From Polyangia bacterium (lineage in GTDB: Bacteria; Myxococcota_A; Polyangia; Palsa-1104; JAEUJZ01), in contig JBGAUT010000004.1 of the NCBI GenBank assembly GCA_044228505.1, forward strand, positions 3,177 to 67,176: 64,000 nucleotides of DNA, in the 5' to 3' direction. The notes under the pieces were generated by a model, which saw nothing but the letters and a program-made list of their open reading frames with translations, ran no database searches and was not told the DNA's origin. Below are positions 1 through 64,000 of this stretch, in pieces. How positions within the stretch are numbered: position 1 is the stretch's first letter; the number at the start of each line of letters is the position of its first letter. The translations under genes and the position numbers were made by a program.

Positions 1-58
1 CTTATTAAAGAATCATTTTAAAATCTTCTTATCTGTCAACCGTAGCTCCTTCGCTTCC

Positions 59-1669
59 CTACGAAGGCTCAACTTCGGCTTGGTTCAAGTCCTTGCGCAG
101 CGTCTTACCGGCTGGATTCCGTGGCACGCGATCGGTGAATAGCACGCTGCGCGGGACTTTGTAGTCGGGCAAGTTCTCACGACAGAGCTGGGTCAGTTCT
201 TCGGTGGTGACGACCGCATGAGGCCGTAGAACGACATGGGCAATCACCACCTGTCCCCGCAGTCGATCGGCTCGCCCAGATACCGCAACATCGGCAACCG
301 CAGGATGCCGCGACAGCACTGCTTCCACCTCGCTCGGATAGACGTTGTAGCCGCTGGTGATGATGAGGTCGTCCTTGCGATCGACGATGAAGTACAGTCC
401 CTCGGTATCGCGTCGGGCCAGGTCTCCCGTATAGAGCCAGCCGTTGCGGAGTACTTTGTCGGTCAGGGTCGGATTGCCAAAATAACCGCGCATCACGACC
501 TCTCCTCGGACCGCCAATTCACCCACTTCACCGTCGGAAACTTCGCGCTCGGGATCACTCGGGTCACACAGCTTGGCAGCCAACGCCGCAAGCGGTCTCC
601 CGATCGATCCGAGCGGGCCGCCTTGTGGGAAGGGTGAGCAGTGGGTCGCACCTGCCGCTTCGGAGAGTCCATACGCTTCATAAATCGGAAGGCCGGTGAG
701 CTCGCGGTATTTGCGCTGCACCCACTCCGGTAAGGAGGCCCCACCACTCGAGGCCACACGGATGCTGGCGAGCGATTCCTTCTTGACCAGTGGATGGGAC
801 ATCAGCGCCGCCCACAGCGTCGGCACCGCTGGGAAAGACAGGGGTCGTTCGGCTTCAATCAGGCGCAGGATCGGCATCAGATCGAGGGCATCGAAACGCG
901 GCACCAAAATCAGCCGGTACCCTTTGGAAATGGTGAGGTGCAGCCCGATCGTCATGCCGAAGACATGGAAGAACGGAATCACACACAGTACGCCGGCATT
1001 GGGAAGCTCTGCTGCGCTCATCCAGATCGCACTCTGCCTGACACTGGCCAGCAGGTTGCGATGAGTTAGCATCACGCCCTTGGGAGTCCCGGTCGAGCCG
1101 CTCGTAAACTGGATCACGGCCAGGTCATCCGCGACGGATGCGGGTCGCTCGGTGGGATTTTTTGGGGGTCGAAACAACTCTTCCAGATAGCGCGGGATCG
1201 GAGTTCGCTCTGGAACCGGCAGCTTCTTTTCCAGTCCCTGTACCGAAGAGATAAAGAGGTATTTTATAAGACTCTTATCTAGTACTTTGTACAGTCCTGG
1301 CAAAAACACATCGAGCGTAAACAGCGCCACCGCCTCCGTTTCACGCAGGATGTGCAGCAGTTCACTGCCTTGGCTTTGCGGACTGACGTTCACGACCACT
1401 GCGCCGATTCGCAGCAGCGCATAGCTTGTCATCACATACGCCGGAGTATTCGGCAGCATCAGCGCAACGCGATCGCCCTTGCGGATTCCCAGCTCCGCCA
1501 TTCCCTGCTCAAGACTCCGCACCCGATTGGCCAGCTCGGAGTAGGAGATCCGCGTCTCCCCGATGGTAATCGCGATCGCGTTCGGACTACGGACCGCACT
1601 CCGTTCTAGCAGATTCGGTACACAGTCATCATCCGCCGTCGCTGGAAATCCGATGCTTACGCTGCTCAT
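59..1669 (-). CDS. Long-chain fatty-acid--CoA ligase (AMP-binding, FadD-like). Start re-called at MSSVSIGF; the ORF track extends to 1906.
   Basis: AMP-binding P-loop motif FTSGSTGTPKGV, and LYTGDLARRD plus a C-terminal KVPR motif typical of acyl-CoA synthetases. The track N-terminus overlaps the upstream esterase gene, so an internal Met was chosen. Confidence 0.85.
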   Translation of the reverse strand: MSSVSIGFPATADDDCVPNLLERSAVRSPNAIAITIGETRISYSELANRVRSLEQGMAELGIRKGDRVALMLPNTPAYVMTSYALLRIGAVVVNVSPQSQGSELLHILRETEAVALFTLDVFLPGLYKVLDKSLIKYLFISSVQGLEKKLPVPERTPIPRYLEELFRPPKNPTERPASVADDLAVIQFTSGSTGTPKGVMLTHRNLLASVRQSAIWMSAAELPNAGVLCVIPFFHVFGMTIGLHLTISKGYRLILVPRFDALDLMPILRLIEAERPLSFPAVPTLWAALMSHPLVKKESLASIRVASSGGASLPEWVQRKYRELTGLPIYEAYGLSEAAGATHCSPFPQGGPLGSIGRPLAALAAKLCDPSDPEREVSDGEVGELAVRGEVVMRGYFGNPTLTDKVLRNGWLYTGDLARRDTEGLYFIVDRKDDLIITSGYNVYPSEVEAVLSRHPAVADVAVSGRADRLRGQVVIAHVVLRPHAVVTTEELTQLCRENLPDYKVPRSVLFTDRVPRNPAGKTLRKDLNQAEVEPS

Positions 1670-1692
1670 GAGGGGTGTCCTTCCGTACAAAC

Positions 1693-2724
1693 CTAGCGAG
1701 AGTGGCGGGCAAAGAAATCCAGCAGAGCCGTGGTCGCCGAAATGTCCTTGTTGCCATCGGAACCGGGCCAGCTGTGCTTGCCTTGATCGATCGTACAGAG
1801 CGTCACATCGGATCCTTCCGCACAAGTCTGCGAAGTGTTGCACGTCACCGAGCCCATCTTGTAGCTCTGCATTGGCATTCCGGTGCAGGAATCGCGACGA
1901 GCCCACTCTGCGATCACATCCGTCACTTTCGGGAACGTACCGCTGCCACCGCCTTCATAACCAACCACCGGATCGGCGTTGCCATGGAGATGGAAAATCG
2001 ACACCGGTCGATCGGGCTTGCAGGTCGGAAACATCAGCGTTCCCGACACCGGACCAACGGCCGAAAATACGCTGGAGAGCTCGCACGCAAGCCGGTGGGT
2101 GAACATTCCGCCGTTCGAAAATCCCATCGCGTAGATCCGCTTGTCATCAATGCACAGCTCACGCTTACTGAGATCGATCATGTCGCGCACAAAGCCGACG
2201 TCATCGATCTTAAAGAGCTGCGGCTCCCCACAGCAGTTGCCCGCATTCCAGCCCGCAAGGATTCCCAGTCCCTGCGGTGCAATGGCAATGATGTTGCGTT
2301 TGTCCGCCTCGCGCTCGAGATCGATTCCCTTTAGGAAATCCGGCGCTTTGTCAGACAGTCCGTGGAACGCAAACACCAGGGAAGTCGGCTTGCTCGGATC
2401 GTAGGCAGTGGGAATATGCAAAAGATAGGTTCTCTCTTTGCCTCCCGACATGATCTTTTTGGTCGTGGTGCCGGCCGTCATCACCGCTCTGCCGGTACAA
2501 CGCGGCGGTGGCGCTTGCAAATCCGGCATCGATAGATCGATCGGATCGGCCAAGTCCTCGACCACCGTGCTGCCATCGGACTCTGTATCGAGCACCGGCT
2601 TGTCCTGTCCTCCGGACAGACAGCCGGTAAGCGCCCCGGACATCCACACGGCTACACCGACGGAGACACCGAGCCCAAGAAACCAAGATCGCTTGTCACG
2701 CTTCACTACCAGGTTACGGTTCAT
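1693..2724 (-). CDS. Esterase, PHB-depolymerase/LpqC-like alpha/beta hydrolase lipoprotein
   Basis: Lipobox LTGC follows a hydrophobic signal (MNRNLVV...). GFSNGG nucleophile elbow, and HG.. and HGNADPVV motifs of esterase/PHB depolymerase family enzymes. Confidence 0.7.
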   Translation of the reverse strand: MNRNLVVKRDKRSWFLGLGVSVGVAVWMSGALTGCLSGGQDKPVLDTESDGSTVVEDLADPIDLSMPDLQAPPPRCTGRAVMTAGTTTKKIMSGGKERTYLLHIPTAYDPSKPTSLVFAFHGLSDKAPDFLKGIDLEREADKRNIIAIAPQGLGILAGWNAGNCCGEPQLFKIDDVGFVRDMIDLSKRELCIDDKRIYAMGFSNGGMFTHRLACELSSVFSAVGPVSGTLMFPTCKPDRPVSIFHLHGNADPVVGYEGGGSGTFPKVTDVIAEWARRDSCTGMPMQSYKMGSVTCNTSQTCAEGSDVTLCTIDQGKHSWPGSDGNKDISATTALLDFFARHSR

Positions 2725-2788
2725 GGCGGGATTATAGGAACGACTCCGCGCCGCAGTAGCGAAACTTTGTGGGGAATGACAAGAACTA

Positions 2789-3805
2789 CTATTCGCGACG
2801 GCGGCGCAGGATCTGCGAGCCGCCGCTCCACTGCAGCAGAAGCTGCCCCATCGGCAGAACCGTGCCGCGATAGGAATCGAGCCTACGTCCACCGTTTTCA
2901 CATGGGCTCGGCTCGCTCCGATAGTCTACTTCATTTAGGAAAAACTGGTCACCGGTACGACGACCCCGTAGCGAATAGCGAGTCACGGTACGCACCTGCG
3001 GAGTCCCGCTACACGGAAACACGCCACGCGCACGACTTCGCAGTACGATGCGATCGAAGTAGCCAGCGAGCTTGCCGTCCATATCGACCAAGTGCCACTC
3101 CTCCACCTCGCTGTGAAGGTCACCATCACCGTCGGTCAGAGCGGTCGACTGAAGCTGCCATTCCCAGACTCCGGTGAGCTTGCGATCCGCCTCCGAGACC
3201 ACATCCCGACCGCCCCCTTCGAGCGGTAACAGAGACGTCACAGGACTACTCCGCGCCCGATAGATAAGCTGCTGTTCCCCCCCCGGCCAGCGCAGCGTCA
3301 AGCGATCGCCTTGCAGGATTCCTTCATAGCTTTTGAGCGGTGGCTTCTCGTCGCTACATGGACTCTGTTCATGATCAGCAGAGGTCTCTGTAAGGCGCAC
3401 GCGATCACCTACCATTTCGCCCAAGACCCGGAACCGTGACGACAACAAGTAACCAAGCTGACCGTTACAGCGATACGGCTTCTGATCCATCGACAGCGTG
3501 GTGACTTGGCGAAGGTAGTTGCCGCTTAGCTTGCTACCACTCTGTTGTAGGTGCCACTCCTCTTGTTCGATGCGGAGATCCCCTTGCTGAGTGGTGCCGC
3601 GCAACAGCCAGTCCCACGTACCCGTAAGCTGCTGCAAAGCGGTCGCCGGGGGGCTTTCAGTGGGAAGGCTCGGAATCGCGGACGGGGGATTTGCGGTCAG
3701 ACTCTGTTCCGATTCCTGCGGTCGCACAGTGGGTCCGTGACATGCGACAAGCCCCAGGCACCAAGGGACGAGCAGGCTCCCAATCAGGTAGACAAGGCGC
3801 TTCAT
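2789..3805 (-). CDS. Hypothetical lipoprotein with two internally duplicated roughly 100-aa modules
   Basis: Signal plus lipobox LVAC at the N-terminus. Two paralogous segments (GTWDWLL...EEWHLQQSGSKLSG...PYRCNG versus GVWEWQL...EEWHLVDMDGKLAG...FPCSG). No known domain recognised. Confidence 0.5.
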   Translation of the reverse strand: MKRLVYLIGSLLVPWCLGLVACHGPTVRPQESEQSLTANPPSAIPSLPTESPPATALQQLTGTWDWLLRGTTQQGDLRIEQEEWHLQQSGSKLSGNYLRQVTTLSMDQKPYRCNGQLGYLLSSRFRVLGEMVGDRVRLTETSADHEQSPCSDEKPPLKSYEGILQGDRLTLRWPGGEQQLIYRARSSPVTSLLPLEGGGRDVVSEADRKLTGVWEWQLQSTALTDGDGDLHSEVEEWHLVDMDGKLAGYFDRIVLRSRARGVFPCSGTPQVRTVTRYSLRGRRTGDQFFLNEVDYRSEPSPCENGGRRLDSYRGTVLPMGQLLLQWSGGSQILRRRRE

Positions 3806-3817
3806 GGGCCACGGGCG

Positions 3818-4150
3818 CTACGGAAGAACCGCCGAAATCGTGCGACGAACCAAAGCGCGGGTCTCGGGCAAAAGTGGTTTTCCGAGCGCTCGCCGCGCCA
3901 GCTGAATCGCGACGATTCCGATCAGCGCATCGATACCGGACATCACCAACAGCGCCGAGCCGAGCCCAAGTCCGCGCTGCATCAGAATCCAAATGCCAAA
4001 ACCTTGCAAAAGCAGGATCAGCATGGACAGACAAACCAAACCGAGAAACAGCAGCAGGAGTCCCGCAAACAGACGTCCCTGCTCGCGACCCAACTCCTGG
4101 CGGGCGACCTCAGCGTGGACCGAAAACAGACCACTTACCAAGCGAATCAT
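3818..4150 (-). CDS. Small two-TM membrane protein resembling the Holin-X (phage_holin_3_6) family. Start re-called at MIRLVSG.
   Basis: About 111 aa with two hydrophobic helices, a charged amphipathic N-terminus and a basic C-terminus. Family assignment is by resemblance only. Confidence 0.4.
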   Translation of the reverse strand: MIRLVSGLFSVHAEVARQELGREQGRLFAGLLLLFLGLVCLSMLILLLQGFGIWILMQRGLGLGSALLVMSGIDALIGIVAIQLARRALGKPLLPETRALVRRTISAVLP

Positions 4151-4244
4151 CCGCGATCCGGAATTCCCAGCAGGTGGCACCGAACCATAGCCCACGTCAT
4201 CTCGCAGCTCGTCAAGGTGTGGGCCCTGCGCTGATTGGGACACA

Positions 4245-4733
4245 CTATTTTCCACGCTGAAAATTCCAGCCAGTGAAGAGCACACCGACGATAAATCCCA
4301 GTCCGATGCTCACCAGCAACGAAAACAGCAGGTTGTCTTTGACTTTGGCACGAGTCTCTTTCAGCACCCCGCCGCGCAGCTCACGCAGCAGGTGAGCCGT
4401 CCGTTCCTCTAGCTCTTGGAGTAGTTCGTCTGCTGAATCGGGCAGGGCATTGTGGATGCTCTGGTGGAGTCGCGACCCGCTACCGACCGCTCGATGACGT
4501 GGCGGTTCCATGCTGACCTGCCACAGCTCTTGCAGTTGCCGCCGCACCAGCGCCTTGGTATGAGCCGTGCGGTCGGCAATCAGCGTCACCACCTTGTCCA
4601 GCTCACCACCAGTGGCCGAGAGAGCGGCCGCTTCGATCTGTTCCCATTCGGCCAGAATCGCGGGCGAAAGCTTGGCAAACGATTCCTGAAAAGCCGACCG
4701 GTTCAGTTCACGAGTCGCAGTGTCTTCGGCCAT
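4245..4733 (-). CDS. Hypothetical tail-anchored protein (YqjD/ElaB DUF883-like)
   Basis: Soluble helical Glu/Leu/Arg-rich body with a single C-terminal TM helix (LLFSLLVSIGLGFIVGVLF). Confidence 0.4.
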   Translation of the reverse strand: MAEDTATRELNRSAFQESFAKLSPAILAEWEQIEAAALSATGGELDKVVTLIADRTAHTKALVRRQLQELWQVSMEPPRHRAVGSGSRLHQSIHNALPDSADELLQELEERTAHLLRELRGGVLKETRAKVKDNLLFSLLVSIGLGFIVGVLFTGWNFQRGK

Positions 4734-4839
4734 CTGTACTCCCCTTCTCCTCCATCATGACAGACCACAGGACGCAGAGAAGAAACCTCTTTTTTTGCGC
4801 TGCGTACACCGAGGCGAAGCTCGGGCTCACGTCCACCTG

Positions 4840-5805
4840 CTATTGCGGCTTGCTGCCGATCGGTCGCAGGGGAATGCAGCCGACACCAATCGCTTCAAGC
4901 TGGCTGCCTTCCGATTCGGCGACCACTCCCCCAACGGCCACTGCACGAGGCCTCTCCTTGCTTTTTTCGATGCGTGAAAACGAATGCTCGGGGCCCGGAA
5001 AGGCACCGCTGCGGACCTCGCCAATGTAGCTGTCGACGGCGGTACGAACGCGAACGGCAAAGTTTTCGTAGCGCTTGACGAAACGAGGCCGAAACTCCTC
5101 GTTCATTCCGAGTAGATCGTAAATCACCAACACCTGACCGTCGCAATCGGGACCAGCACCAATGCCGATGGTCGGAATCGACACGGCTTCGGTGATCTCG
5201 GTCCCCAGCTCTTGCGGAATGCCTTCAAGGACCAGCGAAAAACAGCCCGCCTCGGCCAGCGCAATGGCATCGCTCTTGATGCGCTGCCCCTGCAAATCGT
5301 CGCGACCTTGGACCTTGAACCCGCCCAGTGAGTGCAGCGACTGTGGAGTCAGTCCAACATGGCCCATCACGGGAATGCCGACGCGAACCAGCTTGCGGAC
5401 CAGCTCGCAGTATTCGGCCCCACCTTCGAGCTTCACCGCCTCGGCCTGGCCGTCTTTGATGAGCCGGCCCGCGTTGCGCATCGCCTCATCAAGGTCCGAC
5501 TGATAGGACATGAACGGCAGATCGCCGACCACCATCGCTCGACCGCTCGCCGCTTCGACCCCACGAGCGACGGCCTGGCAGTGATAGATCATGTGCTCCA
5601 TCGTCACAGGGAGCGTGTTTTTCTGCCCCTGAATGACCATGCCAAGCGAGTCACCGACGAGCAAAATATCGGTGCCAGCCTGATCGCACAGACGGGCAAA
5701 GCTGTAGTCGTAGGCGGTGAGCATAGCGATTCGCTCGCCTTGCTCCTTCATTTTGCGCAGCTCTAGGTGTGTGACCTTGCCGCGCCGAGCGCTGTGAACG
5801 GACAT
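4840..5805 (-). CDS. panB: 3-methyl-2-oxobutanoate hydroxymethyltransferase (ketopantoate hydroxymethyltransferase) with about 40-aa C-terminal extension
   Basis: IAMLTAYDYSFARL, LLVGDSLGMV and VKLEGG motifs characteristic of PanB. Start re-called at MSVHSARRGKV. Confidence 0.85.
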   Translation of the reverse strand: MSVHSARRGKVTHLELRKMKEQGERIAMLTAYDYSFARLCDQAGTDILLVGDSLGMVIQGQKNTLPVTMEHMIYHCQAVARGVEAASGRAMVVGDLPFMSYQSDLDEAMRNAGRLIKDGQAEAVKLEGGAEYCELVRKLVRVGIPVMGHVGLTPQSLHSLGGFKVQGRDDLQGQRIKSDAIALAEAGCFSLVLEGIPQELGTEITEAVSIPTIGIGAGPDCDGQVLVIYDLLGMNEEFRPRFVKRYENFAVRVRTAVDSYIGEVRSGAFPGPEHSFSRIEKSKERPRAVAVGGVVAESEGSQLEAIGVGCIPLRPIGSKPQ

Positions 5806-5965
5806 CGGACTGCCTCCTTGCCGTCTCGGTCCTGCCAGAGGATCCAAGCGGTGATATGGGCTTTGAGGTGTGACTGCCTCTTTCATCTTATCGATTCCAC
5901 AACCAGTGCGCTGAGAGCAAGGGGGAAGCCGCGAAAAATGCGCATACCTGTGCTACGAACGGCGC

Positions 5966-7573
5966 ATGTCGATATCCAAGTCGCGCAGTGAGCAAGCCGA
6001 GCCGTTCCGTATTGGTCTCGATGTGCTGGACTTCCAGTCCATGCGCGAGATCTGTCGCGAAGGACGGCGGGTTGTGCTGGCGGATGCGGCCAGGGAGCGC
6101 ATCGAAAACTCGCGTTCCGTCGTCGATCAGCTGATCAGGGGAGGCGATGCCGCGCCGAGTACGTATGGAATCAACACCGGCTTTGGCTTTTTGGCCGACG
6201 TGCGCATCTCGGCCCAGCAGATCGTCGAACTGCAATACAACTTGGTTCGCTCGCATGCGGCGGGGGTCGGTCCGCTTCTGCCCATCGCAGTGGTGCGTGG
6301 GATGCTCCTGCTTCGCGCCTGCACGCTGTCGCTAGGTCACAGTGGCGTGCGGTTGGCCGTTGCCGAGCGTCTGTGTGAGCTGCTAAATCGCCGCATTCAT
6401 CCGTGCGTGCCAAGCCGTGGTTCCGTCGGTGCTTCGGGAGACTTGGCACCGCTTGCACACCTTACTCTCGGGGTGATTGGCGAAGGAGAGGTACAGGTCG
6501 GCCTACCCGGTTGTGAACGGACGCAGACCTCGGCGCAAGCGCACGATGAGGCCGGGCTTACGCCGATCGTGCTGGCTGCCAAGGAAGGTCTGGCGCTCAT
6601 CAACGGCACGCAGTGCATGACCGCGATCGGGGCACTGGCCGTCGCTGATGCGCTCGATCTTTGCACGCTGGCCGATGTGGTCGGGGCGATGTCGCTCGAA
6701 GCGCTGCTCGGCACGCCACGCGCCTTCGATGCGCGAATCCATAACGCTCGGCCGCAACCGGGGCAGTCGGTGTCGGCGATGAATCTACGGGCGCTGCTTT
6801 CCGGCAGCCCAATCGTCGACTCGCATCGCAACTGCGGCAAGGTTCAAGATCCCTACTCCCTGCGCTGCATGCCACAGGTTCATGGAGCCTCTCGCGACGG
6901 GCTCGGTTATGCCAAACAGGTGCTGCTGCACGAGACCCAGAGCGCAACCGACAATCCGCTGATCTTTGTGGAACCGGGCGACCTGCCGGGCGATGAACTG
7001 CGCTACGACATCGTCAGCGGCGGCAACTTTCACGGTCAACCGGTGGCGCTGGCGCTCGACTTTGCCGGAATTGCCACCGCCGAGCTTGCCAATATCTCTG
7101 AGCGTCGCATCGAGCAGCTTGTGAACCCACACCTTTCGTCGGGATTGCCAGCATTTTTGATCCGCAACAGCGGGCTCAACTCGGGCTACATGATCGCGCA
7201 GGTGACGGCCGCAGCGCTGGTCTCGGAAAACAAGATCCTGGCGCACCCGGCTTCGGTGGACTCGATTCCATCTTCTGCCGGTCGCGAAGATCACGTCTCG
7301 ATGGGTGTGCATGCCGCTGACAAGCTTCAACGCATCGTCGACAATGTCCGTACCGTCCTGGCGATCGAGCTGTGCTGCGCGACGCAAGGAATCTCGCTGC
7401 GCGCCCCACTGATGCCATCTGCCGCACTGTCGGCGGTGCATCGCCTGGTGCGGTCGCGGGTTCCGGAGCTCATCCAAGATCGGCCGCTGTACCTAGAAAT
7501 CGAGGCCGTGCGCACACTGTGCGAAAGTGGTTCGGTCCTCGCTGCGGCCAAACAGCACGCCGTACTCTTCTAG
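5966..7573 (+). CDS. hutH: Histidine ammonia-lyase (MIO-dependent)
   Basis: YGINTGFG, SHAAG, GSVGASGDLAPLAH (MIO-forming ASG), KEGLALINGTQ, FDARIH, CGKVQDPYSLRC, SGGNFHGQPVA, MIAQVTAAAL and EDHVSMG. All are collinear with Pseudomonas HutH. Confidence 0.85.
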   Translation: MSISKSRSEQAEPFRIGLDVLDFQSMREICREGRRVVLADAARERIENSRSVVDQLIRGGDAAPSTYGINTGFGFLADVRISAQQIVELQYNLVRSHAAGVGPLLPIAVVRGMLLLRACTLSLGHSGVRLAVAERLCELLNRRIHPCVPSRGSVGASGDLAPLAHLTLGVIGEGEVQVGLPGCERTQTSAQAHDEAGLTPIVLAAKEGLALINGTQCMTAIGALAVADALDLCTLADVVGAMSLEALLGTPRAFDARIHNARPQPGQSVSAMNLRALLSGSPIVDSHRNCGKVQDPYSLRCMPQVHGASRDGLGYAKQVLLHETQSATDNPLIFVEPGDLPGDELRYDIVSGGNFHGQPVALALDFAGIATAELANISERRIEQLVNPHLSSGLPAFLIRNSGLNSGYMIAQVTAAALVSENKILAHPASVDSIPSSAGREDHVSMGVHAADKLQRIVDNVRTVLAIELCCATQGISLRAPLMPSAALSAVHRLVRSRVPELIQDRPLYLEIEAVRTLCESGSVLAAAKQHAVLF

Positions 7574-7627
7574 CGCCCAGCGACAGAAAATTTGAGATCC
7601 TTGCCGTCTGCCGCGAGGATCAAGCCA

Positions 7628-7963
7628 ATGTACGGTTCCCATGTCGCGGCCTCGGTTCGACGCTCTCGTCCGTCGTGGCTGATCACTATCTGGAGCTTGC
7701 GGATCGGGGCGGCGCTACTTCTCGCGGCGTTCGTCGGCTACGTGCCGTATCGGCTGTATGTTCGCACGGGGCTCCAGCAGCACATCTCTCTGCGACGAGA
7801 ATTGCGCACCCTTATGGAAAATAACGACAAAGTTCGTCGGGAAAACAGCGAGCTGCGACTGCAACTGCTGCGGGTCCAAGAAGACGACACCGAGCTGGAA
7901 CGGGTGGCGCGAGACGAGCTGGGACTCATCCACAGCGACGAACTTTTGTTCAAGGTGGAGTAA
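7628..7963 (+). CDS. ftsB: Septum formation initiator (FtsB/DivIC-like) cell-division protein
   Basis: Short N-terminal TM helix, a coiled coil (LRRELRTLMENNDKVRRENSELRLQLLRVQ) and a conserved ARDELGLI tail. Confidence 0.6.
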   Translation: MYGSHVAASVRRSRPSWLITIWSLRIGAALLLAAFVGYVPYRLYVRTGLQQHISLRRELRTLMENNDKVRRENSELRLQLLRVQEDDTELERVARDELGLIHSDELLFKVE

Positions 7964-10210
7964 ATGTCCGTCGAAAAGTGGCTGCACGATGTCGCTCGGC
8001 CCGTCGCTCGTCGCTGCGAGTGGTGGGCGCTGTGGGGCCTGCTCGGTGCAGTACTGCTGCTGATTGCCGACGGTAGATTTCGTGCATTTGGGGAAGGTTC
8101 GACGGGGATTCCGACGGCCCTCAGCTTTGTAGCGCTGCTCGGACTGCTGCTGCTCCGAATGTGGCCGGGCCGTCCCACAGATGCCGGTGGGGCCACCCAA
8201 GATGGTCTCTTGGCGACGGGAGCTGCGCAACTAACGCTCGGCTTTGCGTTGGCGCAGGGACTCGGAGGGCTGTGGGGAGAAGCCGCGGTGGTTCGCTACG
8301 CGATCGTCGCGGTGGTGCTCGGATTTCACCGTGGGCTGCGGCTGGCCGGACTGTCGGTGCTGGCCCTACTTTGCGAAGGACTGTTTCGCTATGCGACGGG
8401 ACAACATACGCCCAGCGAAATCCTTGGGTCTTTGCTGATCCTGGGGCTGTTTATGGGTCTCCGTGAGGCGGTGTTTCGCGGCGAGCTGCTGCGCCAACAG
8501 ATCGAGCACAAGCTTCGGGTCAAAGACGCAATCCTCGACTTGACCCGCCAAGCCGAGCTGTTTCGCCTGAACCTGACCGAGGACTCTCTGGTCGCGACGA
8601 CGACGGAGTGGACCGATCACGGCAGCATCAAGACCGCTGATCACGTCGACCGCAGCGAGGCCGAAATGTTGATTCTGCACAGCGCGGTGGTGATGGTTCG
8701 GCAAAACCTCGATGCGCTGGTCGGACTTCTTCGACAAGCGCTCAGTCTGTCGACGTGCGCTGTGTTGTGGCAAAACGACGATGGCAGCAAGCTGGAAGTG
8801 GTTGCCGCCTCCACCAACAGTCCACTGACACTCCTGCGCACGGTGCCGGTAAGCGCTGGGCTGATTGGCTCGGTCCGAAAAACACGGACACTGCTGACGG
8901 TGACGGCCCCCAAGTTGTCACAGCTACCCTACTACGCTCACCAGCACTCGGGTGGCGAGCCCGATGGCGTACGCTGTGCCTCGGCGATGGTGCTGCCCCT
9001 GTTCGAAGAAGGCGCGCAATGTGGAGTGCTGTGCGTCGACCGCTTCATCCATGAGGGAGAAACCGCAACAACTTTTTCTCACCGAGACGAGGAAGCGCTG
9101 CGGGCGGCGGTTCCGGTCATTCTGCGCAGCATCCAGTCCGAGCGTGTCTTCCGTTCCGTCGAGCAAGGCCGAGACGCCAGTCGTGGTCTTGCTGCCGCAT
9201 CCGGTCTGTTGTCCGCCGCACTGCGCCCGGAAGAGGTCGTGCAGACCGCACTCCACGCTGTTTCTCGATTGTGTCCGTTCGACTTCGCGGCACTCACCGA
9301 ATACGACGACAAGCTTCACCAACACCAGGTCTTGTCGGTGAGTGGTGATGCCGCGCTGTGCCGCGAGGTAAAAGATCTGCGCTTCGCCGATAATGAAGGA
9401 TTGTGCTCATCGGTGATCCGTCGGCAAACGATTCTGCCGGTGGGTGGCATTTTGCGCGATCACGGTGCGGATACCCAGGTCTTCGACGATGCAACCCGGC
9501 TTCGCGGCTATCGCTGGCTCATGGTGTTGCCGCTCCTGCTGCACAACAAGCCTCGCGGCACGCTGATCGTCGCCGGTCGAAGCGAAAAAGCGGTGCCCGA
9601 GCGCCAAGCGCTGCTCAAGGTACTGGCGAACCAAATCGCCGTCTCTCTCGACAACGCACGGATGTATCAGGCGGTCGAATCGCTGGCGACTACCGATGGA
9701 CTCACAGGGCTGTACAACCGTCGCACGTTCCAGCTCCGGATCGACGAGATGCGCGAGCGTGCTCATCGCCAAGGTCGAACCCTATCGCTCATCATGTGTG
9801 ACATTGATCATTTCAAAAAGATCAACGACACCCGAGGCCATCTCGTTGGCGATGAAGTGCTGCGGCAGATCGCCCGATTGCTCGGGGACACGGTCCGCAA
9901 GGTGGACTTGGCAGCACGCTACGGCGGTGAGGAATTCGCAATCCTCCTCGAAGCAACCGAGCAAGAAGGAGCGCGACTGCTGGCCGAGCGCATCCGTCAA
10001 GAAGCCGAAAAACTCACGCTGCACAGCGAAAAAGGAACCTTTTCGTGCACGCTGTCACTGGGGCTGGCGACCTTTCCCGGTGATGGCCAGAGCACGATCG
10101 AGCTGATCGCTCACGCCGACGCCGCGCTGTATGCCGCCAAGCACGGAGGCCGCAATCGAGTGGTCTGTTATCGCGATGTGCAAGCAGGCAAAGAACGTCC
10201 TGCCGCGTGA
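7964..10210 (+). CDS. Membrane-anchored GAF-domain diguanylate cyclase (GGDEF, active GGEEF with RxxD I-site)
   Basis: N-terminal multi-TM segment and central GAF-like regions. C-terminal GGDEF domain: RRTFQ, CDIDHFKKINDTRGHLVGDEVL, RKVD (I-site) and RYGGEEFAIL. Its start codon abuts the ftsB stop (TAAATG). Confidence 0.8.
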   Translation: MSVEKWLHDVARPVARRCEWWALWGLLGAVLLLIADGRFRAFGEGSTGIPTALSFVALLGLLLLRMWPGRPTDAGGATQDGLLATGAAQLTLGFALAQGLGGLWGEAAVVRYAIVAVVLGFHRGLRLAGLSVLALLCEGLFRYATGQHTPSEILGSLLILGLFMGLREAVFRGELLRQQIEHKLRVKDAILDLTRQAELFRLNLTEDSLVATTTEWTDHGSIKTADHVDRSEAEMLILHSAVVMVRQNLDALVGLLRQALSLSTCAVLWQNDDGSKLEVVAASTNSPLTLLRTVPVSAGLIGSVRKTRTLLTVTAPKLSQLPYYAHQHSGGEPDGVRCASAMVLPLFEEGAQCGVLCVDRFIHEGETATTFSHRDEEALRAAVPVILRSIQSERVFRSVEQGRDASRGLAAASGLLSAALRPEEVVQTALHAVSRLCPFDFAALTEYDDKLHQHQVLSVSGDAALCREVKDLRFADNEGLCSSVIRRQTILPVGGILRDHGADTQVFDDATRLRGYRWLMVLPLLLHNKPRGTLIVAGRSEKAVPERQALLKVLANQIAVSLDNARMYQAVESLATTDGLTGLYNRRTFQLRIDEMRERAHRQGRTLSLIMCDIDHFKKINDTRGHLVGDEVLRQIARLLGDTVRKVDLAARYGGEEFAILLEATEQEGARLLAERIRQEAEKLTLHSEKGTFSCTLSLGLATFPGDGQSTIELIAHADAALYAAKHGGRNRVVCYRDVQAGKERPAA

Positions 10211-10313
10211 TCCCTGACAACGATAAGTCGCAGCGTCGGGGCTGATTTCGACCGCTACATGTTCGAATCCTTCCGTCCAGATAGGCCACTGGTCGGGTCA
10301 TCGTCTCCGTCGT

Positions 10314-11414
10314 TTGAACCTTGCGACGGAGATCGCCACGCCGAACCAGATGCGTGCTGATAGAATCGTGCGCATGCCTGCGCCGCAGCTTCACCTAACT
10401 TTCGGCGATCTCGTTCAACACAACCCCCTTGTCCCGCTCGCAATGCGACGGGCTTGCGCCGCAGAACCGGTCTACGCACGGCTCGGCTCGATTTTTCACG
10501 ACCTGCCCTACTACTACGCTCCGATGGTCTTCGAGGCGGTTCGCTACGGACTGGGCGCGCAGGCGCTCGATGAGCCTTGGGGATATCGGCTGCACTCGGT
10601 TCATCCCGACCGATTGGTGGCTTCGTACATTCGCGCCGCTCGCACGGTGCCGGGTCTCACCGATCAAGAGCGCCTCGCCCTCGTCGGTGGGTTACTGTCG
10701 CACTGCGCGATCGATCTGTCGATGCACCCGCTCGTCAACTACTGTGCGCGGCGTGATGTGCTGCGTCACGGCGGTCACGAAAGCACACACCACCGTCTGA
10801 CCGAGAAGTATCACGCGCTGTTCATCCATTTGTGGCGACTCGGAGACGATCAGATCGGCACGCCCGCGTTTGCCGAGCGTTGCCGGATCACCAAGCGCGG
10901 CACCTCGCTGTCGCTCAAGATTGAGCAACCGATCCTCGATCTGATGACCAGCGCTTTCCGCGAAGCCTATGGCTCAGCTCCGTCGGTGGTGCAGTTTAGC
11001 AAGTGGGTTCGCAACTTCCGCCAGTTTGGGCTGCTGCTGTCCACTCCTTGGGTGGCCAAACATAGCCAGAAGACCCGGACCGATGCGCTCCGCGACCGGT
11101 ACTTTGTGAACTCGGAGTTTGATACCCGCGACTTCTTCACCGCAGCGGAGCGGCGACTGGGCACCCTGACGACGCTGGCGCACGAGTATTTCGTGAATGG
11201 TGACTTCTCAGCGCCGTCGCAAGAGGCGTTCTTGGCGCGAGCTGGAATCGACGATCTCGCTGAGCCGCAGCCGGTTGATCTGCCGTTGATCCCGTACCTG
11301 CCGCCAGTGCGAGGCAAGGTGGTCCAGCCGAAGCAGCCCAAGCCACCGCGCATTCGTCTGCCTCAGATGGGTCTGCGTCGCAAAAAGAGCGCGGCTGCCG
11401 CTGCCTCGATGTAA
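10314..11414 (+). CDS. Hypothetical His-rich protein. Weak resemblance to the zinc-dependent phospholipase C/S1-P1 fold. Start uncertain; Met candidates at 10350 and 10374.
   Basis: Long ORF with coding-like codon bias. HLTFGDL, IFHDLPYYY, HCAIDLSMHP and HESTHHRL His/Asp clusters. No firm family call. Confidence 0.45.
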   Translation: MNLATEIATPNQMRADRIVRMPAPQLHLTFGDLVQHNPLVPLAMRRACAAEPVYARLGSIFHDLPYYYAPMVFEAVRYGLGAQALDEPWGYRLHSVHPDRLVASYIRAARTVPGLTDQERLALVGGLLSHCAIDLSMHPLVNYCARRDVLRHGGHESTHHRLTEKYHALFIHLWRLGDDQIGTPAFAERCRITKRGTSLSLKIEQPILDLMTSAFREAYGSAPSVVQFSKWVRNFRQFGLLLSTPWVAKHSQKTRTDALRDRYFVNSEFDTRDFFTAAERRLGTLTTLAHEYFVNGDFSAPSQEAFLARAGIDDLAEPQPVDLPLIPYLPPVRGKVVQPKQPKPPRIRLPQMGLRRKKSAAAAASM

Positions 11415-11502
11415 TCCGTCCCGCCACCGCCTTTCCGATCTCATTCAACCGTCGAAAAACATTAAGCTAACAAACGATTTTTTCGCGTGAATACGTGATA
11501 AC

Positions 11503-13779
11503 ATGGTCGTCGTGCTATCTCGTACGTTCACGCTCGGGCGTTACACCTGCGTCGAGCGACTTGGCTCAAGCCCTGTCGGAGAGGTGTGGCGGGCCAAGCG
11601 CTTCGGTCTGGCCGGTTTAGACCGTCAGTATCTGGTCTATCGGATCAGCGCTACGGCGTTGGCCCAAGATCCGACGGCGAACCTGCGACTTCAGGCCGCG
11701 CTGCGCAGTGTCTCGGAGATCCAGCACCAAAACCTGCTGCGCCTCGAAGAGTTCGGCAACCAGGGAGGCGAGCCGTTCGTCGCCTATGAGTTTGTCGGCT
11801 TTGCCGATCTGGGCAAGCTGAAGGCCGGGATCGAGCTGCTGGGCGACGAGGCCAAGTCGCTGCTGCCGCAGATCGTGGCGCTCATCGGGAAACAGCTCGC
11901 ACGTGCCCTGGCAGCCGCTCAAGAGCGCGGTGTGATGCATGGCTTGCTCTCCCCGTCGTGCGTTTGGATCGATCAGAGTGGCGAAGCGCTGCTCGCAGAG
12001 CTGGGGTTGTGGTCGGTGCTACCGCAAGGTCCATGGAAGCTCGACGGAGCGCTCAAGCCGCTGGCGAGCTTTCTGGCCCCAGAGCTGATCGAAAACGGTG
12101 TGCCAGGCCCACGCAGTGAGGTGTTTGCGCTCGGGAGTTTACTCAGTGATCTGCTACGGCTCGCGCCGTCGGACAAGCTGACGCCCGAATCGAAAGCGGC
12201 GCAGCCGGTACTGCAATCGCTCTGTCAGAAAGCGACCGAAAAACAGACCGGACAGCGCCTTTCGAACATGCTCGAGGTGGTCAGCCGCCTCGATGCGATC
12301 CGGGTCACCGAAGCGGCGCAGCTTCAGTTGCAGCGGTTTGGACAACTGTTTGAGCTGGCCGGCGACACTGTTCCTCAGCCGGTCACCACCAGCGATCGCT
12401 CGAGCGCCGAGCCACTGCCGCCGCCACCGAGTATGCGAATCGCCGTCGGAAAAGCAGGTGCCGCAAACAACACCGAGACGGCAAGCAAAGCGCCCACCGC
12501 AACAGACCAAGCTGCGGCAAAAACGGCCGCCGATAACAAAAAATCGATACCCACGGCCAAACCCGCCGTGGTCGCCGCAGAGAAGTCCTCCACCGATGCC
12601 AATCCGACGGCAAGCCCGGTGTCGATCAATCCACGGGCTGCGTTTGGCGCAGGCATGGCTGGCGGTCCTACGTCCGCTGTCACACCTACCGCCGACCTCG
12701 ACGCCGCCGCAGCAGAGGTCGCGAACGGTTCCAACGACATTTCCAACAAGATCTTCGCGACGGCCAAGAAGCGTCCGTCCGGCACGGCGCTGCCTGAAGC
12801 AGACACGATCTCCGTCACGGATACCAATCCGGCGATGGCCCCTTTGCCAAAGGCCACTCCCCGGGTTACCCCACGTCGCACCGCCACGCCATCGAAAGCT
12901 GTGGGGGATGAACCGACCGATCAGTTCAAGCTCGACGCGGCCGCAGCCCAGCTCCGGGCCGAAGAAGCTCATCAAGCTGCGGCAGTCAGCGATCCCTCGA
13001 CTCTCGACGCCGATGAGGTGATGGAAGAAAATCCGGCGCTCGACTCAACCGGCAACTACTCGCAGCCTGAGCTGCCACCGGTTGACCTGAGTGAACGAGC
13101 TAGCGCCGAACCAGCAACGGCTTCCGCCAGTCACTCGGCCGCTTCTGTCGAGCCCTCGCCGCCGCCGCTCCATGAACAAAAACGGCTCGGGACACCGGCG
13201 TTCATTGGCATCGGCATCGGTGCAGCGCTGATTGCGGGTGTCGTGATGTTTGCGGTCATCGGTCGTGGACCCGGCGGAGGCAACACTGTCAGCGACGGTG
13301 GTAGCGCCGATGGCTTCTCCGCGGGTAAGGAACCGGCCGTCGTCAAAACACCCAGCGACGAAATCCAGGTCAACAGCACGCCTACCGCCGACGTCTATCT
13401 CGACGGAGAATCAAAGGGCAAATCACCGCTTACGCTGAAGATTAAGCCCGGCCCGCACAAGCTGCTTCTCGTCGCTGATGCGTATAAATTCTTCCGCCAG
13501 GAAGTGAGCGGCGGCCAGACCATCACAGCCAAGCTGGCCAAAGCCGCACTTCCCGATGACATCAGTGGACCGGCGGCCGTCAAGGTCAAGTGCAAGCGAG
13601 ACGGCGAGCTGCGCATCTTGGTCGACGGCAACGACAGCGGCCTGAGCTGCCCGACAAGCGAGCTTATGCTCAAGCCCGGCAAGTACACCCTCGGTTTCCT
13701 AAGCCCGACTTCCGATGAGCTGCGCGAAAAGCCGATCAAAGTGAAGAAGAAGGGCTCCAAGCTCAAAGTGAAGTTTTAG
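11503..13779 (+). CDS. Pseudokinase (degenerate Ser/Thr kinase-like domain), Ala/Pro/Thr-rich linker, TM helix and C-terminal PEGA domain
   Basis: Kinase-like fold is present but the catalytic loop reads HGLLSPSCVWID instead of HRDLKPxN, and no canonical VAIK or DFG was seen. Low-complexity linker aa 300-560. TM helix IGIGIGAALIAGVVMFAVI. PEGA-like EIQVNSTPTADVYLDGESKGKSPL. Confidence 0.7.
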   Translation: MVVVLSRTFTLGRYTCVERLGSSPVGEVWRAKRFGLAGLDRQYLVYRISATALAQDPTANLRLQAALRSVSEIQHQNLLRLEEFGNQGGEPFVAYEFVGFADLGKLKAGIELLGDEAKSLLPQIVALIGKQLARALAAAQERGVMHGLLSPSCVWIDQSGEALLAELGLWSVLPQGPWKLDGALKPLASFLAPELIENGVPGPRSEVFALGSLLSDLLRLAPSDKLTPESKAAQPVLQSLCQKATEKQTGQRLSNMLEVVSRLDAIRVTEAAQLQLQRFGQLFELAGDTVPQPVTTSDRSSAEPLPPPPSMRIAVGKAGAANNTETASKAPTATDQAAAKTAADNKKSIPTAKPAVVAAEKSSTDANPTASPVSINPRAAFGAGMAGGPTSAVTPTADLDAAAAEVANGSNDISNKIFATAKKRPSGTALPEADTISVTDTNPAMAPLPKATPRVTPRRTATPSKAVGDEPTDQFKLDAAAAQLRAEEAHQAAAVSDPSTLDADEVMEENPALDSTGNYSQPELPPVDLSERASAEPATASASHSAASVEPSPPPLHEQKRLGTPAFIGIGIGAALIAGVVMFAVIGRGPGGGNTVSDGGSADGFSAGKEPAVVKTPSDEIQVNSTPTADVYLDGESKGKSPLTLKIKPGPHKLLLVADAYKFFRQEVSGGQTITAKLAKAALPDDISGPAAVKVKCKRDGELRILVDGNDSGLSCPTSELMLKPGKYTLGFLSPTSDELREKPIKVKKKGSKLKVKF

Positions 13780-13792
13780 CCAGCGCCCGCGT

Positions 13793-13816
13793 GCGACCGA
13801 CTGGACAGCCGGTCGC
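13793..13816. terminator. Possible bidirectional hairpin between convergent genes (7-bp stem gcgaccg/cggtcgc, 10-nt loop). No U-tract.
   Basis: Inverted repeat seen directly, located between the pseudokinase stop (13779) and the ElbD-like stop (13831). Confidence 0.2.
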
Positions 13817-13830
13817 CAGGTCGACCACGG

Positions 13831-16800
13831 CTACTCCGGCTGGCTGGGCATGTCTCGGTTCGGACCGACCGGTGCCAGCTTGCGGACCGCCAGCTCGACG
13901 AGCCGCGCCGCCTCCCGGTTTTGTTCGGTACGTGGCACCTTCGCCACCGCCTTTTGTAAGCTCTCGTAGCTCAATACCGGACCAATATGCGCCGACACCG
14001 CCGTGCCTTGCTTGGGCAGTACGTTGCCCTTCGGCATCGCGTCGTGTGTCCCTTCCAGGTACATCGGCAGCACGTCGATCTTGTGGTGCAGCGATAAGTA
14101 ACCGATCGACGCCTTGAACGACTGCATGACCCCGGTTTCGCTGCGCGTCCCCTCCGGGAAGATCAGCAGCACGTAGCCTTCCTCGATCACCCGCGCTGCC
14201 AGCCGCAACGACTCCCGCAAAGAGCCCGTCCGATCCATCGGAATCAGGTTGGTGAAGTTCTCGAAGTACACGCGCTTCAGCGGATCATCAAAGAAGTAGT
14301 CCTTCGCTGCCAGCGCCACCAGCCGCTCGCCCCAGTCGCCCAGGGCATGCTTGACCAGCCCCATATCGAGGTGGCTGCTGTGGTTCGCGGCCACGATAAA
14401 CTGACGAGCCGCCGGCAGATAGGCCTTGCCGGTCACCCGCGTCTTCAGCACCCGCTCGTATAACGCTCGCTGACCCACGTTGAGTCCGTGATTGCCGGCT
14501 CGCACCAGCCAGTCTGGCAGCACCAGTCGATCGTCGGTGCTCTCGGTCTCTGGCTTTTTCTTCTTCTTCGACTGTTTGGCCTTCGGCAGGTCTTTTTGCG
14601 GCTTGCGACGGCCCCACTGCGCAATCGCTTTTTGCAGCTCGGGTACGCTCACCAGGCTGGTGATATCGGCATTTTCCGGCACCGATACGCCTGCTGCCTC
14701 CAGCGCAACGCCTAGCTCGGCAAACGACAGTGAATCGAGCCCCAGCTCCTGCATCGTCGACTCGGGACGAACTGCCGAGCGCGGCTTCCCCGTCACATCG
14801 GCCAGCAGGTTGAGCAGCCAGTCGCCCGACGCTTGCGTCCCCCCACTCTGCGTCTCGGCTTGGGCCTGACGACGAGTACGTTCCAGCCGACGCAGCTCCT
14901 CGACCACCAACTTTCGCTTCACCTTGCGCGTCGCGGTCTTCGGCAGCTCCAGGTCGGTGAGGTGAAGGATCTTGACCCGCTTGGCCACCGACAGCTTGGC
15001 CGAGACCTGACGGACATGCTCGCGAACCTTGTCGCGAACTTCCTCACGCGGGAGTCCTTCGGCTTGCGGCGCGTCGTACGCGGGCACCACCAAGCATGCG
15101 ACCGCCTCGCCTTTGTCATCGGGAGACGGCGTATCTTTCAGCTCAGCCTCGGGCAAACCAACGACGCAGAGCTCTTTGATAAAGGGTGTCTCGCGGTAAC
15201 GCTCCTCAAGCTCGTCGGGATAGACGTTTTCGCCATTGAGACCAATGATCACGTCCTTCTTGCGACCGACGATATAGAGGTGACCTTTGCCGTCGGTACG
15301 TCCCAAGTCTCCGGTGTGTAGATAGCCGTTTTTGATCGTCTCGGCAGTAAGCTCGGGATCGTTGTAATAGCCGAGCATCACGTTCGGACCCGAGGCAATG
15401 ACCTCTCCGACGCCGCTCGCATCCGGTTCATGGATCTTGACGTCGATACCCGGCAGGGCCTCACCAACGCTACCGAGCAGAAGCTGAGTGCCCGGTCGGG
15501 TCACCGTCAGCACCGGACTGCTCTCGGTCATGCCGTAGCCTTCGTAGAGGTTGAAGCCGAGGCCGCGATACTCTTTCATGGTCTCGACGGGTAACGCCGA
15601 GCCACCGCTGATCAAGAGCCGCAGCTTGCCGCCAAACCGACTGTGCACCGGGAAAAATAGCGCCCGAGGCAGGTTCAGCTCGAACCCCAGCGCCTTGCGC
15701 GTCCGCTCGCGAGCCGACCGGGTCAGGTCATAAAGCCGCTCGAGCAGCCGCAGCACCCACGGCACCGCCCGCGACGGCAGCCGATCCGAGATTTGCTTGG
15801 TAATCCGCCGATACAGGAGCTGATACAGCGCCGGGACACCGACCATGCCGGTGATGTGCGCCGACGAAAACGCGTTTTGCAGCGAGTCGGCGTTCACCTC
15901 GGGCAGATAGGCAATCTGCGCGCCCCGCGACAGCGGCATCAGCAAGCCCGCCGAAAACTCGAAGGTGTGATGCAGCGGCAATACTGACAACAGTCCGTCG
16001 TGCTTATCGACATCGAAGACGCCACGCATTTTCGACAGCAGCGACGTAAAGTTCCGGTGCGACAGCATCACGCCCTTCGGCCGCCCGGTGGTCCCGGAGG
16101 TGAAGATGAGCGATGCCATCTCCTCGGCCCGTCCAGTGAGGGTAATCGGCGATAGGCTGCTCACCGGCATCAGCTCGTGACGAGTCTCGCCACCGAGCGC
16201 CTCGCCAAAGCTGAGTACTTTGACGTTGGGCATCGCCTGAGCCAGCGACCCGCGAATGTCGATTCGCGCCTGCACCTTGTCCGAGACAATCGCCGCATAG
16301 ACATCGCCCCAGCGACAGATGTTCAGAACCTCGTCGAGCGTCGCCTCTTTGTCGACAGGAACGACTACGCCAGCCGCTTTCAGGATGCCAAAGTACGAGA
16401 TCGCCCACTCGGGACGATTTTCAGAGATAAGCAGCACTTTGCCCGAGACCGGCATTCCCATTCGCCGCAGCGTCTCTCCCACTCGGGAAGCCCGCTCGCT
16501 GATGTCGCGATAGGTGTAGCGCTGACCGTAACCAACAGGCTCTCCGTCGGCATCAAGCGGTGGCAAGAGCCGCAAGGCCGTCCGTCCGCGATACGCCTTC
16601 GCCGCCGACTCGATCATCTCGAGCATGTCGCGGTAGGTATAGACCGCCTTGGCACGAGCCTGGAACTCTTCATCCAGAGACGGAAAAATCCACTTTTCAA
16701 GGCCCGGAATATGGACCTCGAGCATGTATTCGCGCCAATTGATCGTCTCGGGATTCCAGCGAAGAATCGTCTGATCGTGCGGCGTCAGGCTCTGATAGAG

Positions 16801-18393
16801 CTGCCGGGTGTTGTCGGTGCGAAAGATCGGCGCGTTATCGTGAACGAACGGTAAAAACAGGTCAAAAATCGACTCCCCTTGCCGAGCAAGCTGCGCCGTC
16901 TCATCGAGCTTTTCGCGTGCCCGTTCCCCAAGCGCCGTCAAGCGAGGCATTCCCCACATCTTGCCGAGCGCATCGCCAATCGCACTCGACGCAGCCTCAG
17001 CAACCCCACGCAACAGCGGAACGCTCAATCGCTGATATCGCGCTTTGCTGACGGGAATCGACTCCAGCCGAGAGCGCACGCGGTTCATCAGCGCGTCCCC
17101 CTGGCCCTGCTCCAGCTTCTCGCGGAAGTGACGACGCTTGTACAGTCCGGTCAGCTCGACGGAGCGCGGCATCCGCAGCGGACTACTATCGCTCGACCCG
17201 AGGTGATAGATGAACTCGTTGCGCTCGGCGATCGTCGCTGCCATCGCCGCAATCGTGCCCGCCGCCACCATATCGACCGGAATCATGTCCAAGATGGTAT
17301 TGGGCGACGCTGGAACCTGAATGTGGCCCTTTAAGACCATAAAGATCATCGGTGCGGTGGTGTTAAAGCCTTCGTTCCAGCCTGGGAACGGATAGCTCAT
17401 CGCCGACTCGACGATCGCCGGACGGACAATCGCCACCCGCACCGGCTTTTTGCCGTCTTTGCGCTCGGACTCGGGCAGCGCCGCCAGCGCACAGAGCTGA
17501 TCACCGATGCTCTTGGTGTACGTATAGGTGTTGGTGAAGCCCCAGTGCTGCGCACGCTCCATGCCCAGCTCGGTGAGTCGCTCCGCCGTCCAGGTCTTCT
17601 TTTCGCGCTGCAATGCCGCTTTGAGATGCCGTTCTTCCTCGGGATCGCGCCCTTCCTGACGCAGCCGTTCGGCCCCCTGATCGCGGAACATCGACAGGTG
17701 CGCCCGATCTTCGGCCCGGGAACGGGTCTGCTCGATCAGTCGCTCGCAGTCGGCAATCTCGGCCTCGGGATCAAAGTCCCCCTTGCGCAGGGCCGAGCCC
17801 GCTGTTCCCGATCGCTGATGCCCCGGTCGCCGAGGGAAATAGCCGATGATCGGCTCGTCTTCCCAGACCTCGCCTTCACGGCGGCCCGCCACGAAACAGG
17901 TCGAGACATGAACCACCTTGGCCCCGGTTGCCCGCGCCAGATCCATCACGTAGCGAACGCCATGGACGTTGATGCGAATCGCCGATTCCAGCGACGGATT
18001 AAACGACACCAAACCCGCCGAGTTCAAGATCACATCGAGCGGCCCATCCTGCGTCAGACGCGCCACGTCCGCATCAGACAGACCGACATTTACCCGCGAA
18101 ACGTCGCCAGCGAGCGGCACTACTTTTTCGCGCAGGTACTGCTCGGTGCCATCGCCAAACGTCTGCCGCAGCGGATCGAAGGGTCGCGACTTGGCAATCT
18201 TTTGAAAAAAGCGTGTCTCGGCGGTAAATCCCGAGCCGGGCCGCACCAGCGCATACAGTTTGCCGAGCTGCGGATACTTGCACAGCAGCATCGACATCGT
18301 CACTTTGCCGACGAAGCCGGTGCCGCCAATAAACAGGACGCGCTTGCCTTCGAGCGTCTGGCCAACGTCAAGAGGAGGAGCGGACGGGGTCAT
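13831..18393 (-). CDS. elbD: Multidomain ether-lipid type enzyme, ElbD-like. N-terminal fatty-acyl reductase (FAR/NAD_binding_4), AMP-dependent acyl ligase, ACP (phosphopantetheine site), C-terminal AGPAT/PlsC acyltransferase.
   Basis: GGTGFVGKV Rossmann and FAR-like body (aa about 15-400). AMP-binding SLIFTSGTTGRPKGVMLSH, YEGYGMTESS, YLHTGDLGRTDGKGHLYIVGRKKD (aa about 585-1150). Carrier site MQELGLDSLSFAEL (aa about 1185-1265). AGPAT motifs NHSSHLD (HX4D), FPEGTRS and VLPMYLEG (aa about 1300-1480). Lys-rich linker KAKQSKKKKKPE. Confidence 0.8.
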   Translation of the reverse strand: MTPSAPPLDVGQTLEGKRVLFIGGTGFVGKVTMSMLLCKYPQLGKLYALVRPGSGFTAETRFFQKIAKSRPFDPLRQTFGDGTEQYLREKVVPLAGDVSRVNVGLSDADVARLTQDGPLDVILNSAGLVSFNPSLESAIRINVHGVRYVMDLARATGAKVVHVSTCFVAGRREGEVWEDEPIIGYFPRRPGHQRSGTAGSALRKGDFDPEAEIADCERLIEQTRSRAEDRAHLSMFRDQGAERLRQEGRDPEEERHLKAALQREKKTWTAERLTELGMERAQHWGFTNTYTYTKSIGDQLCALAALPESERKDGKKPVRVAIVRPAIVESAMSYPFPGWNEGFNTTAPMIFMVLKGHIQVPASPNTILDMIPVDMVAAGTIAAMAATIAERNEFIYHLGSSDSSPLRMPRSVELTGLYKRRHFREKLEQGQGDALMNRVRSRLESIPVSKARYQRLSVPLLRGVAEAASSAIGDALGKMWGMPRLTALGERAREKLDETAQLARQGESIFDLFLPFVHDNAPIFRTDNTRQLYQSLTPHDQTILRWNPETINWREYMLEVHIPGLEKWIFPSLDEEFQARAKAVYTYRDMLEMIESAAKAYRGRTALRLLPPLDADGEPVGYGQRYTYRDISERASRVGETLRRMGMPVSGKVLLISENRPEWAISYFGILKAAGVVVPVDKEATLDEVLNICRWGDVYAAIVSDKVQARIDIRGSLAQAMPNVKVLSFGEALGGETRHELMPVSSLSPITLTGRAEEMASLIFTSGTTGRPKGVMLSHRNFTSLLSKMRGVFDVDKHDGLLSVLPLHHTFEFSAGLLMPLSRGAQIAYLPEVNADSLQNAFSSAHITGMVGVPALYQLLYRRITKQISDRLPSRAVPWVLRLLERLYDLTRSARERTRKALGFELNLPRALFFPVHSRFGGKLRLLISGGSALPVETMKEYRGLGFNLYEGYGMTESSPVLTVTRPGTQLLLGSVGEALPGIDVKIHEPDASGVGEVIASGPNVMLGYYNDPELTAETIKNGYLHTGDLGRTDGKGHLYIVGRKKDVIIGLNGENVYPDELEERYRETPFIKELCVVGLPEAELKDTPSPDDKGEAVACLVVPAYDAPQAEGLPREEVRDKVREHVRQVSAKLSVAKRVKILHLTDLELPKTATRKVKRKLVVEELRRLERTRRQAQAETQSGGTQASGDWLLNLLADVTGKPRSAVRPESTMQELGLDSLSFAELGVALEAAGVSVPENADITSLVSVPELQKAIAQWGRRKPQKDLPKAKQSKKKKKPETESTDDRLVLPDWLVRAGNHGLNVGQRALYERVLKTRVTGKAYLPAARQFIVAANHSSHLDMGLVKHALGDWGERLVALAAKDYFFDDPLKRVYFENFTNLIPMDRTGSLRESLRLAARVIEEGYVLLIFPEGTRSETGVMQSFKASIGYLSLHHKIDVLPMYLEGTHDAMPKGNVLPKQGTAVSAHIGPVLSYESLQKAVAKVPRTEQNREAARLVELAVRKLAPVGPNRDMPSQPE

Positions 18394-18468
18394 GGTCCGA
18401 CGAACCTACTACGAACCCCGCAAAACGGGAAGCGAGCAGCCCGATGTCCAGCCAGCTTCTTGCTTGGG

Positions 18469-19314
18469 CTACGTCCGCCACGCCACGAGGAGGTGCCATG
18501 GTCGGGCCGATTCCGCAGAAGGTTCACTCTCGCTCGCCAGCCGCTTGGCAAACTCCCGTCTCTGTTCCTCCGTCGCCTGTGGCAGAAGTCCGGCCAGCAC
18601 CGCCGGAAGCCCCAGGTGCGCCGCCCACTCCGCATGACGCATCGCAAAAGGATGAACAGACTGCTCGATCCGCTCCAGGCCAGCGCTCGCCAAGTCCCGC
18701 TTCCAGGCCGCCAGCGAGTGGTCATCCGCAGGCCCTGCAGTGGCGACTGGCGGTGCCAATCCAAGCTCGCTACGTAGTCTCGAAAGCATCGACAAAAACT
18801 GCTGCGAAGCGGGTTCCAGCAGATGCGCGGACTCCCCCACAAACTCGCTCGGAATCGACATCGCAAAGCGACCCCCGACCCGCAGCGCCCGCACCACTTG
18901 GGCCAGTAGCTCCTCCCGATGCGGTGCCAGCCAGGCTGCCGAGGAACAGACAATGCAATCCAACGCCACCGGCGCAGCTTCCCTCGCCAGCGTCTCGATG
19001 TCCCCGATCGCAAAACGAACCCCGACCGGCCACACCCTCGCCTGCGCGACCCGCAGCATCGCCCCGGCCGGGTCCACCGCCCACACCTTGGCTGATTCGC
19101 CGAGCACGTTCACCACCGCCGCGGTGGTCACACCAGTGCCACACCCCAGATCGCCCACTCGCTCACCCGCCGCAAGCCGCGCCGCCTGAACCAGCGCCGC
19201 ACTCGCGCTCGGGTAGTACGCTGACTCGTCGCAGAAGCGCTGATAGGCGGCTGCATGTTCGATCGTGTCCCACGCACTCACAATCTCAGCTTGCCTATGT
19301 CCGGGCGTACGCAT
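18469..19314 (-). CDS. Class I SAM-dependent methyltransferase. Start re-called at MRTPGHRQ.
   Basis: Motif I VGDLGCGTG, and acidic post-I residue VWAVDP. Lies immediately upstream of elbD-like in the same orientation (76-bp gap). Confidence 0.7.
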   Translation of the reverse strand: MRTPGHRQAEIVSAWDTIEHAAAYQRFCDESAYYPSASAALVQAARLAAGERVGDLGCGTGVTTAAVVNVLGESAKVWAVDPAGAMLRVAQARVWPVGVRFAIGDIETLAREAAPVALDCIVCSSAAWLAPHREELLAQVVRALRVGGRFAMSIPSEFVGESAHLLEPASQQFLSMLSRLRSELGLAPPVATAGPADDHSLAAWKRDLASAGLERIEQSVHPFAMRHAEWAAHLGLPAVLAGLLPQATEEQRREFAKRLASESEPSAESARPWHLLVAWRT

Positions 19315-19419
19315 GAGCAGACAACCGTCTGTTCTAGCGTACGGCTTTACGTGGCGCTGTCGACAGCTATGATGTGGCCGATTCATCTGGCTTCTTTTCC
19401 ACAGCTTGCGAGGACTGCC

Positions 19420-20838
19420 ATGCATCGCCGCCAAAGCGCGCTCCGTCCCACCGGACTTGTCTCCACCCTGCTTTTGTCTCTCCTAAGCTGCACCCACAAT
19501 CCATCGGCGGATCCGAGCATCCTGCTGCCTCCCACCGCTGGAACCGAGCTGCCCTCCGTTCCGCCCATCGATCTGACCGTGCAGTACAACCACACCTGGG
19601 TGCAGCAAAACGAGATCGACTTTGCGGCCTGGAGCAAAAACGGCGTCTCGGTCTCTCCGCTCGGCGGCGGTCGGGTCAAGATCGAGCTCCAGTCCAAAAA
19701 GGACGGAACGCTTGCCTGCCAAAGTGAAGACATCGATGGCGGTGCCGCCAAGTTCGACGCTGCCGCTGGACTGTGTGCCGGCACAGACCCCATGCCGAGC
19801 GGACTCCCAACCGGGGTTACCTACTATAACGGAGGCTCCTTTTATTACGGAACCATGGTCTCTCCTGAAGTTCCGATGCGCGCTCCCATCGATCACTTGA
19901 TTGCTTCGTGGAACGCGACCACACCGCCGGGAACTTGGCTGCAACTGCGAGTGCGGGTGCGACTCCCAACCGGCCTAAGTAGCTGGTACAGACTCCCGAT
20001 TTGGTCCAGTGATCCCGCCACCGTGAAGCGACACAGCGTGAAAGTGGCCGCAGATGATACTGGTTACGTAGACACCGATACGTTCGAGCTACGTAATCAA
20101 AAGACTGCGACTTCCTATCAGTTGGGAGTCACCCTATTTAGCGCCACAGGAGCCAATTCTCCGTCAGTAAACTTGGTGGCAGCAGTCGCATCACGGGATC
20201 TCCCCAGTTATCCTACGCTGCCCCCGAATCCTCGCGCCCATGGCGTAAATCTAGCGATTCCGCAGCGCTCCCAAGAGCTTCCCGAATACAAGAAACCGGA
20301 GTATCAGCCCTACGGAGGAGGCGGCGAGGTTTGGTGCAGTCCAACCTCGACCAGCATGGTCATGGAATACTGGAGTCAGGTACTCTCGGACCCACGCCTG
20401 AACCAGACTGTTCCCGACGCTGCGATCGGCTGCTATGACTGGGTCTACAAGGGGACCGGCAACTGGCCGTTTAACACCGCCTATGCCAGTACGTTCGGAC
20501 TTTCGGGATACATCACCCGCTTTTATTCCTTTTCCCACGCCGCCCCCTACCTCACGGCCGGAGTCCCCCTGATCATCAGCATCGCCTTCAAACCCGGCGA
20601 GCTGCCCGGTGCACCGATCAGCAAAACCAACGGTCATCTGATCGTTGTGCGCGGCTTTGACAAAAACGGCGACGTCATCGTCAACGATCCGGCAGCCAAG
20701 GACAACGCCTCGGTCCAGATCGTCTATCCTCGGGCCGCCCTCGAAGCAGCCTGGGCCCACTCCCATCGCACCGCCTACCTCATCTATCCCACGACCTGGC
20801 TCGACAGTCATCCTCCGACAGCCGTTCGTCCGCTATAA
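19420..20838 (+). CDS. Lipoprotein with C-terminal peptidase C39-like (papain-fold) domain. Start re-called at MHRRQSAL.
   Basis: Signal plus lipobox LLSC. C39-like catalytic context CSPTSTSMVMEYW (Cys), GHLIVVRGFD (His) and NDPA. No transporter fusion. Confidence 0.6.
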   Translation: MHRRQSALRPTGLVSTLLLSLLSCTHNPSADPSILLPPTAGTELPSVPPIDLTVQYNHTWVQQNEIDFAAWSKNGVSVSPLGGGRVKIELQSKKDGTLACQSEDIDGGAAKFDAAAGLCAGTDPMPSGLPTGVTYYNGGSFYYGTMVSPEVPMRAPIDHLIASWNATTPPGTWLQLRVRVRLPTGLSSWYRLPIWSSDPATVKRHSVKVAADDTGYVDTDTFELRNQKTATSYQLGVTLFSATGANSPSVNLVAAVASRDLPSYPTLPPNPRAHGVNLAIPQRSQELPEYKKPEYQPYGGGGEVWCSPTSTSMVMEYWSQVLSDPRLNQTVPDAAIGCYDWVYKGTGNWPFNTAYASTFGLSGYITRFYSFSHAAPYLTAGVPLIISIAFKPGELPGAPISKTNGHLIVVRGFDKNGDVIVNDPAAKDNASVQIVYPRAALEAAWAHSHRTAYLIYPTTWLDSHPPTAVRPL

Positions 20839-20888
20839 CAGACGGCGTCTACTGAGACGGTAGCCGAGCCCGCGCAGCACTCGTCAGC

Positions 20889-22430
20889 TTAGGAATTCCA
20901 GCCGGGCGGACAGAGGGCAGAGGACACCCAGTTGCCATGGAAGCCGGGCGGAATGTGGTGCGGTAGCTCGGCCACACACACCGTCGATAGATCGCGGGCG
21001 TCCAGGATGTACAGGGAAGAGCGGTGCTCACTGCCGTGATAAACGACGGTTAAGATCCAGCCATCGTCTTCGCCGCTGCCACCGGGCCGAGGGACCATCA
21101 CCGGCTCACCGGGAATCCCTGGCGCAAAGTCACGCAGCTTGGTCTGCTTGGCATCGGTATCGATCCGCGCAATCGCCGAAAACAGTCCATGCGGAGCATC
21201 AGGAGTCGCCGACACCGTATACGAGTAGCGGTACGGGAGTCCTTGATGCGCGGGATGAACTCGCGGTAGCTCCGACGAAAAACCACCCAACGAAGACTCG
21301 GTCACCGCAGTGCCTTCCTCAGCCGTTGGATTCACCACGTAGCGCGTCAACTGAACGTGCGGAATGTCCGAGATATGACCAGCCAGAAGCTCTCCTGGAC
21401 GTGGCGCATCGGGGAAGTGTTCCTGACGACAACCATCGATCACCACGCAGCCGCTTTCATCCTCGTAGGCATTCACAAAGTGCAGCACAAAGCAGGGCGA
21501 GGCTTGGTATTCCCGAACCGGTCCGCCATCTCGGGGAATCAGCAGAATGCGCGTCTTGCCTCCCTCGACCTCATGCACAGAGCCGGAAGGAGGCCGCCCC
21601 ATCAGCGTTGGGAACATCGGCAGCGACACCGGAAACAGAAACAGAATCTGCCAGTTGGGAGTGAGCAGGAAGTCATGGCCAAGCAGTGGTGCGGAAAGCG
21701 GAATCTCTCGCGTCACCGTCAGCGCAACTCCAGAACGAATCGTATACAGAAGCACCTTGGGATGCCGCCCCAGATAGAGTCCGAAGTTATACAGATCACC
21801 GGTCTGGGGATCGACCTTGGGATGCGCAGAAAACGGTAGCTCGGGAAGCATCACTCGGTCGAGAAGCGGCCCGCGATTCTTGAGCGCACCAAAGAAATCG
21901 TAGCGCTCCAGCGTATCGAGCGACACCGGATCAAGCAGATGCGGCAGTCCGCCCTCCCACAGCGCAAACAGGCGTCCGTGGTGATAGATCACGCTGGTAT
22001 TGGCGACGTTTTTTAGGTGAGTCCGAAAGAAGTTGCCGAAGAACCCGCCAGCCCGATTGGTACCAAAGTTGCGATACAGGAGTCGTCCAGCGCGCTGTTC
22101 GTAGACAAACTCCGTGGTGCGAACATAGCTGTTGCGATAGCGGATGCAGGGGCGACCGTGGGAATCGGTGCAACCAATGGCAAAGCGAATCACCATCCCA
22201 TCGCCGTCTATCAGGTGACCGTAGGTCTGCCCGTGGTTTTCAAACCGCCCTGGCCCATTGCGAAACAGCACCCCACGCAGGTCCGCTGGTAGCTGTCCTT
22301 CGCGGATGGGAAGGACCGCTTGAACCTCTTGCGTGACGGGCTGATGGGCCGCGACGTAGCTTTTTACAATCGCGTGCTCTGTGTTCATGCGCGAATCCAG
22401 GCGACTCAAGCTTGGTACGATTCCAGCCAC
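20889..22430 (-). CDS. Carotenoid cleavage dioxygenase (RPE65/CCD family). Alternative start at 22388 (MNTEHAIV).
   Basis: Four-His iron-ligand context typical of CCDs, including the C-terminal HHIPPGFHGNW. NFFRTHLKNVANTSVIYHHGRLFALWE. Length about 500 aa. Confidence 0.8.
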   Translation of the reverse strand: MAGIVPSLSRLDSRMNTEHAIVKSYVAAHQPVTQEVQAVLPIREGQLPADLRGVLFRNGPGRFENHGQTYGHLIDGDGMVIRFAIGCTDSHGRPCIRYRNSYVRTTEFVYEQRAGRLLYRNFGTNRAGGFFGNFFRTHLKNVANTSVIYHHGRLFALWEGGLPHLLDPVSLDTLERYDFFGALKNRGPLLDRVMLPELPFSAHPKVDPQTGDLYNFGLYLGRHPKVLLYTIRSGVALTVTREIPLSAPLLGHDFLLTPNWQILFLFPVSLPMFPTLMGRPPSGSVHEVEGGKTRILLIPRDGGPVREYQASPCFVLHFVNAYEDESGCVVIDGCRQEHFPDAPRPGELLAGHISDIPHVQLTRYVVNPTAEEGTAVTESSLGGFSSELPRVHPAHQGLPYRYSYTVSATPDAPHGLFSAIARIDTDAKQTKLRDFAPGIPGEPVMVPRPGGSGEDDGWILTVVYHGSEHRSSLYILDARDLSTVCVAELPHHIPPGFHGNWVSSALCPPGWNS

Positions 22431-22515
22431 GACAGCGCCTCGGAGTCAAGGTCCGCCGCAAAGTCCGCGCAGTCGTTCATGGTTTCGCCCGTGCGGTGCT
22501 GGGAAATAAACGCCG

Positions 22516-23604
22516 TCAGCGTAAGAACTGCTCGCGCAGCCGCAAGTGCTCAGGAACTGGGAACTTTTGCAGTCGCTCACGAATCGGTCGTCCGCTGCCC
22601 AGGGTGCTTCGAAAGCGCTGGAGCCGGGCGGCACTCTCGGCGATGCGGTCGCGAACGGTTGAGCTGTTCTCCGCAGCACGGATCAGGGCTTCTTCGGCGC
22701 GCTGAAGTCGCTCGGGTTCCTGGCAAAACAAAAAGGTGTCGCAGCCCGCCAGCAGGCTCTCGACCACCACTCCGCTGTCATCGGGAATTCCGAGCTGCCC
22801 GGCGGTCACGGCCTTCATATCGAGATCATCTGAGACCACGAGCCCGTCATAGCCAAGCTGGGTGCGCAGGATGTCGTGCAGCCACGTTCGTGACAACGTG
22901 GCCGGGCGCTCATCAACGGCTGGATAGACGACGTGGGCGGTCATCAGCATGCCGATCCGCGCCGCAATCGACCGTTGAAACGGCAACAGCTCGACCGCCC
23001 TCAGCGTTTCGAGATCACGCCGCACCGTGGGCAGCGTTAGGTGCGAGTCCGTCTCGGTATCCCCGTGCCCTGGAAAGTGTTTGCCGCAGCCCCGCAGGCC
23101 GGGCTCGCTTTCCAAGCCGCGCAGGTACGCCAGTGCCCGCGTAGCCGCTGCATCCGGATCGGTCCCAAACGCTCGGTCGCCGATGATCGGGTTGGCGGGG
23201 TTGGTATGCACATCGAGCACTGGCGCAAAGCTGACGTTGAAGCCGCACCCGGCCAGCTCCCACGCCATCGCTCGGCCTACCGATTCCGCCAGCTTGGGCG
23301 GTTTGTCGGCCAAGTTCATCATCGGCGGCCAGACCGTCACTTGCCCCCGCAGCCGCTGCACCCGTCCACCTTCGTGGTCTATCGCCAAGATCGGCGGTGG
23401 CAATCGGCGCTCCGGGTCCGGCACATAGCCACTCATCACCGCTTCGAGATCGTCTCCAATCGCCATCGCGTCATCAGGCGCGGTGAAGTTGCGACGGAAG
23501 AAAATCAGCCCGGCAAAGTCTCCTCGACCAAAGCGCCTCGCCAGCGCCTCCGGCAAACGGGGACCGTGAAATCCGACGATGAACAGCTCAGCGGGACTCG
23601 GCAA
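22516..23604 (-). CDS. nagZ: Beta-N-acetylhexosaminidase (GH3, NagZ)
   Basis: KHFPGHGDTETDSH catalytic motif, LAIDHEGGRVQR, GFNVSFAPVLDV. Confidence 0.8.
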   Translation of the reverse strand: MPSPAELFIVGFHGPRLPEALARRFGRGDFAGLIFFRRNFTAPDDAMAIGDDLEAVMSGYVPDPERRLPPPILAIDHEGGRVQRLRGQVTVWPPMMNLADKPPKLAESVGRAMAWELAGCGFNVSFAPVLDVHTNPANPIIGDRAFGTDPDAAATRALAYLRGLESEPGLRGCGKHFPGHGDTETDSHLTLPTVRRDLETLRAVELLPFQRSIAARIGMLMTAHVVYPAVDERPATLSRTWLHDILRTQLGYDGLVVSDDLDMKAVTAGQLGIPDDSGVVVESLLAGCDTFLFCQEPERLQRAEEALIRAAENSSTVRDRIAESAARLQRFRSTLGSGRPIRERLQKFPVPEHLRLREQFLR

Positions 23605-24355
23605 GCGGCGCTCCTTGAAGATGTAAATGATACCCCACCACGGCTAGCGTAGCGACGACGGCAGTCTCGGCACGAAGGATGAGTGGTCCCAGGCTCACCG
23701 CCGCAAACCCGGCAGCCTGGGCCGCAGCCACCTCTCCAGGGGCAAGCCCACCTTCGGGTCCAATCAGCATGCTCACCGCCAGACCACCCGCACCATCTGC
23801 CGAGATTGGCAGGAGCACTTGACCGAGCGGTGGGGCCGAGCCCTCAAAGAGCAGCAGCTTCTGCCCCTGTGCATCCGCCAGCGCCTCGGCAAACGACATC
23901 GGGAGTGAGATTTCGGGAACATCAGCTCGCCGACACTGCTGCGCGGCATGACGGGCGATCTCGATCCAGCGACGCCGTTTCTGCTCGGCACGCTCTTTGG
24001 CAAGCTGCGGGACGCTCCGCTCGCAGGCCACCGGCACGATCCGGCTTACCCCCAGCTCGGTCGCTTTCTGAATCACGAAGTCCTGTTTGTCGCCCTTGAG
24101 CAGTCCCTGAAGCAACACCAGCCGGGCCCGCAGACTCTCTACGGGAGATATCTGCGACACCGCAAGCTCGATGGTTTGCTCACCGACTTGGGCAACCTGC
24201 GACTCTGCTGTAAGACCTTGACCGTCCAGCAGCGTCACCAGCGCGCCGGGCCTCAGCCGCAGCACATGGACCAAGTAGTGATGCTCGGCCCCATCGAGTA
24301 CGACGTGCGGACCAAGCTTTTCTTTGGGAATGAACAGCCGAGCCCGCGTTGCCAT
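23588..24355 (-). CDS. rsmE: 16S rRNA (uracil1498-N3)-methyltransferase RsmE
   Basis: About 250 aa. PUA-like N-terminus, LLQGLLKGDKQDFVIQKATELGV, and a C-terminal SPOUT knot GPEGGLAPGE...SLGPLILRAETA. Confidence 0.8.
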   Translation of the reverse strand: MATRARLFIPKEKLGPHVVLDGAEHHYLVHVLRLRPGALVTLLDGQGLTAESQVAQVGEQTIELAVSQISPVESLRARLVLLQGLLKGDKQDFVIQKATELGVSRIVPVACERSVPQLAKERAEQKRRRWIEIARHAAQQCRRADVPEISLPMSFAEALADAQGQKLLLFEGSAPPLGQVLLPISADGAGGLAVSMLIGPEGGLAPGEVAAAQAAGFAAVSLGPLILRAETAVVATLAVVGYHLHLQGAPLAESR

Positions 24356-24394
24356 CGCCGGTTCGCTACTGGGAAAACGCCCGAGGAAAGGACA

Positions 24395-27300
24395 TTAGCG
24401 GTCTGAAGCCATCCGCCAGCTTGCGCCGTACCACGTGGTCTGCGCTCCGACCGGCTCCAGCGGAATGAAGACACCCCACAAAAGCCGCAGGGTCCGACGA
24501 ATGCCATCACGAGAGTAGCCAAGGAAGCCCGACAGGATGCTCCACTCCAAGTCACCAGCACGGGGCCGACCCACATGGAAGAGCGGCCAGAACTCAAACC
24601 GATAAGCCCCCGCCCGCTCGCCAGTGCCCTTGTAGTAGTAGCTGTTGAGCACCAGCGTGTAGTGACCCTTTTCGTTGCTCCAGTGTGCACCGATCGGGAA
24701 GAACACGGTCGTCGTCTGCTTCGGGCGCTTGAAGTGCCACAGGAACGGGAACACCACGCGGTCGCGGCTCCCGTTTTCGTAGTTGCGAACCCAGGTTAGT
24801 AGCGGCGGCAAGAGCAGCGAGCGCGTCCCATGCTCATCGCGGGAGTAGGCGAAGAACGGTAGCAACGCGGTGAACTGCGTCGCCGGACGGCGCACGTGGT
24901 AGAACAACGGGAACAGCACCGTCGTCGAGCGATCCTTGCCACCGAAGTGCCACAGCAGCGGGAACACCACCGCGTTGTGGTAGCCATCGGCGCGACGCTT
25001 GACGTAGGTCAGGATCGGCGGGAACACCCAGCTCGTGGTCTTGGCCGCATAGTCGGCGTAGCGCACGACCAGCGGCACCACCGGGCCCACTGCCGTCAGC
25101 CGGTCCGAGTGCAGGTGATGCACATCGAGCACCAGCGGAAACAGCACCGAGATCCGCCGCATCAGCGTCCGCTCGTGCCAAAACAGCGGCGTCACCATGG
25201 TCACGCTGCGCTCGGGCGAGCGAGTCTGTAGCCACAGCGGAAGCACAAAGCTGGTCGAGGTCTTGGCCTTGTCGTCGCGGGTGTAATAGAACAGCGGGAA
25301 CAGCGCCGCACTGGTCACCGGATCTTGGCGACGGAAATACAGCGGTCCGATCCAGAAGCGTGAGCCGACCGGGTTTTTGTTCACGCCAAACAGCGGTGTG
25401 ATCAGCCAGTCCTCGGGTGCCTTGCCCCCTCGATGCGAAAAATACATGAGCGGCAGCGCCATGAAGCGATACGAGCCATCGCCGTCATTTGCTCCATAGA
25501 ACAGGGGCAGAAAGCCCCCGTAAGTGCCCTGCCCACGACGACCAAAGAACAGCGGCCCGAGCACCGTCAGCGACTTGCTCCGCGCTGAGTCATGCGAGTG
25601 ATAGAAGAACGGCAGCACAAACACCGCATGTGCGGTATCCCGTCGCGTGTAAAACCACAGCGGGAAGATGCCGAAGTCTTCACGGTCCTTGCGAATGTCC
25701 GCGTAGAACAAAAGCGCCGCCGCCCGAGTCGCCTTCTGATCTTTATAGAAGAAGCCAAGCGGCGTGGTCGCCCAGGTGGTCTCTTTGCTCTTGCCAAACG
25801 CGAACAGCGGCAACAGGCCCGCCGACACCGCTTCGGTCTTCTGGTTCTTCGAGTAGAAGAACGGCAGCAGCACCGTGGTCGTCCGCTCCTGATCCCGAAC
25901 ATGGAAGAACAGCGGCAGCAGCACATGAGCCGTCCGCTCCGGCGTCTTCACTCCGTAATAGAGCAGCGCAATCTGGCGGAACGTCGTGTCCTTGTCCTGC
26001 ACGTTCATGAACAGCGGGAACAGCACCGAAGCGCGCCGACCCGGTCCACAGTACGAAAAGAACAGTGGCAAAAACGCTCGGGTCACGGTCTGTTCACGAG
26101 TCCCAAGACCCGAGGCGTGCTCCACATACGGACCGAGCCAGAAGGTCTTGCGCTCGGGGGTGCTGCGGTACGCAAACAGAGGCGCAATCGCAAACGTCGA
26201 CTTCGGCGACCGCGACACATAAAAGAGCGGCACAAGGCCGGTGGTTGAGACCTCGCCTTGCGCGCTCTTCTCCGTGGTGTGGAAGAACGGACCCACGACC
26301 AGCGCCGACTTCTGCGGTGTCCGCACCTGCCAGATCAGCGGGAACAGCACCGTGTAGCTGCTCTCCGGCGACCGCTTCCAGAACAGCAGCGGCACAAGGC
26401 CCGCCCGTACCTCGGCTCGCTTGTCACCGATGTACTCGGGACACTTGCGGAAGTAATAGAACGGACCAAGCTGAAGCGTCTCTTGGTAGGCACGGCGGTT
26501 GTGATAGAAAACCGGGAACAGCGCCTGGGTGCTGCTGCCACCGCGACGGTGGAACCACAGAAGCGGGAAGACACCAGCGGTATAGCCAGCGTCCTCGCCC
26601 CGCGTCGTGACCCGCGCAAACACCGGACCCACCGAGACGTGGTAGCTCCCTTTTTCTTTGTCCGCCGAGTAGACAAACAGCGGCGGCAAAATCGCGACGT
26701 GCGGATTCTGACCGCGTGCCACCGAGATGAGCGGGAGCAGACCTCCACCCGAGCCGGTCGGCGACGACCAGCCGTAGATCGGACCTAGGAATCCAAACTT
26801 CCGCTGCGGCGAGGTATGCAGCGCCGCCAGCAGCGGCACCAGCACCCGCGTATCGCTCTTCTGCTGACGGCTAGAGAAGTGGAAATAGAGCGGAAACAGA
26901 CCTTCGCTGCCGCCTTCTTCATCGCGGGTGTAAAAGAACGGTCCGGCATAACCCCACGACGAGCCGGTTGTCTTGTTCCGATACCACATCGCCAGCGGTG
27001 GAAGCACCGTCGTAAAGCGCCGCAGCGGATCATCACGATGGAACGCCGGGGGTGCCAGCCAAACCGTGGTGCTCGACTCCTCATCGGGATTCTTGTAGGA
27101 GCCACCGAGCGGAGTGACGATAAGACGGCTCTTGTCGGCTCCTCGGTGATACAGGAACAGCGGAAACAGCGTCGAGGTCCGCGAGCCGCTCTGGTAGTTC
27201 TCACCATCGTAAAACAGCGGCAGCACCAGCGTGTGGCGCTTCTCGGCTGTCCGTGAGTGGAACACGAGCGGCAGGAAACCACCGACCGTGCGCTCCGGGG

Positions 27301-28282
27301 TCTTGCGGTAAAAGCCAAGCGCCAGGAAGAACGCCTGGCTCAAATCGGGCTGCTTGCGGACAAACAAGAGCAGCGGCAAAAACCCGGTATCGGTCCGCTT
27401 CTCTTCGACGTTGTGGTGATGAAAGAACAACAGCGGTGGCAGCACCACCGTCGTCGATTCGGTCTTCTTCGTCACCCAGAACAGCGGCAGAAGGCCGACC
27501 GCCTTGCCCTGCTCACCGTTTGCGCCGTAGCTCTGATAGAAAAAAAGCGGCCAGATGCGATGGGCTCGCATCCCCGGTTCCCGATGGTACTGATAGGTCG
27601 GAAAGACCCAGACGTCGCGGGTCTTTTCCTTGAGATTCTGATGGTCCGCGAACAGCGGAAACAGCACCCGCGTTTTCTTATCGGGATGCCAGAAGCTGTA
27701 ATAGAAGGGCAGCACCATCCGGTAGCCAATCGGCCCCAGACGATGGAAGTACAGGATCGCCGACAGGGGTCGTGAAATGCTCTTGCAGCTCTGCTGCACG
27801 CAGATGGTCTTGTCCGGACACTGACCATCGCTGTCGCACTCCGGCTTGGGCTTTTTGGCTAGATCCCGCTTCTTTTGTTTGTCTTCTTCCGATTCCTCTT
27901 CGTCTTCGTCGATGACCTGACCAGGTGCCGGGGTTGCGAAGCGCTGAGCCTCCGCCGGAGTCTGGGTGGTCGTCACTTGCGCCGCTTGAGCCAGCAGCGG
28001 AAGCGGTGGTAACGAGGTTTGCGCAGTCGGATTCGACTGCTGGTTCGCCGTGGGTTGTCCCTGAGGAATTCCCATAGCAGCACTCGCCCCACGCCCCAAA
28101 AAGAGCGGCAGCGGTGACAGTGCTCCCTTCGCGAGCGGCACGGCGCTCTGCGGCAGAAGCACAACTCCCGACGGACGTGGTGCCGCGTGCGCAGAACTTG
28201 CCGAGACCCCGAGGAGCAGGGTCACAGCCAGCACAACACGCGGAAACCAGCGACGGGAAGCAGTTACGGCGTCATCTTCCAC
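24395..28282 (-). CDS. Giant secreted repeat protein. Sec signal, Cys-rich knob, then about 55-60 tandem degenerate 18-20-aa repeats (consensus h-h-P-L-F-h-x11-13).
   Basis: Signal RRWFPRVVLAVTLLLGVSASSAHA. CDSDGQCPDKTICVQQSCKSIS Cys cluster. Repeats throughout, for example VLFPLFADHQ, GLLPLFWVTKK, VLLPLFFHVRDQERTTT, VLLPFFYSKNQKTEAVSAG, LLPLFAFGKSKETTW. No known family recognised. Confidence 0.75.
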   Translation of the reverse strand: MEDDAVTASRRWFPRVVLAVTLLLGVSASSAHAAPRPSGVVLLPQSAVPLAKGALSPLPLFLGRGASAAMGIPQGQPTANQQSNPTAQTSLPPLPLLAQAAQVTTTQTPAEAQRFATPAPGQVIDEDEEESEEDKQKKRDLAKKPKPECDSDGQCPDKTICVQQSCKSISRPLSAILYFHRLGPIGYRMVLPFYYSFWHPDKKTRVLFPLFADHQNLKEKTRDVWVFPTYQYHREPGMRAHRIWPLFFYQSYGANGEQGKAVGLLPLFWVTKKTESTTVVLPPLLFFHHHNVEEKRTDTGFLPLLLFVRKQPDLSQAFFLALGFYRKTPERTVGGFLPLVFHSRTAEKRHTLVLPLFYDGENYQSGSRTSTLFPLFLYHRGADKSRLIVTPLGGSYKNPDEESSTTVWLAPPAFHRDDPLRRFTTVLPPLAMWYRNKTTGSSWGYAGPFFYTRDEEGGSEGLFPLYFHFSSRQQKSDTRVLVPLLAALHTSPQRKFGFLGPIYGWSSPTGSGGGLLPLISVARGQNPHVAILPPLFVYSADKEKGSYHVSVGPVFARVTTRGEDAGYTAGVFPLLWFHRRGGSSTQALFPVFYHNRRAYQETLQLGPFYYFRKCPEYIGDKRAEVRAGLVPLLFWKRSPESSYTVLFPLIWQVRTPQKSALVVGPFFHTTEKSAQGEVSTTGLVPLFYVSRSPKSTFAIAPLFAYRSTPERKTFWLGPYVEHASGLGTREQTVTRAFLPLFFSYCGPGRRASVLFPLFMNVQDKDTTFRQIALLYYGVKTPERTAHVLLPLFFHVRDQERTTTVLLPFFYSKNQKTEAVSAGLLPLFAFGKSKETTWATTPLGFFYKDQKATRAAALLFYADIRKDREDFGIFPLWFYTRRDTAHAVFVLPFFYHSHDSARSKSLTVLGPLFFGRRGQGTYGGFLPLFYGANDGDGSYRFMALPLMYFSHRGGKAPEDWLITPLFGVNKNPVGSRFWIGPLYFRRQDPVTSAALFPLFYYTRDDKAKTSTSFVLPLWLQTRSPERSVTMVTPLFWHERTLMRRISVLFPLVLDVHHLHSDRLTAVGPVVPLVVRYADYAAKTTSWVFPPILTYVKRRADGYHNAVVFPLLWHFGGKDRSTTVLFPLFYHVRRPATQFTALLPFFAYSRDEHGTRSLLLPPLLTWVRNYENGSRDRVVFPFLWHFKRPKQTTTVFFPIGAHWSNEKGHYTLVLNSYYYKGTGERAGAYRFEFWPLFHVGRPRAGDLEWSILSGFLGYSRDGIRRTLRLLWGVFIPLEPVGAQTTWYGASWRMASDR

Positions 28283-28815
28283 TCGCCGTTCTCCAGCACA
28301 AGGTTCACTTCGTCGGTCTGGACGTTTTCGCCCTTGGTGCGTCGCACCTTCAGGTTCGCGAGCTTGAACTCGCCCTGGGTCTTAAACGTGCTGCCGCGAA
28401 GCTCAAACGAGACACCCTCTAGGTCTTTTTGCGCCTTCTTGAGCTCGTCGGCAGACTGCATCATCTGCTGACCGACCTGCCCCTGGTAGAGCAGCGCGTA
28501 GCAGTCGATCGCCTTTTGGACTTCGCCCTTCACCATCGCCCCACGCCAGCGCTCGAACGTCTTTTCAGGCGTCGAAAACTCGGCTCGCGGCGGCGGCAGC
28601 TTGAAGGTGATCGACTTGATCTTGTCACGCGGCAGCTCCAGCTTCTGGCCACCGCTCGTTTCCATCACCACGATTCCATCGAAGTAGTGGGTCAGCTTGC
28701 CAGCGATCTGGGTGTTGTCCGCGAGTGTGACAACTTCGGAGGCGTGTGCGCTAACGGACGAAAACAGCAGCGTCCCGACGGCGAAGCAGGCAGCGCGAGC
28801 AACAATTCCCGCCAT
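28264..28815 (-). CDS. Small secreted hypothetical protein, translationally overlapping the start of the repeat protein. Start re-called at MAGIVARAA.
   Basis: Signal peptide AACFAVGTLLFSSVSAHA. The 19-nt overlap with the downstream giant ORF suggests co-transcription. Confidence 0.5.
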   Translation of the reverse strand: MAGIVARAACFAVGTLLFSSVSAHASEVVTLADNTQIAGKLTHYFDGIVVMETSGGQKLELPRDKIKSITFKLPPPRAEFSTPEKTFERWRGAMVKGEVQKAIDCYALLYQGQVGQQMMQSADELKKAQKDLEGVSFELRGSTFKTQGEFKLANLKVRRTKGENVQTDEVNLVLENGEWKMTP

Positions 28816-28975
28816 GTTTGAGATGGCGTTCCGACCAGAAGGCATCAGACAAACTCCTATGGGTGAAGTGCTGGAAATACCTGGACTTTCCGCTGCTGTC
28901 AAGGCTTACGACGTCGGTTTCCCGTCGGTGTTTGCAAATCTCACAGCCCCGAGGATTGGCTGTGACGACGAGTTG

Positions 28976-30643
28976 CTAACTTCGCAAAAACGATAGCACG
29001 GCGTCCGCGCTCCGTAGGCCGTCAATCGCCGCGCTGACAATTCCCCCGGCATATCCGGCCCCTTCGCCTACCGGAAACAAGCCAGGGAGCGATGGGGACT
29101 GGAGGTTTTCACCGCGCACGATTCGCACCGGCGACGAGGTCCGGGTCTCCACCCCGACAAGCTGCGCTTGCGGCGACAAAAATCCCGGCATCGTCCGCTG
29201 AAATCGCCCGACCGCTTGCCGCAGCGAATCGGCCACATACGGCGGCAAGATTGCCCCGAGGTCCGAAGCGACCACCCCAGGGCGATAGGTCGTTCCCAGC
29301 ACCTCGACACTGCGCCGGCTGGCCATGAAGTCGGTCAGCTTCTGCGCCGGGGCTCGAAACTGCCCGCCTCCTGCCACAAAGGCCGCCTGCTCGATCGATC
29401 GCTGAAAGAACATGCCCGCCAGCGGATCACCGGAGAAGCGCTCGAACGGCTGCACATCGCGATCTTCCACCGAGACCACCAGCGCGCTGTTGGCAAGCGG
29501 CGAGTCACGGCGCTTGAGGCTCATGCCGTTTACGCACAGACCCCCCGGTTCGGTCGCGCTCGGTACCACCCAGCCACCGGGACACATGCAGAAGCTGTAG
29601 ACCCCGCGCTCATCGATCGAGGTCGCCACCTGATAAAACGCCGCGGGCAGCGCCGGGTGTTCGGCGGCCTGTCCGTACTGGATGCGGTCGATGAGTGGCT
29701 GCGGATGTTCGACCCGAGCCCCCACGGCGAACGGCTTGCGCTCCACAAGGATGTGGCGCTCGACCATCAGCTCGTAGATCGAGCGGGCACTGTGCCCGAC
29801 CGCCAACACCACGGCATCGGCCTGCACGACAAGCCCCGATTCACAGCGCACGCCGAGCAGCTTGCCGGACGGTGACAGCAGCAGATCCACCACCTTCGCG
29901 CCGAAGTGATAGAGCACCCCCCGAGCCGTCAAATCCGCCCGCAGCGCCAGCAAGATCTTCGGCAGCCGATTCGAGCCAATATGGGGTCGGGACTCGACGC
30001 TAATCCGCGCATCGGCCCCGTGCTCGACCAAGGTGAGCAGCGTCTCGCCGATCGCCGCCTTGTCCTTGCTGCGGGTGTAGAGCTTGCCGTCGCTAAACGT
30101 CCCCGCCCCGCCTTCCCCGAAGCAATAGTTCGAGTCGGCTTGTAGCTCGCCTCGCGTCAGCAGCGCCAGATCATGGCGGCGTGGCTGCACCGGCTGCCCT
30201 TGCTCCAGCAAGATCACCTCGGCCCCGGCTTCACACAGCCGCTTGGCGCACAGGGTACCGGCGGGACCACTGCCGACAATCACCACCCGCTTCCGAGTCA
30301 CCAGCGGCACCGGCGGCGGCAAGCGCGGCATCCCACCCTGCAAGAGCGGCAACCGCCCGCCACCAAAGGGCCGATTCACCTCGACCCGCGAGCACGACTC
30401 CGGCAAGAGTGCGCCCTCGGCAAACACCTCGATCTGCATCCGATAGCCGATCGGGAAGCCCTTGCGCGCATCGAGCGACTTGCGGAGCAGCCGCGCCCCG
30501 CCCGGCTTCGCAATACCCGACCGTCGCGAAGCCTCCACCATCGCCAGCGCCCACAGCGCCTGCTCCGGATCGGAGTGAACCGCCTCGTCACTTTCCGCCA
30601 CAATCGCGTGCAGCGGCACAAAGATTTCAACCTGGGTCGCCAA
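28976..30643 (-). CDS. FAD-dependent dehydrogenase (COG2509-like, NAD(FAD)-utilising)
   Basis: VVIVGSGPAGTLCA dinucleotide fold, GTFSDGKLYTRSKD and HIGSNRL motifs typical of this uncharacterised FAD protein family. About 550 aa. Confidence 0.7.
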   Translation of the reverse strand: MATQVEIFVPLHAIVAESDEAVHSDPEQALWALAMVEASRRSGIAKPGGARLLRKSLDARKGFPIGYRMQIEVFAEGALLPESCSRVEVNRPFGGGRLPLLQGGMPRLPPPVPLVTRKRVVIVGSGPAGTLCAKRLCEAGAEVILLEQGQPVQPRRHDLALLTRGELQADSNYCFGEGGAGTFSDGKLYTRSKDKAAIGETLLTLVEHGADARISVESRPHIGSNRLPKILLALRADLTARGVLYHFGAKVVDLLLSPSGKLLGVRCESGLVVQADAVVLAVGHSARSIYELMVERHILVERKPFAVGARVEHPQPLIDRIQYGQAAEHPALPAAFYQVATSIDERGVYSFCMCPGGWVVPSATEPGGLCVNGMSLKRRDSPLANSALVVSVEDRDVQPFERFSGDPLAGMFFQRSIEQAAFVAGGGQFRAPAQKLTDFMASRRSVEVLGTTYRPGVVASDLGAILPPYVADSLRQAVGRFQRTMPGFLSPQAQLVGVETRTSSPVRIVRGENLQSPSLPGLFPVGEGAGYAGGIVSAAIDGLRSADAVLSFLRS

Positions 30644-30657
30644 GCAGCGTGTCCTTG

Positions 30658-31689
30658 CTACAGTCCGTCTTTGCGCAGCTCAGCGATGATCTTGCGATAC
30701 AGCTCTTTGTGCGAAAAGCCGCTGATGAGATCGGGGAACAGGTGTCCAATCTGCCCCACTTCGTCCAGGTGATCGGCGGGCACGCAGCCCAGGAACTTGC
30801 CCCACTTGGCCGATTGCACCGTCACCAGGCCATCGTTTACACGCGGCACGAGCGGGTTGTCGCTGTAGATCGCAAACACGCCCTCGGGCAGCGCGAGCAG
30901 CGGGTCCAGCAGGTCAATGCGCGACGAGTTTCCCCACGCCGAGCCCGCACACTCCGCGCTGGCAATCCGACCGACTGACCGACCGGCGACGCTGTAATAG
31001 CGAACCCGCGCATCATCGGGATGGGTGGCATTCCAGCGCTGCATCGCGGGCGTGGTCAGTTGCGCCAGCGCGGCTTTGGCATTGGGACTCCCCGGCGCAT
31101 CGGTCAGGCCGGACACCGCCTTTAAGATCGCGTCGATCACCGCGTACGAAAAGCCCGGCACCAGACCGCTCGCCACGTCGGCAATCTCGGTGCCACGGTG
31201 GGGCGTACTCACGGTGGTCAGCGAGGCCACTTTCGGACCGTAGCCGAGCCCGCTCACCAGCGCCCGGCCATCGATCCCGCCCTGCGAGTGGCCAATGATG
31301 TTGACCTTGCAGGCGTTGTAGGTCTTAAGCGTATCGTCCACCACGGCGGCGAGTGTGGCCGCCCGCACGTCCGAGGACTCAAACGGCGGCACCTTGGCTT
31401 CGATCACCGTCTCGCCTCGGCTGCGCAGATCGGCGGCGACTTGGAAGAAGTAGTTGAGCGGCCCGATGCGCTCGAAGCCCGCAAAGCCGTGGGCCAGCAC
31501 GATGGGATAGGGGGCACCTTGGCAGCCCAGGTTCTGCACCAGCGTGCTCGGCGCATCCTCCGCACCGAATCCGATCTGGTCCTCCCCGGCACCGGTCCCA
31601 CCACAGCCGCCGAGTCCAGCGCCCAGCAGCAAACTGCCGATCGCTGCCAACAAAGTCCCGCTCCGACCCGATCTTGTCATCGTCTGCAT
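30658..31689 (-). CDS. Triacylglycerol lipase, bacterial family I.1/I.2 (Pseudomonas/Burkholderia type) lipoprotein
   Basis: Lipobox GGCGG. PIVLAHGFAGF oxyanion region, IGHSQGG nucleophile and ADHLDEVGQ catalytic His region. 14-nt gap to the upstream FAD protein. Confidence 0.8.
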   Translation of the reverse strand: MQTMTRSGRSGTLLAAIGSLLLGAGLGGCGGTGAGEDQIGFGAEDAPSTLVQNLGCQGAPYPIVLAHGFAGFERIGPLNYFFQVAADLRSRGETVIEAKVPPFESSDVRAATLAAVVDDTLKTYNACKVNIIGHSQGGIDGRALVSGLGYGPKVASLTTVSTPHRGTEIADVASGLVPGFSYAVIDAILKAVSGLTDAPGSPNAKAALAQLTTPAMQRWNATHPDDARVRYYSVAGRSVGRIASAECAGSAWGNSSRIDLLDPLLALPEGVFAIYSDNPLVPRVNDGLVTVQSAKWGKFLGCVPADHLDEVGQIGHLFPDLISGFSHKELYRKIIAELRKDGL

Positions 31690-31787
31690 GTGGTCCTCCT
31701 AATCGCCATTGGTTGAAAAAGCGAGCCATTTTTCGACGATGGTTTGATAAAGTAAATGGGCTTCGGCTAGTTACCTTAAGTTCCACC

Positions 31788-33026
31788 ATGTCGCAGGACC
31801 CGACGGATAAGGACCCGCTGATTGGTTCGGTGGTCGATCGCCGCTACAAGGTGCTCAAGCGCCTGGGCGTTGGCGGCATGGGGATCGTCTACAAGGTCGA
31901 GCACCTGCACCTGAACAAGATGTTTGCGCTCAAGGTGATGCGACCGACGAAAGACGAGGTTGATCGCAAGCGCTTCGAGCAGGAAGCGCGCCTGGCCTCG
32001 CAGATTCGCCATCCGAACGTCATCGAGATCAGCGACTTCGGCGTCCTGCCGACGAACCAGCCGTACTTCGTGATGGAGTTCCTGCGTGGTCGCACGGTCG
32101 GTGAGGCGATCTTCACCGGCTTTATGGATAGCCAGATCGTCTGTCACATCGGGCTGCAAATCGCCCGCGGCTTGCAAGCGGTACACAAGCAGAACGTCGT
32201 CCACCGCGATCTCAAGCCCGACAACATCTTCCTCATCGATCCCGAGACCTCGGAGTCGCCAGAAGAAAGCGGCAAGGCGTCCGACGAGGAACCGGCGTTC
32301 GTCAAGATCATGGACTTTGGCATCGCCAAGTCGGTAAATAACAACCTCACCGGCACTGGCATGACCGTCGGCACCCCCGAGTACATGTCGCCTGAGCAGG
32401 CACGCGGCGAGGTGGTCGACTGGCGCTCGGATCAGTACTCGCTTGGCTGCATCCTGTACGAAATGCTGACCCGCGAGATCCCGTTCGACGGCAAAGGCGC
32501 GTTCGAGGTGATGTACAAGCACCTCAACGCCCCGCCGACGCCACCGAGGCAGCGTCGACCCGAGCGAGCCCAGCACATCTCGACAGCGCTCGAAACGATC
32601 GTGCTGAAGATGCTGGCCAAAAAGCCCAAGGACCGTCATCCGAGCATGCGGGCCGTCGAGACCGCGCTCCGGGACGAGGCCCTGCGCCAGCTGGTCGAAG
32701 AGGGCGTCACCGTGGTCGGCCCGACGCCGGTGCCTCCGGTGCAGCCAGCGCCAAACCAGAACCAGACGTCCCAGGCCCGCGACACCATGAAGACGGTGCC
32801 GATCATGCGGGCAGTCGAGCCCCCGGAGTCGAGCAGCAACCGCCCGACGGTCATGATGAACGTCGTCGACCAGGCCGGGATGATGGACCTCATCTCGAAG
32901 ATCAACGATCGGGTGAACTCGTCGCGCTCGGTGCCGCAGGTGGCATCGAGCCGGGGATCGCTGCTCGGCCGAGCGATGTCGTGGCTACGCAGTTTGCTTT
33001 CGCGGCTGCGCAAGCTGCTAAAGTAA
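31788..33026 (+). CDS. Ser/Thr protein kinase (Hanks type) with Pro-rich tail. Start re-called at MSQDPTDK.
   Basis: GVGGMGIVYK, ALKVM, HRDLKPDNIF, DFGIAK, GTPEYMSPEQ. Confidence 0.85.
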   Translation: MSQDPTDKDPLIGSVVDRRYKVLKRLGVGGMGIVYKVEHLHLNKMFALKVMRPTKDEVDRKRFEQEARLASQIRHPNVIEISDFGVLPTNQPYFVMEFLRGRTVGEAIFTGFMDSQIVCHIGLQIARGLQAVHKQNVVHRDLKPDNIFLIDPETSESPEESGKASDEEPAFVKIMDFGIAKSVNNNLTGTGMTVGTPEYMSPEQARGEVVDWRSDQYSLGCILYEMLTREIPFDGKGAFEVMYKHLNAPPTPPRQRRPERAQHISTALETIVLKMLAKKPKDRHPSMRAVETALRDEALRQLVEEGVTVVGPTPVPPVQPAPNQNQTSQARDTMKTVPIMRAVEPPESSSNRPTVMMNVVDQAGMMDLISKINDRVNSSRSVPQVASSRGSLLGRAMSWLRSLLSRLRKLLK

Positions 33027-33036
33027 GCTGCCCGCC

Positions 33037-33399
33037 ATGACCTATGAGCAGCTTTGGCTTCGGGCGTTCCTGCTCACGCAGGCAGTCGAGATTCCCATCT
33101 ACACGCTCATCCTGTCCCGCTTCCCGGCCAGGCCGCTGTGGCAGTCCAAAGGCAGCGACCCGCTGAGCCTGCCGATGCGCATCTTGTGCGCGTTTTTGGC
33201 AAGCGCCATCACCCACCCGTGGGTCTGGTACTTCTTCCCGCGCTACATCGACGACTACTGGCCAATGGTTGCGGTGGCCGAGACCTTCGCGGTGGTGGTC
33301 GAGGCGCTGTGGCTTCAGTTCTGCGGCCTGCGGCGCGCCCTTCTGTGGTCCCTTGTCGCCAACGGAACGAGCGCTACGTTAGGCTTTCTGAGACAGTAG
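33037..33399 (+). CDS. Small polytopic membrane protein, hypothetical
   Basis: 120 aa with 3-4 hydrophobic helices. Starts 10 nt after the kinase stop. Confidence 0.4.
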   Translation: MTYEQLWLRAFLLTQAVEIPIYTLILSRFPARPLWQSKGSDPLSLPMRILCAFLASAITHPWVWYFFPRYIDDYWPMVAVAETFAVVVEALWLQFCGLRRALLWSLVANGTSATLGFLRQ

Positions 33400-33421
33400 C
33401 AACCCAAGTTGCCCCGATTCG

Positions 33422-34219
33422 ATGGAGTCGACCATGACCGACTGGCTGTATCGCACCCCCCACGCCTTCCCAAGCAAGAAGCTGTTCCGCCTGGGCCTCG
33501 CCTGCAACTACGGCATCGATGAAGCCGGTGTCCGCGTCGCCATGGACCGGGGCGTCAACTTCTTCCTGTGGACGATGAAGAACAAGCCGTTCCGCAGCCC
33601 GCTCGCCGAGGCCATCTCAAGCCGCCGCGACAGCGTGTCGATCATCGGCTACGCCAACCTCGGCTGGTTCGGCTGGGGCGTTCGCTCCGGGGCGGAAAAG
33701 CTGCTCAAGGAGCTCAAGACCGACTACCTGGACACCTACTTGCTCGGCTGGCTCGGCATCACCTCGGCGTGGACTTCATCGACCGAAAAGGAACTGGTCC
33801 ACCTGCGTGAGAGCGGCAAGGTCCGCGCCATCGGCTGCTCGATCCACAACCGTGAGCGCGCCGGACAGCTCGCCGCGACCTCACCGCTCGACCTGCTGAT
33901 GATCCGCTACAACGCCGCCCACCCCGGTGCCGAGCGCGACATCTTCCCGCACCGCCGCGAAACCAAGCCGACCATCCTTGCCTACACCGCCACCCGCTGG
34001 GGCAAGCTCCTAAAGCGACCGAAAGGCTGGGAAGGCCAAGTGATGACTGCCGGCGACTGCTACCGCTTCCAGCTCTCGAATCCCCACGTCGACCTCGCCC
34101 TGACCGGCCCCGCGAGCCGCGCCGAGCTAGAACAAAACCTCGACGCCCTGCAAAAAGGCCCCCTCACCCCCGAAGAAGACAAATGGATGCGAGACTTCGG
34201 CAAAAAGGTGCATGGGTAG
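33422..34219 (+). CDS. Aldo/keto reductase family oxidoreductase
   Basis: N-terminal GLACNYGIDEAGVRVAMDRGVNFF, and RAIGCS..N segments consistent with the AKR TIM barrel. Moderate resemblance only. Confidence 0.55.
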   Translation: MESTMTDWLYRTPHAFPSKKLFRLGLACNYGIDEAGVRVAMDRGVNFFLWTMKNKPFRSPLAEAISSRRDSVSIIGYANLGWFGWGVRSGAEKLLKELKTDYLDTYLLGWLGITSAWTSSTEKELVHLRESGKVRAIGCSIHNRERAGQLAATSPLDLLMIRYNAAHPGAERDIFPHRRETKPTILAYTATRWGKLLKRPKGWEGQVMTAGDCYRFQLSNPHVDLALTGPASRAELEQNLDALQKGPLTPEEDKWMRDFGKKVHG

Positions 34220-34229
34220 GGGGGTTCCC

Positions 34230-34853
34230 TTACCTCGACCGTTTGCCCTTCTTTGCGGTCTTCTTGCTGGTCGAACGGAAGGTATCGTCCACTCGCAGCG
34301 GCAGACCGCTCTGGATGGCCGTTTCGTGATCAAACAAAAAGACCTCGCAATACTCCCGAATACCAAGCAGCTCGCACTGTCCTTTGATCTTGTTGCGCAG
34401 TCGGTCTTGCAAAGGCCCAGCCGATAACAAAAAGCTCTGCAGCTCGTCCGTCTTCACCACAAAAGCCAGCTTGAGCCTTCGTTCTTGCGAAGGGAGCTGT
34501 CTACACACGGATGGCAGATCTGGTTCCAGCAGCGCCTTCTTCGGCAGATGATGCCAGACCGAACCGAGCACCAGCAGACAGTCCTTCGCTTTGTCGACAA
34601 ATTCCCGGTCCAGGTAATCCAGGTAATCGACGAACTGCCGCTTCTGCCGATCAGACGCTCCGCCGGTTTCAGAATAGTCTTTCAGTTCGATCAGCCACAG
34701 GATGTTGCGTTTGCGATCGAACCAACCGAAGTCCAGCTCATGAACGCCAAAATTCTTAAGCGACTTAAAACCGGCGCAGTCTTCCAGTCGAAACCAATCA
34801 CTGGTCGGCGGCTCAAAGCGCAGCCCTGATTCCAAAATCGAAGTGACAGCCAT
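34230..34853 (-). CDS. Hypothetical protein with PD-(D/E)xK-like nuclease signature. Candidate effector of a two-gene defense module.
   Basis: HELDFGWFD followed 10 aa later by ILWLIELKDY (D...hh-E-x-K). Acidic DYLDYLD segment. Basic C-tail. Lower GC than flanks. Starts 6 nt after the ATPase stop. Confidence 0.5.
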   Translation of the reverse strand: MAVTSILESGLRFEPPTSDWFRLEDCAGFKSLKNFGVHELDFGWFDRKRNILWLIELKDYSETGGASDRQKRQFVDYLDYLDREFVDKAKDCLLVLGSVWHHLPKKALLEPDLPSVCRQLPSQERRLKLAFVVKTDELQSFLLSAGPLQDRLRNKIKGQCELLGIREYCEVFLFDHETAIQSGLPLRVDDTFRSTSKKTAKKGKRSR

Positions 34854-34859
34854 GGTCGT

Positions 34860-35888
34860 CTACCGTTCCAGGTCAAGAGACACTTCACGCTGGTATAGCG
34901 CAATGGACTCATCAATGATCGGATTGTCTGGCATCCCATCCAGGAGGTCGAAGAAGTCGGAACGCACGGTCGTGCCGTCTCGGGTGAGCGAACAAAACGC
35001 GACCGAGGCTTTGCGCTGTTTGGCCAAGATATGCAATTGCTTGATTGCAAAATAGCTATGTGTTGCCAGATAGATCTGAACCCCAGCGCGGCTCAAGTCC
35101 ATCAGCATCGTCATCAATTTAACAATATAATCGGGATGTAAGTTGGTTTCCGGCTCATCCAAAAATAGGATCGAGTCTTTGCTGAGTGTCCGATTGCGTA
35201 TCAGCGTAGTCAGGATACCTAGCTTTTTGATACCTTCCGCAGTCTGCGGCATGGTGAAGGTCTGGCCACTTCTCTGAAAGCGAAACTGACCATCCGACTT
35301 GCTCTTGGCAATTTCGCCACCAAAGAGTAGCTCCAGCGACTTCAGAACTCGCTTTAGATTGGCTTCGATGTTGCCTTTGGTGGTTGGCAGTCGCAGCGCA
35401 CAGATCAAATCATAGTAGGTATCATCGAACCCAAAGATCTCCAGCGTCTCGCGGGTGGCTTCGATCGCTTCAAACGCGGTAAGCAGTTCCTTAGGTGGAA
35501 TAAAAATAGCGCTAAGTGCTTCTTGTGGCGCGGCGTCTTCAGTGGCAGTCGTGACTTTTTGATTCGCGGTGCTACCGTAGCTAAATAGATAGTTGTCTCC
35601 GTGTAGCGTACAGTCCACTTGGGTACGCTTTTCACCCCGGTGAACCAGCTCACCGATCGATTCGGTCTGAAACGTCCAGATCAGCTTGTTCGCAAGCACT
35701 TCCCGCCACGCCACCTTGGGCCTTCTCTTCGAGAACTCTTCGACGCTCTTGGCTAGGCAATAGAGCAGCTTCAGTAGATGACTCTTGCCGGTGTCGTTCC
35801 GACCCACGATGACGTTGATCTGCCCGTGGTGCTTCCAGTGGAAGCTCTCGAATAATGCAAAGTTCTTGATGACGAGGTTCGAGAACAT
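34860..35888 (-). CDS. Compact ABC/SMC-type ATPase (AAA_21/AAA_15-like). Candidate sensor/motor of a defense module.
   Basis: SMC/RecF-like N-terminal strand LVIKNFALFESF, Walker A GRNDTGKSHLL, Walker B/D-loop ILFLDEPETNLHP and H-loop LATHS. AT-rich codon usage atypical for this genome. Confidence 0.75.
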   Translation of the reverse strand: MFSNLVIKNFALFESFHWKHHGQINVIVGRNDTGKSHLLKLLYCLAKSVEEFSKRRPKVAWREVLANKLIWTFQTESIGELVHRGEKRTQVDCTLHGDNYLFSYGSTANQKVTTATEDAAPQEALSAIFIPPKELLTAFEAIEATRETLEIFGFDDTYYDLICALRLPTTKGNIEANLKRVLKSLELLFGGEIAKSKSDGQFRFQRSGQTFTMPQTAEGIKKLGILTTLIRNRTLSKDSILFLDEPETNLHPDYIVKLMTMLMDLSRAGVQIYLATHSYFAIKQLHILAKQRKASVAFCSLTRDGTTVRSDFFDLLDGMPDNPIIDESIALYQREVSLDLER

Positions 35889-35989
35889 TGCGCGGCAGCA
35901 TAGTCACGAGGCCCTCAGATTGCGAGCCTAGAAGCGTCGACCCTGGACCGTACGGTCCGCGTCACCCAGCAAGCCCCAACTCATCCCCA

Positions 35990-36199
35990 CCGCAAACCTC
36001 TTTGCGACCGGGATGATCCAGGTCTTCCCTGCCGCAAACCTCTTTGCGCCTGGGATGATCCAGGTCTTCCCTGCCGCAAGCTCCTTTGCGATCGGGATGA
36101 TCTAGGTCTTCCCTGCCGCAAACCTCTTTGCGCCTGGGATGATCCAGGTCTTTGCTGTCGCAAACTGCTTGGCGATCGGGATGGTCGGCGTCTTTTTTT
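35990..36199. repeat. Tandem direct repeats, 42-bp unit x about 4.5 copies, each containing the hairpin cgcaaaCCTCtttgcg. Intergenic, upstream of the ATPase gene.
   Basis: Units at 35990-36031, 36032-36073, 36074-36115, 36116-36157 and a degenerate 36158-36199. Unit ccgcaaacctctttgcgNNNgggatgatccaggtcttccctg. No unique spacers. Confidence 0.85.
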
Positions 36200-36244
36200 C
36201 TTATTTGACTTGTCGCTTGTGGATCGGCTGCTACCCCTACTGAC

Positions 36245-37087
36245 ATGACCAAAAAACCTACTAGCAAGTCTGCATCCCCCAAGACCCCCCACCCGACCAC
36301 ACCGGCGGACCCGCCGCCCTCGCTCAAGAACAGCTTCGACGCGTTTTTGGCCGAAGCGAACCTGCTGCCCAAAGAAAAGGTGGTGCCGCTCAAAGTCGAC
36401 GTGAACCTGGTATTTGCCAACGTCCAGCAGGGAATCCTGTCGGTGCAGCCGCAGCTGACCCGCTTGCGCAGCGAGCTGCCGATGCTACATGTCGACGGGC
36501 TGATGAAGCTGCCCAGGCTGGCTGAGGCGCTGCTCTATGCCCATGGCGAGGCGATCCGCCACAGCCAGCCGGTGAAGCGCGCCGAGATGGAGGCCAAGCT
36601 CGTCGAGCTTCAGTCCCTGCGCGAAAGCATGCTGCTGCAAGCCGAGGTGTTTGCCTTGGTGGGCCTTGTCCCCGAAGCCCGCGTCGCCCAGATTCGGGCG
36701 GGGAAGGGCCTGTTCGACGCTGCCCAGGATGGGGTGGCGCTGGCGGATTTGTATGGGGCGTATCGGGGGCAGATTGCGGGGAAGCATCCGTTTTCGGACG
36801 CGCAGATTGCGCGGGTGGCAGAGCTTGGGCATGCCCTGATGAAGGTGATTACGCCGGAGGGGGCGCGGGCTTCGGTCAGCTCTGCGGCGGTGAAGGCGAT
36901 GGACGAGCGCGACCGCATCTACTCGCTGCTCCTGCTGCGTCACGGGGAGCTGCGGCGGGCGGGCTATTACTTGTTCGGCGATGAGATCGACGAAAAAGTC
37001 CCGACGCTCGGGGCCCGTGCCGGCAAGCGCCGCGAGCCCGAAGCGCCCCTGCCTGCTCCCGCCGCCCCCGAACACCCCGCACCGTAA
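36245..37087 (+). CDS. Hypothetical protein with Pro/Thr/Lys-rich N-terminus
   Basis: 280-aa ORF with normal codon bias. No recognisable domain. 92 nt upstream of MoxR. Confidence 0.45.
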   Translation: MTKKPTSKSASPKTPHPTTPADPPPSLKNSFDAFLAEANLLPKEKVVPLKVDVNLVFANVQQGILSVQPQLTRLRSELPMLHVDGLMKLPRLAEALLYAHGEAIRHSQPVKRAEMEAKLVELQSLRESMLLQAEVFALVGLVPEARVAQIRAGKGLFDAAQDGVALADLYGAYRGQIAGKHPFSDAQIARVAELGHALMKVITPEGARASVSSAAVKAMDERDRIYSLLLLRHGELRRAGYYLFGDEIDEKVPTLGARAGKRREPEAPLPAPAAPEHPAP

Positions 37088-37179
37088 CGGCCACGACTGG
37101 TACGTGAGCACTGGCCCGACCGAGTCAACGACGCAGATTGGCGTAGGGACGGATTGGGGTACTGTGGCACAATGCGCCT

Positions 37180-38301
<1,122 letters not shown>

Positions 38302-38310
38302 TTTTCGACG

Positions 38311-39270
38311 ATGACGTCCCGGCTGCTTGATCTGCCTTCGCTGCTTCGGCTTCAAAGCCTCCAGCTACGGGCGCGCCTTGTCGCCGAGGGCGCGCTCCAG
38401 GGTCTGCATCGGGCCGCCCATCACGGCTCTTCCGTCGAGTTCGCCGAGCACAAAGAGTACGCACCCGGCGACGAGCTACGCCACATCGACTGGCGGGCCT
38501 GGGGCCGAATCGACAAGTACTACGTCAAGCGCTACGAGGAAGAGGCCGAGGTCCGTGCCTACATTGTCGTCGATAGCTCTGGTTCGATGGGCTATGGCAG
38601 GCAGGATCAACTGACCAAGCTCGACTTTGCGCGGCTTTTGGCGGCAGCGCTGGCCTATCTGCTGCTGCGGCAACACGACTCGTCGGGGGTGCTGATCGCC
38701 AGGGAAAACGGGCCGCTGTACATTCCGCCCCGAGCGGGACCGGCGCACTTGGGCGACCTGTGTCGAGCGCTGGAAGAGACGCAGGCGGACGGACGGGCCG
38801 AGCTGGGCGATGCCCTCCAGCTCTTGTCGGAGACGATCCGGCGACGGTCGCTGATTGTGGTGCTGTCGGATCTGCTGCCGCCACCGCCGCTCAGCGAGAC
38901 GACCGACTACAGCGAATACCTACGGCGGCATTCGGCCCTGTTGCGGGCCAAGCTGGTCAGCCTGCGGGCCCAAAAGCACGACGTGATCGTGCTGCAAATC
39001 CTCGATGCCGATGAGCTGGAGCTGCCCTGGTCGAGCCTGACCTGGTTCGAGGAAGTCGAACCGACGCTGGCCGGTCACGAGCGGCTGTTTGTCGATCCCG
39101 GAGACGTCCGCAAAGCCTACCTGACCGAGCTGGAGCAGTTTCTGACCGAGACCCGGCGCGGCCTGCGCGAAGGCGATGTCGAGTACTCGCTGGTCCAGTC
39201 GTCGCGCTCGCCCGAGAGCGTACTGCTCGACATCCTGCGCGGGCCGATGCGCCAGCGGGTGCGGAGGTAA
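38311..39270 (+). CDS. DUF58 (vWA-like) protein, MoxR partner
   Basis: HHGSSVEFAEHKEYAPGDELRHIDWRAWGR motif, and VVDSSGSM MIDAS-like. Confidence 0.8.
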   Translation: MTSRLLDLPSLLRLQSLQLRARLVAEGALQGLHRAAHHGSSVEFAEHKEYAPGDELRHIDWRAWGRIDKYYVKRYEEEAEVRAYIVVDSSGSMGYGRQDQLTKLDFARLLAAALAYLLLRQHDSSGVLIARENGPLYIPPRAGPAHLGDLCRALEETQADGRAELGDALQLLSETIRRRSLIVVLSDLLPPPPLSETTDYSEYLRRHSALLRAKLVSLRAQKHDVIVLQILDADELELPWSSLTWFEEVEPTLAGHERLFVDPGDVRKAYLTELEQFLTETRRGLREGDVEYSLVQSSRSPESVLLDILRGPMRQRVRR

Positions 39271-39273
39271 GCC

Positions 39274-41481
39274 GTGCATCTGCTGTCACCGGCGTACGCG
39301 GTCTTTTTGGTCCTGGGCATCTTGCCGGTGCTCATCCACCTGCATGGCCGACGGCGGGCCCAAGTGCGCAAGCTGCCGACGCTGCTGCTCTTGCGAGCGA
39401 GCAACCGGCGAGTGGCCCAGCGGACCCGACTGCGGCACGTGCTGCTGCTTTTGCTCCGGGTGCTGCTGCTGATGGCGATTCCGTTTCTGCTGGCGCGACC
39501 GTTTGCGGAGACCGACTCGGATCTGCCGGTGCAAGTCAGCCAGACCCAGCGAGCGGTGCTGATCTTCGATGACAGCTTGTCGATGATGTATCAGCCGAAC
39601 AGCGACGCCAAGCTGGGGGGAGCGATCCTGTTTGAGCGTGGTCGCAAGCTGGCGAGCCGCATCATCGACGCGCTGCCGCAAGGCGCGGAAGCGGCGCTGA
39701 TCTTGGGTTCGCGGGCGAGCGAGACCCCGGTCGGGGACTTGACCTCGGACCGAACCCGGCTGTATTCGGCGATCTCGGCGCTGCGGCCCACCTATCGATC
39801 GACGGACTTGCCCTCGGCGTTTAAGCGGGCCACCCAGATCCTGTCCACGCACCGAGGCAGCCTCAAGCGCATCTACGTCATTGGCGACACCTCGGCCCAC
39901 TCGCTAGACGGGTCGATTCATCCACCGGCGGAGACCGAAGTGTCGCTGGTCGATGTCCGGGACGGCAAGTCGCTGCCCAACTGCGCGGTGGTCGACCTGC
40001 GCGCCGAGCCTGCCGCCAGCATGGGCCCACGGGCGGTGCGGGTGATGGCCGAGCTGCACAACTTTGGCGAGGAGCCCGTCAAAGAGCTTCAGGTCACGCT
40101 GCTCGTGGACGGTCAGGCGGTGGCCAAGGGACTGGTCGATTTGCAGCCTCGCGGTCAGGCCATCAAGCGCTTTATCCACATCTTGCAGCCGACCCAGACC
40201 CCGACGCAGACCCCAGGTACGAGCGAGCCGCTGACCGCACCCAGCGCGGGCCTGCATCACCTGGCGGTGCGGCTGTCGCCCGATGCCCTGATCGCCGACA
40301 ACGAGCGCCACCTGCGGGTCGATGTCCAGGCGGTGCTGCGGGTGCTGGTGCTGGATGGCGACCCGCGCAACCTGCGTCGCGATGACGAGGCGTACTACCT
40401 AGAAATGGCGCTGCGTCCAAGTGAAAGGGACGACTCGCAGCTTCAGCTTGTGACCCGCTCTCTCGATGAGGGACTCGGCAGCCTGGCGGAGTTTGACGCG
40501 GTGGTGCTGCTCAACGCCAAGGCCCAAGAGCTGTCCCGACGGGGCATCGAGCGCGGACTCCACGAATACGTCAAGAGCGGCGGCGGGCTGCTGATTGGCC
40601 TGGGCGATAACGTCGATGTCGAAGCCTATAACCGGGTGCTGGCCGAGCTTTTGCCGCAGCCGCTGGCGGTGATCAAGACCGCCGGGGCCCTGCCCAGTCA
40701 CGGGTCGGGCGAAAGCGAGTCCTCGACCCAAGGTCCGGGAGAACATCTCGGCCAGCTCGATCGCCGTCATCCGCTGCTTCAGCCGTTCCTAAGCGGTCGC
40801 TCGAGCGAGTCCCTGCTGTCGGCATCGTTTGCGCGCTATCTACTGCTCCAGCCCACGCCGCACAGCCAGGGCGAAACCACGGTGATCCTGTCGTTCGAAA
40901 GCGGTGCCCCGGCGCTGACCGAGCGGACGGTGGGACGGGGACGGGTGCTGCTGTTTACCTCGACGCTCGACCGGGACTGGAACGATCTGCCGATTCAGCC
41001 CGCGTTTTTGCCCTTGGTGCAGCAGATCGTCCGCCACCTGTCGCGCTCCCCGCTTCAGAAGCCCGAGAGCGACACCCTCATCGGCCAGACCCGCGACATC
41101 AAGCTCCAGCCCGGCGACACCCGCGTCGAAGTCACGTTGCCGTCCGGAAAGACTCGCCTGTTCGAGCGGCTCCAAGGACGCAAGCTGCTGAGCTTTACGG
41201 AGAGCCGCGAGCCGGGCTTTTACCGAGTGGCGACTGCGGGCGATACCGGGGTTCTGAAGGCCCGTCCGAGCGAGCACTTTGTGGTGAACATCGACCCGAT
41301 CGAGTCGGACTTGCAGCTCGCTCCGGCGTCTCGGCTGGCGGCGCTACAGAGGCCGCTGATCCAGAACGAGACTTCGCCCAGCGGCAAAAACCCCCGTAGG
41401 CGGGTCGAGCTGTGGCATGCCTTGGGCTGGGTGCTGATCCTGCTACTGCTTGGGGAATCGCTGCTGCTTCGCCAAAAATAG
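39274..41481 (+). CDS. BatA-like membrane protein (N-terminal double-TM, vWA-like domain, C-terminal TM)
   Basis: N-terminal two TM helices, LIFDDSLSM vWA-like core, terminal TM LWHALGWVLILLLLGESLLL. Typical Bat-operon context after MoxR/DUF58. Confidence 0.7.
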   Translation: MHLLSPAYAVFLVLGILPVLIHLHGRRRAQVRKLPTLLLLRASNRRVAQRTRLRHVLLLLLRVLLLMAIPFLLARPFAETDSDLPVQVSQTQRAVLIFDDSLSMMYQPNSDAKLGGAILFERGRKLASRIIDALPQGAEAALILGSRASETPVGDLTSDRTRLYSAISALRPTYRSTDLPSAFKRATQILSTHRGSLKRIYVIGDTSAHSLDGSIHPPAETEVSLVDVRDGKSLPNCAVVDLRAEPAASMGPRAVRVMAELHNFGEEPVKELQVTLLVDGQAVAKGLVDLQPRGQAIKRFIHILQPTQTPTQTPGTSEPLTAPSAGLHHLAVRLSPDALIADNERHLRVDVQAVLRVLVLDGDPRNLRRDDEAYYLEMALRPSERDDSQLQLVTRSLDEGLGSLAEFDAVVLLNAKAQELSRRGIERGLHEYVKSGGGLLIGLGDNVDVEAYNRVLAELLPQPLAVIKTAGALPSHGSGESESSTQGPGEHLGQLDRRHPLLQPFLSGRSSESLLSASFARYLLLQPTPHSQGETTVILSFESGAPALTERTVGRGRVLLFTSTLDRDWNDLPIQPAFLPLVQQIVRHLSRSPLQKPESDTLIGQTRDIKLQPGDTRVEVTLPSGKTRLFERLQGRKLLSFTESREPGFYRVATAGDTGVLKARPSEHFVVNIDPIESDLQLAPASRLAALQRPLIQNETSPSGKNPRRRVELWHALGWVLILLLLGESLLLRQK

Positions 41482-41513
41482 GCTGCTCTTTGCACGAAAG
41501 GAACGAAACCCAG

Positions 41514-43000
<1,487 letters not shown>

Positions 43001-43004
<4 letters not shown>

Positions 43005-44089
43005 TCCCCGAGCAAGCGCAAAAGGTACGCCTCGTAGATGGGGTTGCTGATCTCGACCCGTTGCCCGGTATCGGACGGAGTGAGCAGGCCACTATCGAGC
43101 AGGTACGACTGCACCTCATCGGCCCGACTCAGGGCAACCTCTTCACCACCGAGAAGTCTTAGCAACAGCTCCTCGGCTTCTTTGCGCCCGTTTACGACAT
43201 CCCCGACGGAAAGCAAGTGAACGCAGTCTTCGCCAAGGAGCTGCTCGGCGATCGCCCGGATCTGCTGCGCGGTCGGCGATGAGACGGCCAGGTTGGTTTC
43301 GGGACTGCGGCGCGGACTGCCAAGCTGCTCGTCGAGCTGATAGAGGATCCGGCTCACCAGCCATGGCTGCCCCCGCGTCCTTTGCCACAGCTCGTCCCGC
43401 GCCTCGCGAGTCAGGACCACCCCACTTTCCGTCGCATAGTCCTTGAGCAGCAGGTCCACTTCGTGGGGCGACAGACCGGGCAGCGCCACCGGCAACCCGA
43501 CATTCCACAGCGAGCCGCTGCCTCGCGTCTCATCCCCGGTGGGGCGCAGCTCGTCGCGGAGGTCACGGACATGGGTCTTTCCGCACAGCAAGACCGCATG
43601 CACAAACGGACGGCTATCGTCTGCCAAGGACAACGCCGAGCGAAAGCTGCGCAGGATCGAAATCGTCAGCTTGCGGGGCGGGGCGTCGTACTCGTCGAGC
43701 ATCAGGACCAGCGGCTTGCCAAGACGCTTCTGAACCTCACCCAGATACAGGCAGAACGACAGCGACTGGGGCTCGGTCGGGTTCCACTTGGGCAGGCTCG
43801 GCAGCGGATACGCGGCGTGGAGCGTACCCTCGATGTGACGGAACAGCCCGAGCAGCGACTGGTCCTCGGCGACTTGCAGCGAGCACAGCCCCACCGCCAA
43901 GCCCTCTTTCCGCAGCGCGGTCGCAAGCTCGCGCAAAAAGGTGGTCTTGCCGGACTGCCGCCCGCGATGAATGAGCAGCGATTCGCCGCGCACAAGTGAG
44001 GCCAGCGGTCGCGCAAGCCGCGACGACCAGTCGACCATGAAGTCCCGCCCCGACACGCAGGGCCCAGTGATGTGAAAGCGACGAGTCAT
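43001..44089 (-). CDS. P-loop ATPase of unknown function (Arch_ATPase/AAA_14-like)
   Basis: Walker A GRQSGKTTFL and Walker B LVLMLDEYD, with a C-terminal helical domain. Confidence 0.5.
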
Positions 44090-44170
44090 AGAGAAATTGT
44101 GAGCCAGTTTACTCCATGACGCGGCTCGGATGAACCGTGGGATGCGGTCGGAGCGGGCGCAAACGGGCGA

Positions 44171-45481
44171 TTAGTGGGAAGTGAGCGGCTGGCTGCCAAT
44201 GCGAGCGGTCCCCTGCGGCGTGGCGTCTTTGGTGAGAACCACATCCACCGGCTGGCCGTCGTCGTACTCGGGCGGACTGATCACCCGAGGGCGGTCTGCC
44301 AGATGGGCGAGCGGTCCAGGCCGAGCAGCCACCGAAGCCCCCGGCGGAACCTTGTGGATGGCAGCGCGCACTGAATCTGCCTCGGGGTCCGGTACAAACA
44401 GTGCGGCGGAGTAGCGACTGCTAGAGACCGCCAGCGGTGAACCTCCGTGCAGCACATGCGCAGCCGCCGTCAGCAGGAGCAGCGCCACGCTCGGCCCAAG
44501 CACAAGGAGCCTTGGGGGGTGCGACCGGATGATCGTCACAAGCCGCGACAGGCCAACCACCGCCGCCATCACCAAAAACGGCACCATCGCGGTGGTGTAG
44601 TGCGACTCGATGCTGCGCACGCGGGGAAAGGACGACAAAAAGTTGATCCCAAGGATCGGGAGCGCTCCCACGGCAAAGCGCGGACCAAGGAGCGGGAGCA
44701 GACCGAGCGGCCACAGTAGCTCGACGACGTAGCGCAGCCGTTCGAAGGTCAGCCACTGCATCGCAAAGCGCAAGGGATGACGAAGCAGTAGCAGCAGCAG
44801 ATCGCGACCCGAGCTGACCTTCTGACCGCCGCCTGCGAAGTGCAGGCCGTACGAGCCAAGCCTGGGCAAATGGTGCGGCTGGATCGCGACGATGTAGACG
44901 CCAAAGTAGGCAATCAGCAGAGCCGCGATGAAGGCCAGCCACACCCGCTGCTGGGGACGATGAAGCGCAAACGCCCCAAGCACCAGCGCGAGCTGCAACG
45001 CGATGTCTTCTCGGCAGCCGAGCGCCAGTCCCCCCCACAGCAGCGCCCGTCGCCACGCCCCTTCATCCATCGCATCGAGCCAGGCCCCTAGCAGCGGTAG
45101 CGCCACCGTGACCGGATGGAAGTCATGCAGCGTGGCCACCGTCACCGTTGGATAGAGCAGGCTCGCCGCCGCCATCAGCAGCGCCGGCGTGTCGCTATCG
45201 AGATACCGCCGCGTGAGCCGATAGACCGGCCAGGGCAAGAGCGCCACCGCCACCGCTTGTACCACCAAAAGCAGCGGCGCAATCGGGACGCCCAGCCTTG
45301 TCAGCGCCGCCAGCGGCAGCAGAATCGGCTCTAGGTGCAGACCGATGAGGTGTGGTGCCTGGACCAGCGGCACGTCGTACTGACCGTGCGCAAGCCCCCA
45401 GACAATCCGCACGTAGTACGAAAGATCGATCTGCGCGTGAAACGAGTAATAGCGAGCAAGCGACAGCCCGGCGTAGGCCAT
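44171..45481 (-). CDS. Polytopic integral membrane protein (DUF2079-like). Start re-called to avoid the overlap with rho; the exact start is uncertain.
   Basis: At least 10 predicted TM helices. The ORF-track N-terminus overlaps the rho coding region by about 190 nt, so the first in-frame Met after rho was used. Confidence 0.5.
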   Translation of the reverse strand: MAYAGLSLARYYSFHAQIDLSYYVRIVWGLAHGQYDVPLVQAPHLIGLHLEPILLPLAALTRLGVPIAPLLLVVQAVAVALLPWPVYRLTRRYLDSDTPALLMAAASLLYPTVTVATLHDFHPVTVALPLLGAWLDAMDEGAWRRALLWGGLALGCREDIALQLALVLGAFALHRPQQRVWLAFIAALLIAYFGVYIVAIQPHHLPRLGSYGLHFAGGGQKVSSGRDLLLLLLRHPLRFAMQWLTFERLRYVVELLWPLGLLPLLGPRFAVGALPILGINFLSSFPRVRSIESHYTTAMVPFLVMAAVVGLSRLVTIIRSHPPRLLVLGPSVALLLLTAAAHVLHGGSPLAVSSSRYSAALFVPDPEADSVRAAIHKVPPGASVAARPGPLAHLADRPRVISPPEYDDGQPVDVVLTKDATPQGTARIGSQPLTSH

Positions 45482-45573
45482 CGCGTACGCCAAGCAGATG
45501 ATTCGCAGAAGGAGGCCCGGACGGACCAAGGGGTGTTTCCGAGGAAAGTGAGGAGCGAGCAGGGTCTTTGGTA

Positions 45574-46821
45574 TTAACCGGACATCGAGGCGATGAAGTC
45601 GCCGTTCGAGTCGGTCTTCGCAATCTTGTCGCGCATGAACTCCATCGCGTCGACCACGTTCAGCGGGTGCAGGAGCTGACGCAGAATCCAGATGCGCCCG
45701 AGGATGCGATCGTCGACCAGCATCTCTTCCTTGCGGGTACCCGACTTGTTGATGTCGAGGCACGGGAAGATGCGCTTTTCCATCAGCTTGCGGTCGAGGT
45801 GGATTTCCGAGTTACCGGTTCCCTTGAACTCTTCGAAGATGACCTCGTCCATGCGCGAGCCGGTGTCGACGAGCGCAGTGGCGATGATGGTCAGCGAGCC
45901 GCCTTCTTCGATGTTGCGGGCAGCGCCGAAGAACCGCTTCGGCTTGTGCAGCGCGTTCGAGTCCACACCACCGGACAGGATCTTGCCCGATGGCGGCACC
46001 ACGGTGTTGTAGGCGCGAGCGAGGCGAGTGATCGAGTCGAGCAGGATCACGACGTCGCGCTTGCACTCGGCGAGGCGCTTGGCCTTCTCGATCACCATCT
46101 CGGCGACCTGGACGTGACGGGCCGGTGGCTCGTCGAACGTCGAAGAGATGACCTCACCCTTGACGGTGCGCTGCATGTCGGTCACTTCTTCCGGGCGCTC
46201 GTCGATGAGCAGCACCATCAGATAGACCTCGGGATGGTTCGCAGTGATGGCGTGGGCGATGTCTTGCAGCAGCACCGTCTTGCCAGCGCGAGGCGGCGAG
46301 ACGATGAGGCAGCGCTGACCTTTGCCAATCGGCGCGAGCATGTCGACAATGCGCGTCGAGTAGTTGCGGTGATCGTACTCGAGCCGGAGCCGCTTATTGG
46401 GGTACAGCGGCGTCAGGTTGTCGAACATGATCTTTTCGCCCTGGTGATCCGGGGCGTCGCCATTGACGCGGTCGACCTTAAGGAGTGCGAAGTAGCGCTC
46501 GCTGTCCTTCGGGGCCCGAATCTGACCTTCGACGGTGTCGCCGGTGCGCAGTCCGAAGCGGCGAATCTGCGAGGGCGAGACGTAGATGTCGTCGGGACCG
46601 GGCAGGTAGTTATAGTCCGGCGAACGGAGGAAGCCAAAGCCGTCGGGAAGCGTCTCAAGAACGCCATCACCGAAGACCTCGCCACGGTTCGAGGAGTGAT
46701 GACGGAGAATCTCGAAGATCAGGTCCTGGCGTCGCATGCCAGAGACGTTCTCGATGTTGAGCCCTTGACCCATATGGATCAGCTCGGACATCTTCTTGCG
46801 CTTCAGCTCAGTCAGGTTCAT
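45574..46821 (-). CDS. rho: Transcription termination factor Rho
   Basis: Full-length collinear match to Rho: [12 protein letters not shown], cold-shock-like RNA-binding domain [14 protein letters not shown], and Walker A/B with RecA-like core [15 protein letters not shown]...[16 protein letters not shown]. Confidence 0.95.
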
Positions 46822-47082
46822 CGGGTTCGTTCCTCGGTTGGATGGGGCGAAGGTAGGGCCGACCGATGACGATTGACAGCGTGGACCAAAGGGTCTCGCT
46901 TCGTCTTTCGGACGTCAGGCCCTAGCGTTCAGGGAATCCGGCTGGTTGTTGTTGGATAACGACGATAGCAGCTGCTCAGGACGAATCTTGGTTGGTTACA
47001 GCCACATCACGGTACGGCAAGCAGAAATTGGTGTCAACGAAGAGATGAGAAGTTAGGCGACGGCTTGGGCCGGGCGCAGCGA

Positions 47083-48672
47083 TCAAAAACCGAGCACGAC
47101 CGGTGTCTCGACAGAAGCCTGTGGTGGCGCGGTCGGCAGAGGTGGGTGGGGTGGCAAGGAGGAATGGGTTGCGGCACCAGGAACCATCTGGGCAGGACGA
47201 GGACTGTGTAACCAGCGCGACAGAAGGTAAAACACCGGCCCGATCGCAATCAGCAGTGCGCCGAGCGTCACCGCAGAGACGCCCCACATGCCAGCCTCGT
47301 TTCGCCCGGACCACAGCGACAATCCAAGCAGGGAAACCGGCAGCAGCCCAAGCAGCACCATCCCAATCGTGCCACCGGGAATCCGAAACGGTCGCAGCAG
47401 CTGCGGCTCACGGATGCGCAGGACGACCAGCGACACGAACTCCAGCAGCACAAGCGCGCCGTAGAGCATCACGTCGATCTGCACCAACCGACGAAAGCCA
47501 AGGCCCAGGCAGGCGGTATACAGCAGCGCGGCCAGCAAAATGCTGCGCTTGGGTGCCCCGGTCTGGGGATCTTTGCGTCCCAGCCACTTGGGCAAAATTC
47601 CGTCGCGAGCCATCGCCAGCGGCAGCCGTGAATAGCTACCAATCAAGGCGTTGAACATCCCGAGTCCACACAGCGCGCCACCCAGGGCAATCGCCACCGC
47701 AAGATATGGTCCGCCGAGACGCCGTCCCACCTCGACCCAGCTTCCGGTGGTCCATTCCTCTGTCGGCAGGCCGCTGGCAATCCCGCACAGGACCGGCACG
47801 ACGTAGCAAATGGAGACGAGCACCACCGTCCAGAACATCGCCCGAGGATAGGTCTTCTGCGGACTCTCGACCTCTGTGGCGACGGGCGACGCATTTTCCC
47901 AGCCCATGTAATTCCACAGGCACAGCAAGATGCCGTTGAGCCAAGGCAGCAGCGAGCCATCGCCGTGCGAGTGAACCTGCAGTTGTTTCATCCAGCCACC
48001 GCCCAGGCGGACTGGACCGGAGCCGCTCAGCGCAATCGCCACCAGCACGACAAACGGCAACAGCAGCGCCGCCGCCATCAGCTGGCTGGCGATGCCAACG
48101 GTGCGGGTGCCACGAAGATTCCACCAGACCGACAGTCCGATCATGGTGAGTGCGGCATACCAGCCGGCACCGCCCACCGATGAGTCCGACAGCGCAGGAA
48201 AGATCTGCCCGAGGTAGGTCACGACGAGCATCGGGTAGATGGCCATGTCGAACAGGCTCATCGCGAGCGCCATCCATGCAGTCTGCACGCCCCAAAACGG
48301 TCCGAGTGCCCGCCGAGCCCATGCGTAGTAGCCGCCTTCGCTCGGAAGCGCCGAGGTCAGCTCGCCGACCATCAGGGTGATTGGCAAACTCCAGATGAAC
48401 GGCACAACGATAAGGAGCAGCAGCGCGCCGCCAAAGCCGTGACCGGCGACGATCTCTTCCAGACCATAGGGTCCGCCGGAGACCACGAAGAAGGTGGTGG
48501 CGATGAGAGCTCTCAGACCGAGCTTGCGGGGGAAGGTCGGTCCGTGGCGATTTCCGCTCGGTTCCTTGGCTTGTCTCGCGACCAGTTTGTGGACGCGAGT
48601 GCGCTGCGTCCTGCGTGGTCGAACACTGGTGTGTGTCGTGGCGAGCTTGGCCACCGAGGAACCGTGCTTCAT
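47083..48672 (-). CDS. APC-superfamily amino acid/polyamine permease. Start re-called at MKHGSS; the track start overlaps the neighbouring gene.
   Basis: 12 TM-like segments with GGPYGLEE and SALPSEGGYYAWARRALG N-terminal motifs. Pro-rich C-terminal tail. Confidence 0.7.
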   Translation of the reverse strand: MKHGSSVAKLATTHTSVRPRRTQRTRVHKLVARQAKEPSGNRHGPTFPRKLGLRALIATTFFVVSGGPYGLEEIVAGHGFGGALLLLIVVPFIWSLPITLMVGELTSALPSEGGYYAWARRALGPFWGVQTAWMALAMSLFDMAIYPMLVVTYLGQIFPALSDSSVGGAGWYAALTMIGLSVWWNLRGTRTVGIASQLMAAALLLPFVVLVAIALSGSGPVRLGGGWMKQLQVHSHGDGSLLPWLNGILLCLWNYMGWENASPVATEVESPQKTYPRAMFWTVVLVSICYVVPVLCGIASGLPTEEWTTGSWVEVGRRLGGPYLAVAIALGGALCGLGMFNALIGSYSRLPLAMARDGILPKWLGRKDPQTGAPKRSILLAALLYTACLGLGFRRLVQIDVMLYGALVLLEFVSLVVLRIREPQLLRPFRIPGGTIGMVLLGLLPVSLLGLSLWSGRNEAGMWGVSAVTLGALLIAIGPVFYLLSRWLHSPRPAQMVPGAATHSSLPPHPPLPTAPPQASVETPVVLGF

Positions 48673-48757
48673 TCTCACTTCACCTCTCTTTACTCGCGCA
48701 GTTTGGAACAACGCTGGAGGGTGTCGCAAGCGCGTTTTTTTGACTTTCTGCGAAAGC

Positions 48758-50596
48758 TCAGAAGGCCTGGCCAAACTCAGCCGAAAAGCGTGGCGCATAG
48801 ATGCTGCCTGCCGACGGAGATTCCAGTGGGAATCCAAGGTCGAGCCGGATCACCTCGCGATTGAACTGCGGTAGCCCCAGCCGGAGCCCAAAGCCGACGT
48901 CCTGGTGATAGGAACTCCCTGAGTACGTGCCGTCGCGGAGATAGCCGTTTAAGACCGGTGGGGCATCACCGCCATCGTAGAAGACGACCGCACCGACGTG
49001 AATGGTCCACAGGTTGATGCCCTTGGTGCGAATCTCGGCATTCACTCGGTACAAGCTGCCACCTTGCAGTGCTCGGGGAGCGTACCCGCGCAGGCCGCTG
49101 TCGGAACCAAGTGTCATCCGCTGCTGTTCGAGATCCCGACCACGAAGCTGGAGCTTGGCCGACAAATGCAGGCGGAACGGACCCACCGCCGGGGTGATCT
49201 CGCGAACCTGGGCAGTTAGGTACTGATTGAGGAGCGAGCCTCGGGGATCGATTCCGTATTGGAGACGCACGCCGCCTTTGACTTCATAGGAAAACAGATT
49301 GCCCGACAGGTAGTGCTGGCTGGCCAAGCTGCCGGAGGCTTCGAGGTAGTCGCTCGAAAAACCAAAGCCGTGCCAGGCGTAGCGCAGCTCCAGGTTCAGC
49401 TCGGGCCCCAGTCGCAGATCCTCGGTCAGCGCCAGCGTCTGAATGTCTTTGAGCCGGATATACCGTGCGGTGTACAGGTTGAGGCCGACAAAGGGACCGC
49501 TCGCGCTCTCACTGCGCGGCAAGAGCTGGCGATAGGCGGTGCGCACCGAATCGGAAATGGTGTCCGGAAAGTCGTCGGGCAAACCATACCTCTGATGCTG
49601 AACGCGAAACCCAAGGGCGAGGTTCAGCTTGTGAATGATGCCCGCCGAGTACTGGACCTGGATCTGACCGGCGATTTGTTCGCGATGAAAAACGTCGGGA
49701 ACCTCTTCACCCTGCACGTTGCGCAAGTAGATCGTTCCGCCGGAAAAGTAGCGCGCAATGTCTTTGACGACTTGCAGCTTGGCTTCCCAACCGAAGCGGG
49801 TTCGCAGCGAAAACAGTGGTCGACCGACCTGTACATAGAGCTGCCCGCCCTCGACCTGACTCGTTTGACGATTGAGGTACAGACCGCCGATCAGCTTGAA
49901 CTGATGGCGTGAGCCCCAAATTCGATAGTCGGTATAGGACATCCCGAGCGCGTAACGCCCCGGGTCGAAGCCAAAATCGACGGACAGGCGCTTGTTGCGA
50001 CCGGCGAGGTTGTGCTCGGCAAACTGAAACGACAGCACATCGAGCCGCGCTTGATCAAAACGGAACTCGGTGTTCAGACGCAGGCTCCACTGATCTTTGG
50101 TAACGACCAGCACCCGCACTTTGTCCGGGGACGAACCACGCACCGCGACCAGACGCGCCACCGACAGGATGAACAACGTACGCAGGTTGCGCCCGCTCTC
50201 CTCGAAGAGATCGCGACGAAACGGCTCTCCCACGTGAAACAGCAGCTCGCGGGAGATGACCTCGTGCCGGGTGCGAACGTGAACGGCGTTCAGCCACGTC
50301 CACGGAATGTACTTGGACAGCGGAAAGTCGCCCGGCAGGATGACCTTGCTCGCATCGATCAGGATTTCTTCGATGATCTTGCCGTCGGGCTGCGGATCGA
50401 GATCGGTCTGGGACAGCTTCAGACGATCGAGCGCGTCTTGGATCAGCTTCTCTTCGTACTGACCGCGCAGGTTGGGCTTGTCGGCCTGCACGGGCTTGTG
50501 CAAACCGGTGACCAGCCCAATCGCCAGCAGGGCCGCCACCAGCCGAATGAGACCACTACGGCGCACGAGCGTCCGAGCCGCTGTCCTTTTTAGCAA
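48758..50596 (-). CDS. Omp85-family outer membrane protein (BamA/TamA-like: POTRA plus surface-antigen beta-barrel)
   Basis: Signal peptide. POTRA-like N-region. Beta-barrel region with alternating hydrophobic strands and a C-terminal aromatic terminus (...FGQAF). The start overlaps the DedA stop, so a non-ATG start is possible. Confidence 0.6.
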   Translation of the reverse strand: MLKRTAARTLVRRSGLIRLVAALLAIGLVTGLHKPVQADKPNLRGQYEEKLIQDALDRLKLSQTDLDPQPDGKIIEEILIDASKVILPGDFPLSKYIPWTWLNAVHVRTRHEVISRELLFHVGEPFRRDLFEESGRNLRTLFILSVARLVAVRGSSPDKVRVLVVTKDQWSLRLNTEFRFDQARLDVLSFQFAEHNLAGRNKRLSVDFGFDPGRYALGMSYTDYRIWGSRHQFKLIGGLYLNRQTSQVEGGQLYVQVGRPLFSLRTRFGWEAKLQVVKDIARYFSGGTIYLRNVQGEEVPDVFHREQIAGQIQVQYSAGIIHKLNLALGFRVQHQRYGLPDDFPDTISDSVRTAYRQLLPRSESASGPFVGLNLYTARYIRLKDIQTLALTEDLRLGPELNLELRYAWHGFGFSSDYLEASGSLASQHYLSGNLFSYEVKGGVRLQYGIDPRGSLLNQYLTAQVREITPAVGPFRLHLSAKLQLRGRDLEQQRMTLGSDSGLRGYAPRALQGGSLYRVNAEIRTKGINLWTIHVGAVVFYDGGDAPPVLNGYLRDGTYSGSSYHQDVGFGLRLGLPQFNREVIRLDLGFPLESPSAGSIYAPRFSAEFGQAF

Positions 50597-51224
50597 ACCG
50601 CATCCGCAGAAACGCGACGACGGCGGGCATGATTGACAAGAATACCACCACGATGATCACCAGCTCGATGCGCTTGGGAATGCTCGGAAACAGCGAACCG
50701 AGAAAGAATCCAAGCAGCGTCATCGACACCACCCACGACACCGCCCCGATGATGTTGTAGAGAGCAAACTTGCGATAGGTCATCGCTCCCACGCCCGCCA
50801 CCACCGGAACGAAGGTCCGCAGGATCGGCATAAAGCGCGCAATGATGATGGTCTTGCCGCCATGCTTTTCGTAGAAAGCGTGGGCTTGGCGAATGTGCTC
50901 GGGGTTGAACAGCCGCGACTTGGGTCGATTGAACAGCGCCGGGCCGGTCCGCTTGCCGATGGAGTACGACAGGGCATCGCCGAGCACCGCCATCACCGAC
51001 AGGGCGACGTTCATCTGAAGCAGGTTGAGTCCGTACTTGGGATTGGCGGCAAACACCCCGGCGGTCACCAGCAGCGAGTCTCCGGGCAGAAAGAAGATCA
51101 TCGCGCCCGTCTCAGCGAAGATGATCCCCATCATCACCAGCAGTGGATAGCCGGTCGAGATCGCCGAGGCGATCAGATCCTCGGGATTGCGAAGCAAGTG
51201 GAGAAACCAGCGCAGCAGTTCCAT
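50556..51224 (-). CDS. DedA/VTT-family membrane protein
   Basis: FLPGDSLL, GKRTG...F, and ARFMPILRTFVPVVAGVGAMTYRKFALYNIIGA. All are DedA hallmarks. Confidence 0.8.
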   Translation of the reverse strand: MELLRWFLHLLRNPEDLIASAISTGYPLLVMMGIIFAETGAMIFFLPGDSLLVTAGVFAANPKYGLNLLQMNVALSVMAVLGDALSYSIGKRTGPALFNRPKSRLFNPEHIRQAHAFYEKHGGKTIIIARFMPILRTFVPVVAGVGAMTYRKFALYNIIGAVSWVVSMTLLGFFLGSLFPSIPKRIELVIIVVVFLSIMPAVVAFLRMRFAKKDSGSDARAP

Positions 51225-51342
51225 GTCGGTACGTATTCCCCCGATTTCGGGTTGGTGAAGGTCGGCGTTTTAGCGCGAATCGAAGTCTACGTCACCAGCG
51301 CCGCGCACCACCCGCTCGAAGGAACCGGCGCGGGCCGCCCCG

Positions 51343-52191
51343 CTAGGCCGGAAGCCCGACGAGCTGGGCACTTAGTTCCCACAAGCGGGTTCGCTCGCTG
51401 GCATCGGTGGCAGCAGGTGAAGGCTTGGCGGGTCGCTGTTTTTTGAAGTAACCACCTGTCACTCCTGCAAGCTCTGGAGAAGTCGCAACGTACACAGAGG
51501 TCAGCGAAGCACTCTGGGGCGAGTCCACAAACGGCGCGGCCAGCCTTCCGAAAAATCTCAACAGCGGCTTTTCACGCAGGATGTCGCTTACCACATCGCC
51601 CGGATGAAGCGCGTTGCTGGTGACACCGGTTCCGGTCAGCCGCGCCGCCAGCTCCGTCGAAAACAGGACGTTGGCAAGCTTGCTCTGGGAATAGGCGCGG
51701 AGTCCGTGGTAGCTGCGCGTGGACTGCGGATCGTCGAAGTGAAAGGTGCTCTGTTTTTCATGGAGCCGCGAGCTGACGTTCACAATCCGTGCAGAGCCCG
51801 ACTCTGTGAGCCGTGGCAGGAGCAGGTTGGTCAGCAGAAACGGTGCGAGGTGATTGACCGCGAAGGTGTCCTCGATGCCATCACGGCTGAGCCGTCGCTC
51901 CGGATGCCACAGTCCGGCATTGTTGATCAGCACATCAATGCGCGGCTGCGTGGCAAGCAGATCGGCGGCCAGGTTGCGGACACCATCGAGCGAGGAAAAA
52001 TCACACAGCCGCGATTCGACCAGTCCCCCCGATGAGTGAGAGCGGACATAGGCCACGGCTTCCTCGGTTCGTTGGTGGTCGCGACCAATCATCACGACCA
52101 CGTAACCGCGCTCGGCCATACCGCGTGCCGTCTCTCGACCGATGCCCGCGCTGGCACCGGTTACTACGCAAACGGGATCTTTGCCTGTCAT
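51343..52191 (-). CDS. Short-chain dehydrogenase/reductase (SDR). Start re-called at MTGKDPV.
   Basis: VVTGASAGIG cofactor motif, NNAG, and YSQSK catalytic Tyr-x3-Lys. Confidence 0.8.
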   Translation of the reverse strand: MTGKDPVCVVTGASAGIGRETARGMAERGYVVVMIGRDHQRTEEAVAYVRSHSSGGLVESRLCDFSSLDGVRNLAADLLATQPRIDVLINNAGLWHPERRLSRDGIEDTFAVNHLAPFLLTNLLLPRLTESGSARIVNVSSRLHEKQSTFHFDDPQSTRSYHGLRAYSQSKLANVLFSTELAARLTGTGVTSNALHPGDVVSDILREKPLLRFFGRLAAPFVDSPQSASLTSVYVATSPELAGVTGGYFKKQRPAKPSPAATDASERTRLWELSAQLVGLPA

Positions 52192-52290
52192 GGCGCAATA
52201 CCGTGTTGTAAGTTGAGCCGCTCGATCATCTGCCGGTGCATACAAAGTACCTGCTGTAACAAACCTGAATTCTCACACAAGGACGGACGA

Positions 52291-53310
52291 TTGATATCAC
52301 GAGAGCGCAAAGATCGATTGGTGATCACTGGTGCCGGCGGTTTCGTCGGCCGACATCTCGCGCAGCGGCTGGTGGCGACTGGGGCCCAGGTGATCGCGTC
52401 CGATCTGCGCGATCCCGGCATCGCGGGCGCTCAGTTTGTCGCCTGTGATGTGACGGATCGCCAGGCCTGTGACCGACTGGTTGCCGACGCCTCGGCGGTC
52501 TTTCATGTGGCCTCGATGGTGCAAACCAGACAGAGCGGAGCGGCCCCGGTGTGGGCAGTCAATCACGGCGGGACACAGAACCTGCTCGCCGCGAGTCAAG
52601 CCGCGAAGGCATCCCGCTTTGTCTACGTCAGCTCTGCCAGCGTGGTGTATCAAGGCGCTGACATTGAAAATGGCGACGAGTCACTTCCCTATGCCGCGCA
52701 ATCTCAAGCTCCGTACGCGGACAGCAAGATCGCGGCGGAGCGCGAGGTGCTCGCGGCCAATGGACAGCAGGGACTGCTCACCTGCGCGGTCCGTCCGCAT
52801 GTGATCTACGGACCCGGTGACGGACGCTTTCTGCCCGCGATCCTCCGCAGAGCCCGCGCCGGAACGCTGCGCTACGGAGTCGGTCGGGACAACAAACTGT
52901 CGGACTTCACGTACATCGACAACCTGATCGATGCGCTGCTGCTGGCGGACCGTCGACTCGCAGAAGATCCCACGCTCGGAGGCCATGCGTGGTTTGTGAC
53001 AAATGGTGAGCCGATCCCGTTTTGGGACTTTGTCGATCGCGTGCTGCGGGCCATGGGAATGGCACCGACCAGAGGCCGGATTCCCTACTCTGTTGCGTAC
53101 GCAGTGGCGACGCTGGCGGAGGGATTGAATACGCTGTCCGGACGTGCCGCTGGGCCAGAGAGCGGGCTGACCCGTTTTGCGATCCGCTACATGTGTACCC
53201 ACCACTACTTCTCGATCGATCGGGCACGCCGCGAGCTGCACTACACTCCCGCGATCAACATCGATGAGGGAATTCGGCGAACCATCGCCGCAGCCTCTGT
53301 TACGGCGTAG
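52291..53310 (+). CDS. NAD-dependent epimerase/dehydratase, 3beta-hydroxysteroid dehydrogenase-like. Probable TTG start with RBS aagga.
   Basis: ITGAGGFVGRHL Rossmann, YADSKIAAE catalytic YxxxK, FVTNGEP. Confidence 0.75.
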   Translation: MISRERKDRLVITGAGGFVGRHLAQRLVATGAQVIASDLRDPGIAGAQFVACDVTDRQACDRLVADASAVFHVASMVQTRQSGAAPVWAVNHGGTQNLLAASQAAKASRFVYVSSASVVYQGADIENGDESLPYAAQSQAPYADSKIAAEREVLAANGQQGLLTCAVRPHVIYGPGDGRFLPAILRRARAGTLRYGVGRDNKLSDFTYIDNLIDALLLADRRLAEDPTLGGHAWFVTNGEPIPFWDFVDRVLRAMGMAPTRGRIPYSVAYAVATLAEGLNTLSGRAAGPESGLTRFAIRYMCTHHYFSIDRARRELHYTPAINIDEGIRRTIAAASVTA

Positions 53311-54898
53311 CGTCTGCTGCCACTGGGAGCGGTCCCAGCGTCCGATCGATCCGCTTCAAAAACGAATACCACGGCTGGCTCAGCCCCGGAATCTGCACGC
53401 TCACATAGTGAAAACCACGGGCGCGCCACTCTGCGGATTCCTGGGCGGACGGAACATAGGGGGCATTCCCTATCCGGTAGACGTTGTAAGTCAAGATGGT
53501 GGGCTTCCGCGACAGGACGTAGTCGAGCGGTGCGAACTTCTGATGCCCGGGACGACTCGAAACGGCTGGCACTTTGTGCGCCACGTACTCATCGGACAAG
53601 CCAAAGCTATCGAGCGCGGCAATCCCTGCGTAATAGACCTGCGCCCCAGCACCTCCGACGACTTGATAGTCATCCGGCTTCACATACTGTCCCAGCCACT
53701 TGCCAATCGCGGCGCGGTCCGCAGTGTAGTGACGCAGATACCCCGGCGTATCAATCCCGTGATCGGCCCCGATAAACGTGAGCGCATGACGATCCACGAA
53801 ATAGGAATTGGTTGCATGCAGCGCCGCGAACACCATCAGCGATCCGGCAATGAGGAGCCGACTCTGATCCTGAAGCAGTCGCCACAGCCCAAGGACTCCG
53901 GTTAACACCAGCAGCGGCACGATCGGCATCACGAAGCGATACAGCCCCATGAAGTCTCCACCGACGGAAACTACATAGAGCAAAAACGGCCCGGCCCAGA
54001 TCAAAAGGAGTCCACCGGCCAGCCTGTAGGAGTCCTGTAGCTTCTGAGGTAGGGGCCTCACAAAGCCCATCAGATACAAAAGGGGCAGCACAAACAGCTT
54101 CAGGTCTCGCATCACAGCCCATAGATAGTAGCGACCTTGCTGCCACGCGCCGCTGCCTCCCGACGACTTGATGTAGAACGTATTAGGCACATAGTATCCG
54201 TAATATAAACGACGCCACACGATGTGCGGTACCGTCAGAAGCAGGAACATAAGAAGCAGGCTCCACTCCTGTTTTGTCGGCACAAGCTCTCGCTTCTGCA
54301 ACTTCACAATCAGTCGGTGAAGCGCCAGCAGACCAAACAGCAGATAGCCTTCCGGCCGCGTCAGAGCCGCCAGCCCGATCGTGATTCCGATTCCGTACAG
54401 AGCCGGATGCCGACCCTCTGTTTCTTCGACCACCGCAACCAGATACAGTCCCAACGACAGCGTACACAAGAGCGTAAAAAGCTGCGTCTCCAGACCCCCG
54501 GAAGCCCAGCACGCATAGCCCGGAATCCCTGCCAAGATCCAGGCCGGAACGCCATCCCACAGAGAGCGAGCGTTCCCCCGCAACCGTCTCAGAATCACCC
54601 CGCAAAATAACATCGTGGCGATGGCACAGAGCGTTCCCAAAACCCGCGAAGACAGCTCCGCAGGAATCTTGAGCACAAGGCCCAGCGCAAGCAGAAGGGT
54701 CCACAAAAAGTTGGTGTACCCTTCCACGCGCTCGCCCAGATTGAACACCAGCGCGCCGTGCTCTACCAAGTTTTTGGCATAGACAAACGAGATGAATGCA
54801 TCGTCGGTGACGAAGTTAAACTGCAGGCTATGGAAACACAGCAAAGCTGCTGCAAGTCCCAGCGAAACATACAGCGCTACACGGGGTGAAGTAGGCAT
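53300..54898 (-). CDS. GT-C fold membrane glycosyltransferase (ArnT/PMT-like). Start re-called at MPTSPRVAL.
   Basis: N-terminal TM then DDAFISFVYAKNL (GT-C DD/DE motif in the first periplasmic loop). About 11 TM helices. Large C-terminal soluble domain. Confidence 0.55.
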   Translation of the reverse strand: MPTSPRVALYVSLGLAAALLCFHSLQFNFVTDDAFISFVYAKNLVEHGALVFNLGERVEGYTNFLWTLLLALGLVLKIPAELSSRVLGTLCAIATMLFCGVILRRLRGNARSLWDGVPAWILAGIPGYACWASGGLETQLFTLLCTLSLGLYLVAVVEETEGRHPALYGIGITIGLAALTRPEGYLLFGLLALHRLIVKLQKRELVPTKQEWSLLLMFLLLTVPHIVWRRLYYGYYVPNTFYIKSSGGSGAWQQGRYYLWAVMRDLKLFVLPLLYLMGFVRPLPQKLQDSYRLAGGLLLIWAGPFLLYVVSVGGDFMGLYRFVMPIVPLLVLTGVLGLWRLLQDQSRLLIAGSLMVFAALHATNSYFVDRHALTFIGADHGIDTPGYLRHYTADRAAIGKWLGQYVKPDDYQVVGGAGAQVYYAGIAALDSFGLSDEYVAHKVPAVSSRPGHQKFAPLDYVLSRKPTILTYNVYRIGNAPYVPSAQESAEWRARGFHYVSVQIPGLSQPWYSFLKRIDRTLGPLPVAADATP

Positions 54899-55608
54899 TG
54901 CCGAACCACCTCGAACAGCGCACCGCACGCGATCAGCACGAGCAGGTGAAAGACCTCGTGATACCCAAAGACCTTGGGAAAGGGATTCGGACGCTTGCGC
55001 GCATAGGTCAGCGCACCGAGGGTATAAATGATGCCGCCACCGACGTGGAGTGCCACCACTTGGGGCCCCAGATTGCGCCACTCTCCTGGGAGTCCCAGGG
55101 CCCCGGTCCAGCCCAGGACGACATAGATTCCGACATGCAAAAAGCGCGGTGCGGTCGGCCAAAACACGGTCTGAAGCACTCCCAACACCGCGCCAGTCCA
55201 CAACACCGCGCAGAGCAGCTTGCCATAGGAGCCGCCCACTCCGACGACGGTAATCGGGGTGTAGCTACCGGCGATAAACAGAAAGATGTTGGCGTGATCG
55301 AGCCGCTTCATCTTGGCGCGAGCAGCCGGTTGCCAGTGCTTGCGATGATACAAAGCACTGATTCCGAGCAGCGCGATCAGCGACACCCCATAGACGATCG
55401 CACACAGACGCGCTGGTGGTGACGCGGCCTGGCTGAGCAGCCAGTAACCGAGCGGGAATGCCAAAAAGAACGCAATCTGATGCGAGACGCCGCGCAACAG
55501 CGGCTTTTCAAGGACCGTTACGACCTCATCAACCGTCGCGTAAAGTCCGTGCGCAGCCGACGGCGGCGTCGATTTCCCGGCCACTTTCCGGGCCTTCTTC
55601 TGAGCCAT
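54877..55608 (-). CDS. Hemolysin III / PAQR-family 7-TM protein
   Basis: LRGVSHQIAFF, RLDHANIFLFIAGSYTP, and EVFHLLV His-containing motifs of the HlyIII family. 243 aa. Confidence 0.8.
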   Translation of the reverse strand: MAQKKARKVAGKSTPPSAAHGLYATVDEVVTVLEKPLLRGVSHQIAFFLAFPLGYWLLSQAASPPARLCAIVYGVSLIALLGISALYHRKHWQPAARAKMKRLDHANIFLFIAGSYTPITVVGVGGSYGKLLCAVLWTGAVLGVLQTVFWPTAPRFLHVGIYVVLGWTGALGLPGEWRNLGPQVVALHVGGGIIYTLGALTYARKRPNPFPKVFGYHEVFHLLVLIACGALFEVVRQCLLHPV

Positions 55609-55620
55609 CTACCGACGTGC

Positions 55621-56241
55621 CTACGATCGCTTCACGAGCGTCACGATGTTGCGCTGCGGCGGCGCATGCTCGATCACGGCCTGCTGCAAGCCGAGCCGCC
55701 CGAGCACAAACTCGACAGCACGTACGCGCTCCTGCATCGATGGCGTATCAATCGGCAGATACGGAATCCGGAACTGCTCTAGGAGCAGCTTGACCATGCC
55801 ATCAATGCGAACCACAGAGTCCCAATCGACCCCGGCGCGCACTCCGTCTTCGCGCAGCAACGAACGGTGCGGACGCACGAAGAACACCACGCCTTCGGCA
55901 ACCCACTCCATGTACTGACGGACTTCTTCGCCGCTTTGGCCCGACATGATCTCGCCGAGTGCCAGCGCATGCTCGGCGGCATAGGCCAGGTTGTCAAAGG
56001 CGCGATCGGAGACAAAGCCCTTCTCTTGGAGCTTCTCAATCGCAATCTGGCGCTCGAACACCCGACGCTGGTAGTCGCTCACTCGCTCCATGTCGGTGCG
56101 AAGAGAGTCGAGGTCGATCTCCAGCTCGGCGAGCACGGCGCGAGCAACCTCGGTGATCATGGGCAGCCCGTAGCGACGGCTGACCCAGCGGGTCATGGTG
56201 GTCTTACCGGTAGCGTGAGAACCAACAAAGTAGATGCGCAT
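55621..56241 (-). CDS. P-loop NTPase (AAA_28-like small ATPase/kinase)
   Basis: Walker A GSHATGKTT at the N-terminus. About 200 aa. Confidence 0.5.
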   Translation of the reverse strand: MRIYFVGSHATGKTTMTRWVSRRYGLPMITEVARAVLAELEIDLDSLRTDMERVSDYQRRVFERQIAIEKLQEKGFVSDRAFDNLAYAAEHALALGEIMSGQSGEEVRQYMEWVAEGVVFFVRPHRSLLREDGVRAGVDWDSVVRIDGMVKLLLEQFRIPYLPIDTPSMQERVRAVEFVLGRLGLQQAVIEHAPPQRNIVTLVKRS

Positions 56242-56277
56242 GGCGGCCCTGGGCCTAACAGCCTGAGCCGTAAACTG

Positions 56278-58389
56278 TCAAGCAGAAGGACTTTCCGACG
56301 CGGCTTTGGCTTCGAGAACTCGCCGCCAGCGGCTCTGCACACCCATCCGTAGCAAACCCGACCGCAACGCCAGAAGCAGGCTCGCCAGCGCAAAGAATGC
56401 CGTGCCGATGAGCTGCACCACCGGACGCCACAGCATCACCGCTTGCACGGCGCGACCCTCGCTCGACAGCCGCTCACGCTGGAAATGGCTACGCGTAGCA
56501 CCCATGGGAATCGTCTCACGCGGCGGTAGACCCTGATAAGCGGGAGGCTTCGGTGTGGTCGCACGGTCCAGCTCACTGTCGCTCGACTCTTTGCCCACGG
56601 CGGCTCTGCGCGAGTAGCTGACGCTCGGGCCATCTTGCGCCGAGGGCACAGCGGCGCGATCGCCCAGCACAAGCACCCCGACGAGTAGCGCCCAAACCCC
56701 CCCAAGACACAGCCCACCGAAGATGAGCCAGAAAATCCGCTTCTGACCAAACAGCCACGGCAACACATACAGCCCTGCGACCAGCATCTCGGTAAGCAGC
56801 AGCAGTGCCAAAAACAGTCCCATCGACGCCGCAGCCGCCCCGAGCAGCAGCGCGATTGCTGTCCGCAGCCCCCTTGTGAGCCCCAACGCGAGCAGCAGCC
56901 GCTCCGCCACCGCAATCAGCGCGAGCAGCACGATCAGCTCGCCGAGAGACACCGCTGGGAAACGGACATCGGGAGATAGCTCCTCGAACACCGGCAACCA
57001 GTCACGGTCGTAGCGCAACTGAATGTGAGCCGATGCCGCCGGTGCCGCCAGCTCCGGCAACCACAATGTGGCAATACCCAGCCCCAGCGTCCGCTGGAAC
57101 GACTGTCGATGCTGAAGCTGAACCGCCTGGAGTCCTTGCGAAAGCGGCAGCAGCAGCGCGCCGGTCTCGTTCTTGGTAAGCAGCATTGGATCGCCCTGCA
57201 AGCTGGCGTAGGTTGGCTCACCGCGCAGCGGCACTTGCAGCTCGGCCGCCCCTTGGTTGTCCAGCTCCAGCGCCGTCTCACCCAGCACCTGCCCATCGCT
57301 GCCCAGGAAGAACGTGGTACTCGCCGACGTCACTGCGTAGCTCTGCGTTCGCAGCGCCTCAAGTCGAACCACCCGCCAGGACAGCACTTGACGATCCTCG
57401 ACGAGAAACCCCTGCGCGCCACGGTACTGCGGGGTCAGACCGGTTTCACTGACACTGATTCGCTGAGCCACCGTCTCGACAGCCGGTCGGAGCAGCGGAT
57501 GGCTGTCGAGCAGCAGATAGTGCACGCTGGCCTGGACCGGTGGCCGGAACGCGGTCGAGGGTAAGCTACCGTGCAGGGTAAGGGTGTGCTCGCCGGGAGG
57601 TACGTTGCAGGCGTACTCTCCCGCTTGCTGCTCGCAGGAGATCGCCGCATCGAGCCGCTGCACCCGTTCACCGTTGCGCGGTGACACCGAAAAGCGCTGG
57701 TGAGAGCGGTTTGGGTTGCGCACCAGCAGCGTGTAAGCAAAGCCCACACCATCCGGCGACAATGTAATGTGATATCGTCCAATCGCCGACACCGGCAGCG
57801 CTTTTTCGGCCTGATCCTTGGTGATATGAACGACGGTGAGCCGCTGCTTGCCGCCCTCTTCTTCATCTCGAATCAGCTCGCCGTCTCGAACCTGCGAGTC
57901 AATCCACAACACCTGTGGCGAGGTCGAAAGCTGCAGTCGATCCCCGCCCATCAGCGCGACCTGACAGCGCAGCGAAAAGCGTGGCAGCAGTGGTGTCAGC
58001 TCGTACCTGTCGGAACCGCCTCGCGACAAAATGGCGTCGCCCTCGCAGCCCCACAGCCGAGTTCCCGCAAAGGTCGCCAAGACCTCGACCGTGGGACCAC
58101 TGCCTGCGGTGCGTCCGGTCAGCGTCACCGCTAGATTGCGCGCCTCGAAGCTACCTTCCAAGCGCAGCGTCTCGACGACGGTCACCGCTGGCCGCGACAT
58201 AAGCTGCTGATATTCCGACAGCGGCAAGGTCACCTGGGAGGGGGAACCAGCCACGGTCGTGGAAACCTCGGCAGGCTTCTTTGGCACGGACACTGGTGCC
58301 GGAAGTACCGGCCCGGCCTGAGCCACTGCGGCATGCAGCAGCGATAGAAAAACGAGCGTCACAGCAAGCGGCTTGGGTCGAGTCACCAT
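56278..58389 (-). CDS. Large hypothetical secreted/membrane protein (signal peptide, beta-rich ectodomain, C-terminal multi-TM region)
   Basis: Signal LAVTLVFLSLLHAAVAQA. Hydrophobic helices clustered at aa about 470-590 and 640-670. No recognisable domain. Confidence 0.5.
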   Translation of the reverse strand: MVTRPKPLAVTLVFLSLLHAAVAQAGPVLPAPVSVPKKPAEVSTTVAGSPSQVTLPLSEYQQLMSRPAVTVVETLRLEGSFEARNLAVTLTGRTAGSGPTVEVLATFAGTRLWGCEGDAILSRGGSDRYELTPLLPRFSLRCQVALMGGDRLQLSTSPQVLWIDSQVRDGELIRDEEEGGKQRLTVVHITKDQAEKALPVSAIGRYHITLSPDGVGFAYTLLVRNPNRSHQRFSVSPRNGERVQRLDAAISCEQQAGEYACNVPPGEHTLTLHGSLPSTAFRPPVQASVHYLLLDSHPLLRPAVETVAQRISVSETGLTPQYRGAQGFLVEDRQVLSWRVVRLEALRTQSYAVTSASTTFFLGSDGQVLGETALELDNQGAAELQVPLRGEPTYASLQGDPMLLTKNETGALLLPLSQGLQAVQLQHRQSFQRTLGLGIATLWLPELAAPAASAHIQLRYDRDWLPVFEELSPDVRFPAVSLGELIVLLALIAVAERLLLALGLTRGLRTAIALLLGAAAASMGLFLALLLLTEMLVAGLYVLPWLFGQKRIFWLIFGGLCLGGVWALLVGVLVLGDRAAVPSAQDGPSVSYSRRAAVGKESSDSELDRATTPKPPAYQGLPPRETIPMGATRSHFQRERLSSEGRAVQAVMLWRPVVQLIGTAFFALASLLLALRSGLLRMGVQSRWRRVLEAKAASESPSA

Positions 58390-58431
58390 GGCTTCACACT
58401 ACACCGGCTAGAAGCAATCGAATCGAATCGG

Positions 58432-60099
58432 CTAGTAGGTCACAAGCGCTGTCATTCCCAGCAGTGATGGACTCATCGAGGTCGAGACTTGCACCTGCTG
58501 CTTGGCACCAGGTAGCGCCACCGTCACCATGCCACCGGCAATCGCCGCCAGTCCGAGCGCTATCAGCCCACCACCGACTCTTCCGGTGTCGTAGACCTGC
58601 TGGCAAACCGTTTGGCCCTCACCGCAGATCGGATTAAGCACCGGCTTGCCGTTGGCCAGCAGCGCGGAGATGCCAAAACCAAGGCTCACACCACCTAGAC
58701 CGATAAGGCTGCCACCGAGCGCCAGTCGCCAGTTGGGACGTCGCATGACCTCGGTACGGTACACCGGTGCCTTGACCACCGGCGGCGGCAGCTTTGGATC
58801 AGGCTCTGGCACATCGTCGCCCGGCTTCGACAGCACCGCATCGACCTGCGCAACCTGACCCGCTTCGATGGTAACCGTCGAAGAAAATGGCGGCTGACCG
58901 AGCAAGCGCAGTTCGAGCGGCACCGAGCCCACGAACCGACTGGCTTTATACGGCGTCACCCCCACCTTCTCTCCGCCAAGGAAGACATCTGCGCCGCTGG
59001 GCTTCGACGAAATTTCGACCGAGCCCCGGGCACGACTCGCCGACTGCTGAACCACCGTGCCAAGCGTCGTCGAGGCGCTCTGAAAAGCCTGCTCTAGTGC
59101 GCAGTCATCACAGCGGACCGAACTTTTTCCCGCGACGTCCCCGACCGAAGGATCGAACACCTCGACATCAAACTGCCAGCTCGCTTTGTCGACGGTGGGA
59201 ACTTGACCAGCCGGGGGCGTGGACGCTGGTCCCGTCACAGCAGGAACCCGCTTCGCCCGCACCCGCAGCACATACAGTGCCTCATTGGCGTTGGCCAGCT
59301 CGGCGAGACAGCTCGCGGTCTGCAAACAGTCGGAAAGCTGCGGCTTGAGCTTGAGCGCCTTATCCCCCGGCACCACCACCTGCCGATCCTTCGCCAGGAC
59401 TTTCCCGACCGCTTGCGTCAACGACTTCTGATTCTCGGCCGTAAAATCTCCGTCGAGAAGTAGCACCAGCGCGGGCGGCACGGAGACCACCACCGTGCCG
59501 GTCTTTTGGTTGAAGCGCATCTCGACGGTCTGGCCGGGTAGCGCCTTGACCTGTTCCTCGATCCGCTGCTCCCCCAGCTCGACGATGATCCGATGGTTTC
59601 CTGACTCCAGCAGCAGTGGCAGTGGCAGTGGCAGCGCTCCGACGAGGTGATCATCGACCACGACCCACGCCCCGCGTGCCCCAAGTACGTTGACTTCTCC
59701 AGCCGGTGCCGAGACGAGCTGAGATATTCGCTGTGCTTCCTTCTGATCTGGGCCTTCCTCATCGCCTGCTGTCTCGTGCAAGTAGCGCCGCATGACGTCC
59801 TGAGCGGCCACCATCCGGCCTTCCGCTTCCGCCAGCTTGCCGAGCTGAAACAACACTTCTGCCGAGGGATTTTTGCGATACGCGTCCTCGAACAGAGCCT
59901 TCGCTGGCTCGACGGTCTTGGCGCTCAGTGCAGCCTTACCGTCGGTCAGGAGCTTCGATGCCTGCTGGACATCTTCAGCACTCGCTTTGGGCTTCCGTGA
60001 GCTACGCGCCAGGGCCGTCGCTCCATCGAGACTCAGGCTTGCCACAATCCCCCACGTCAGCAGGGCTTTCCCGATGGTACGCGACGCTCTCATGGGCAA
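58432..60099 (-). CDS. PEGA-domain protein with signal peptide, TPR-like N-region and C-terminal TM segment
   Basis: PEGA-like blocks NHRIIVELGEQRIEEQV and GSVEISSKPSGADVFLGGEKVGVTPY. Start overlaps the upstream kinase stop by 10 nt. Confidence 0.6.
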   Translation of the reverse strand: MPMRASRTIGKALLTWGIVASLSLDGATALARSSRKPKASAEDVQQASKLLTDGKAALSAKTVEPAKALFEDAYRKNPSAEVLFQLGKLAEAEGRMVAAQDVMRRYLHETAGDEEGPDQKEAQRISQLVSAPAGEVNVLGARGAWVVVDDHLVGALPLPLPLLLESGNHRIIVELGEQRIEEQVKALPGQTVEMRFNQKTGTVVVSVPPALVLLLDGDFTAENQKSLTQAVGKVLAKDRQVVVPGDKALKLKPQLSDCLQTASCLAELANANEALYVLRVRAKRVPAVTGPASTPPAGQVPTVDKASWQFDVEVFDPSVGDVAGKSSVRCDDCALEQAFQSASTTLGTVVQQSASRARGSVEISSKPSGADVFLGGEKVGVTPYKASRFVGSVPLELRLLGQPPFSSTVTIEAGQVAQVDAVLSKPGDDVPEPDPKLPPPVVKAPVYRTEVMRRPNWRLALGGSLIGLGGVSLGFGISALLANGKPVLNPICGEGQTVCQQVYDTGRVGGGLIALGLAAIAGGMVTVALPGAKQQVQVSTSMSPSLLGMTALVTY

Positions 60100-63000
60100 C
60101 CCTTGACCTCGATCGTTTCCTGCGGGCGCACCTGCACCATTTGTCCGCCGCCGACGTTCACCCGATGTCGACCCGGAGGCATCCAGATGTCTTCGGTCTG
60201 GCAGCGCCCCGCGACAACTTTGCTCACTCGCAGCCGACCGACATGTGGTGCCACCCGCTTCATCGCGTCGCTGACCGCTTTGTGACCGTCGGATTTCACT
60301 TTGCCGAAAAAGCCCGGCTGTTGGATCTTGTCATACTCGGTCATGGCCTGCGCCCAGGCTTCCTGAGCTTCGTAGGTCTGTCCGAGGTGAAACGATAGCT
60401 CATATCCGACGGCGGCGCAGACGGCTTTGTCTTCCTTTTTGCGGGTACACTGGGTGCTCGCTTTTTCGAGCAGCTTGCGCGCCTTGCGGTAGTCCTTCCG
60501 AGAGTACGCCTCAACGCCAGCACGAACCATGTCGGTAAGCTGCGAGGCCGCTATCTTGATGGTGACGGTCGCACCCGCCGTGACAGTGACTTCTTGCTGG
60601 CCACCGGGATAGGTGATGCGGTGCTCACCGACACTGACCTCGACAGGCTTGTTCCCTATGACATAGGGCTGCTGCTTGTCGATCTGGACCTGGGTACCCG
60701 CTGGCCCCTCGAAGTGGAGGAACCCTTTTTCGTTGCCGATCGGCGTCGGTGGCGGCTCCGTTCCAACTGCACCACCGTCGGGTGACGGGGTCGGGTTTGG
60801 GTCGCCAGCCGGGACCGCATTCGATCGCTTCGTCTCGATGACGCGGGTCGGTTCCGTCACTGGCTTGTCCGCAGCAGATCCTGCCCGCTGGAGCTTGGCT
60901 AGCACCGTCAAAGCCCGCTCCCGCAGCGCCGGATCGCTGTCCCGTGTAAGCACCCGCACCACCGCCAAGCCTGGATGCGGCCCGCCAGCCGTTGCCTCAA
61001 GTTGCGCGGCGCTGTCGAGAGCCTGACCTCGGACGAGCACGCTCGGATCACGTGCTGCCTTCTGTAACAGCGGCACCGCCTGTTTTGCTGGCCAGCCCCC
61101 GAGTGCCTCGACCGTCGAGCGTCTGACTTCGACATCACTCGAATACAGCGCTGCGGTCACCGATTCTGCTTTGATTTCTTGCGTCGGCTTTTCCCCGAGC
61201 CGCTGGAGAGCGGACTGCGCCCACACCGCCTCGGCCCCACCCCGGGCAATCGCCTCGTTGAGCAGTGCCAGACCCGCTCGGCTTCCGGCCCGGGCCAGCG
61301 ACACAGCCGCCCGCAGTCGCGTGCCCACAGCCGCTTTTTCATCCCCAACGATCTTGGTCAACCAGTCGAGCTTGGTCTGTGGCACCTCATCGCTCATCTC
61401 GACGGCCATCGCTTGGGCTTCGGCGTCACCGGTCGCCACCATCCGCACGACTTCTTTGGACTGAGTCTGATCTCCGAGAGCGACCATCGCCGCTGCCCGA
61501 GCCACCTGCTCACCGGAGCTGCCCTGACCTGAGCCTTTCTTGAGCGCATCCATCAGCGAGCCCTTCATGGTCGTATCCGACGAAGCCAACTGGGATGCTT
61601 TGGCAATTGCCCGCATCATCTGGGTTCGTACGGGGGCACTTTGGTCACTGAGTCCCTCGGCCAGCGCCGCGATCGCGTCTTTGCCACCGATTCGAGCCAG
61701 CGAGTCCGCGGCGGCCCGCCGAACCTCTTCCCGGTTGTCACGCATCGCCTTGCGCAGTAGTGGCATGGCTTGCGGGGCGCTCACGTCACCAAGTGCCGCC
61801 ACCGCTTGCGCACGAACATTCCAGTCTTCGTCTCCCAAGGCTTGCTCTGCCCAGCTCACGCTCCGCTCCGCCAGCACCAAGGGATCTCCATCGCACAGCT
61901 TCAGTAGCGCCCCCGCCTCGGCCTGTCGCAAAATTCCGCTTCGCTCGCCACCGCGCAGCGTCTGCGACAGCTTGGTCACGTCCTGTTTATCGCCACAGTG
62001 CCCGATTCCTTGCGCCGCTAAGATCCGCTGTGGCATGCCTGCTCCCGTCGTCCACAGCGTCGTGCGCAAGGCCGGCTGACCACTCTGGTCCTCGATGAGA
62101 CAGAGCGCGTGCGCGGCGTTCACTTGCAGCGCGCCCGGTTGCACCGCCACCTCGGACAGGAGCCCCCGCGCTCGATCATCCCCGAGTGCAGCGAGCAGGG
62201 ACGCGACCCGGATCTGACGAGGATGACTGGGAATGCCGTCGGGTAAAATTTGGACGAGCTGGGTCTTCGCCTCGCCATCGCCGATCTGTGCTCGGCGGCT
62301 TAAAATTTCGACCCGGTTATCGTCAGTGGGCTTGGCTTGCCCGAGTCGGACCTCGACCAGCTTTTTGGCCTTGTCGTCACCTAGATCGAGGAGCGCCAGC
62401 GCCGCCTGAAGCTGAACCTGTGGATAACGTTCTTCGTCGAGGGATTTACTCAGCAAGCTACGCCCCGCCGGTGCCCCGAGCTTGGCCAGCGACTCTCCTA
62501 GCGCCACAATCACGATCGGATCGCCGCCTTCATCTGCACGATGCAGAAGCGCAGCCGTCGCCGCACGATTGCCGATCACCCCAAGCGCCCGGGCCGCCTG
62601 CATCTGCACTTGAGGATCGGCATCCCGCAGTCGCCCTTCGAGTAAGCTCCGGTGCCGACTGTCGCGACTGTCTTCCAGTGCCCCCACCGCCTGCCCCCGT
62701 ACCGCCGGATCTCCATCGCCCAGACCCTCTTGCAGGATTTTCAGCGCCAGCGACCGCAGCGACACCATGTCGATCTCTTCGACGCGCCCCCGTCCGCGCA
62801 GCTTGTCGAGGAGGAGATAGCTTCCGATGGCAATCGCACACAGTACAAAGGGCAGCATCGCCAGCGCGATGAACCGCCGACGCCGAGGTACCTCGACCTG
62901 CGGCAGCGACGATAGGGTCAGGTGCTTGTTGAGGCCCGCCGTGGTCTGTTCGCCACGTTGCAGCCTCTCCAAGTCCTGCATCAGCTCCGTCACCGAGGCA

Positions 63001-63815
63001 TAGCGCTCGTCTGCTGACTTGGCGAGCAGCTTGGCCAAGATCGGTGCCAGCGCCTGCGGAATTCCCCACTGCTGCGTGTCCGCTGGCAGCGGCGGTACCG
63101 TCTTCTGCAAGTGCCCGATGAGCACCTCACCGAGCGTCTCTCCTCCGAACGGGAGCTTTCCTGTACACATCTCGTACAGGATCACACCAACGGCATACAG
63201 GTCCGTTCGCACGTCCACTTTGCCGCCGTTGATTTGCTCGGGAGCCATGTAAAAGGGCGTGCCTACCAGCGTGCCGGTGCGGGTCAACTTCATCGACTCA
63301 CCCTCGACACCAACCGTCTTAGCAATACCGAAGTCGACCAACTTGACCAGCGGCGGCTCTCCTGCCCGCTCGACGAGAAACAGGTTGTCGGGCTTCAGAT
63401 CCCGATGGACGATTCCAGCTTGGTGGGCGGCGGCCAGACCGGCACAAAGCTGACGGGCAATCTGCATCACCTCACGAAACGGCAGCCGCTTCTTTTCGAG
63501 TAGGCCCGACAGCGCCTGTCCCGACAGGTGCTCCATCACGTAGTAGAGTCGTCCGTCGGGAAGCTCGCCGATGTCGAAGATGTCGATCAGGTTTTGGTGC
63601 CGCACCCGCGCAATCAGACGAGCTTCTTGTCGGAAACGTTCGACGGCTTCCTGGTTGTTCATGATCTCGCGGCGCAACACCTTGAACGCCGTGCGATGCC
63701 CGAGTGTGCGGTGCTCGGCGGCATAGACTTCGCCCATTCCACCTTCGCCGAGCAGTTTGACGATCTTGTAGTCGCCAACGGTCTGCCCGATCAGGCTCTT
63801 TATCTCATCGGACAT
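60090..63815 (-). CDS. Ser/Thr protein kinase with TM helix, HEAT (PBS-lyase-like) repeat array and C-terminal PEGA domain
   Basis: GEGGMGEVYAA, AFKVL, HRDLKPDNLF, DFGIAK, GTPFYMAPEQ. TM FIALAMLPFVLCAIAIGSYLL. Repeated DP.VR..A..ALG HEAT units. PEGA-like block TQVQIDKQQPYVIGNKPVEVSVGEH near the C-terminus. Confidence 0.9.
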   Translation of the reverse strand: MSDEIKSLIGQTVGDYKIVKLLGEGGMGEVYAAEHRTLGHRTAFKVLRREIMNNQEAVERFRQEARLIARVRHQNLIDIFDIGELPDGRLYYVMEHLSGQALSGLLEKKRLPFREVMQIARQLCAGLAAAHQAGIVHRDLKPDNLFLVERAGEPPLVKLVDFGIAKTVGVEGESMKLTRTGTLVGTPFYMAPEQINGGKVDVRTDLYAVGVILYEMCTGKLPFGGETLGEVLIGHLQKTVPPLPADTQQWGIPQALAPILAKLLAKSADERYASVTELMQDLERLQRGEQTTAGLNKHLTLSSLPQVEVPRRRRFIALAMLPFVLCAIAIGSYLLLDKLRGRGRVEEIDMVSLRSLALKILQEGLGDGDPAVRGQAVGALEDSRDSRHRSLLEGRLRDADPQVQMQAARALGVIGNRAATAALLHRADEGGDPIVIVALGESLAKLGAPAGRSLLSKSLDEERYPQVQLQAALALLDLGDDKAKKLVEVRLGQAKPTDDNRVEILSRRAQIGDGEAKTQLVQILPDGIPSHPRQIRVASLLAALGDDRARGLLSEVAVQPGALQVNAAHALCLIEDQSGQPALRTTLWTTGAGMPQRILAAQGIGHCGDKQDVTKLSQTLRGGERSGILRQAEAGALLKLCDGDPLVLAERSVSWAEQALGDEDWNVRAQAVAALGDVSAPQAMPLLRKAMRDNREEVRRAAADSLARIGGKDAIAALAEGLSDQSAPVRTQMMRAIAKASQLASSDTTMKGSLMDALKKGSGQGSSGEQVARAAAMVALGDQTQSKEVVRMVATGDAEAQAMAVEMSDEVPQTKLDWLTKIVGDEKAAVGTRLRAAVSLARAGSRAGLALLNEAIARGGAEAVWAQSALQRLGEKPTQEIKAESVTAALYSSDVEVRRSTVEALGGWPAKQAVPLLQKAARDPSVLVRGQALDSAAQLEATAGGPHPGLAVVRVLTRDSDPALRERALTVLAKLQRAGSAADKPVTEPTRVIETKRSNAVPAGDPNPTPSPDGGAVGTEPPPTPIGNEKGFLHFEGPAGTQVQIDKQQPYVIGNKPVEVSVGEHRITYPGGQQEVTVTAGATVTIKIAASQLTDMVRAGVEAYSRKDYRKARKLLEKASTQCTRKKEDKAVCAAVGYELSFHLGQTYEAQEAWAQAMTEYDKIQQPGFFGKVKSDGHKAVSDAMKRVAPHVGRLRVSKVVAGRCQTEDIWMPPGRHRVNVGGGQMVQVRPQETIEVKGCP

Positions 63816-64000
63816 GACTTTCCTTCTCGGCGATAGCGATCAGCGACGCTGCCGCAGTGAGACGCAGCCCAGCGTCGGGCGATAGCAAAAGTGGCACGAG
63901 CTGTCCCTCTGCGGACTTACTTTTCGGCCCCAAGGAACCAAGGGCGGCGATGGCCCGTTGGCGATAAGGTTCGTTATCGAGCAGTTTGCGTAGCTCGTCG
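63805..64000 (-). CDS. Partial (3' end only) HEAT-repeat protein whose stop overlaps the kinase start (ATGtccgaTGA). Continues beyond the window.
   Basis: Hand translation of the minus strand gives ...PYRQRAIAALGSLGPKSKSAEGQLVPLLLSPDAGLRLTAAASLIAIAEKESHVR*. Open to the window edge. Confidence 0.35.
   Translation of the reverse strand, partial: DELRKLLDNEPYRQRAIAALGSLGPKSKSAEGQLVPLLLSPDAGLRLTAAASLIAIAEKESHVR

Follow-up and report, generated by a model that had tools for sequence, protein, structure and literature searches.

The question raised by this locus is whether two short genes in a low-GC stretch form an undescribed anti-phage module, as a preliminary description based on the sequence had proposed. 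The analyzed window was a 64,000-nt stretch of a Polyangia bacterium contig (JBGAUT010000004.1). ORF A occupies positions 34,860–35,888 and ORF B positions 34,230–34,853 of the minus strand; both start with ATG and encode proteins of 342 and 207 aa, respectively. The genes are co-oriented, with a gap of exactly 6 nt from A to B (tag-acgacc-atg). Coordinates, sizes, orientation and gap had all been given correctly in the preliminary description, as had the quoted motifs of both proteins, which were found at the residues listed below; the placement of both genes on the minus strand was absent from it. HMM E-values of 1e-120 and 1e-32 place the two ORFs far beyond chance.

The GC-content of the pair is 0.521 versus 0.618 for the whole window, and no other segment of this size in the window is as poor in GC (z = −4.75 relative to all of them). 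The AT-rich string cccgattatattgttaaattgatg falls within ORF A. The low-GC claim was thus borne out, with the upstream spacer at 0.584; the flanks, put at roughly 68% GC, measured about 62–67%, and the genes immediately adjoining the pair have a GC-content of 0.61–0.66. GC3 is 0.63–0.65 in the pair compared to 0.79–0.86 in the flanking genes, and this value of about 0.2 below that of the host agrees with the proposed foreign composition. The pair stands alone, with an aldo-keto reductase gene on one side and a MoxR-DUF58-BatA cluster on the other. According to a Pfam scan of the flanking ORFs, these are housekeeping rather than defence genes.

The pair was assigned by matches to the PADLOC-DB HMM library together with gene adjacency. 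HEC-02 (Hma-embedded candidate 02), included in PADLOC-DB v2.0.0, comprises an ABC ATPase and a PD-(D/E)xK protein with a (D/E/Q)xK motif, HEC-02B, which was termed NERD-like on structural grounds (10.1101/2024.01.29.577857). When cloned, HEC-02 lowered the plaquing of phages on E. coli, an effect that depended on both genes (Payne et al., bioRxiv 10.1101/2024.01.29.577857). Protein A matched the HEC-02A model PDLC04214 with an E-value of 2.3e-120 (residues 1–340 on profile positions 1–337 of 338) and a second HEC-02A model, PDLC04213, with 2.3e-78. Protein B matched the HEC-02B model PDLC04224 with an E-value of 2.1e-32 (residues 5–186 on profile positions 3–175 of 182), and three more HEC-02B models likewise matched it. 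The next-best PADLOC systems (AriA, NsnB, PD-T4-4, AbiL, Old, PtuA, GajA) reached 1e-22 or weaker. Identity to HEC-02 pairs of other lineages was 44–55% for A and 27–39% for B.

These full-length matches to a system published in 2024 contradict the claim that the pair is undescribed and matches no named system. A clean PADLOC assignment had been named in advance as evidence against novelty, and the HMMs place the pair cleanly in HEC-02. The pair is an ordinary further copy of an already catalogued system and, judging from its sequence, very probably a stand-alone chromosomal copy of the HEC-02-type anti-phage defence pair. The conserved pairing, the defence neighbours of some copies elsewhere (BREX-2, Septu) and the low GC-content speak for this reading as well; against it stand the moderate identity to pairs of other lineages, the retention of lysine K58 of B in only 79 of 103 homologues, the housekeeping neighbours and the apparent vertical inheritance. 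The pair shares with HEC-02 both protein families over the full length of the HMMs, the gene order and tight coupling, the predicted ABC-ATPase fold of A, and the predicted NERD-like PD-(D/E)xK fold and (D/E)xK motif of B. It differs in lying outside Hma or any other defence system and in the greater length of B in this clade (207 aa versus a 182-position profile). Phage protection is known from another representative, in E. coli, whereas the copy described here is known from sequence. The discovery value is therefore small, as HEC-02 is already catalogued in PADLOC-DB v2.0.0 and experimentally validated; the earlier motif-level reading was accurate, but novelty could be judged only with a look into the databases.

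Protein A carries the N-terminal string LVIKNFALFESF at residues 5–16, followed by a Walker A motif (GRNDTGKS, G29–S36; 35,781–35,804), a signature-like motif (M213-x-Q-x-A-x-G-x-K-K222), Walker B with the D-loop (ILFLDEPE, I240–E247; 35,148–35,171) and the H-loop residue H277 (35,058–35,060) within LATHS (residues 274–278), all on the minus strand. These four motifs are intact in A and invariant among 49 homologues, the invariant residues including G29, N31, D32, T33, G34, K35, D244, E245, H251 and H277. Pfam AAA_21 and AAA_15 matched A with E-values of 1.2e-21 and 2.3e-18, and weak N-terminal matches to Pfam SMC_N and NCBIfam RecF were also obtained. The AF2 model (pLDDT 89.4, pTM 0.90) resembled the heads of Rad50, SMC and the PtuA proteins of retrons and Septu in a Foldseek search against the PDB (E about 1e-13 to 1e-11), and RecN heads as well. 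The 342 residues make up the ABC head only, and the Rad50/SMC coiled-coil insertion is lacking. By its motifs and predicted structure, A is a compact ABC-type ATPase, not an AAA+ protein, with intact nucleotide-binding motifs, which upholds the ABC/SMC-type and AAA_21/AAA_15 reading of the preliminary description. An apparent A–B fusion, the 532-aa Sorangium protein P0274, was rejected, its extra 190 residues being N-terminal and unrelated to B.

In protein B, the motifs HELDFGWFD (residues 38–46) and LWLIELK (residues 52–58) form the putative catalytic core E39-x-D41 ... E56-x-K58 (34,680–34,739, minus strand). They are separated by five residues, not by ten as reported earlier, and D41 and E56 by 14. 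D41 is present in all of 103 B homologues, and E56 in nearly all. The family-wide conserved residues are E8, E39, D41, E56, K88 and D91, a pattern that provides a concrete mutagenesis list for HEC-02; K88 and D91 lie on a helix (34,581–34,592, minus strand). K88 is kept in 100 of the 103 homologues and K58, the canonical lysine on the strand, in 79, a hint that the catalytic lysine may have been relocated in the B family. Most family members have 170–185 aa, and the excess length of B consists of an insert around residues 61–80, where the model is poor, and a Lys-rich disordered tail (residues 195–207). The top structural matches were the DNA endonucleases Upx, FokI, BstEII and Bse634I. Upx (PDB 9wuf; PMC13099982), an anti-phage nuclease, combines two PD-(D/E)xK domains in one chain of 1212 aa and lacks a separate ABC ATPase partner, and its likeness to B is at the fold level only. 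The earlier PD-(D/E)xK reading of B agrees with these endonuclease matches and with the conservation of D41 and E56, and B is accordingly predicted, from its model and sequence, to be a PD-(D/E)xK-fold, NERD-like protein with a (D/E)xK motif.

With NERD (PF08378, found for example at the N-terminus of BREX-2 PglW), B shares the E-x-D ... hhE-x-K arrangement on two consecutive strands. By sequence, however, the B family appears as a separate PD-(D/E)xK family that has no Pfam model, since none of the 103 members reached Pfam NERD at an E-value of 0.1 or better (PglW N-terminus control, 7.5e-20). An hhalign comparison of the B-family alignment with PglW NERD gave a probability of 3.6%, over 26 columns that correspond exactly to the E-x-D ... 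E-x-K core. B itself gave no match to PF08378 at an E-value of 1 or better and zero matches in the Pfam and NCBIfam libraries; across all 103 members, Pfam returned scattered single chance matches only, none of them to NERD.

Other ATPase–nuclease systems are more distant. PARIS likewise has two genes, an OLD/SMC-like ABC ATPase and a separate nuclease, and AriA is locally similar to A (PADLOC, 6.4e-22). However, the match is limited to the Walker B and signature region, AriA is longer (about 460 aa versus 342 aa), and its HMM score on A falls some 100 orders of magnitude short of that of HEC-02A. AriB is a TOPRIM (DUF4435) protein, in contrast to the PD-(D/E)xK protein B, in which Pfam and PADLOC found no TOPRIM or AriB match. 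Septu and retron I-A PtuA-PtuB also combine an ABC ATPase with a nuclease, and PtuA heads rank high among the structural matches of A, but PtuA HMMs reach only 1e-12 on A. Their nuclease, PtuB, belongs to the HNH type; B is of the PD-(D/E)xK type, and neither Pfam nor PADLOC matched it to PtuB or HNH. In Gabija and OLD, TOPRIM is fused to the ATPase, while A is an ABC head alone; the GajA and Old HMMs matched A in the Walker B region only (1e-11 to 1e-14).

In PARIS, the best-understood mechanistic model, recognition of a phage protein by the ATPase scaffold sets the nuclease free. By analogy with PARIS (AriA/AriB) and with Septu or retron PtuA/PtuB, A, as HEC-02A, is presumed to be the sensor and regulator of the system, most likely acting as infection sensor and switch, and B, as HEC-02B, is presumed to be its nuclease effector, most likely a small NERD-like PD-(D/E)xK nuclease. 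A would oligomerize in an ATP-dependent manner and, in that form, hold B or regulate it, and a phage-derived cue (a protein or DNA structure) would shift the state of the ATPase. B would then be freed or activated for metal-dependent nucleic acid cleavage at D41/E56/K58, with K88 contributing from the following helix. Phage replication would be halted directly or via abortion of the infected cell. We give this scheme of a sensor ATPase and an effector DNase roughly even chances. An abortive mode closer to PARIS itself is possible though distinctly less probable: A would detect a phage anti-restriction protein, and B would cleave host tRNA, other RNA or host DNA instead of phage DNA, so that the infected cell is arrested or killed. 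The predicted fold of B, which is not TOPRIM, and the DNA endonucleases heading its structural matches argue against this mode within HEC-02.

The two genes travel together. A is directly upstream of B in the close relatives L001–L006, and A–B adjacency recurs in another 10 distinct loci, spread over four phyla (L007–L009, L011–L013, L015, L016, L020 and L021). Taxa with the A-then-B pair include Myxococcota, Cyanobacteriota, and Beta- and Gammaproteobacteria, and carriers include a Pseudanabaena plasmid, a Polaromonas plasmid and Marithrix. Some copies are located on conjugative plasmids; in Polaromonas pPNAP01, the pair lies within a BREX-2 operon, between pglX and pglY. Other Polyangia have it at different chromosomal sites. 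A locus search with a 13-sequence B alignment returned five loci. The B family is small and patchy, with 279 representative clusters among 1.84 billion. The co-conservation expected for the pair was thus confirmed across four phyla. Of the ATPase–nuclease module of anti-phage type that had been proposed, the architecture, co-conservation and foreign composition hold, and the undescribed status does not, the system being the known HEC-02.

Relative L001 has the pair at the same chromosomal site, with flanking proteins 72–95% identical, and the pair therefore appears to be vertically inherited. A Septu system adjoins the HEC-02 pair in L001 (PADLOC HMMs, PtuA 5e-50, PtuB 2e-44); with Septu at the same site in this sister genome, the site is a small defence hotspot. 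No tRNA was found within 10 kb of the pair, the Pfam scan of flanking ORFs revealed no integrase or transposase domains, and the direct and inverted repeats on either side measure just 12–24 nt with 67–92% identity, which is chance level. The absence of these insertion signs and the site shared with L001 favour an older acquisition, and a recent island was rejected. A phage-borne origin was likewise rejected: when 50,697 phage records were searched with B by tblastn, no copy turned up in phages or prophages. The locus thus documents a stand-alone HEC-02 pair in a Polyangia-related genome of high GC-content, where it is apparently passed on at a constant position.

Intact genes could still belong to a relic that is unexpressed or non-functional in this genome. 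Decayed copies do occur elsewhere: the Sorangium L010 copy is broken by an IS110-like ORF, and B is truncated in Oscillatoria L018. In the spacer upstream of A, a promoter and terminator scan gave nothing above shuffled expectation, and no clear Shine-Dalgarno sequence was found upstream of the genes; the scan relied on the sigma-70 consensus, which is uninformative for a high-GC Myxococcota-like genome. Here the two ORFs match their profiles over the full length, no catalytic residue has been lost, and both genes are conserved in L001 without frameshifts, at 79% (A) and 57% (B) identity, implying purifying selection. An inactive relic is therefore very unlikely.

Abortive-infection systems often act like toxin–antitoxin pairs, and the defence and addiction readings of the pair are for this reason not fully exclusive. 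A purely selfish addiction module without any defence function, in which B is a toxic nuclease, A its neutraliser and post-segregational killing the means of persistence, is nevertheless slightly less probable still than a relic. The plasmid-borne copies would suit such a module, as would the designation of AriA as 'antitoxin' by its PDB depositors and the Pfam label of AAA_21, 'putative AbiEii toxin, type IV TA system', which is a family name and not a tested function of A. The phage records, on the other hand, yielded no copies, and HEC-02 protection is phage-specific and requires both genes (10.1101/2024.01.29.577857).

The least probable reading sees in the pair a module for DNA repair or recombination, domesticated or housekeeping, similar to SbcCD or RecN/RecF and without immune function: the resemblance of the A model to Rad50, SMC and RecN heads, the weak SMC_N and RecF matches, the site shared with L001 and the housekeeping neighbours point that way, but the missing coiled-coil insertion, the small and patchy B family, the copies on conjugative plasmids and within BREX-2, the variable sites in other Polyangia with loss or truncation in some genomes, the low GC3 and the phage protection by a tested HEC-02 (10.1101/2024.01.29.577857) all argue against it.

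Within the HEC-02 assignment, a functionally distinct Polyangia-type sub-variant is improbable. The features in its favour would be the B insert at about residues 61–80, the Lys-rich tail, K88, a 42-bp tandem array, and the hotspot location with foreign GC; should any of them reflect a novel trigger, target or mode of regulation, the copy would add a mechanism to HEC-02. The array lies in the divergent intergenic spacer between HEC-02A and a 280-aa gene (35,889–36,244 on the ORF map; the gene follows at 36,245–37,087, plus strand), which presumably holds the promoter of the HEC-02 operon. It comprises 4.6 copies of the 42-bp repeat at 35,990–36,183 (TRF score 276–318), each unit containing two short palindromes. 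Rfam assigned no family to the spacer or the array, and an exact-match scan of metagenome contigs with the 30-nt repeat core returned no match. Nowhere else in the window does the array occur (0 expected by chance), and it might act as a dedicated regulatory element, of either the HEC-02 operon or the divergent 280-aa gene. In relative L001, the repeats at its position are all degenerate, and the same array is present in the independent assembly L004.

The two genes stand in the six-frame ORF list as co-oriented, ATG-initiated ORFs on the minus strand: gene A, encoding a 342-aa ABC ATPase (34860–35888), and gene B, encoding a 207-aa PD-(D/E)xK-fold protein (34230–34853). The gap between them, read from the sequence as ...cgg tag acgacc atg gct..., is exactly 6 nt, in agreement with the preliminary description. 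Searches against PADLOC-DB assigned both products to the HEC-02 defence system. Protein A matched HEC-02A (PDLC04214) with an E-value of 2.3e-120, its residues 1–340 covering positions 1–337 of the 338-position profile, and protein B matched HEC-02B (PDLC04224) at 2.1e-32 (residues 5–186 on profile positions 3–175 of 182). The near misses (AriA, 6e-22; PD-T4-4, 2e-19; AbiL, 7e-18; Old, 4e-14; PtuA, 2e-12; GajA, 6e-12), among them all the systems to which A had been likened, scored approximately 100 orders of magnitude below the HEC-02A match. In Pfam, A matched AAA_21 (1.2e-21) and AAA_15 (2.3e-18), as had been anticipated, and in NCBIfam it gave only local, sub-threshold matches; B had no match in either database. 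It is thus highly probable that the two genes form an HEC-02-type defence pair. The initial view that they were undescribed and fitted no named system does not hold, since PADLOC-DB assigns them cleanly to HEC-02, which has already been described. The proposed architecture, a compact ABC/SMC-type ATPase with a PD-(D/E)xK-like protein, is supported by Pfam, PADLOC, motifs and structural models.

A full-text literature search for HEC-02 gave one relevant source, entitled [quoted passage not shown] (Payne et al., bioRxiv 10.1101/2024.01.29.577857), where HEC denotes a Hma-embedded candidate. According to this work, HEC-02 consists of an ABC ATPase (HEC-02A) and a NERD-like protein (HEC-02B), the latter a member of the PD-(D/E)xK superfamily with a (D/E/Q)xK motif. 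Expression of one representative in E. coli MG1655 deltaRM lowered phage plaquing, an effect that depended on both genes (10.1101/2024.01.29.577857). This published phage-specific phenotype contradicts a reading of the pair as a pure addiction module, although such a role would not strictly exclude defence. The window therefore contains a new, stand-alone copy of an already described and experimentally supported system, in a Polyangia-related genome. The labels of two further PADLOC HMMs appear to be interchanged: "HEC-02B" PDLC04146 matches the ATPase over its full length (1.8e-57), and "HEC-02A" PDLC04145 matches the nuclease of a Pseudanabaena plasmid locus, L015 (5e-6). They probably represent a second HEC-02 subtype with reversed gene order.

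Every motif string quoted in the preliminary description was located. Protein A carries LVIKNFALFESF (residues 5–16), GRNDTGKS (29–36), ILFLDEPE (240–247) and LATHS (274–278). Its homologues, more than 1,100 cluster representatives at E ≤ 1e-10 and all generically named, belong for the most part to Cyanobacteriota, Myxococcota and Proteobacteria. Across 49 homologues, invariant or nearly invariant residues comprised the Walker A positions G29, N31, D32, T33, G34 and K35, a family-specific motif F154-D-D-T-Y-Y-D-L161, a signature-like motif M213-x-Q-x-A-x-G-x-K-K222, the Walker B pair D244-E245, the following L250-H251-P252, and the H-loop residue H277. The AlphaFold2 model (pLDDT 89.4, pTM 0.90) resembles the heads of Rad50, SMC, retron I-A and Septu PtuA, and RecN (E ~1e-13 to 1e-11, TM ~0.5–0.6). 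There is no solved structure for the A family, and its profile gave only local matches among PDB sequences (PtuA, Eco8 OLD, GajA, UvrA, AriA). These motifs and the model agree with the ABC/SMC-type reading and describe a compact ABC ATPase head that lacks a coiled coil and is predicted to be catalytically competent.

Protein B contains HELDFGWFD (residues 38–46) and LWLIELK (52–58), separated by 5 residues rather than the 10 originally stated. Its family is small and distinct: a word-indexed search returned only 14 relatives, and an exhaustive profile search, with an E-value cutoff of 0.001, identified 279 representative clusters among 1.84 billion, mostly 165–205 aa long. In an alignment of 103 full-length members, D41 was kept in all 103, E56 in 101 (D in the other two), E8 in 100, E39 in 95 (D in four more) and D91 in 92. 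The canonical (D/E)xK lysine, K58, was kept in only 79 members, with substitutes including R, T, S, F and E, whereas K88, located on the helix after the K58 strand, was kept in 100, a hint that in some members at least K88 may be the essential one. The AlphaFold2 model, built on 13 sequences, was confident (pLDDT 85.8, pTM 0.83). D41 opens strand 42–46, E56-x-K58 lies on strand 51–60, and K88 and D91 are on the next long helix (74–100), so the modelled layout is that of a canonical PD-(D/E)xK fold. This layout, together with the conservation of D41 and E56, bears out the nuclease-fold reading of B. The best structural neighbours were DNA endonucleases, and several others were growth-arresting toxins.

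By sequence, B is not a member of the Pfam NERD family: none of the 103 members matched PF08378, whereas the control, the N-terminus of PglW, matched at 7.5e-20. In an hhalign comparison with the PglW NERD domain, only the E-x-D ... E-x-K core was aligned (probability 3.6%). "NERD-like" fairly describes the motif and fold of B but does not imply family membership.

HMMs built from the A and B alignments were run on all ORFs of the fetched loci, and the pair proved to be co-conserved in Myxococcota, cyanobacterial and proteobacterial loci. B directly follows A in organisms closely related to that of the window (L001–L006), Polyangium and Byssovorax MAGs (L007–L009, L011), two short metagenome contigs (L012, L013), Candidatus Marithrix (L020, L021), and on plasmids pPSE7367.01 of Pseudanabaena PCC 7367 (L015) and pPNAP01 of Polaromonas naphthalenivorans (L016). 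Both plasmid pairs matched HEC-02A and HEC-02B strongly (3.5e-125 and 3.9e-71; 4.6e-116 and 3e-85). The pPNAP01 pair (NC_008757.1, 180693–182312) lies within a BREX-2 operon, flanked by pglX and pglY, in the order pglW, ATPase, pglX, HEC-02A, HEC-02B, pglY, pglZ, brxD, helicase, which independently repeats the embedded-defence context. Its genes are annotated merely as "ATP-binding protein" and "hypothetical protein". Between lineages, A was always better conserved than B (44–55% versus 27–39% identity). Sorangium sp. So ce1128 (CP181432.1; L010, 6542–8492) has a decayed HEC-02 copy: A is absent, B begins only at the position corresponding to residue ~36, and a 363-aa ORF on the opposite strand, judged by eye to be an IS110-like transposase, abuts B upstream. 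In an Oscillatoria genome (JGI 3300057162; L018, 9038–9400), A is intact and the downstream 120-aa ORF covers only B profile positions 1–78, so the nuclease is probably truncated or pseudogenised. Locus L014 showed no A match, but only ~270 nt of contig lie upstream of its B gene.

No defence system surrounds the pair in the window. Its downstream neighbours are genes for an aldo-keto reductase, a 120-aa protein and a Ser/Thr kinase; upstream are a divergent gene for a 280-aa protein (36245–37087, plus strand) and then a MoxR-DUF58-BatA cluster. Neither Pfam nor PADLOC matched the 280-aa protein. L001 encodes a homologue with 72% identity, and tblastn gave a weaker match (31% identity) in Byssovorax L011 at 775–1437, ~5.5 kb upstream of that locus's HEC-02 pair. 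GC content is 0.521 in the pair, 0.618 over the whole window and 0.61–0.66 in neighbouring genes, and GC3 of the pair is 0.63–0.65 versus 0.79–0.86 in flanking genes. The suggested low-GC islet is thus real, the pair being the GC minimum of the window (z = −4.75 versus all other same-length windows), but the figure of about 68% GC for the flanks was somewhat too high. Nothing around the pair pointed to a recent insertion: no tRNA or convincing flanking repeats were found, and no integrase or transposase domains among the neighbours scanned.

In L001/L002, a metagenomic relative, gene order is as in the window and the pair, likewise low in GC (GC3 0.58–0.60), occupies the identical site. Flanking proteins are 72–95% identical to those of the window, A 79% and B 57%. 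The simplest reading is acquisition before the two lineages split, followed by vertical descent with faster divergence of B and incomplete amelioration. Full-length ORFs, intact motifs and conservation between relatives contradict the notion that the pair is a dead relic. A housekeeping repair module is contradicted by the patchy distribution, the copies on plasmids and within BREX, and the foreign composition. L001 also encodes a Septu system (1500–3889; in L002, 750–3139; PtuA 5e-50, PtuB 2e-44 by PADLOC) between MoxR and the 280-aa gene homologue, one gene from the HEC-02 pair. With this insertion absent from the window, the site acts as a small hotspot of variable defence content. Elsewhere in Polyangia, the pair is found at different sites, which fits mobility over longer timescales.

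Our own analysis supports membership of HEC-02 and the folds with their intact catalytic residues, and places both genes in a co-conserved operon of foreign composition. PARIS, Septu and retron PtuAB are mechanistically understood pairs of an ABC ATPase and a nuclease. By analogy with them, A would oligomerise and hold B inactive or unrecruited until a phage cue shifts the ATP-dependent state of A. B might then cut nucleic acid through D41, E56 and K58, helped by K88 on the next helix; it could act on phage DNA, as a direct defence, or on nucleic acid of the host, leading to abortive infection. We give this scheme of a sensor ATPase and an effector DNase roughly even odds. The remaining interest lies in the HEC-02 mechanism, the stronger conservation of K88 than K58 across the B family, and a 42-bp tandem array upstream.

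This array (35990–36183; 4.6 copies, 83–90% matches) lies in the spacer between A and the 280-aa gene (35889–36244). Each unit contains a pair of short, operator-like palindromes, CGCAAA-n4-TTTGCG and CCTGG-n6-CCAGG. Rfam gave no match to the array, and metagenome contigs gave no exact one; the array occurs once in the window and is identical in the independent assembly L004.

What the first reader, a model, noticed from the sequence alone, without database searches (positions are those of the whole stretch)
35990..36199. 4.5 copies of a 42-bp hairpin-containing tandem repeat directly upstream of the candidate defense operon
Seen in sequence. Perfectly phased 42-bp units (35990-36031, 36032-36073, 36074-36115, 36116-36157, degenerate 36158-36199). 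Each has an internal 6-bp stem/4-nt loop cgcaaaCCTCtttgcg and a conserved gggatgatccaggtcttccc box. The array ends in a T-run and sits in the divergent region between the ATPase gene (start 35888, minus) and a plus-strand hypothetical (36245). It is not CRISPR, because the whole unit repeats and there are no unique spacers. It could be iterated binding sites for a regulator or a phage-encoded trigger, an RNA structural array in the 5' leader, or a recombinational scar of the islet's insertion. A spurious 152-aa ORF (35962-36420, minus) is produced by translating the repeat.
Basis: seen in the sequence. Interest (0 to 1): 0.6.

Follow-up and report, generated by a model that had tools for sequence, protein, structure and literature searches.

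The report
Tandem array tied to neighbouring unknown gene
The 42-bp tandem repeat is real, but it belongs to the conserved unknown gene on its right rather than to the defence operon on its left: every relative of that gene examined carries its own 42-44-bp repeat array just upstream of its promoter, a gene-plus-array pairing that matches no family in the databases and papers searched here.

Summary
In detail: 35990-36199 holds 4.6 in-phase copies of a 42-bp unit. A truncated unit precedes it (35968-35989) and a T-run unit ends it.

The interpretation needs re-centring. The left-hand genes are a low-GC HEC-02 islet (34223-35969). In related Myxococcales contigs this islet is replaced by Septu or other two-gene cassettes. 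The array and the right-hand 280-aa gene (36245-37087) stay in place.

All 14 lineages of that protein family examined carry an upstream array with a 42-44 bp period. These span 100% to about 28% identity. Five of them, including Sorangium sp. So ce429, have entirely different neighbours. Array sequences are lineage-specific and homogenised within each array, but a 14-mer (GTCTTCCCTGCCGC) survives down to 57% protein identity.

A conserved sigma-70-like promoter (TTGTCG, 16 nt, TGCTACCCC, 7 nt, ATG) lies between the array and the gene. There is no Shine-Dalgarno sequence and no convincing terminator.

Best reading (about 0.45): a helically phased operator-like DNA array controlling this gene, probably bound by its own product. 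Main rival (about 0.2): a repeat RNA partner of the protein, like a type III toxin-antitoxin system.

Excluded: coding sequence, CRISPR and a dispersed repeat. An insertion scar is unlikely.

The parts
35968..35989 (+). Truncated, degenerate leftmost unit (…CAAGCCCCAACTCATCCCCA). Homology with the related contig L010 begins here (35970).
35990..36031 (+). Unit 1 (subtype A): P1 dyad CGCAAA-CCTC-TTTGCG plus box GGGATGATCCAGGTCTTCCC
36032..36073 (+). Unit 2 (subtype B, GCCTGGG linker, which adds a CCTGG/CCAGG dyad)
36074..36115 (+). Unit 3 (subtype A). P1 has a G.T pair. A C>T change creates CTAG, which puts a stop codon in one frame on each strand.
36116..36157 (+). Unit 4 (subtype B). The box is degraded at its 3' end (GTCTTTGCTG).
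36158..36199 (+). Unit 5, degenerate. It ends in GTCTTTTTTT (T-run 36193-36199), which sits in register with the box.
36022..36035 (+). Conserved oriented core GTCTTCCCTGCCGC, also at 36064-36077 and 36106-36119. The same 14-mer is exact in arrays of lineages whose protein is 69% (L016) and 57% (L018) identical.
36193..36206 (+). T-rich tract (TTTTTTTCTTATTT) about 39-52 nt upstream of the ATG. It is positioned like an UP element and is not a convincing terminator tail.
36210..36215 (+). -35-like hexamer TTGTCG. The first T and the G of TTG are invariant and the middle T is kept in 9 of 10 aligned lineages (L016 has CTGG).
36229..36237 (+). Extended -10-like TGCTACCCC (TA invariant; TG-n in 9 of 10 aligned lineages, L021 has ACC). 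It lies 16 nt after the -35 and 7 nt before the ATG, which implies a leaderless or near-leaderless mRNA. No Shine-Dalgarno sequence.
   Evidence: inference from spacing
36245..37087 (+). 280-aa gene to which the array is linked. It has an all-alpha core with basic, Pro-rich disordered tails. The family is large and has no Pfam, NCBIfam, PHROG, PADLOC or PDB match.
34223..35969 (-). Neighbour, not part of the module. This low-GC islet carries HEC-02A (34860-35888) and HEC-02B (34230-34853) with its own 5' region. Other cassettes replace it in relatives.

Best explanation
The array is a cis-element of the plus-strand 280-aa gene, not of the HEC-02 defence operon.

Shown:
- Gene and array form a conserved module. 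All 14 lineages of this protein family examined have a tandem or degenerate-periodic array of 42-44 bp units (about 2.5 to 10 copies) directly upstream.
- The array's sequence is lineage-specific and homogenised within each array.
- An oriented core (GTCWTCCC, and the exact 14-mer GTCTTCCCTGCCGC) is retained down to 57% protein identity.
- In the window's clade the array ends at a fixed distance from a conserved promoter-like motif that abuts the ATG.

Inferred:
- The units act at the DNA level. They would be helically phased (42 bp is about 4 turns) operator-like sites spanning roughly -45 to -260 from a leaderless sigma-70-type promoter.
- A sequence-specific protein would bind them cooperatively on one face of the helix and set the gene's transcription.
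- That protein is most economically the gene's own product. The array travels with the gene into unrelated contexts and diverges with it, as in the autoregulatory ParR/parC and iteron/Rep logic.
- Slippage or unequal crossing-over changes copy number and homogenises the units, which could tune expression.
For: Linkage to the right-hand gene:
- L008 and L010 have homologous arrays next to the same gene but different left flanks.
- The islet is swapped for Septu or other cassettes while the array and gene stay. Conserved flanks end at 34222 and resume at 35970.
- Arrays are present in unrelated contexts: L018, L020, L021, L023 (Sorangium sp. So ce429) and L024.
- Periodicity at 42-44 bp is significant in all 14 lineages (z = 4.4 to 24). 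Controls reach at most 0.40.

Selection on a short oriented core:
- The exact 14-mer is shared by the window, L008, L010, L016/L017 and L018/L019, and occurs nowhere else in the window or the fetched loci.

DNA level rather than RNA level:
- A conserved TTGnCn, 16-17 nt, TGnTAnnCC, 6-7 nt, ATG motif lies between array and gene.
- The box register relative to the ATG is identical (100, 142, 184, 226 nt) in the window, L010, L014, L016 and L017.
- Highly degenerate arrays (L011, L012, L015) keep only the short motif and the period.
- No stable hairpin precedes the T-run, there is no Rfam match, and the sequence left of the array is not conserved, so no conserved upstream promoter is seen.
- In L014 the box is a perfect 8+2+8 palindrome (GGATGATC-TG-GATCATCC), typical of a dimeric operator.

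Concerted evolution:
- Within-array identity is 0.80-0.91 against 0.65 between the window and L016.
Against: - No binding protein is identified. The 280-aa protein has no recognisable DNA-binding domain or fold match.
- Its only hints of nucleic-acid binding are basic disordered tails (pI 10.0 and 8.75) flanking a neutral core (pI 7.0).
- The promoter is inferred from conservation and spacing only. The consensus scan found no canonical sigma-70 site.
- The P1 stem shows more G.T than A.C non-Watson-Crick pairs on the plus strand. It also shows a compensatory change between the window and L018. These fit an RNA hairpin as well as a palindromic site.
- Several features are shared with type III toxin-antitoxin loci: repeat sequence co-varying with the protein, a conserved period, a partial terminal unit, a T-run before the gene and a defence-island neighbourhood.
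- Only 14 lineages of a family with about 2,800 clusters were inspected.
Confidence: 0.45

Rival explanations
1. RNA partner (type III toxin-antitoxin or AbiF/RCd22-like). The array is transcribed on the plus strand into a repeat RNA. Its 42-44-nt units, possibly after processing, bind and neutralise or regulate the adjacent all-alpha protein. The T-run attenuates read-through into the gene.
For: - The architecture is repeats, then a T-run, then the gene, on the same strand, with a partial terminal unit.
- The period is conserved while the sequence co-varies with the protein lineage across 14 lineages.
- The neighbourhood is rich in defence systems: HEC-02, Septu, CBASS and Ntox47.
- There is a G.T excess and one compensatory change in the P1 hairpin on the plus strand.
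- Known precedent: ToxI (own knowledge) and RCd22/AbiF (PMC12373285).
Against: - No conserved promoter lies upstream of the array. The left flank is islet-specific, or only about 30 nt separate it from the upstream ORF that I read as ending at a TAA at about 5471 in L018. The gene caller instead places a minus-strand gene there, and I did not resolve this.
- A conserved promoter-like motif lies between the array and the ATG, and there is no Shine-Dalgarno sequence. RCd22/abiF has the opposite arrangement.
- No stable terminator hairpin precedes the T-run (z about 0 in 9 lineages).
- No hairpin is common to all arrays: P1 is absent in L014, L016 and L021.
- Some arrays are too degenerate for a defined RNA unit (L011, L012, L015).
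- The protein is unrelated to ToxN, CptN, TenpN or Abi_2 by Pfam and PADLOC.
- In its own clade the gene behaves as a vertically inherited, syntenic gene.
Confidence: 0.2
2. Structural or tuning DNA without a dedicated binder. The array is a promoter-upstream minisatellite whose phased T/A tracts curve the DNA or insulate the divergent promoters. Its copy number varies by slippage and modulates promoter strength, as in VNTR-type variation.
For: - Copy number differs between close relatives: 4.6, 5.0, 5.2 and 5.9, and 3.9 copies in L016 against about 2 in L017 for an identical protein.
- Short T-tracts recur about every 21 or 42 bp, and A6 tracts recur in L018.
- The period is close to an integral number of helical turns.
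Against: - An exact 14-mer is conserved at 57% protein identity, and palindromic boxes are present. These point to sequence-specific recognition rather than shape alone.
- Copy-number differences seen in short-read contigs may be assembly collapse.
- Curvature was not computed.
Confidence: 0.15
3. Recombination substrate or boundary element of the defence-islet slot. The array, or its leftmost unit, is the site at which cassettes are exchanged.
For: Nine of nine cassettes in the clade abut the leftmost unit and read away from it. The homology breakpoints fall inside the first box.
Against: - Arrays are also present in the five lineages with entirely different neighbours, where the AKR-islet slot is absent and no cassette exchange could be assessed (L018, L020, L021, L023, L024).
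- No recombinase gene lies in or beside the islets.
- Exchange by homologous recombination in the conserved flanks is sufficient to explain the pattern.
Confidence: 0.07
4. Regulatory region of the HEC-02 operon. The repeats would be operators or a leader for the minus-strand ATPase operon.
For: The array lies 102 bp upstream of the ATPase start, in a divergent intergenic region. All cassettes in this slot are oriented away from the array.
Against: - The array persists unchanged when HEC-02 is replaced by Septu or other genes.
- It also persists where the neighbouring genes are entirely different.
- Each cassette brings its own 70-150-bp 5' region.
Confidence: 0.05
5. Protein-coding 14-residue repeat: a small ORF on either strand, such as the 152-aa minus-strand ORF or the 106-aa ORF that a gene caller placed on the L014 array.
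For: Several frames are open, and the translations look protein-like (GKTWIIPVAKRFAA; MIWIIPVAFFFAAR).
Against: - Periods of 43 and 44 bp in L020, L022, L023, L011, L012 and L015.
- Stop codons in all six frames in L023, and a CTAG stop in unit 3 of the window and of L010.
- A frame shift inside the L014 array.
- No frame is consistently open across lineages.
Confidence: 0.02

Closest known systems
Centromere/operator arrays upstream of their binding-protein genes (R1 parC-ParR type) and plasmid iterons with Rep (own knowledge)
   Same: Several phased direct repeats lie immediately upstream of, and overlap the promoter region of, the gene proposed to encode the binder. The repeat sequence co-varies with the protein, and the module is self-contained and portable.
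   Different: Units here are 42-44 bp, against 6-22 bp. The locus is chromosomal, with no plasmid or phage homologues. There is no partner NTPase or replication gene. The protein has no RHH, HTH or winged-helix signature. Binding is untested.
Type III toxin-antitoxin loci (ToxIN, CptIN, TenpIN) and AbiF/RCd22
   Same: Tandem repeats of a family-typical length lie directly upstream of the protein gene on the same strand, followed by a T-run. The repeat sequence is lineage-specific. The locus sits among defence genes.
   Different: No conserved promoter lies upstream of the repeats, and a promoter-like motif lies between the repeats and the gene. There is no Shine-Dalgarno sequence and no stable terminator. 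The protein is all-alpha and unrelated to ToxN or Abi_2 families. Several arrays are strongly degenerate.
Promoter-associated variable-number tandem repeats (phase or strength variation; own knowledge)
   Same: The repeat is intergenic, sits upstream of a promoter, and differs in copy number between strains.
   Different: The presence and period of the array are conserved across deep divergence of the linked gene, together with a conserved core motif. Classical contingency repeats are 1-10 bp.
REP/BIME/MITE-like dispersed palindromic repeats
   Same: The units contain imperfect palindromes and are intergenic.
   Different: The repeat is not dispersed. The pattern is absent from the rest of the window, from 185,579 species genomes, and from all metagenome records except orthologous loci.
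CRISPR arrays and VIPR repeat RNAs
   Same: A regularly spaced repeat lies next to defence genes.
   Different: There are no unique spacers, because the whole unit repeats. No cas or RAMP gene lies adjacent. VIPR repeats are 5-nt GGY/NN motifs (preprint 10.64898/2026.04.26.720920, abstract).

Membership tests
Type III toxin-antitoxin / AbiF-RCd22-like | Tandem direct repeats immediately upstream of the protein gene, same orientation | tested here: met
   4.6 x 42 bp ending 46 bp before the ATG. The same arrangement holds in 14 lineages.
Type III toxin-antitoxin / AbiF-RCd22-like | Promoter upstream of the repeats and none between the repeats and the gene (co-transcription) | tested here: not met
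   The left flank is not conserved. A conserved -35/-10-like motif lies between the array and the ATG. This rests on sequence only, with no transcript data. The comparator is described in PMC12373285.
Type III toxin-antitoxin / AbiF-RCd22-like | Rho-independent terminator between the repeats and the toxin gene | tested here: not met
   Only weak 4-6-bp stems were found. Fold energies before the T-run do not differ from shuffles in 9 lineages.
Type III toxin-antitoxin / AbiF-RCd22-like | Toxin belongs to the ToxN/CptN/TenpN/AbiQ or Abi_2 (HEPN) families | tested here: not met
   No Pfam, PADLOC, NCBIfam, PHROG or PDB match. The Rfam abiF motif is not detected.
Type III toxin-antitoxin / AbiF-RCd22-like | Repeat RNA is made, binds the protein and neutralises its toxicity | not testable with these tools
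   Needs RNA-seq, Northern blots, toxicity assays and pull-downs.
Operator/centromere-like repeat array with adjacent binding protein (parC/ParR, iteron/Rep logic) | Multiple direct repeats with helical phasing at or upstream of the promoter of the adjacent gene | tested here: met
   The period is 42-44 bp. The register relative to the ATG is conserved, and a promoter-like motif follows directly.
Operator/centromere-like repeat array with adjacent binding protein (parC/ParR, iteron/Rep logic) | The adjacent gene encodes a DNA-binding protein that recognises the repeats | tested here: inconclusive
   No DNA-binding domain or fold match was found. The only support is basic disordered tails and the co-variation of array and protein.
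Operator/centromere-like repeat array with adjacent binding protein (parC/ParR, iteron/Rep logic) | Partner partition NTPase or replication function, on a plasmid or phage replicon | tested here: not met
   The context is chromosomal and syntenic. tblastn finds nothing in plasmids, phages or viral contigs.
Dispersed REP/MITE-like repeat | Many copies scattered over the genome | tested here: not met
   The source genome itself could not be scanned in full.
CRISPR array | Conserved repeats separated by unique spacers | tested here: not met
   The whole 42-bp unit repeats head to tail.
HEC-02 candidate defence system (neighbouring genes only) | Matches to the PADLOC HEC-02A and HEC-02B models in adjacent genes | tested here: met
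   E = 2.3e-120 for HEC-02A and 2.1e-32 for HEC-02B. GC is 49-55%, against 62-69% for the flanking genes.

The most novel reading that the evidence does not exclude
The 280-aa protein family and its upstream array form a previously undescribed, self-contained protein-nucleic-acid module. The family has about 2,800 clusters at 50% identity and includes cultured Sorangium. The unit length (42-44 nt) would be fixed by the architecture of the complex, while the sequence co-evolves with the protein. The module could be a new all-alpha family of RNA-antitoxin (type III-like) abortive-infection systems. Alternatively it could be a new kind of chromosomal nucleoprotein assembly nucleated on its own promoter. 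Either would explain why the gene sits at defence-islet hotspots.
Probability: 0.25. Interest if true: 0.8.

Novelty: new variant of a known kind. Interest (0 to 1): 0.6.

Why it matters
First, it corrects an annotation trap. A conspicuous repeat beside a defence operon is not part of that operon, and gene callers translate it into false ORFs.

Second, it uncovers a rule. A large uncharacterised protein family is accompanied in all 14 lineages examined by a tandem array. The array's period is conserved and its sequence is not.

Such a protein-plus-repeat pairing is the signature of a specific protein-nucleic-acid partnership. The partnership could be autoregulatory operators, a centromere-like site or an RNA antitoxin. 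It gives a direct experimental handle on the family's function, and a cultured host (Sorangium sp. So ce429) is available.

Third, the locus marks a defence-cassette exchange slot in Myxococcales. This slot could be mined for new systems.

Tried and rejected
- **Coding repeat.** Rejected. Periods of 43 and 44 bp occur, stop codons appear in every frame in L023, and the frame shifts inside the L014 array.
- **Dispersed repeat.** Rejected.
- **Known RNA family.** None at Rfam gathering thresholds. Only a meaningless mir-988 hit at E = 2.6.
- **Intrinsic terminator at the T-run.** Not supported.
- **Promoter region as a diverged terminal unit of the array.** Local alignment is no better than shuffles, with p of 0.3-0.9. 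Only the register coincidence remains.
- **G.T versus A.C asymmetry as a test for an RNA hairpin.** There are too few independent events, about 4-5 against 2.
- **Sigma-54 promoter with enhancer sites.** No GG-N10-GC match was found by eye. This was not formally scanned.
- **Identity of the 280-aa protein.**
  - No hit in Pfam, NCBIfam, PHROGs, PADLOC or the PDB sequence profile.
  - No hit by Foldseek against PDB or BFVD.
  -.
- **Plasmid, phage or viral occurrence of the protein.** None found.
- **VIPR-like repeat RNA.** Different in repeat length and in protein type.
- **Literature search for a 42-bp tandem repeat in myxobacteria.** Nothing found.

Full report
**1. Observation**

Tandem Repeats Finder reports one outstanding array in the 64-kb window. 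It spans 35990-36183 with period 42, 4.6 copies, 83% matches, no indels and score 276. It also shows an 84-bp super-period at 90% matches, because two unit subtypes alternate.

It also confirms the dyad CGCAAA-CCTC-TTTGCG, which is exact in units 1, 2 and 4. The 20-mer GGGATGATCCAGGTCTTCCC occurs with 0, 0, 1 and 2 mismatches against 0.01 expected by chance. The terminal T-run is at 36193-36199.

A truncated unit lies at 35968-35989. The 20-mer is itself an imperfect dyad (GGGATGAT/GTCTTCCC), so the whole array can fold back on itself on either strand (z about -6 on both). That symmetry means the fold energies say nothing about which strand, if any, is used.

**2. The neighbours**

On the left, on the minus strand, lie 34860-35888 and 34230-34853. 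They match the PADLOC models HEC-02A (E = 2.3e-120) and HEC-02B (E = 2.1e-32). Their GC content is 49-55%, against 62-69% for the flanking genes.

On the right, on the plus strand, lies a 280-aa gene with no family match. It is followed by MoxR, DUF58 and BatA/VWA genes. Record titles of the closest genomes place the window in uncultured Myxococcales.

**3. Whose element is it?**

- The repeat pattern is absent from 185,579 species genomes and from viral contigs.
- It matches three metagenome contigs. L009 holds a single copy with no tandem array and looks like a chance match. The other two, L008 and L010, carry homologous 5-copy arrays next to the same right-hand gene but with different left-hand DNA.
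- Contigs encoding the exact HEC-02 ATPase either reproduce the array (L001) or break inside it. L003 and L005 show a variant unit.
- Loci were then fetched through homologues of the 280-aa protein. They show conserved synteny: hydrolase, Ser/Thr kinase, a small ORF and aldo-keto reductase on the left, then a variable slot, then the array and the 280-aa gene.
- The slot holds HEC-02 or HEC-02-like genes in the window, L015 and L016. L008 and L012 match Septu PtuA/PtuB by PADLOC, and L022 carries a similar AAA_15 + 215-aa pair that was not scanned. L010, L011 and L014 hold other small genes.
- Conserved flanks end at 34222, three bases past the reductase stop codon, and resume at 35970.
- All nine cassettes read away from the array.

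**4. The array follows the gene**

More distant homologues sit in unrelated neighbourhoods, yet each has its own upstream array.

| Locus | Protein identity | Array |
|---|---|---|
| L016 | 69% | 42 bp x 3.9 (TRF; about 4.5 by eye) |
| L017 | same protein as L016 | about 2 units |
| L018 | 57% | about 10 units of 42 bp |
| L020 | 56% | 43 bp x 6.2 |
| L021 | 50% | 42 bp x 8.8 |
| L022 | 66% | 43 bp x 3.8 |
| L023, Sorangium sp. So ce429 | distant (41% to family member P0040) | 43 bp x 3.7 |
| L024 | distant (28-29% to P0040), beside a CBASS locus | 42/84-bp periodic units |

L011, L012 and L015 have degenerate arrays that keep a 43-44-bp spacing of a short motif (GGGGATGA…GTCTTG).

Autocorrelation at lags 41-45 exceeds shuffles in all 14 lineages (z = 4.4 to 24). 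The best lag overall is always 42-44 or its double. In 420 control stretches of the window the maximum is 0.40.

Within-array identity (0.80-0.91) exceeds between-lineage identity (0.65 for the window against L016). This indicates homogenisation within arrays.

An oriented core survives all this. The 14-mer GTCTTCCCTGCCGC is exact in arrays of the window, L008, L010, L016/L017 and L018/L019. It occurs nowhere else in the window or the fetched loci.

The protein family is large. It has 2,784 clusters at 50% identity with E <= 1e-3, and none of the ten members scanned has a Pfam domain on the family's core region.

**5. DNA or RNA?**

Aligning the last 120 nt before the ATG in ten lineages shows a conserved motif.
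- It consists of TTGnCn, 16-17 nt, TGnTAnnCC, 6-7 nt, then the ATG.
- The first T and the G of TTG, and the TA, are invariant. The middle T of TTG is kept in 9 of 10 lineages.
- There is no Shine-Dalgarno sequence in the window's clade.
- In the window the elements are TTGTCG (36210-36215), TGCTACCCC (36229-36237) and ATG (36245).

By spacing, this is a sigma-70-type promoter of a leaderless mRNA. That is an inference, and the strict consensus scan finds no site. It would put the T-tract at about -39 to -52 and the units at about -45 to -260.

Box positions relative to the ATG are identical (100, 142, 184, 226 nt) in the window, L010, L014, L016 and L017.

The T-run is not preceded by a stable hairpin. 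Fold energies equal those of shuffles in nine lineages. The scan finds only 6-7-pair stems at background frequency.

The DNA to the left of the array is cassette-specific. No conserved promoter could therefore drive plus-strand transcription of the array.

No hairpin is common to all arrays. P1 is shared by the window clade and L018, with one compensatory change and several G.T pairs. It is missing in L014, L016 and L021. In L014 the box is a perfect GGATGATC-TG-GATCATCC palindrome.

Together these points favour phased DNA sites over a structured RNA. They do not exclude RNA, because no transcript data exist.

**6. Comparison with known systems**

- Type III toxin-antitoxin loci and the AbiF/RCd22 pair share several features: repeats, T-run and gene on one strand, co-variation, and a defence neighbourhood.
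- Their defining arrangement is different, however. They have a promoter before the RNA, a terminator after it, no promoter before the gene, and a ribosome-binding site (PMC12373285).
- That arrangement is not found here, and the protein is unrelated to their toxins.
- ParR/parC-type or iteron-type arrays share the logic of repeats at the promoter of the binder's gene. They differ in unit length, replicon and protein type.
- The 280-aa protein has an all-alpha core (AF2 mean pLDDT 82) with basic disordered tails. It has no fold match in PDB or BFVD by Foldseek.

**7. Rejected readings**

- Coding repeat: periods of 43 and 44 bp, stops in all frames in L023, a CTAG stop in unit 3, and a frame shift in L014.
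- Dispersed element.
- CRISPR: there are no spacers.
- Insertion scar of the islet: very unlikely, because arrays are also present in the five lineages whose neighbours are entirely different (L018, L020, L021, L023, L024).
- Promoter region as a diverged terminal unit: not significant.

**8. Verdict**

The array is real and non-random. It is a conserved companion of the 280-aa gene, not of the HEC-02 operon; I put this at about 0.9.

Its most likely role is a helically phased, operator-like DNA array governing that gene, probably through the gene's own product (about 0.45). A type III-like RNA partner is the main alternative (about 0.2).

Either way, the family-wide pairing of gene and array matched nothing in the libraries and literature searches I could run. 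It is testable in a cultured Sorangium strain.

Noticed in passing
window 34223-35969, and the equivalent slot in L008, L010, L011, L012, L014, L015, L016, L022: The interval between the aldo-keto-reductase stop codon and the array is a cassette-exchange hotspot. It holds HEC-02 or HEC-02-like genes, Septu PtuAB, or other two-gene sets. All nine cassettes are oriented away from the array, and each brings its own 70-150-bp 5' region.
   Followed up: partly
L014 8853-11272; L015 8881-11270 (equivalent to window 37088-37179): A second variable slot lies directly downstream of the 280-aa gene. L014 and L015 carry an AAA_15/AAA_21 ATPase (455 aa) plus a 341-351-aa gene there. The window has only a 92-bp spacer before MoxR. 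In L016 the whole MoxR-DUF58-BatA-FGGY block is inverted relative to the gene.
   Followed up: no
L014 7684-8004; window 35962-36420 (-) and 35981-36292 (-): Gene callers and ORF lists translate the array into false proteins. Examples are a 106-aa 'MIWIIPVAFFFAAR' repeat ORF called in L014, and 152-aa and 103-aa minus-strand ORFs in the window. This is an annotation artefact typical of high-GC repeats.
   Followed up: yes
window 35889-35915 (minus strand): The HEC-02 ATPase start is preceded on its own strand by GACTATGCTGCCGCGCA-ATG. A TATGCT -10-like hexamer lies 9 nt before the ATG, and GCATAG is shared with L015 and L016. This suggests that this operon also has a short or absent leader and its own promoter.
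   Followed up: no
window 35990-36183; L018, L021, L024 arrays: An 84-bp super-period, with two alternating unit subtypes, recurs in several unrelated arrays. Either the duplicating block or the functional unit may be a pair of 42-bp units.
   Followed up: no
L016 5778-5940 versus L017 1708-1790: Two contigs encoding the identical 275-aa protein differ in copy number: 3.9 copies by TRF (about 4.5 by eye) against about 2. This is either true variable-number behaviour or collapse of the repeat in a short-read assembly. Many Logan contigs (L002-L007) end inside the array.
   Followed up: no
L024 566-3465; L021 2880-4998: Distant family members also sit beside conflict systems. L024 has a CBASS-like SAVED and SMODS pair with an HTH regulator. 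L021 has an Ntox47 toxin with a DUF6756 partner.
   Followed up: no
P0020 (429 aa): One database protein fuses residues 1-205 of the 280-aa family to a MoxR AAA_3 domain. It is probably a frameshift or assembly artefact, and it was not examined.
   Followed up: no
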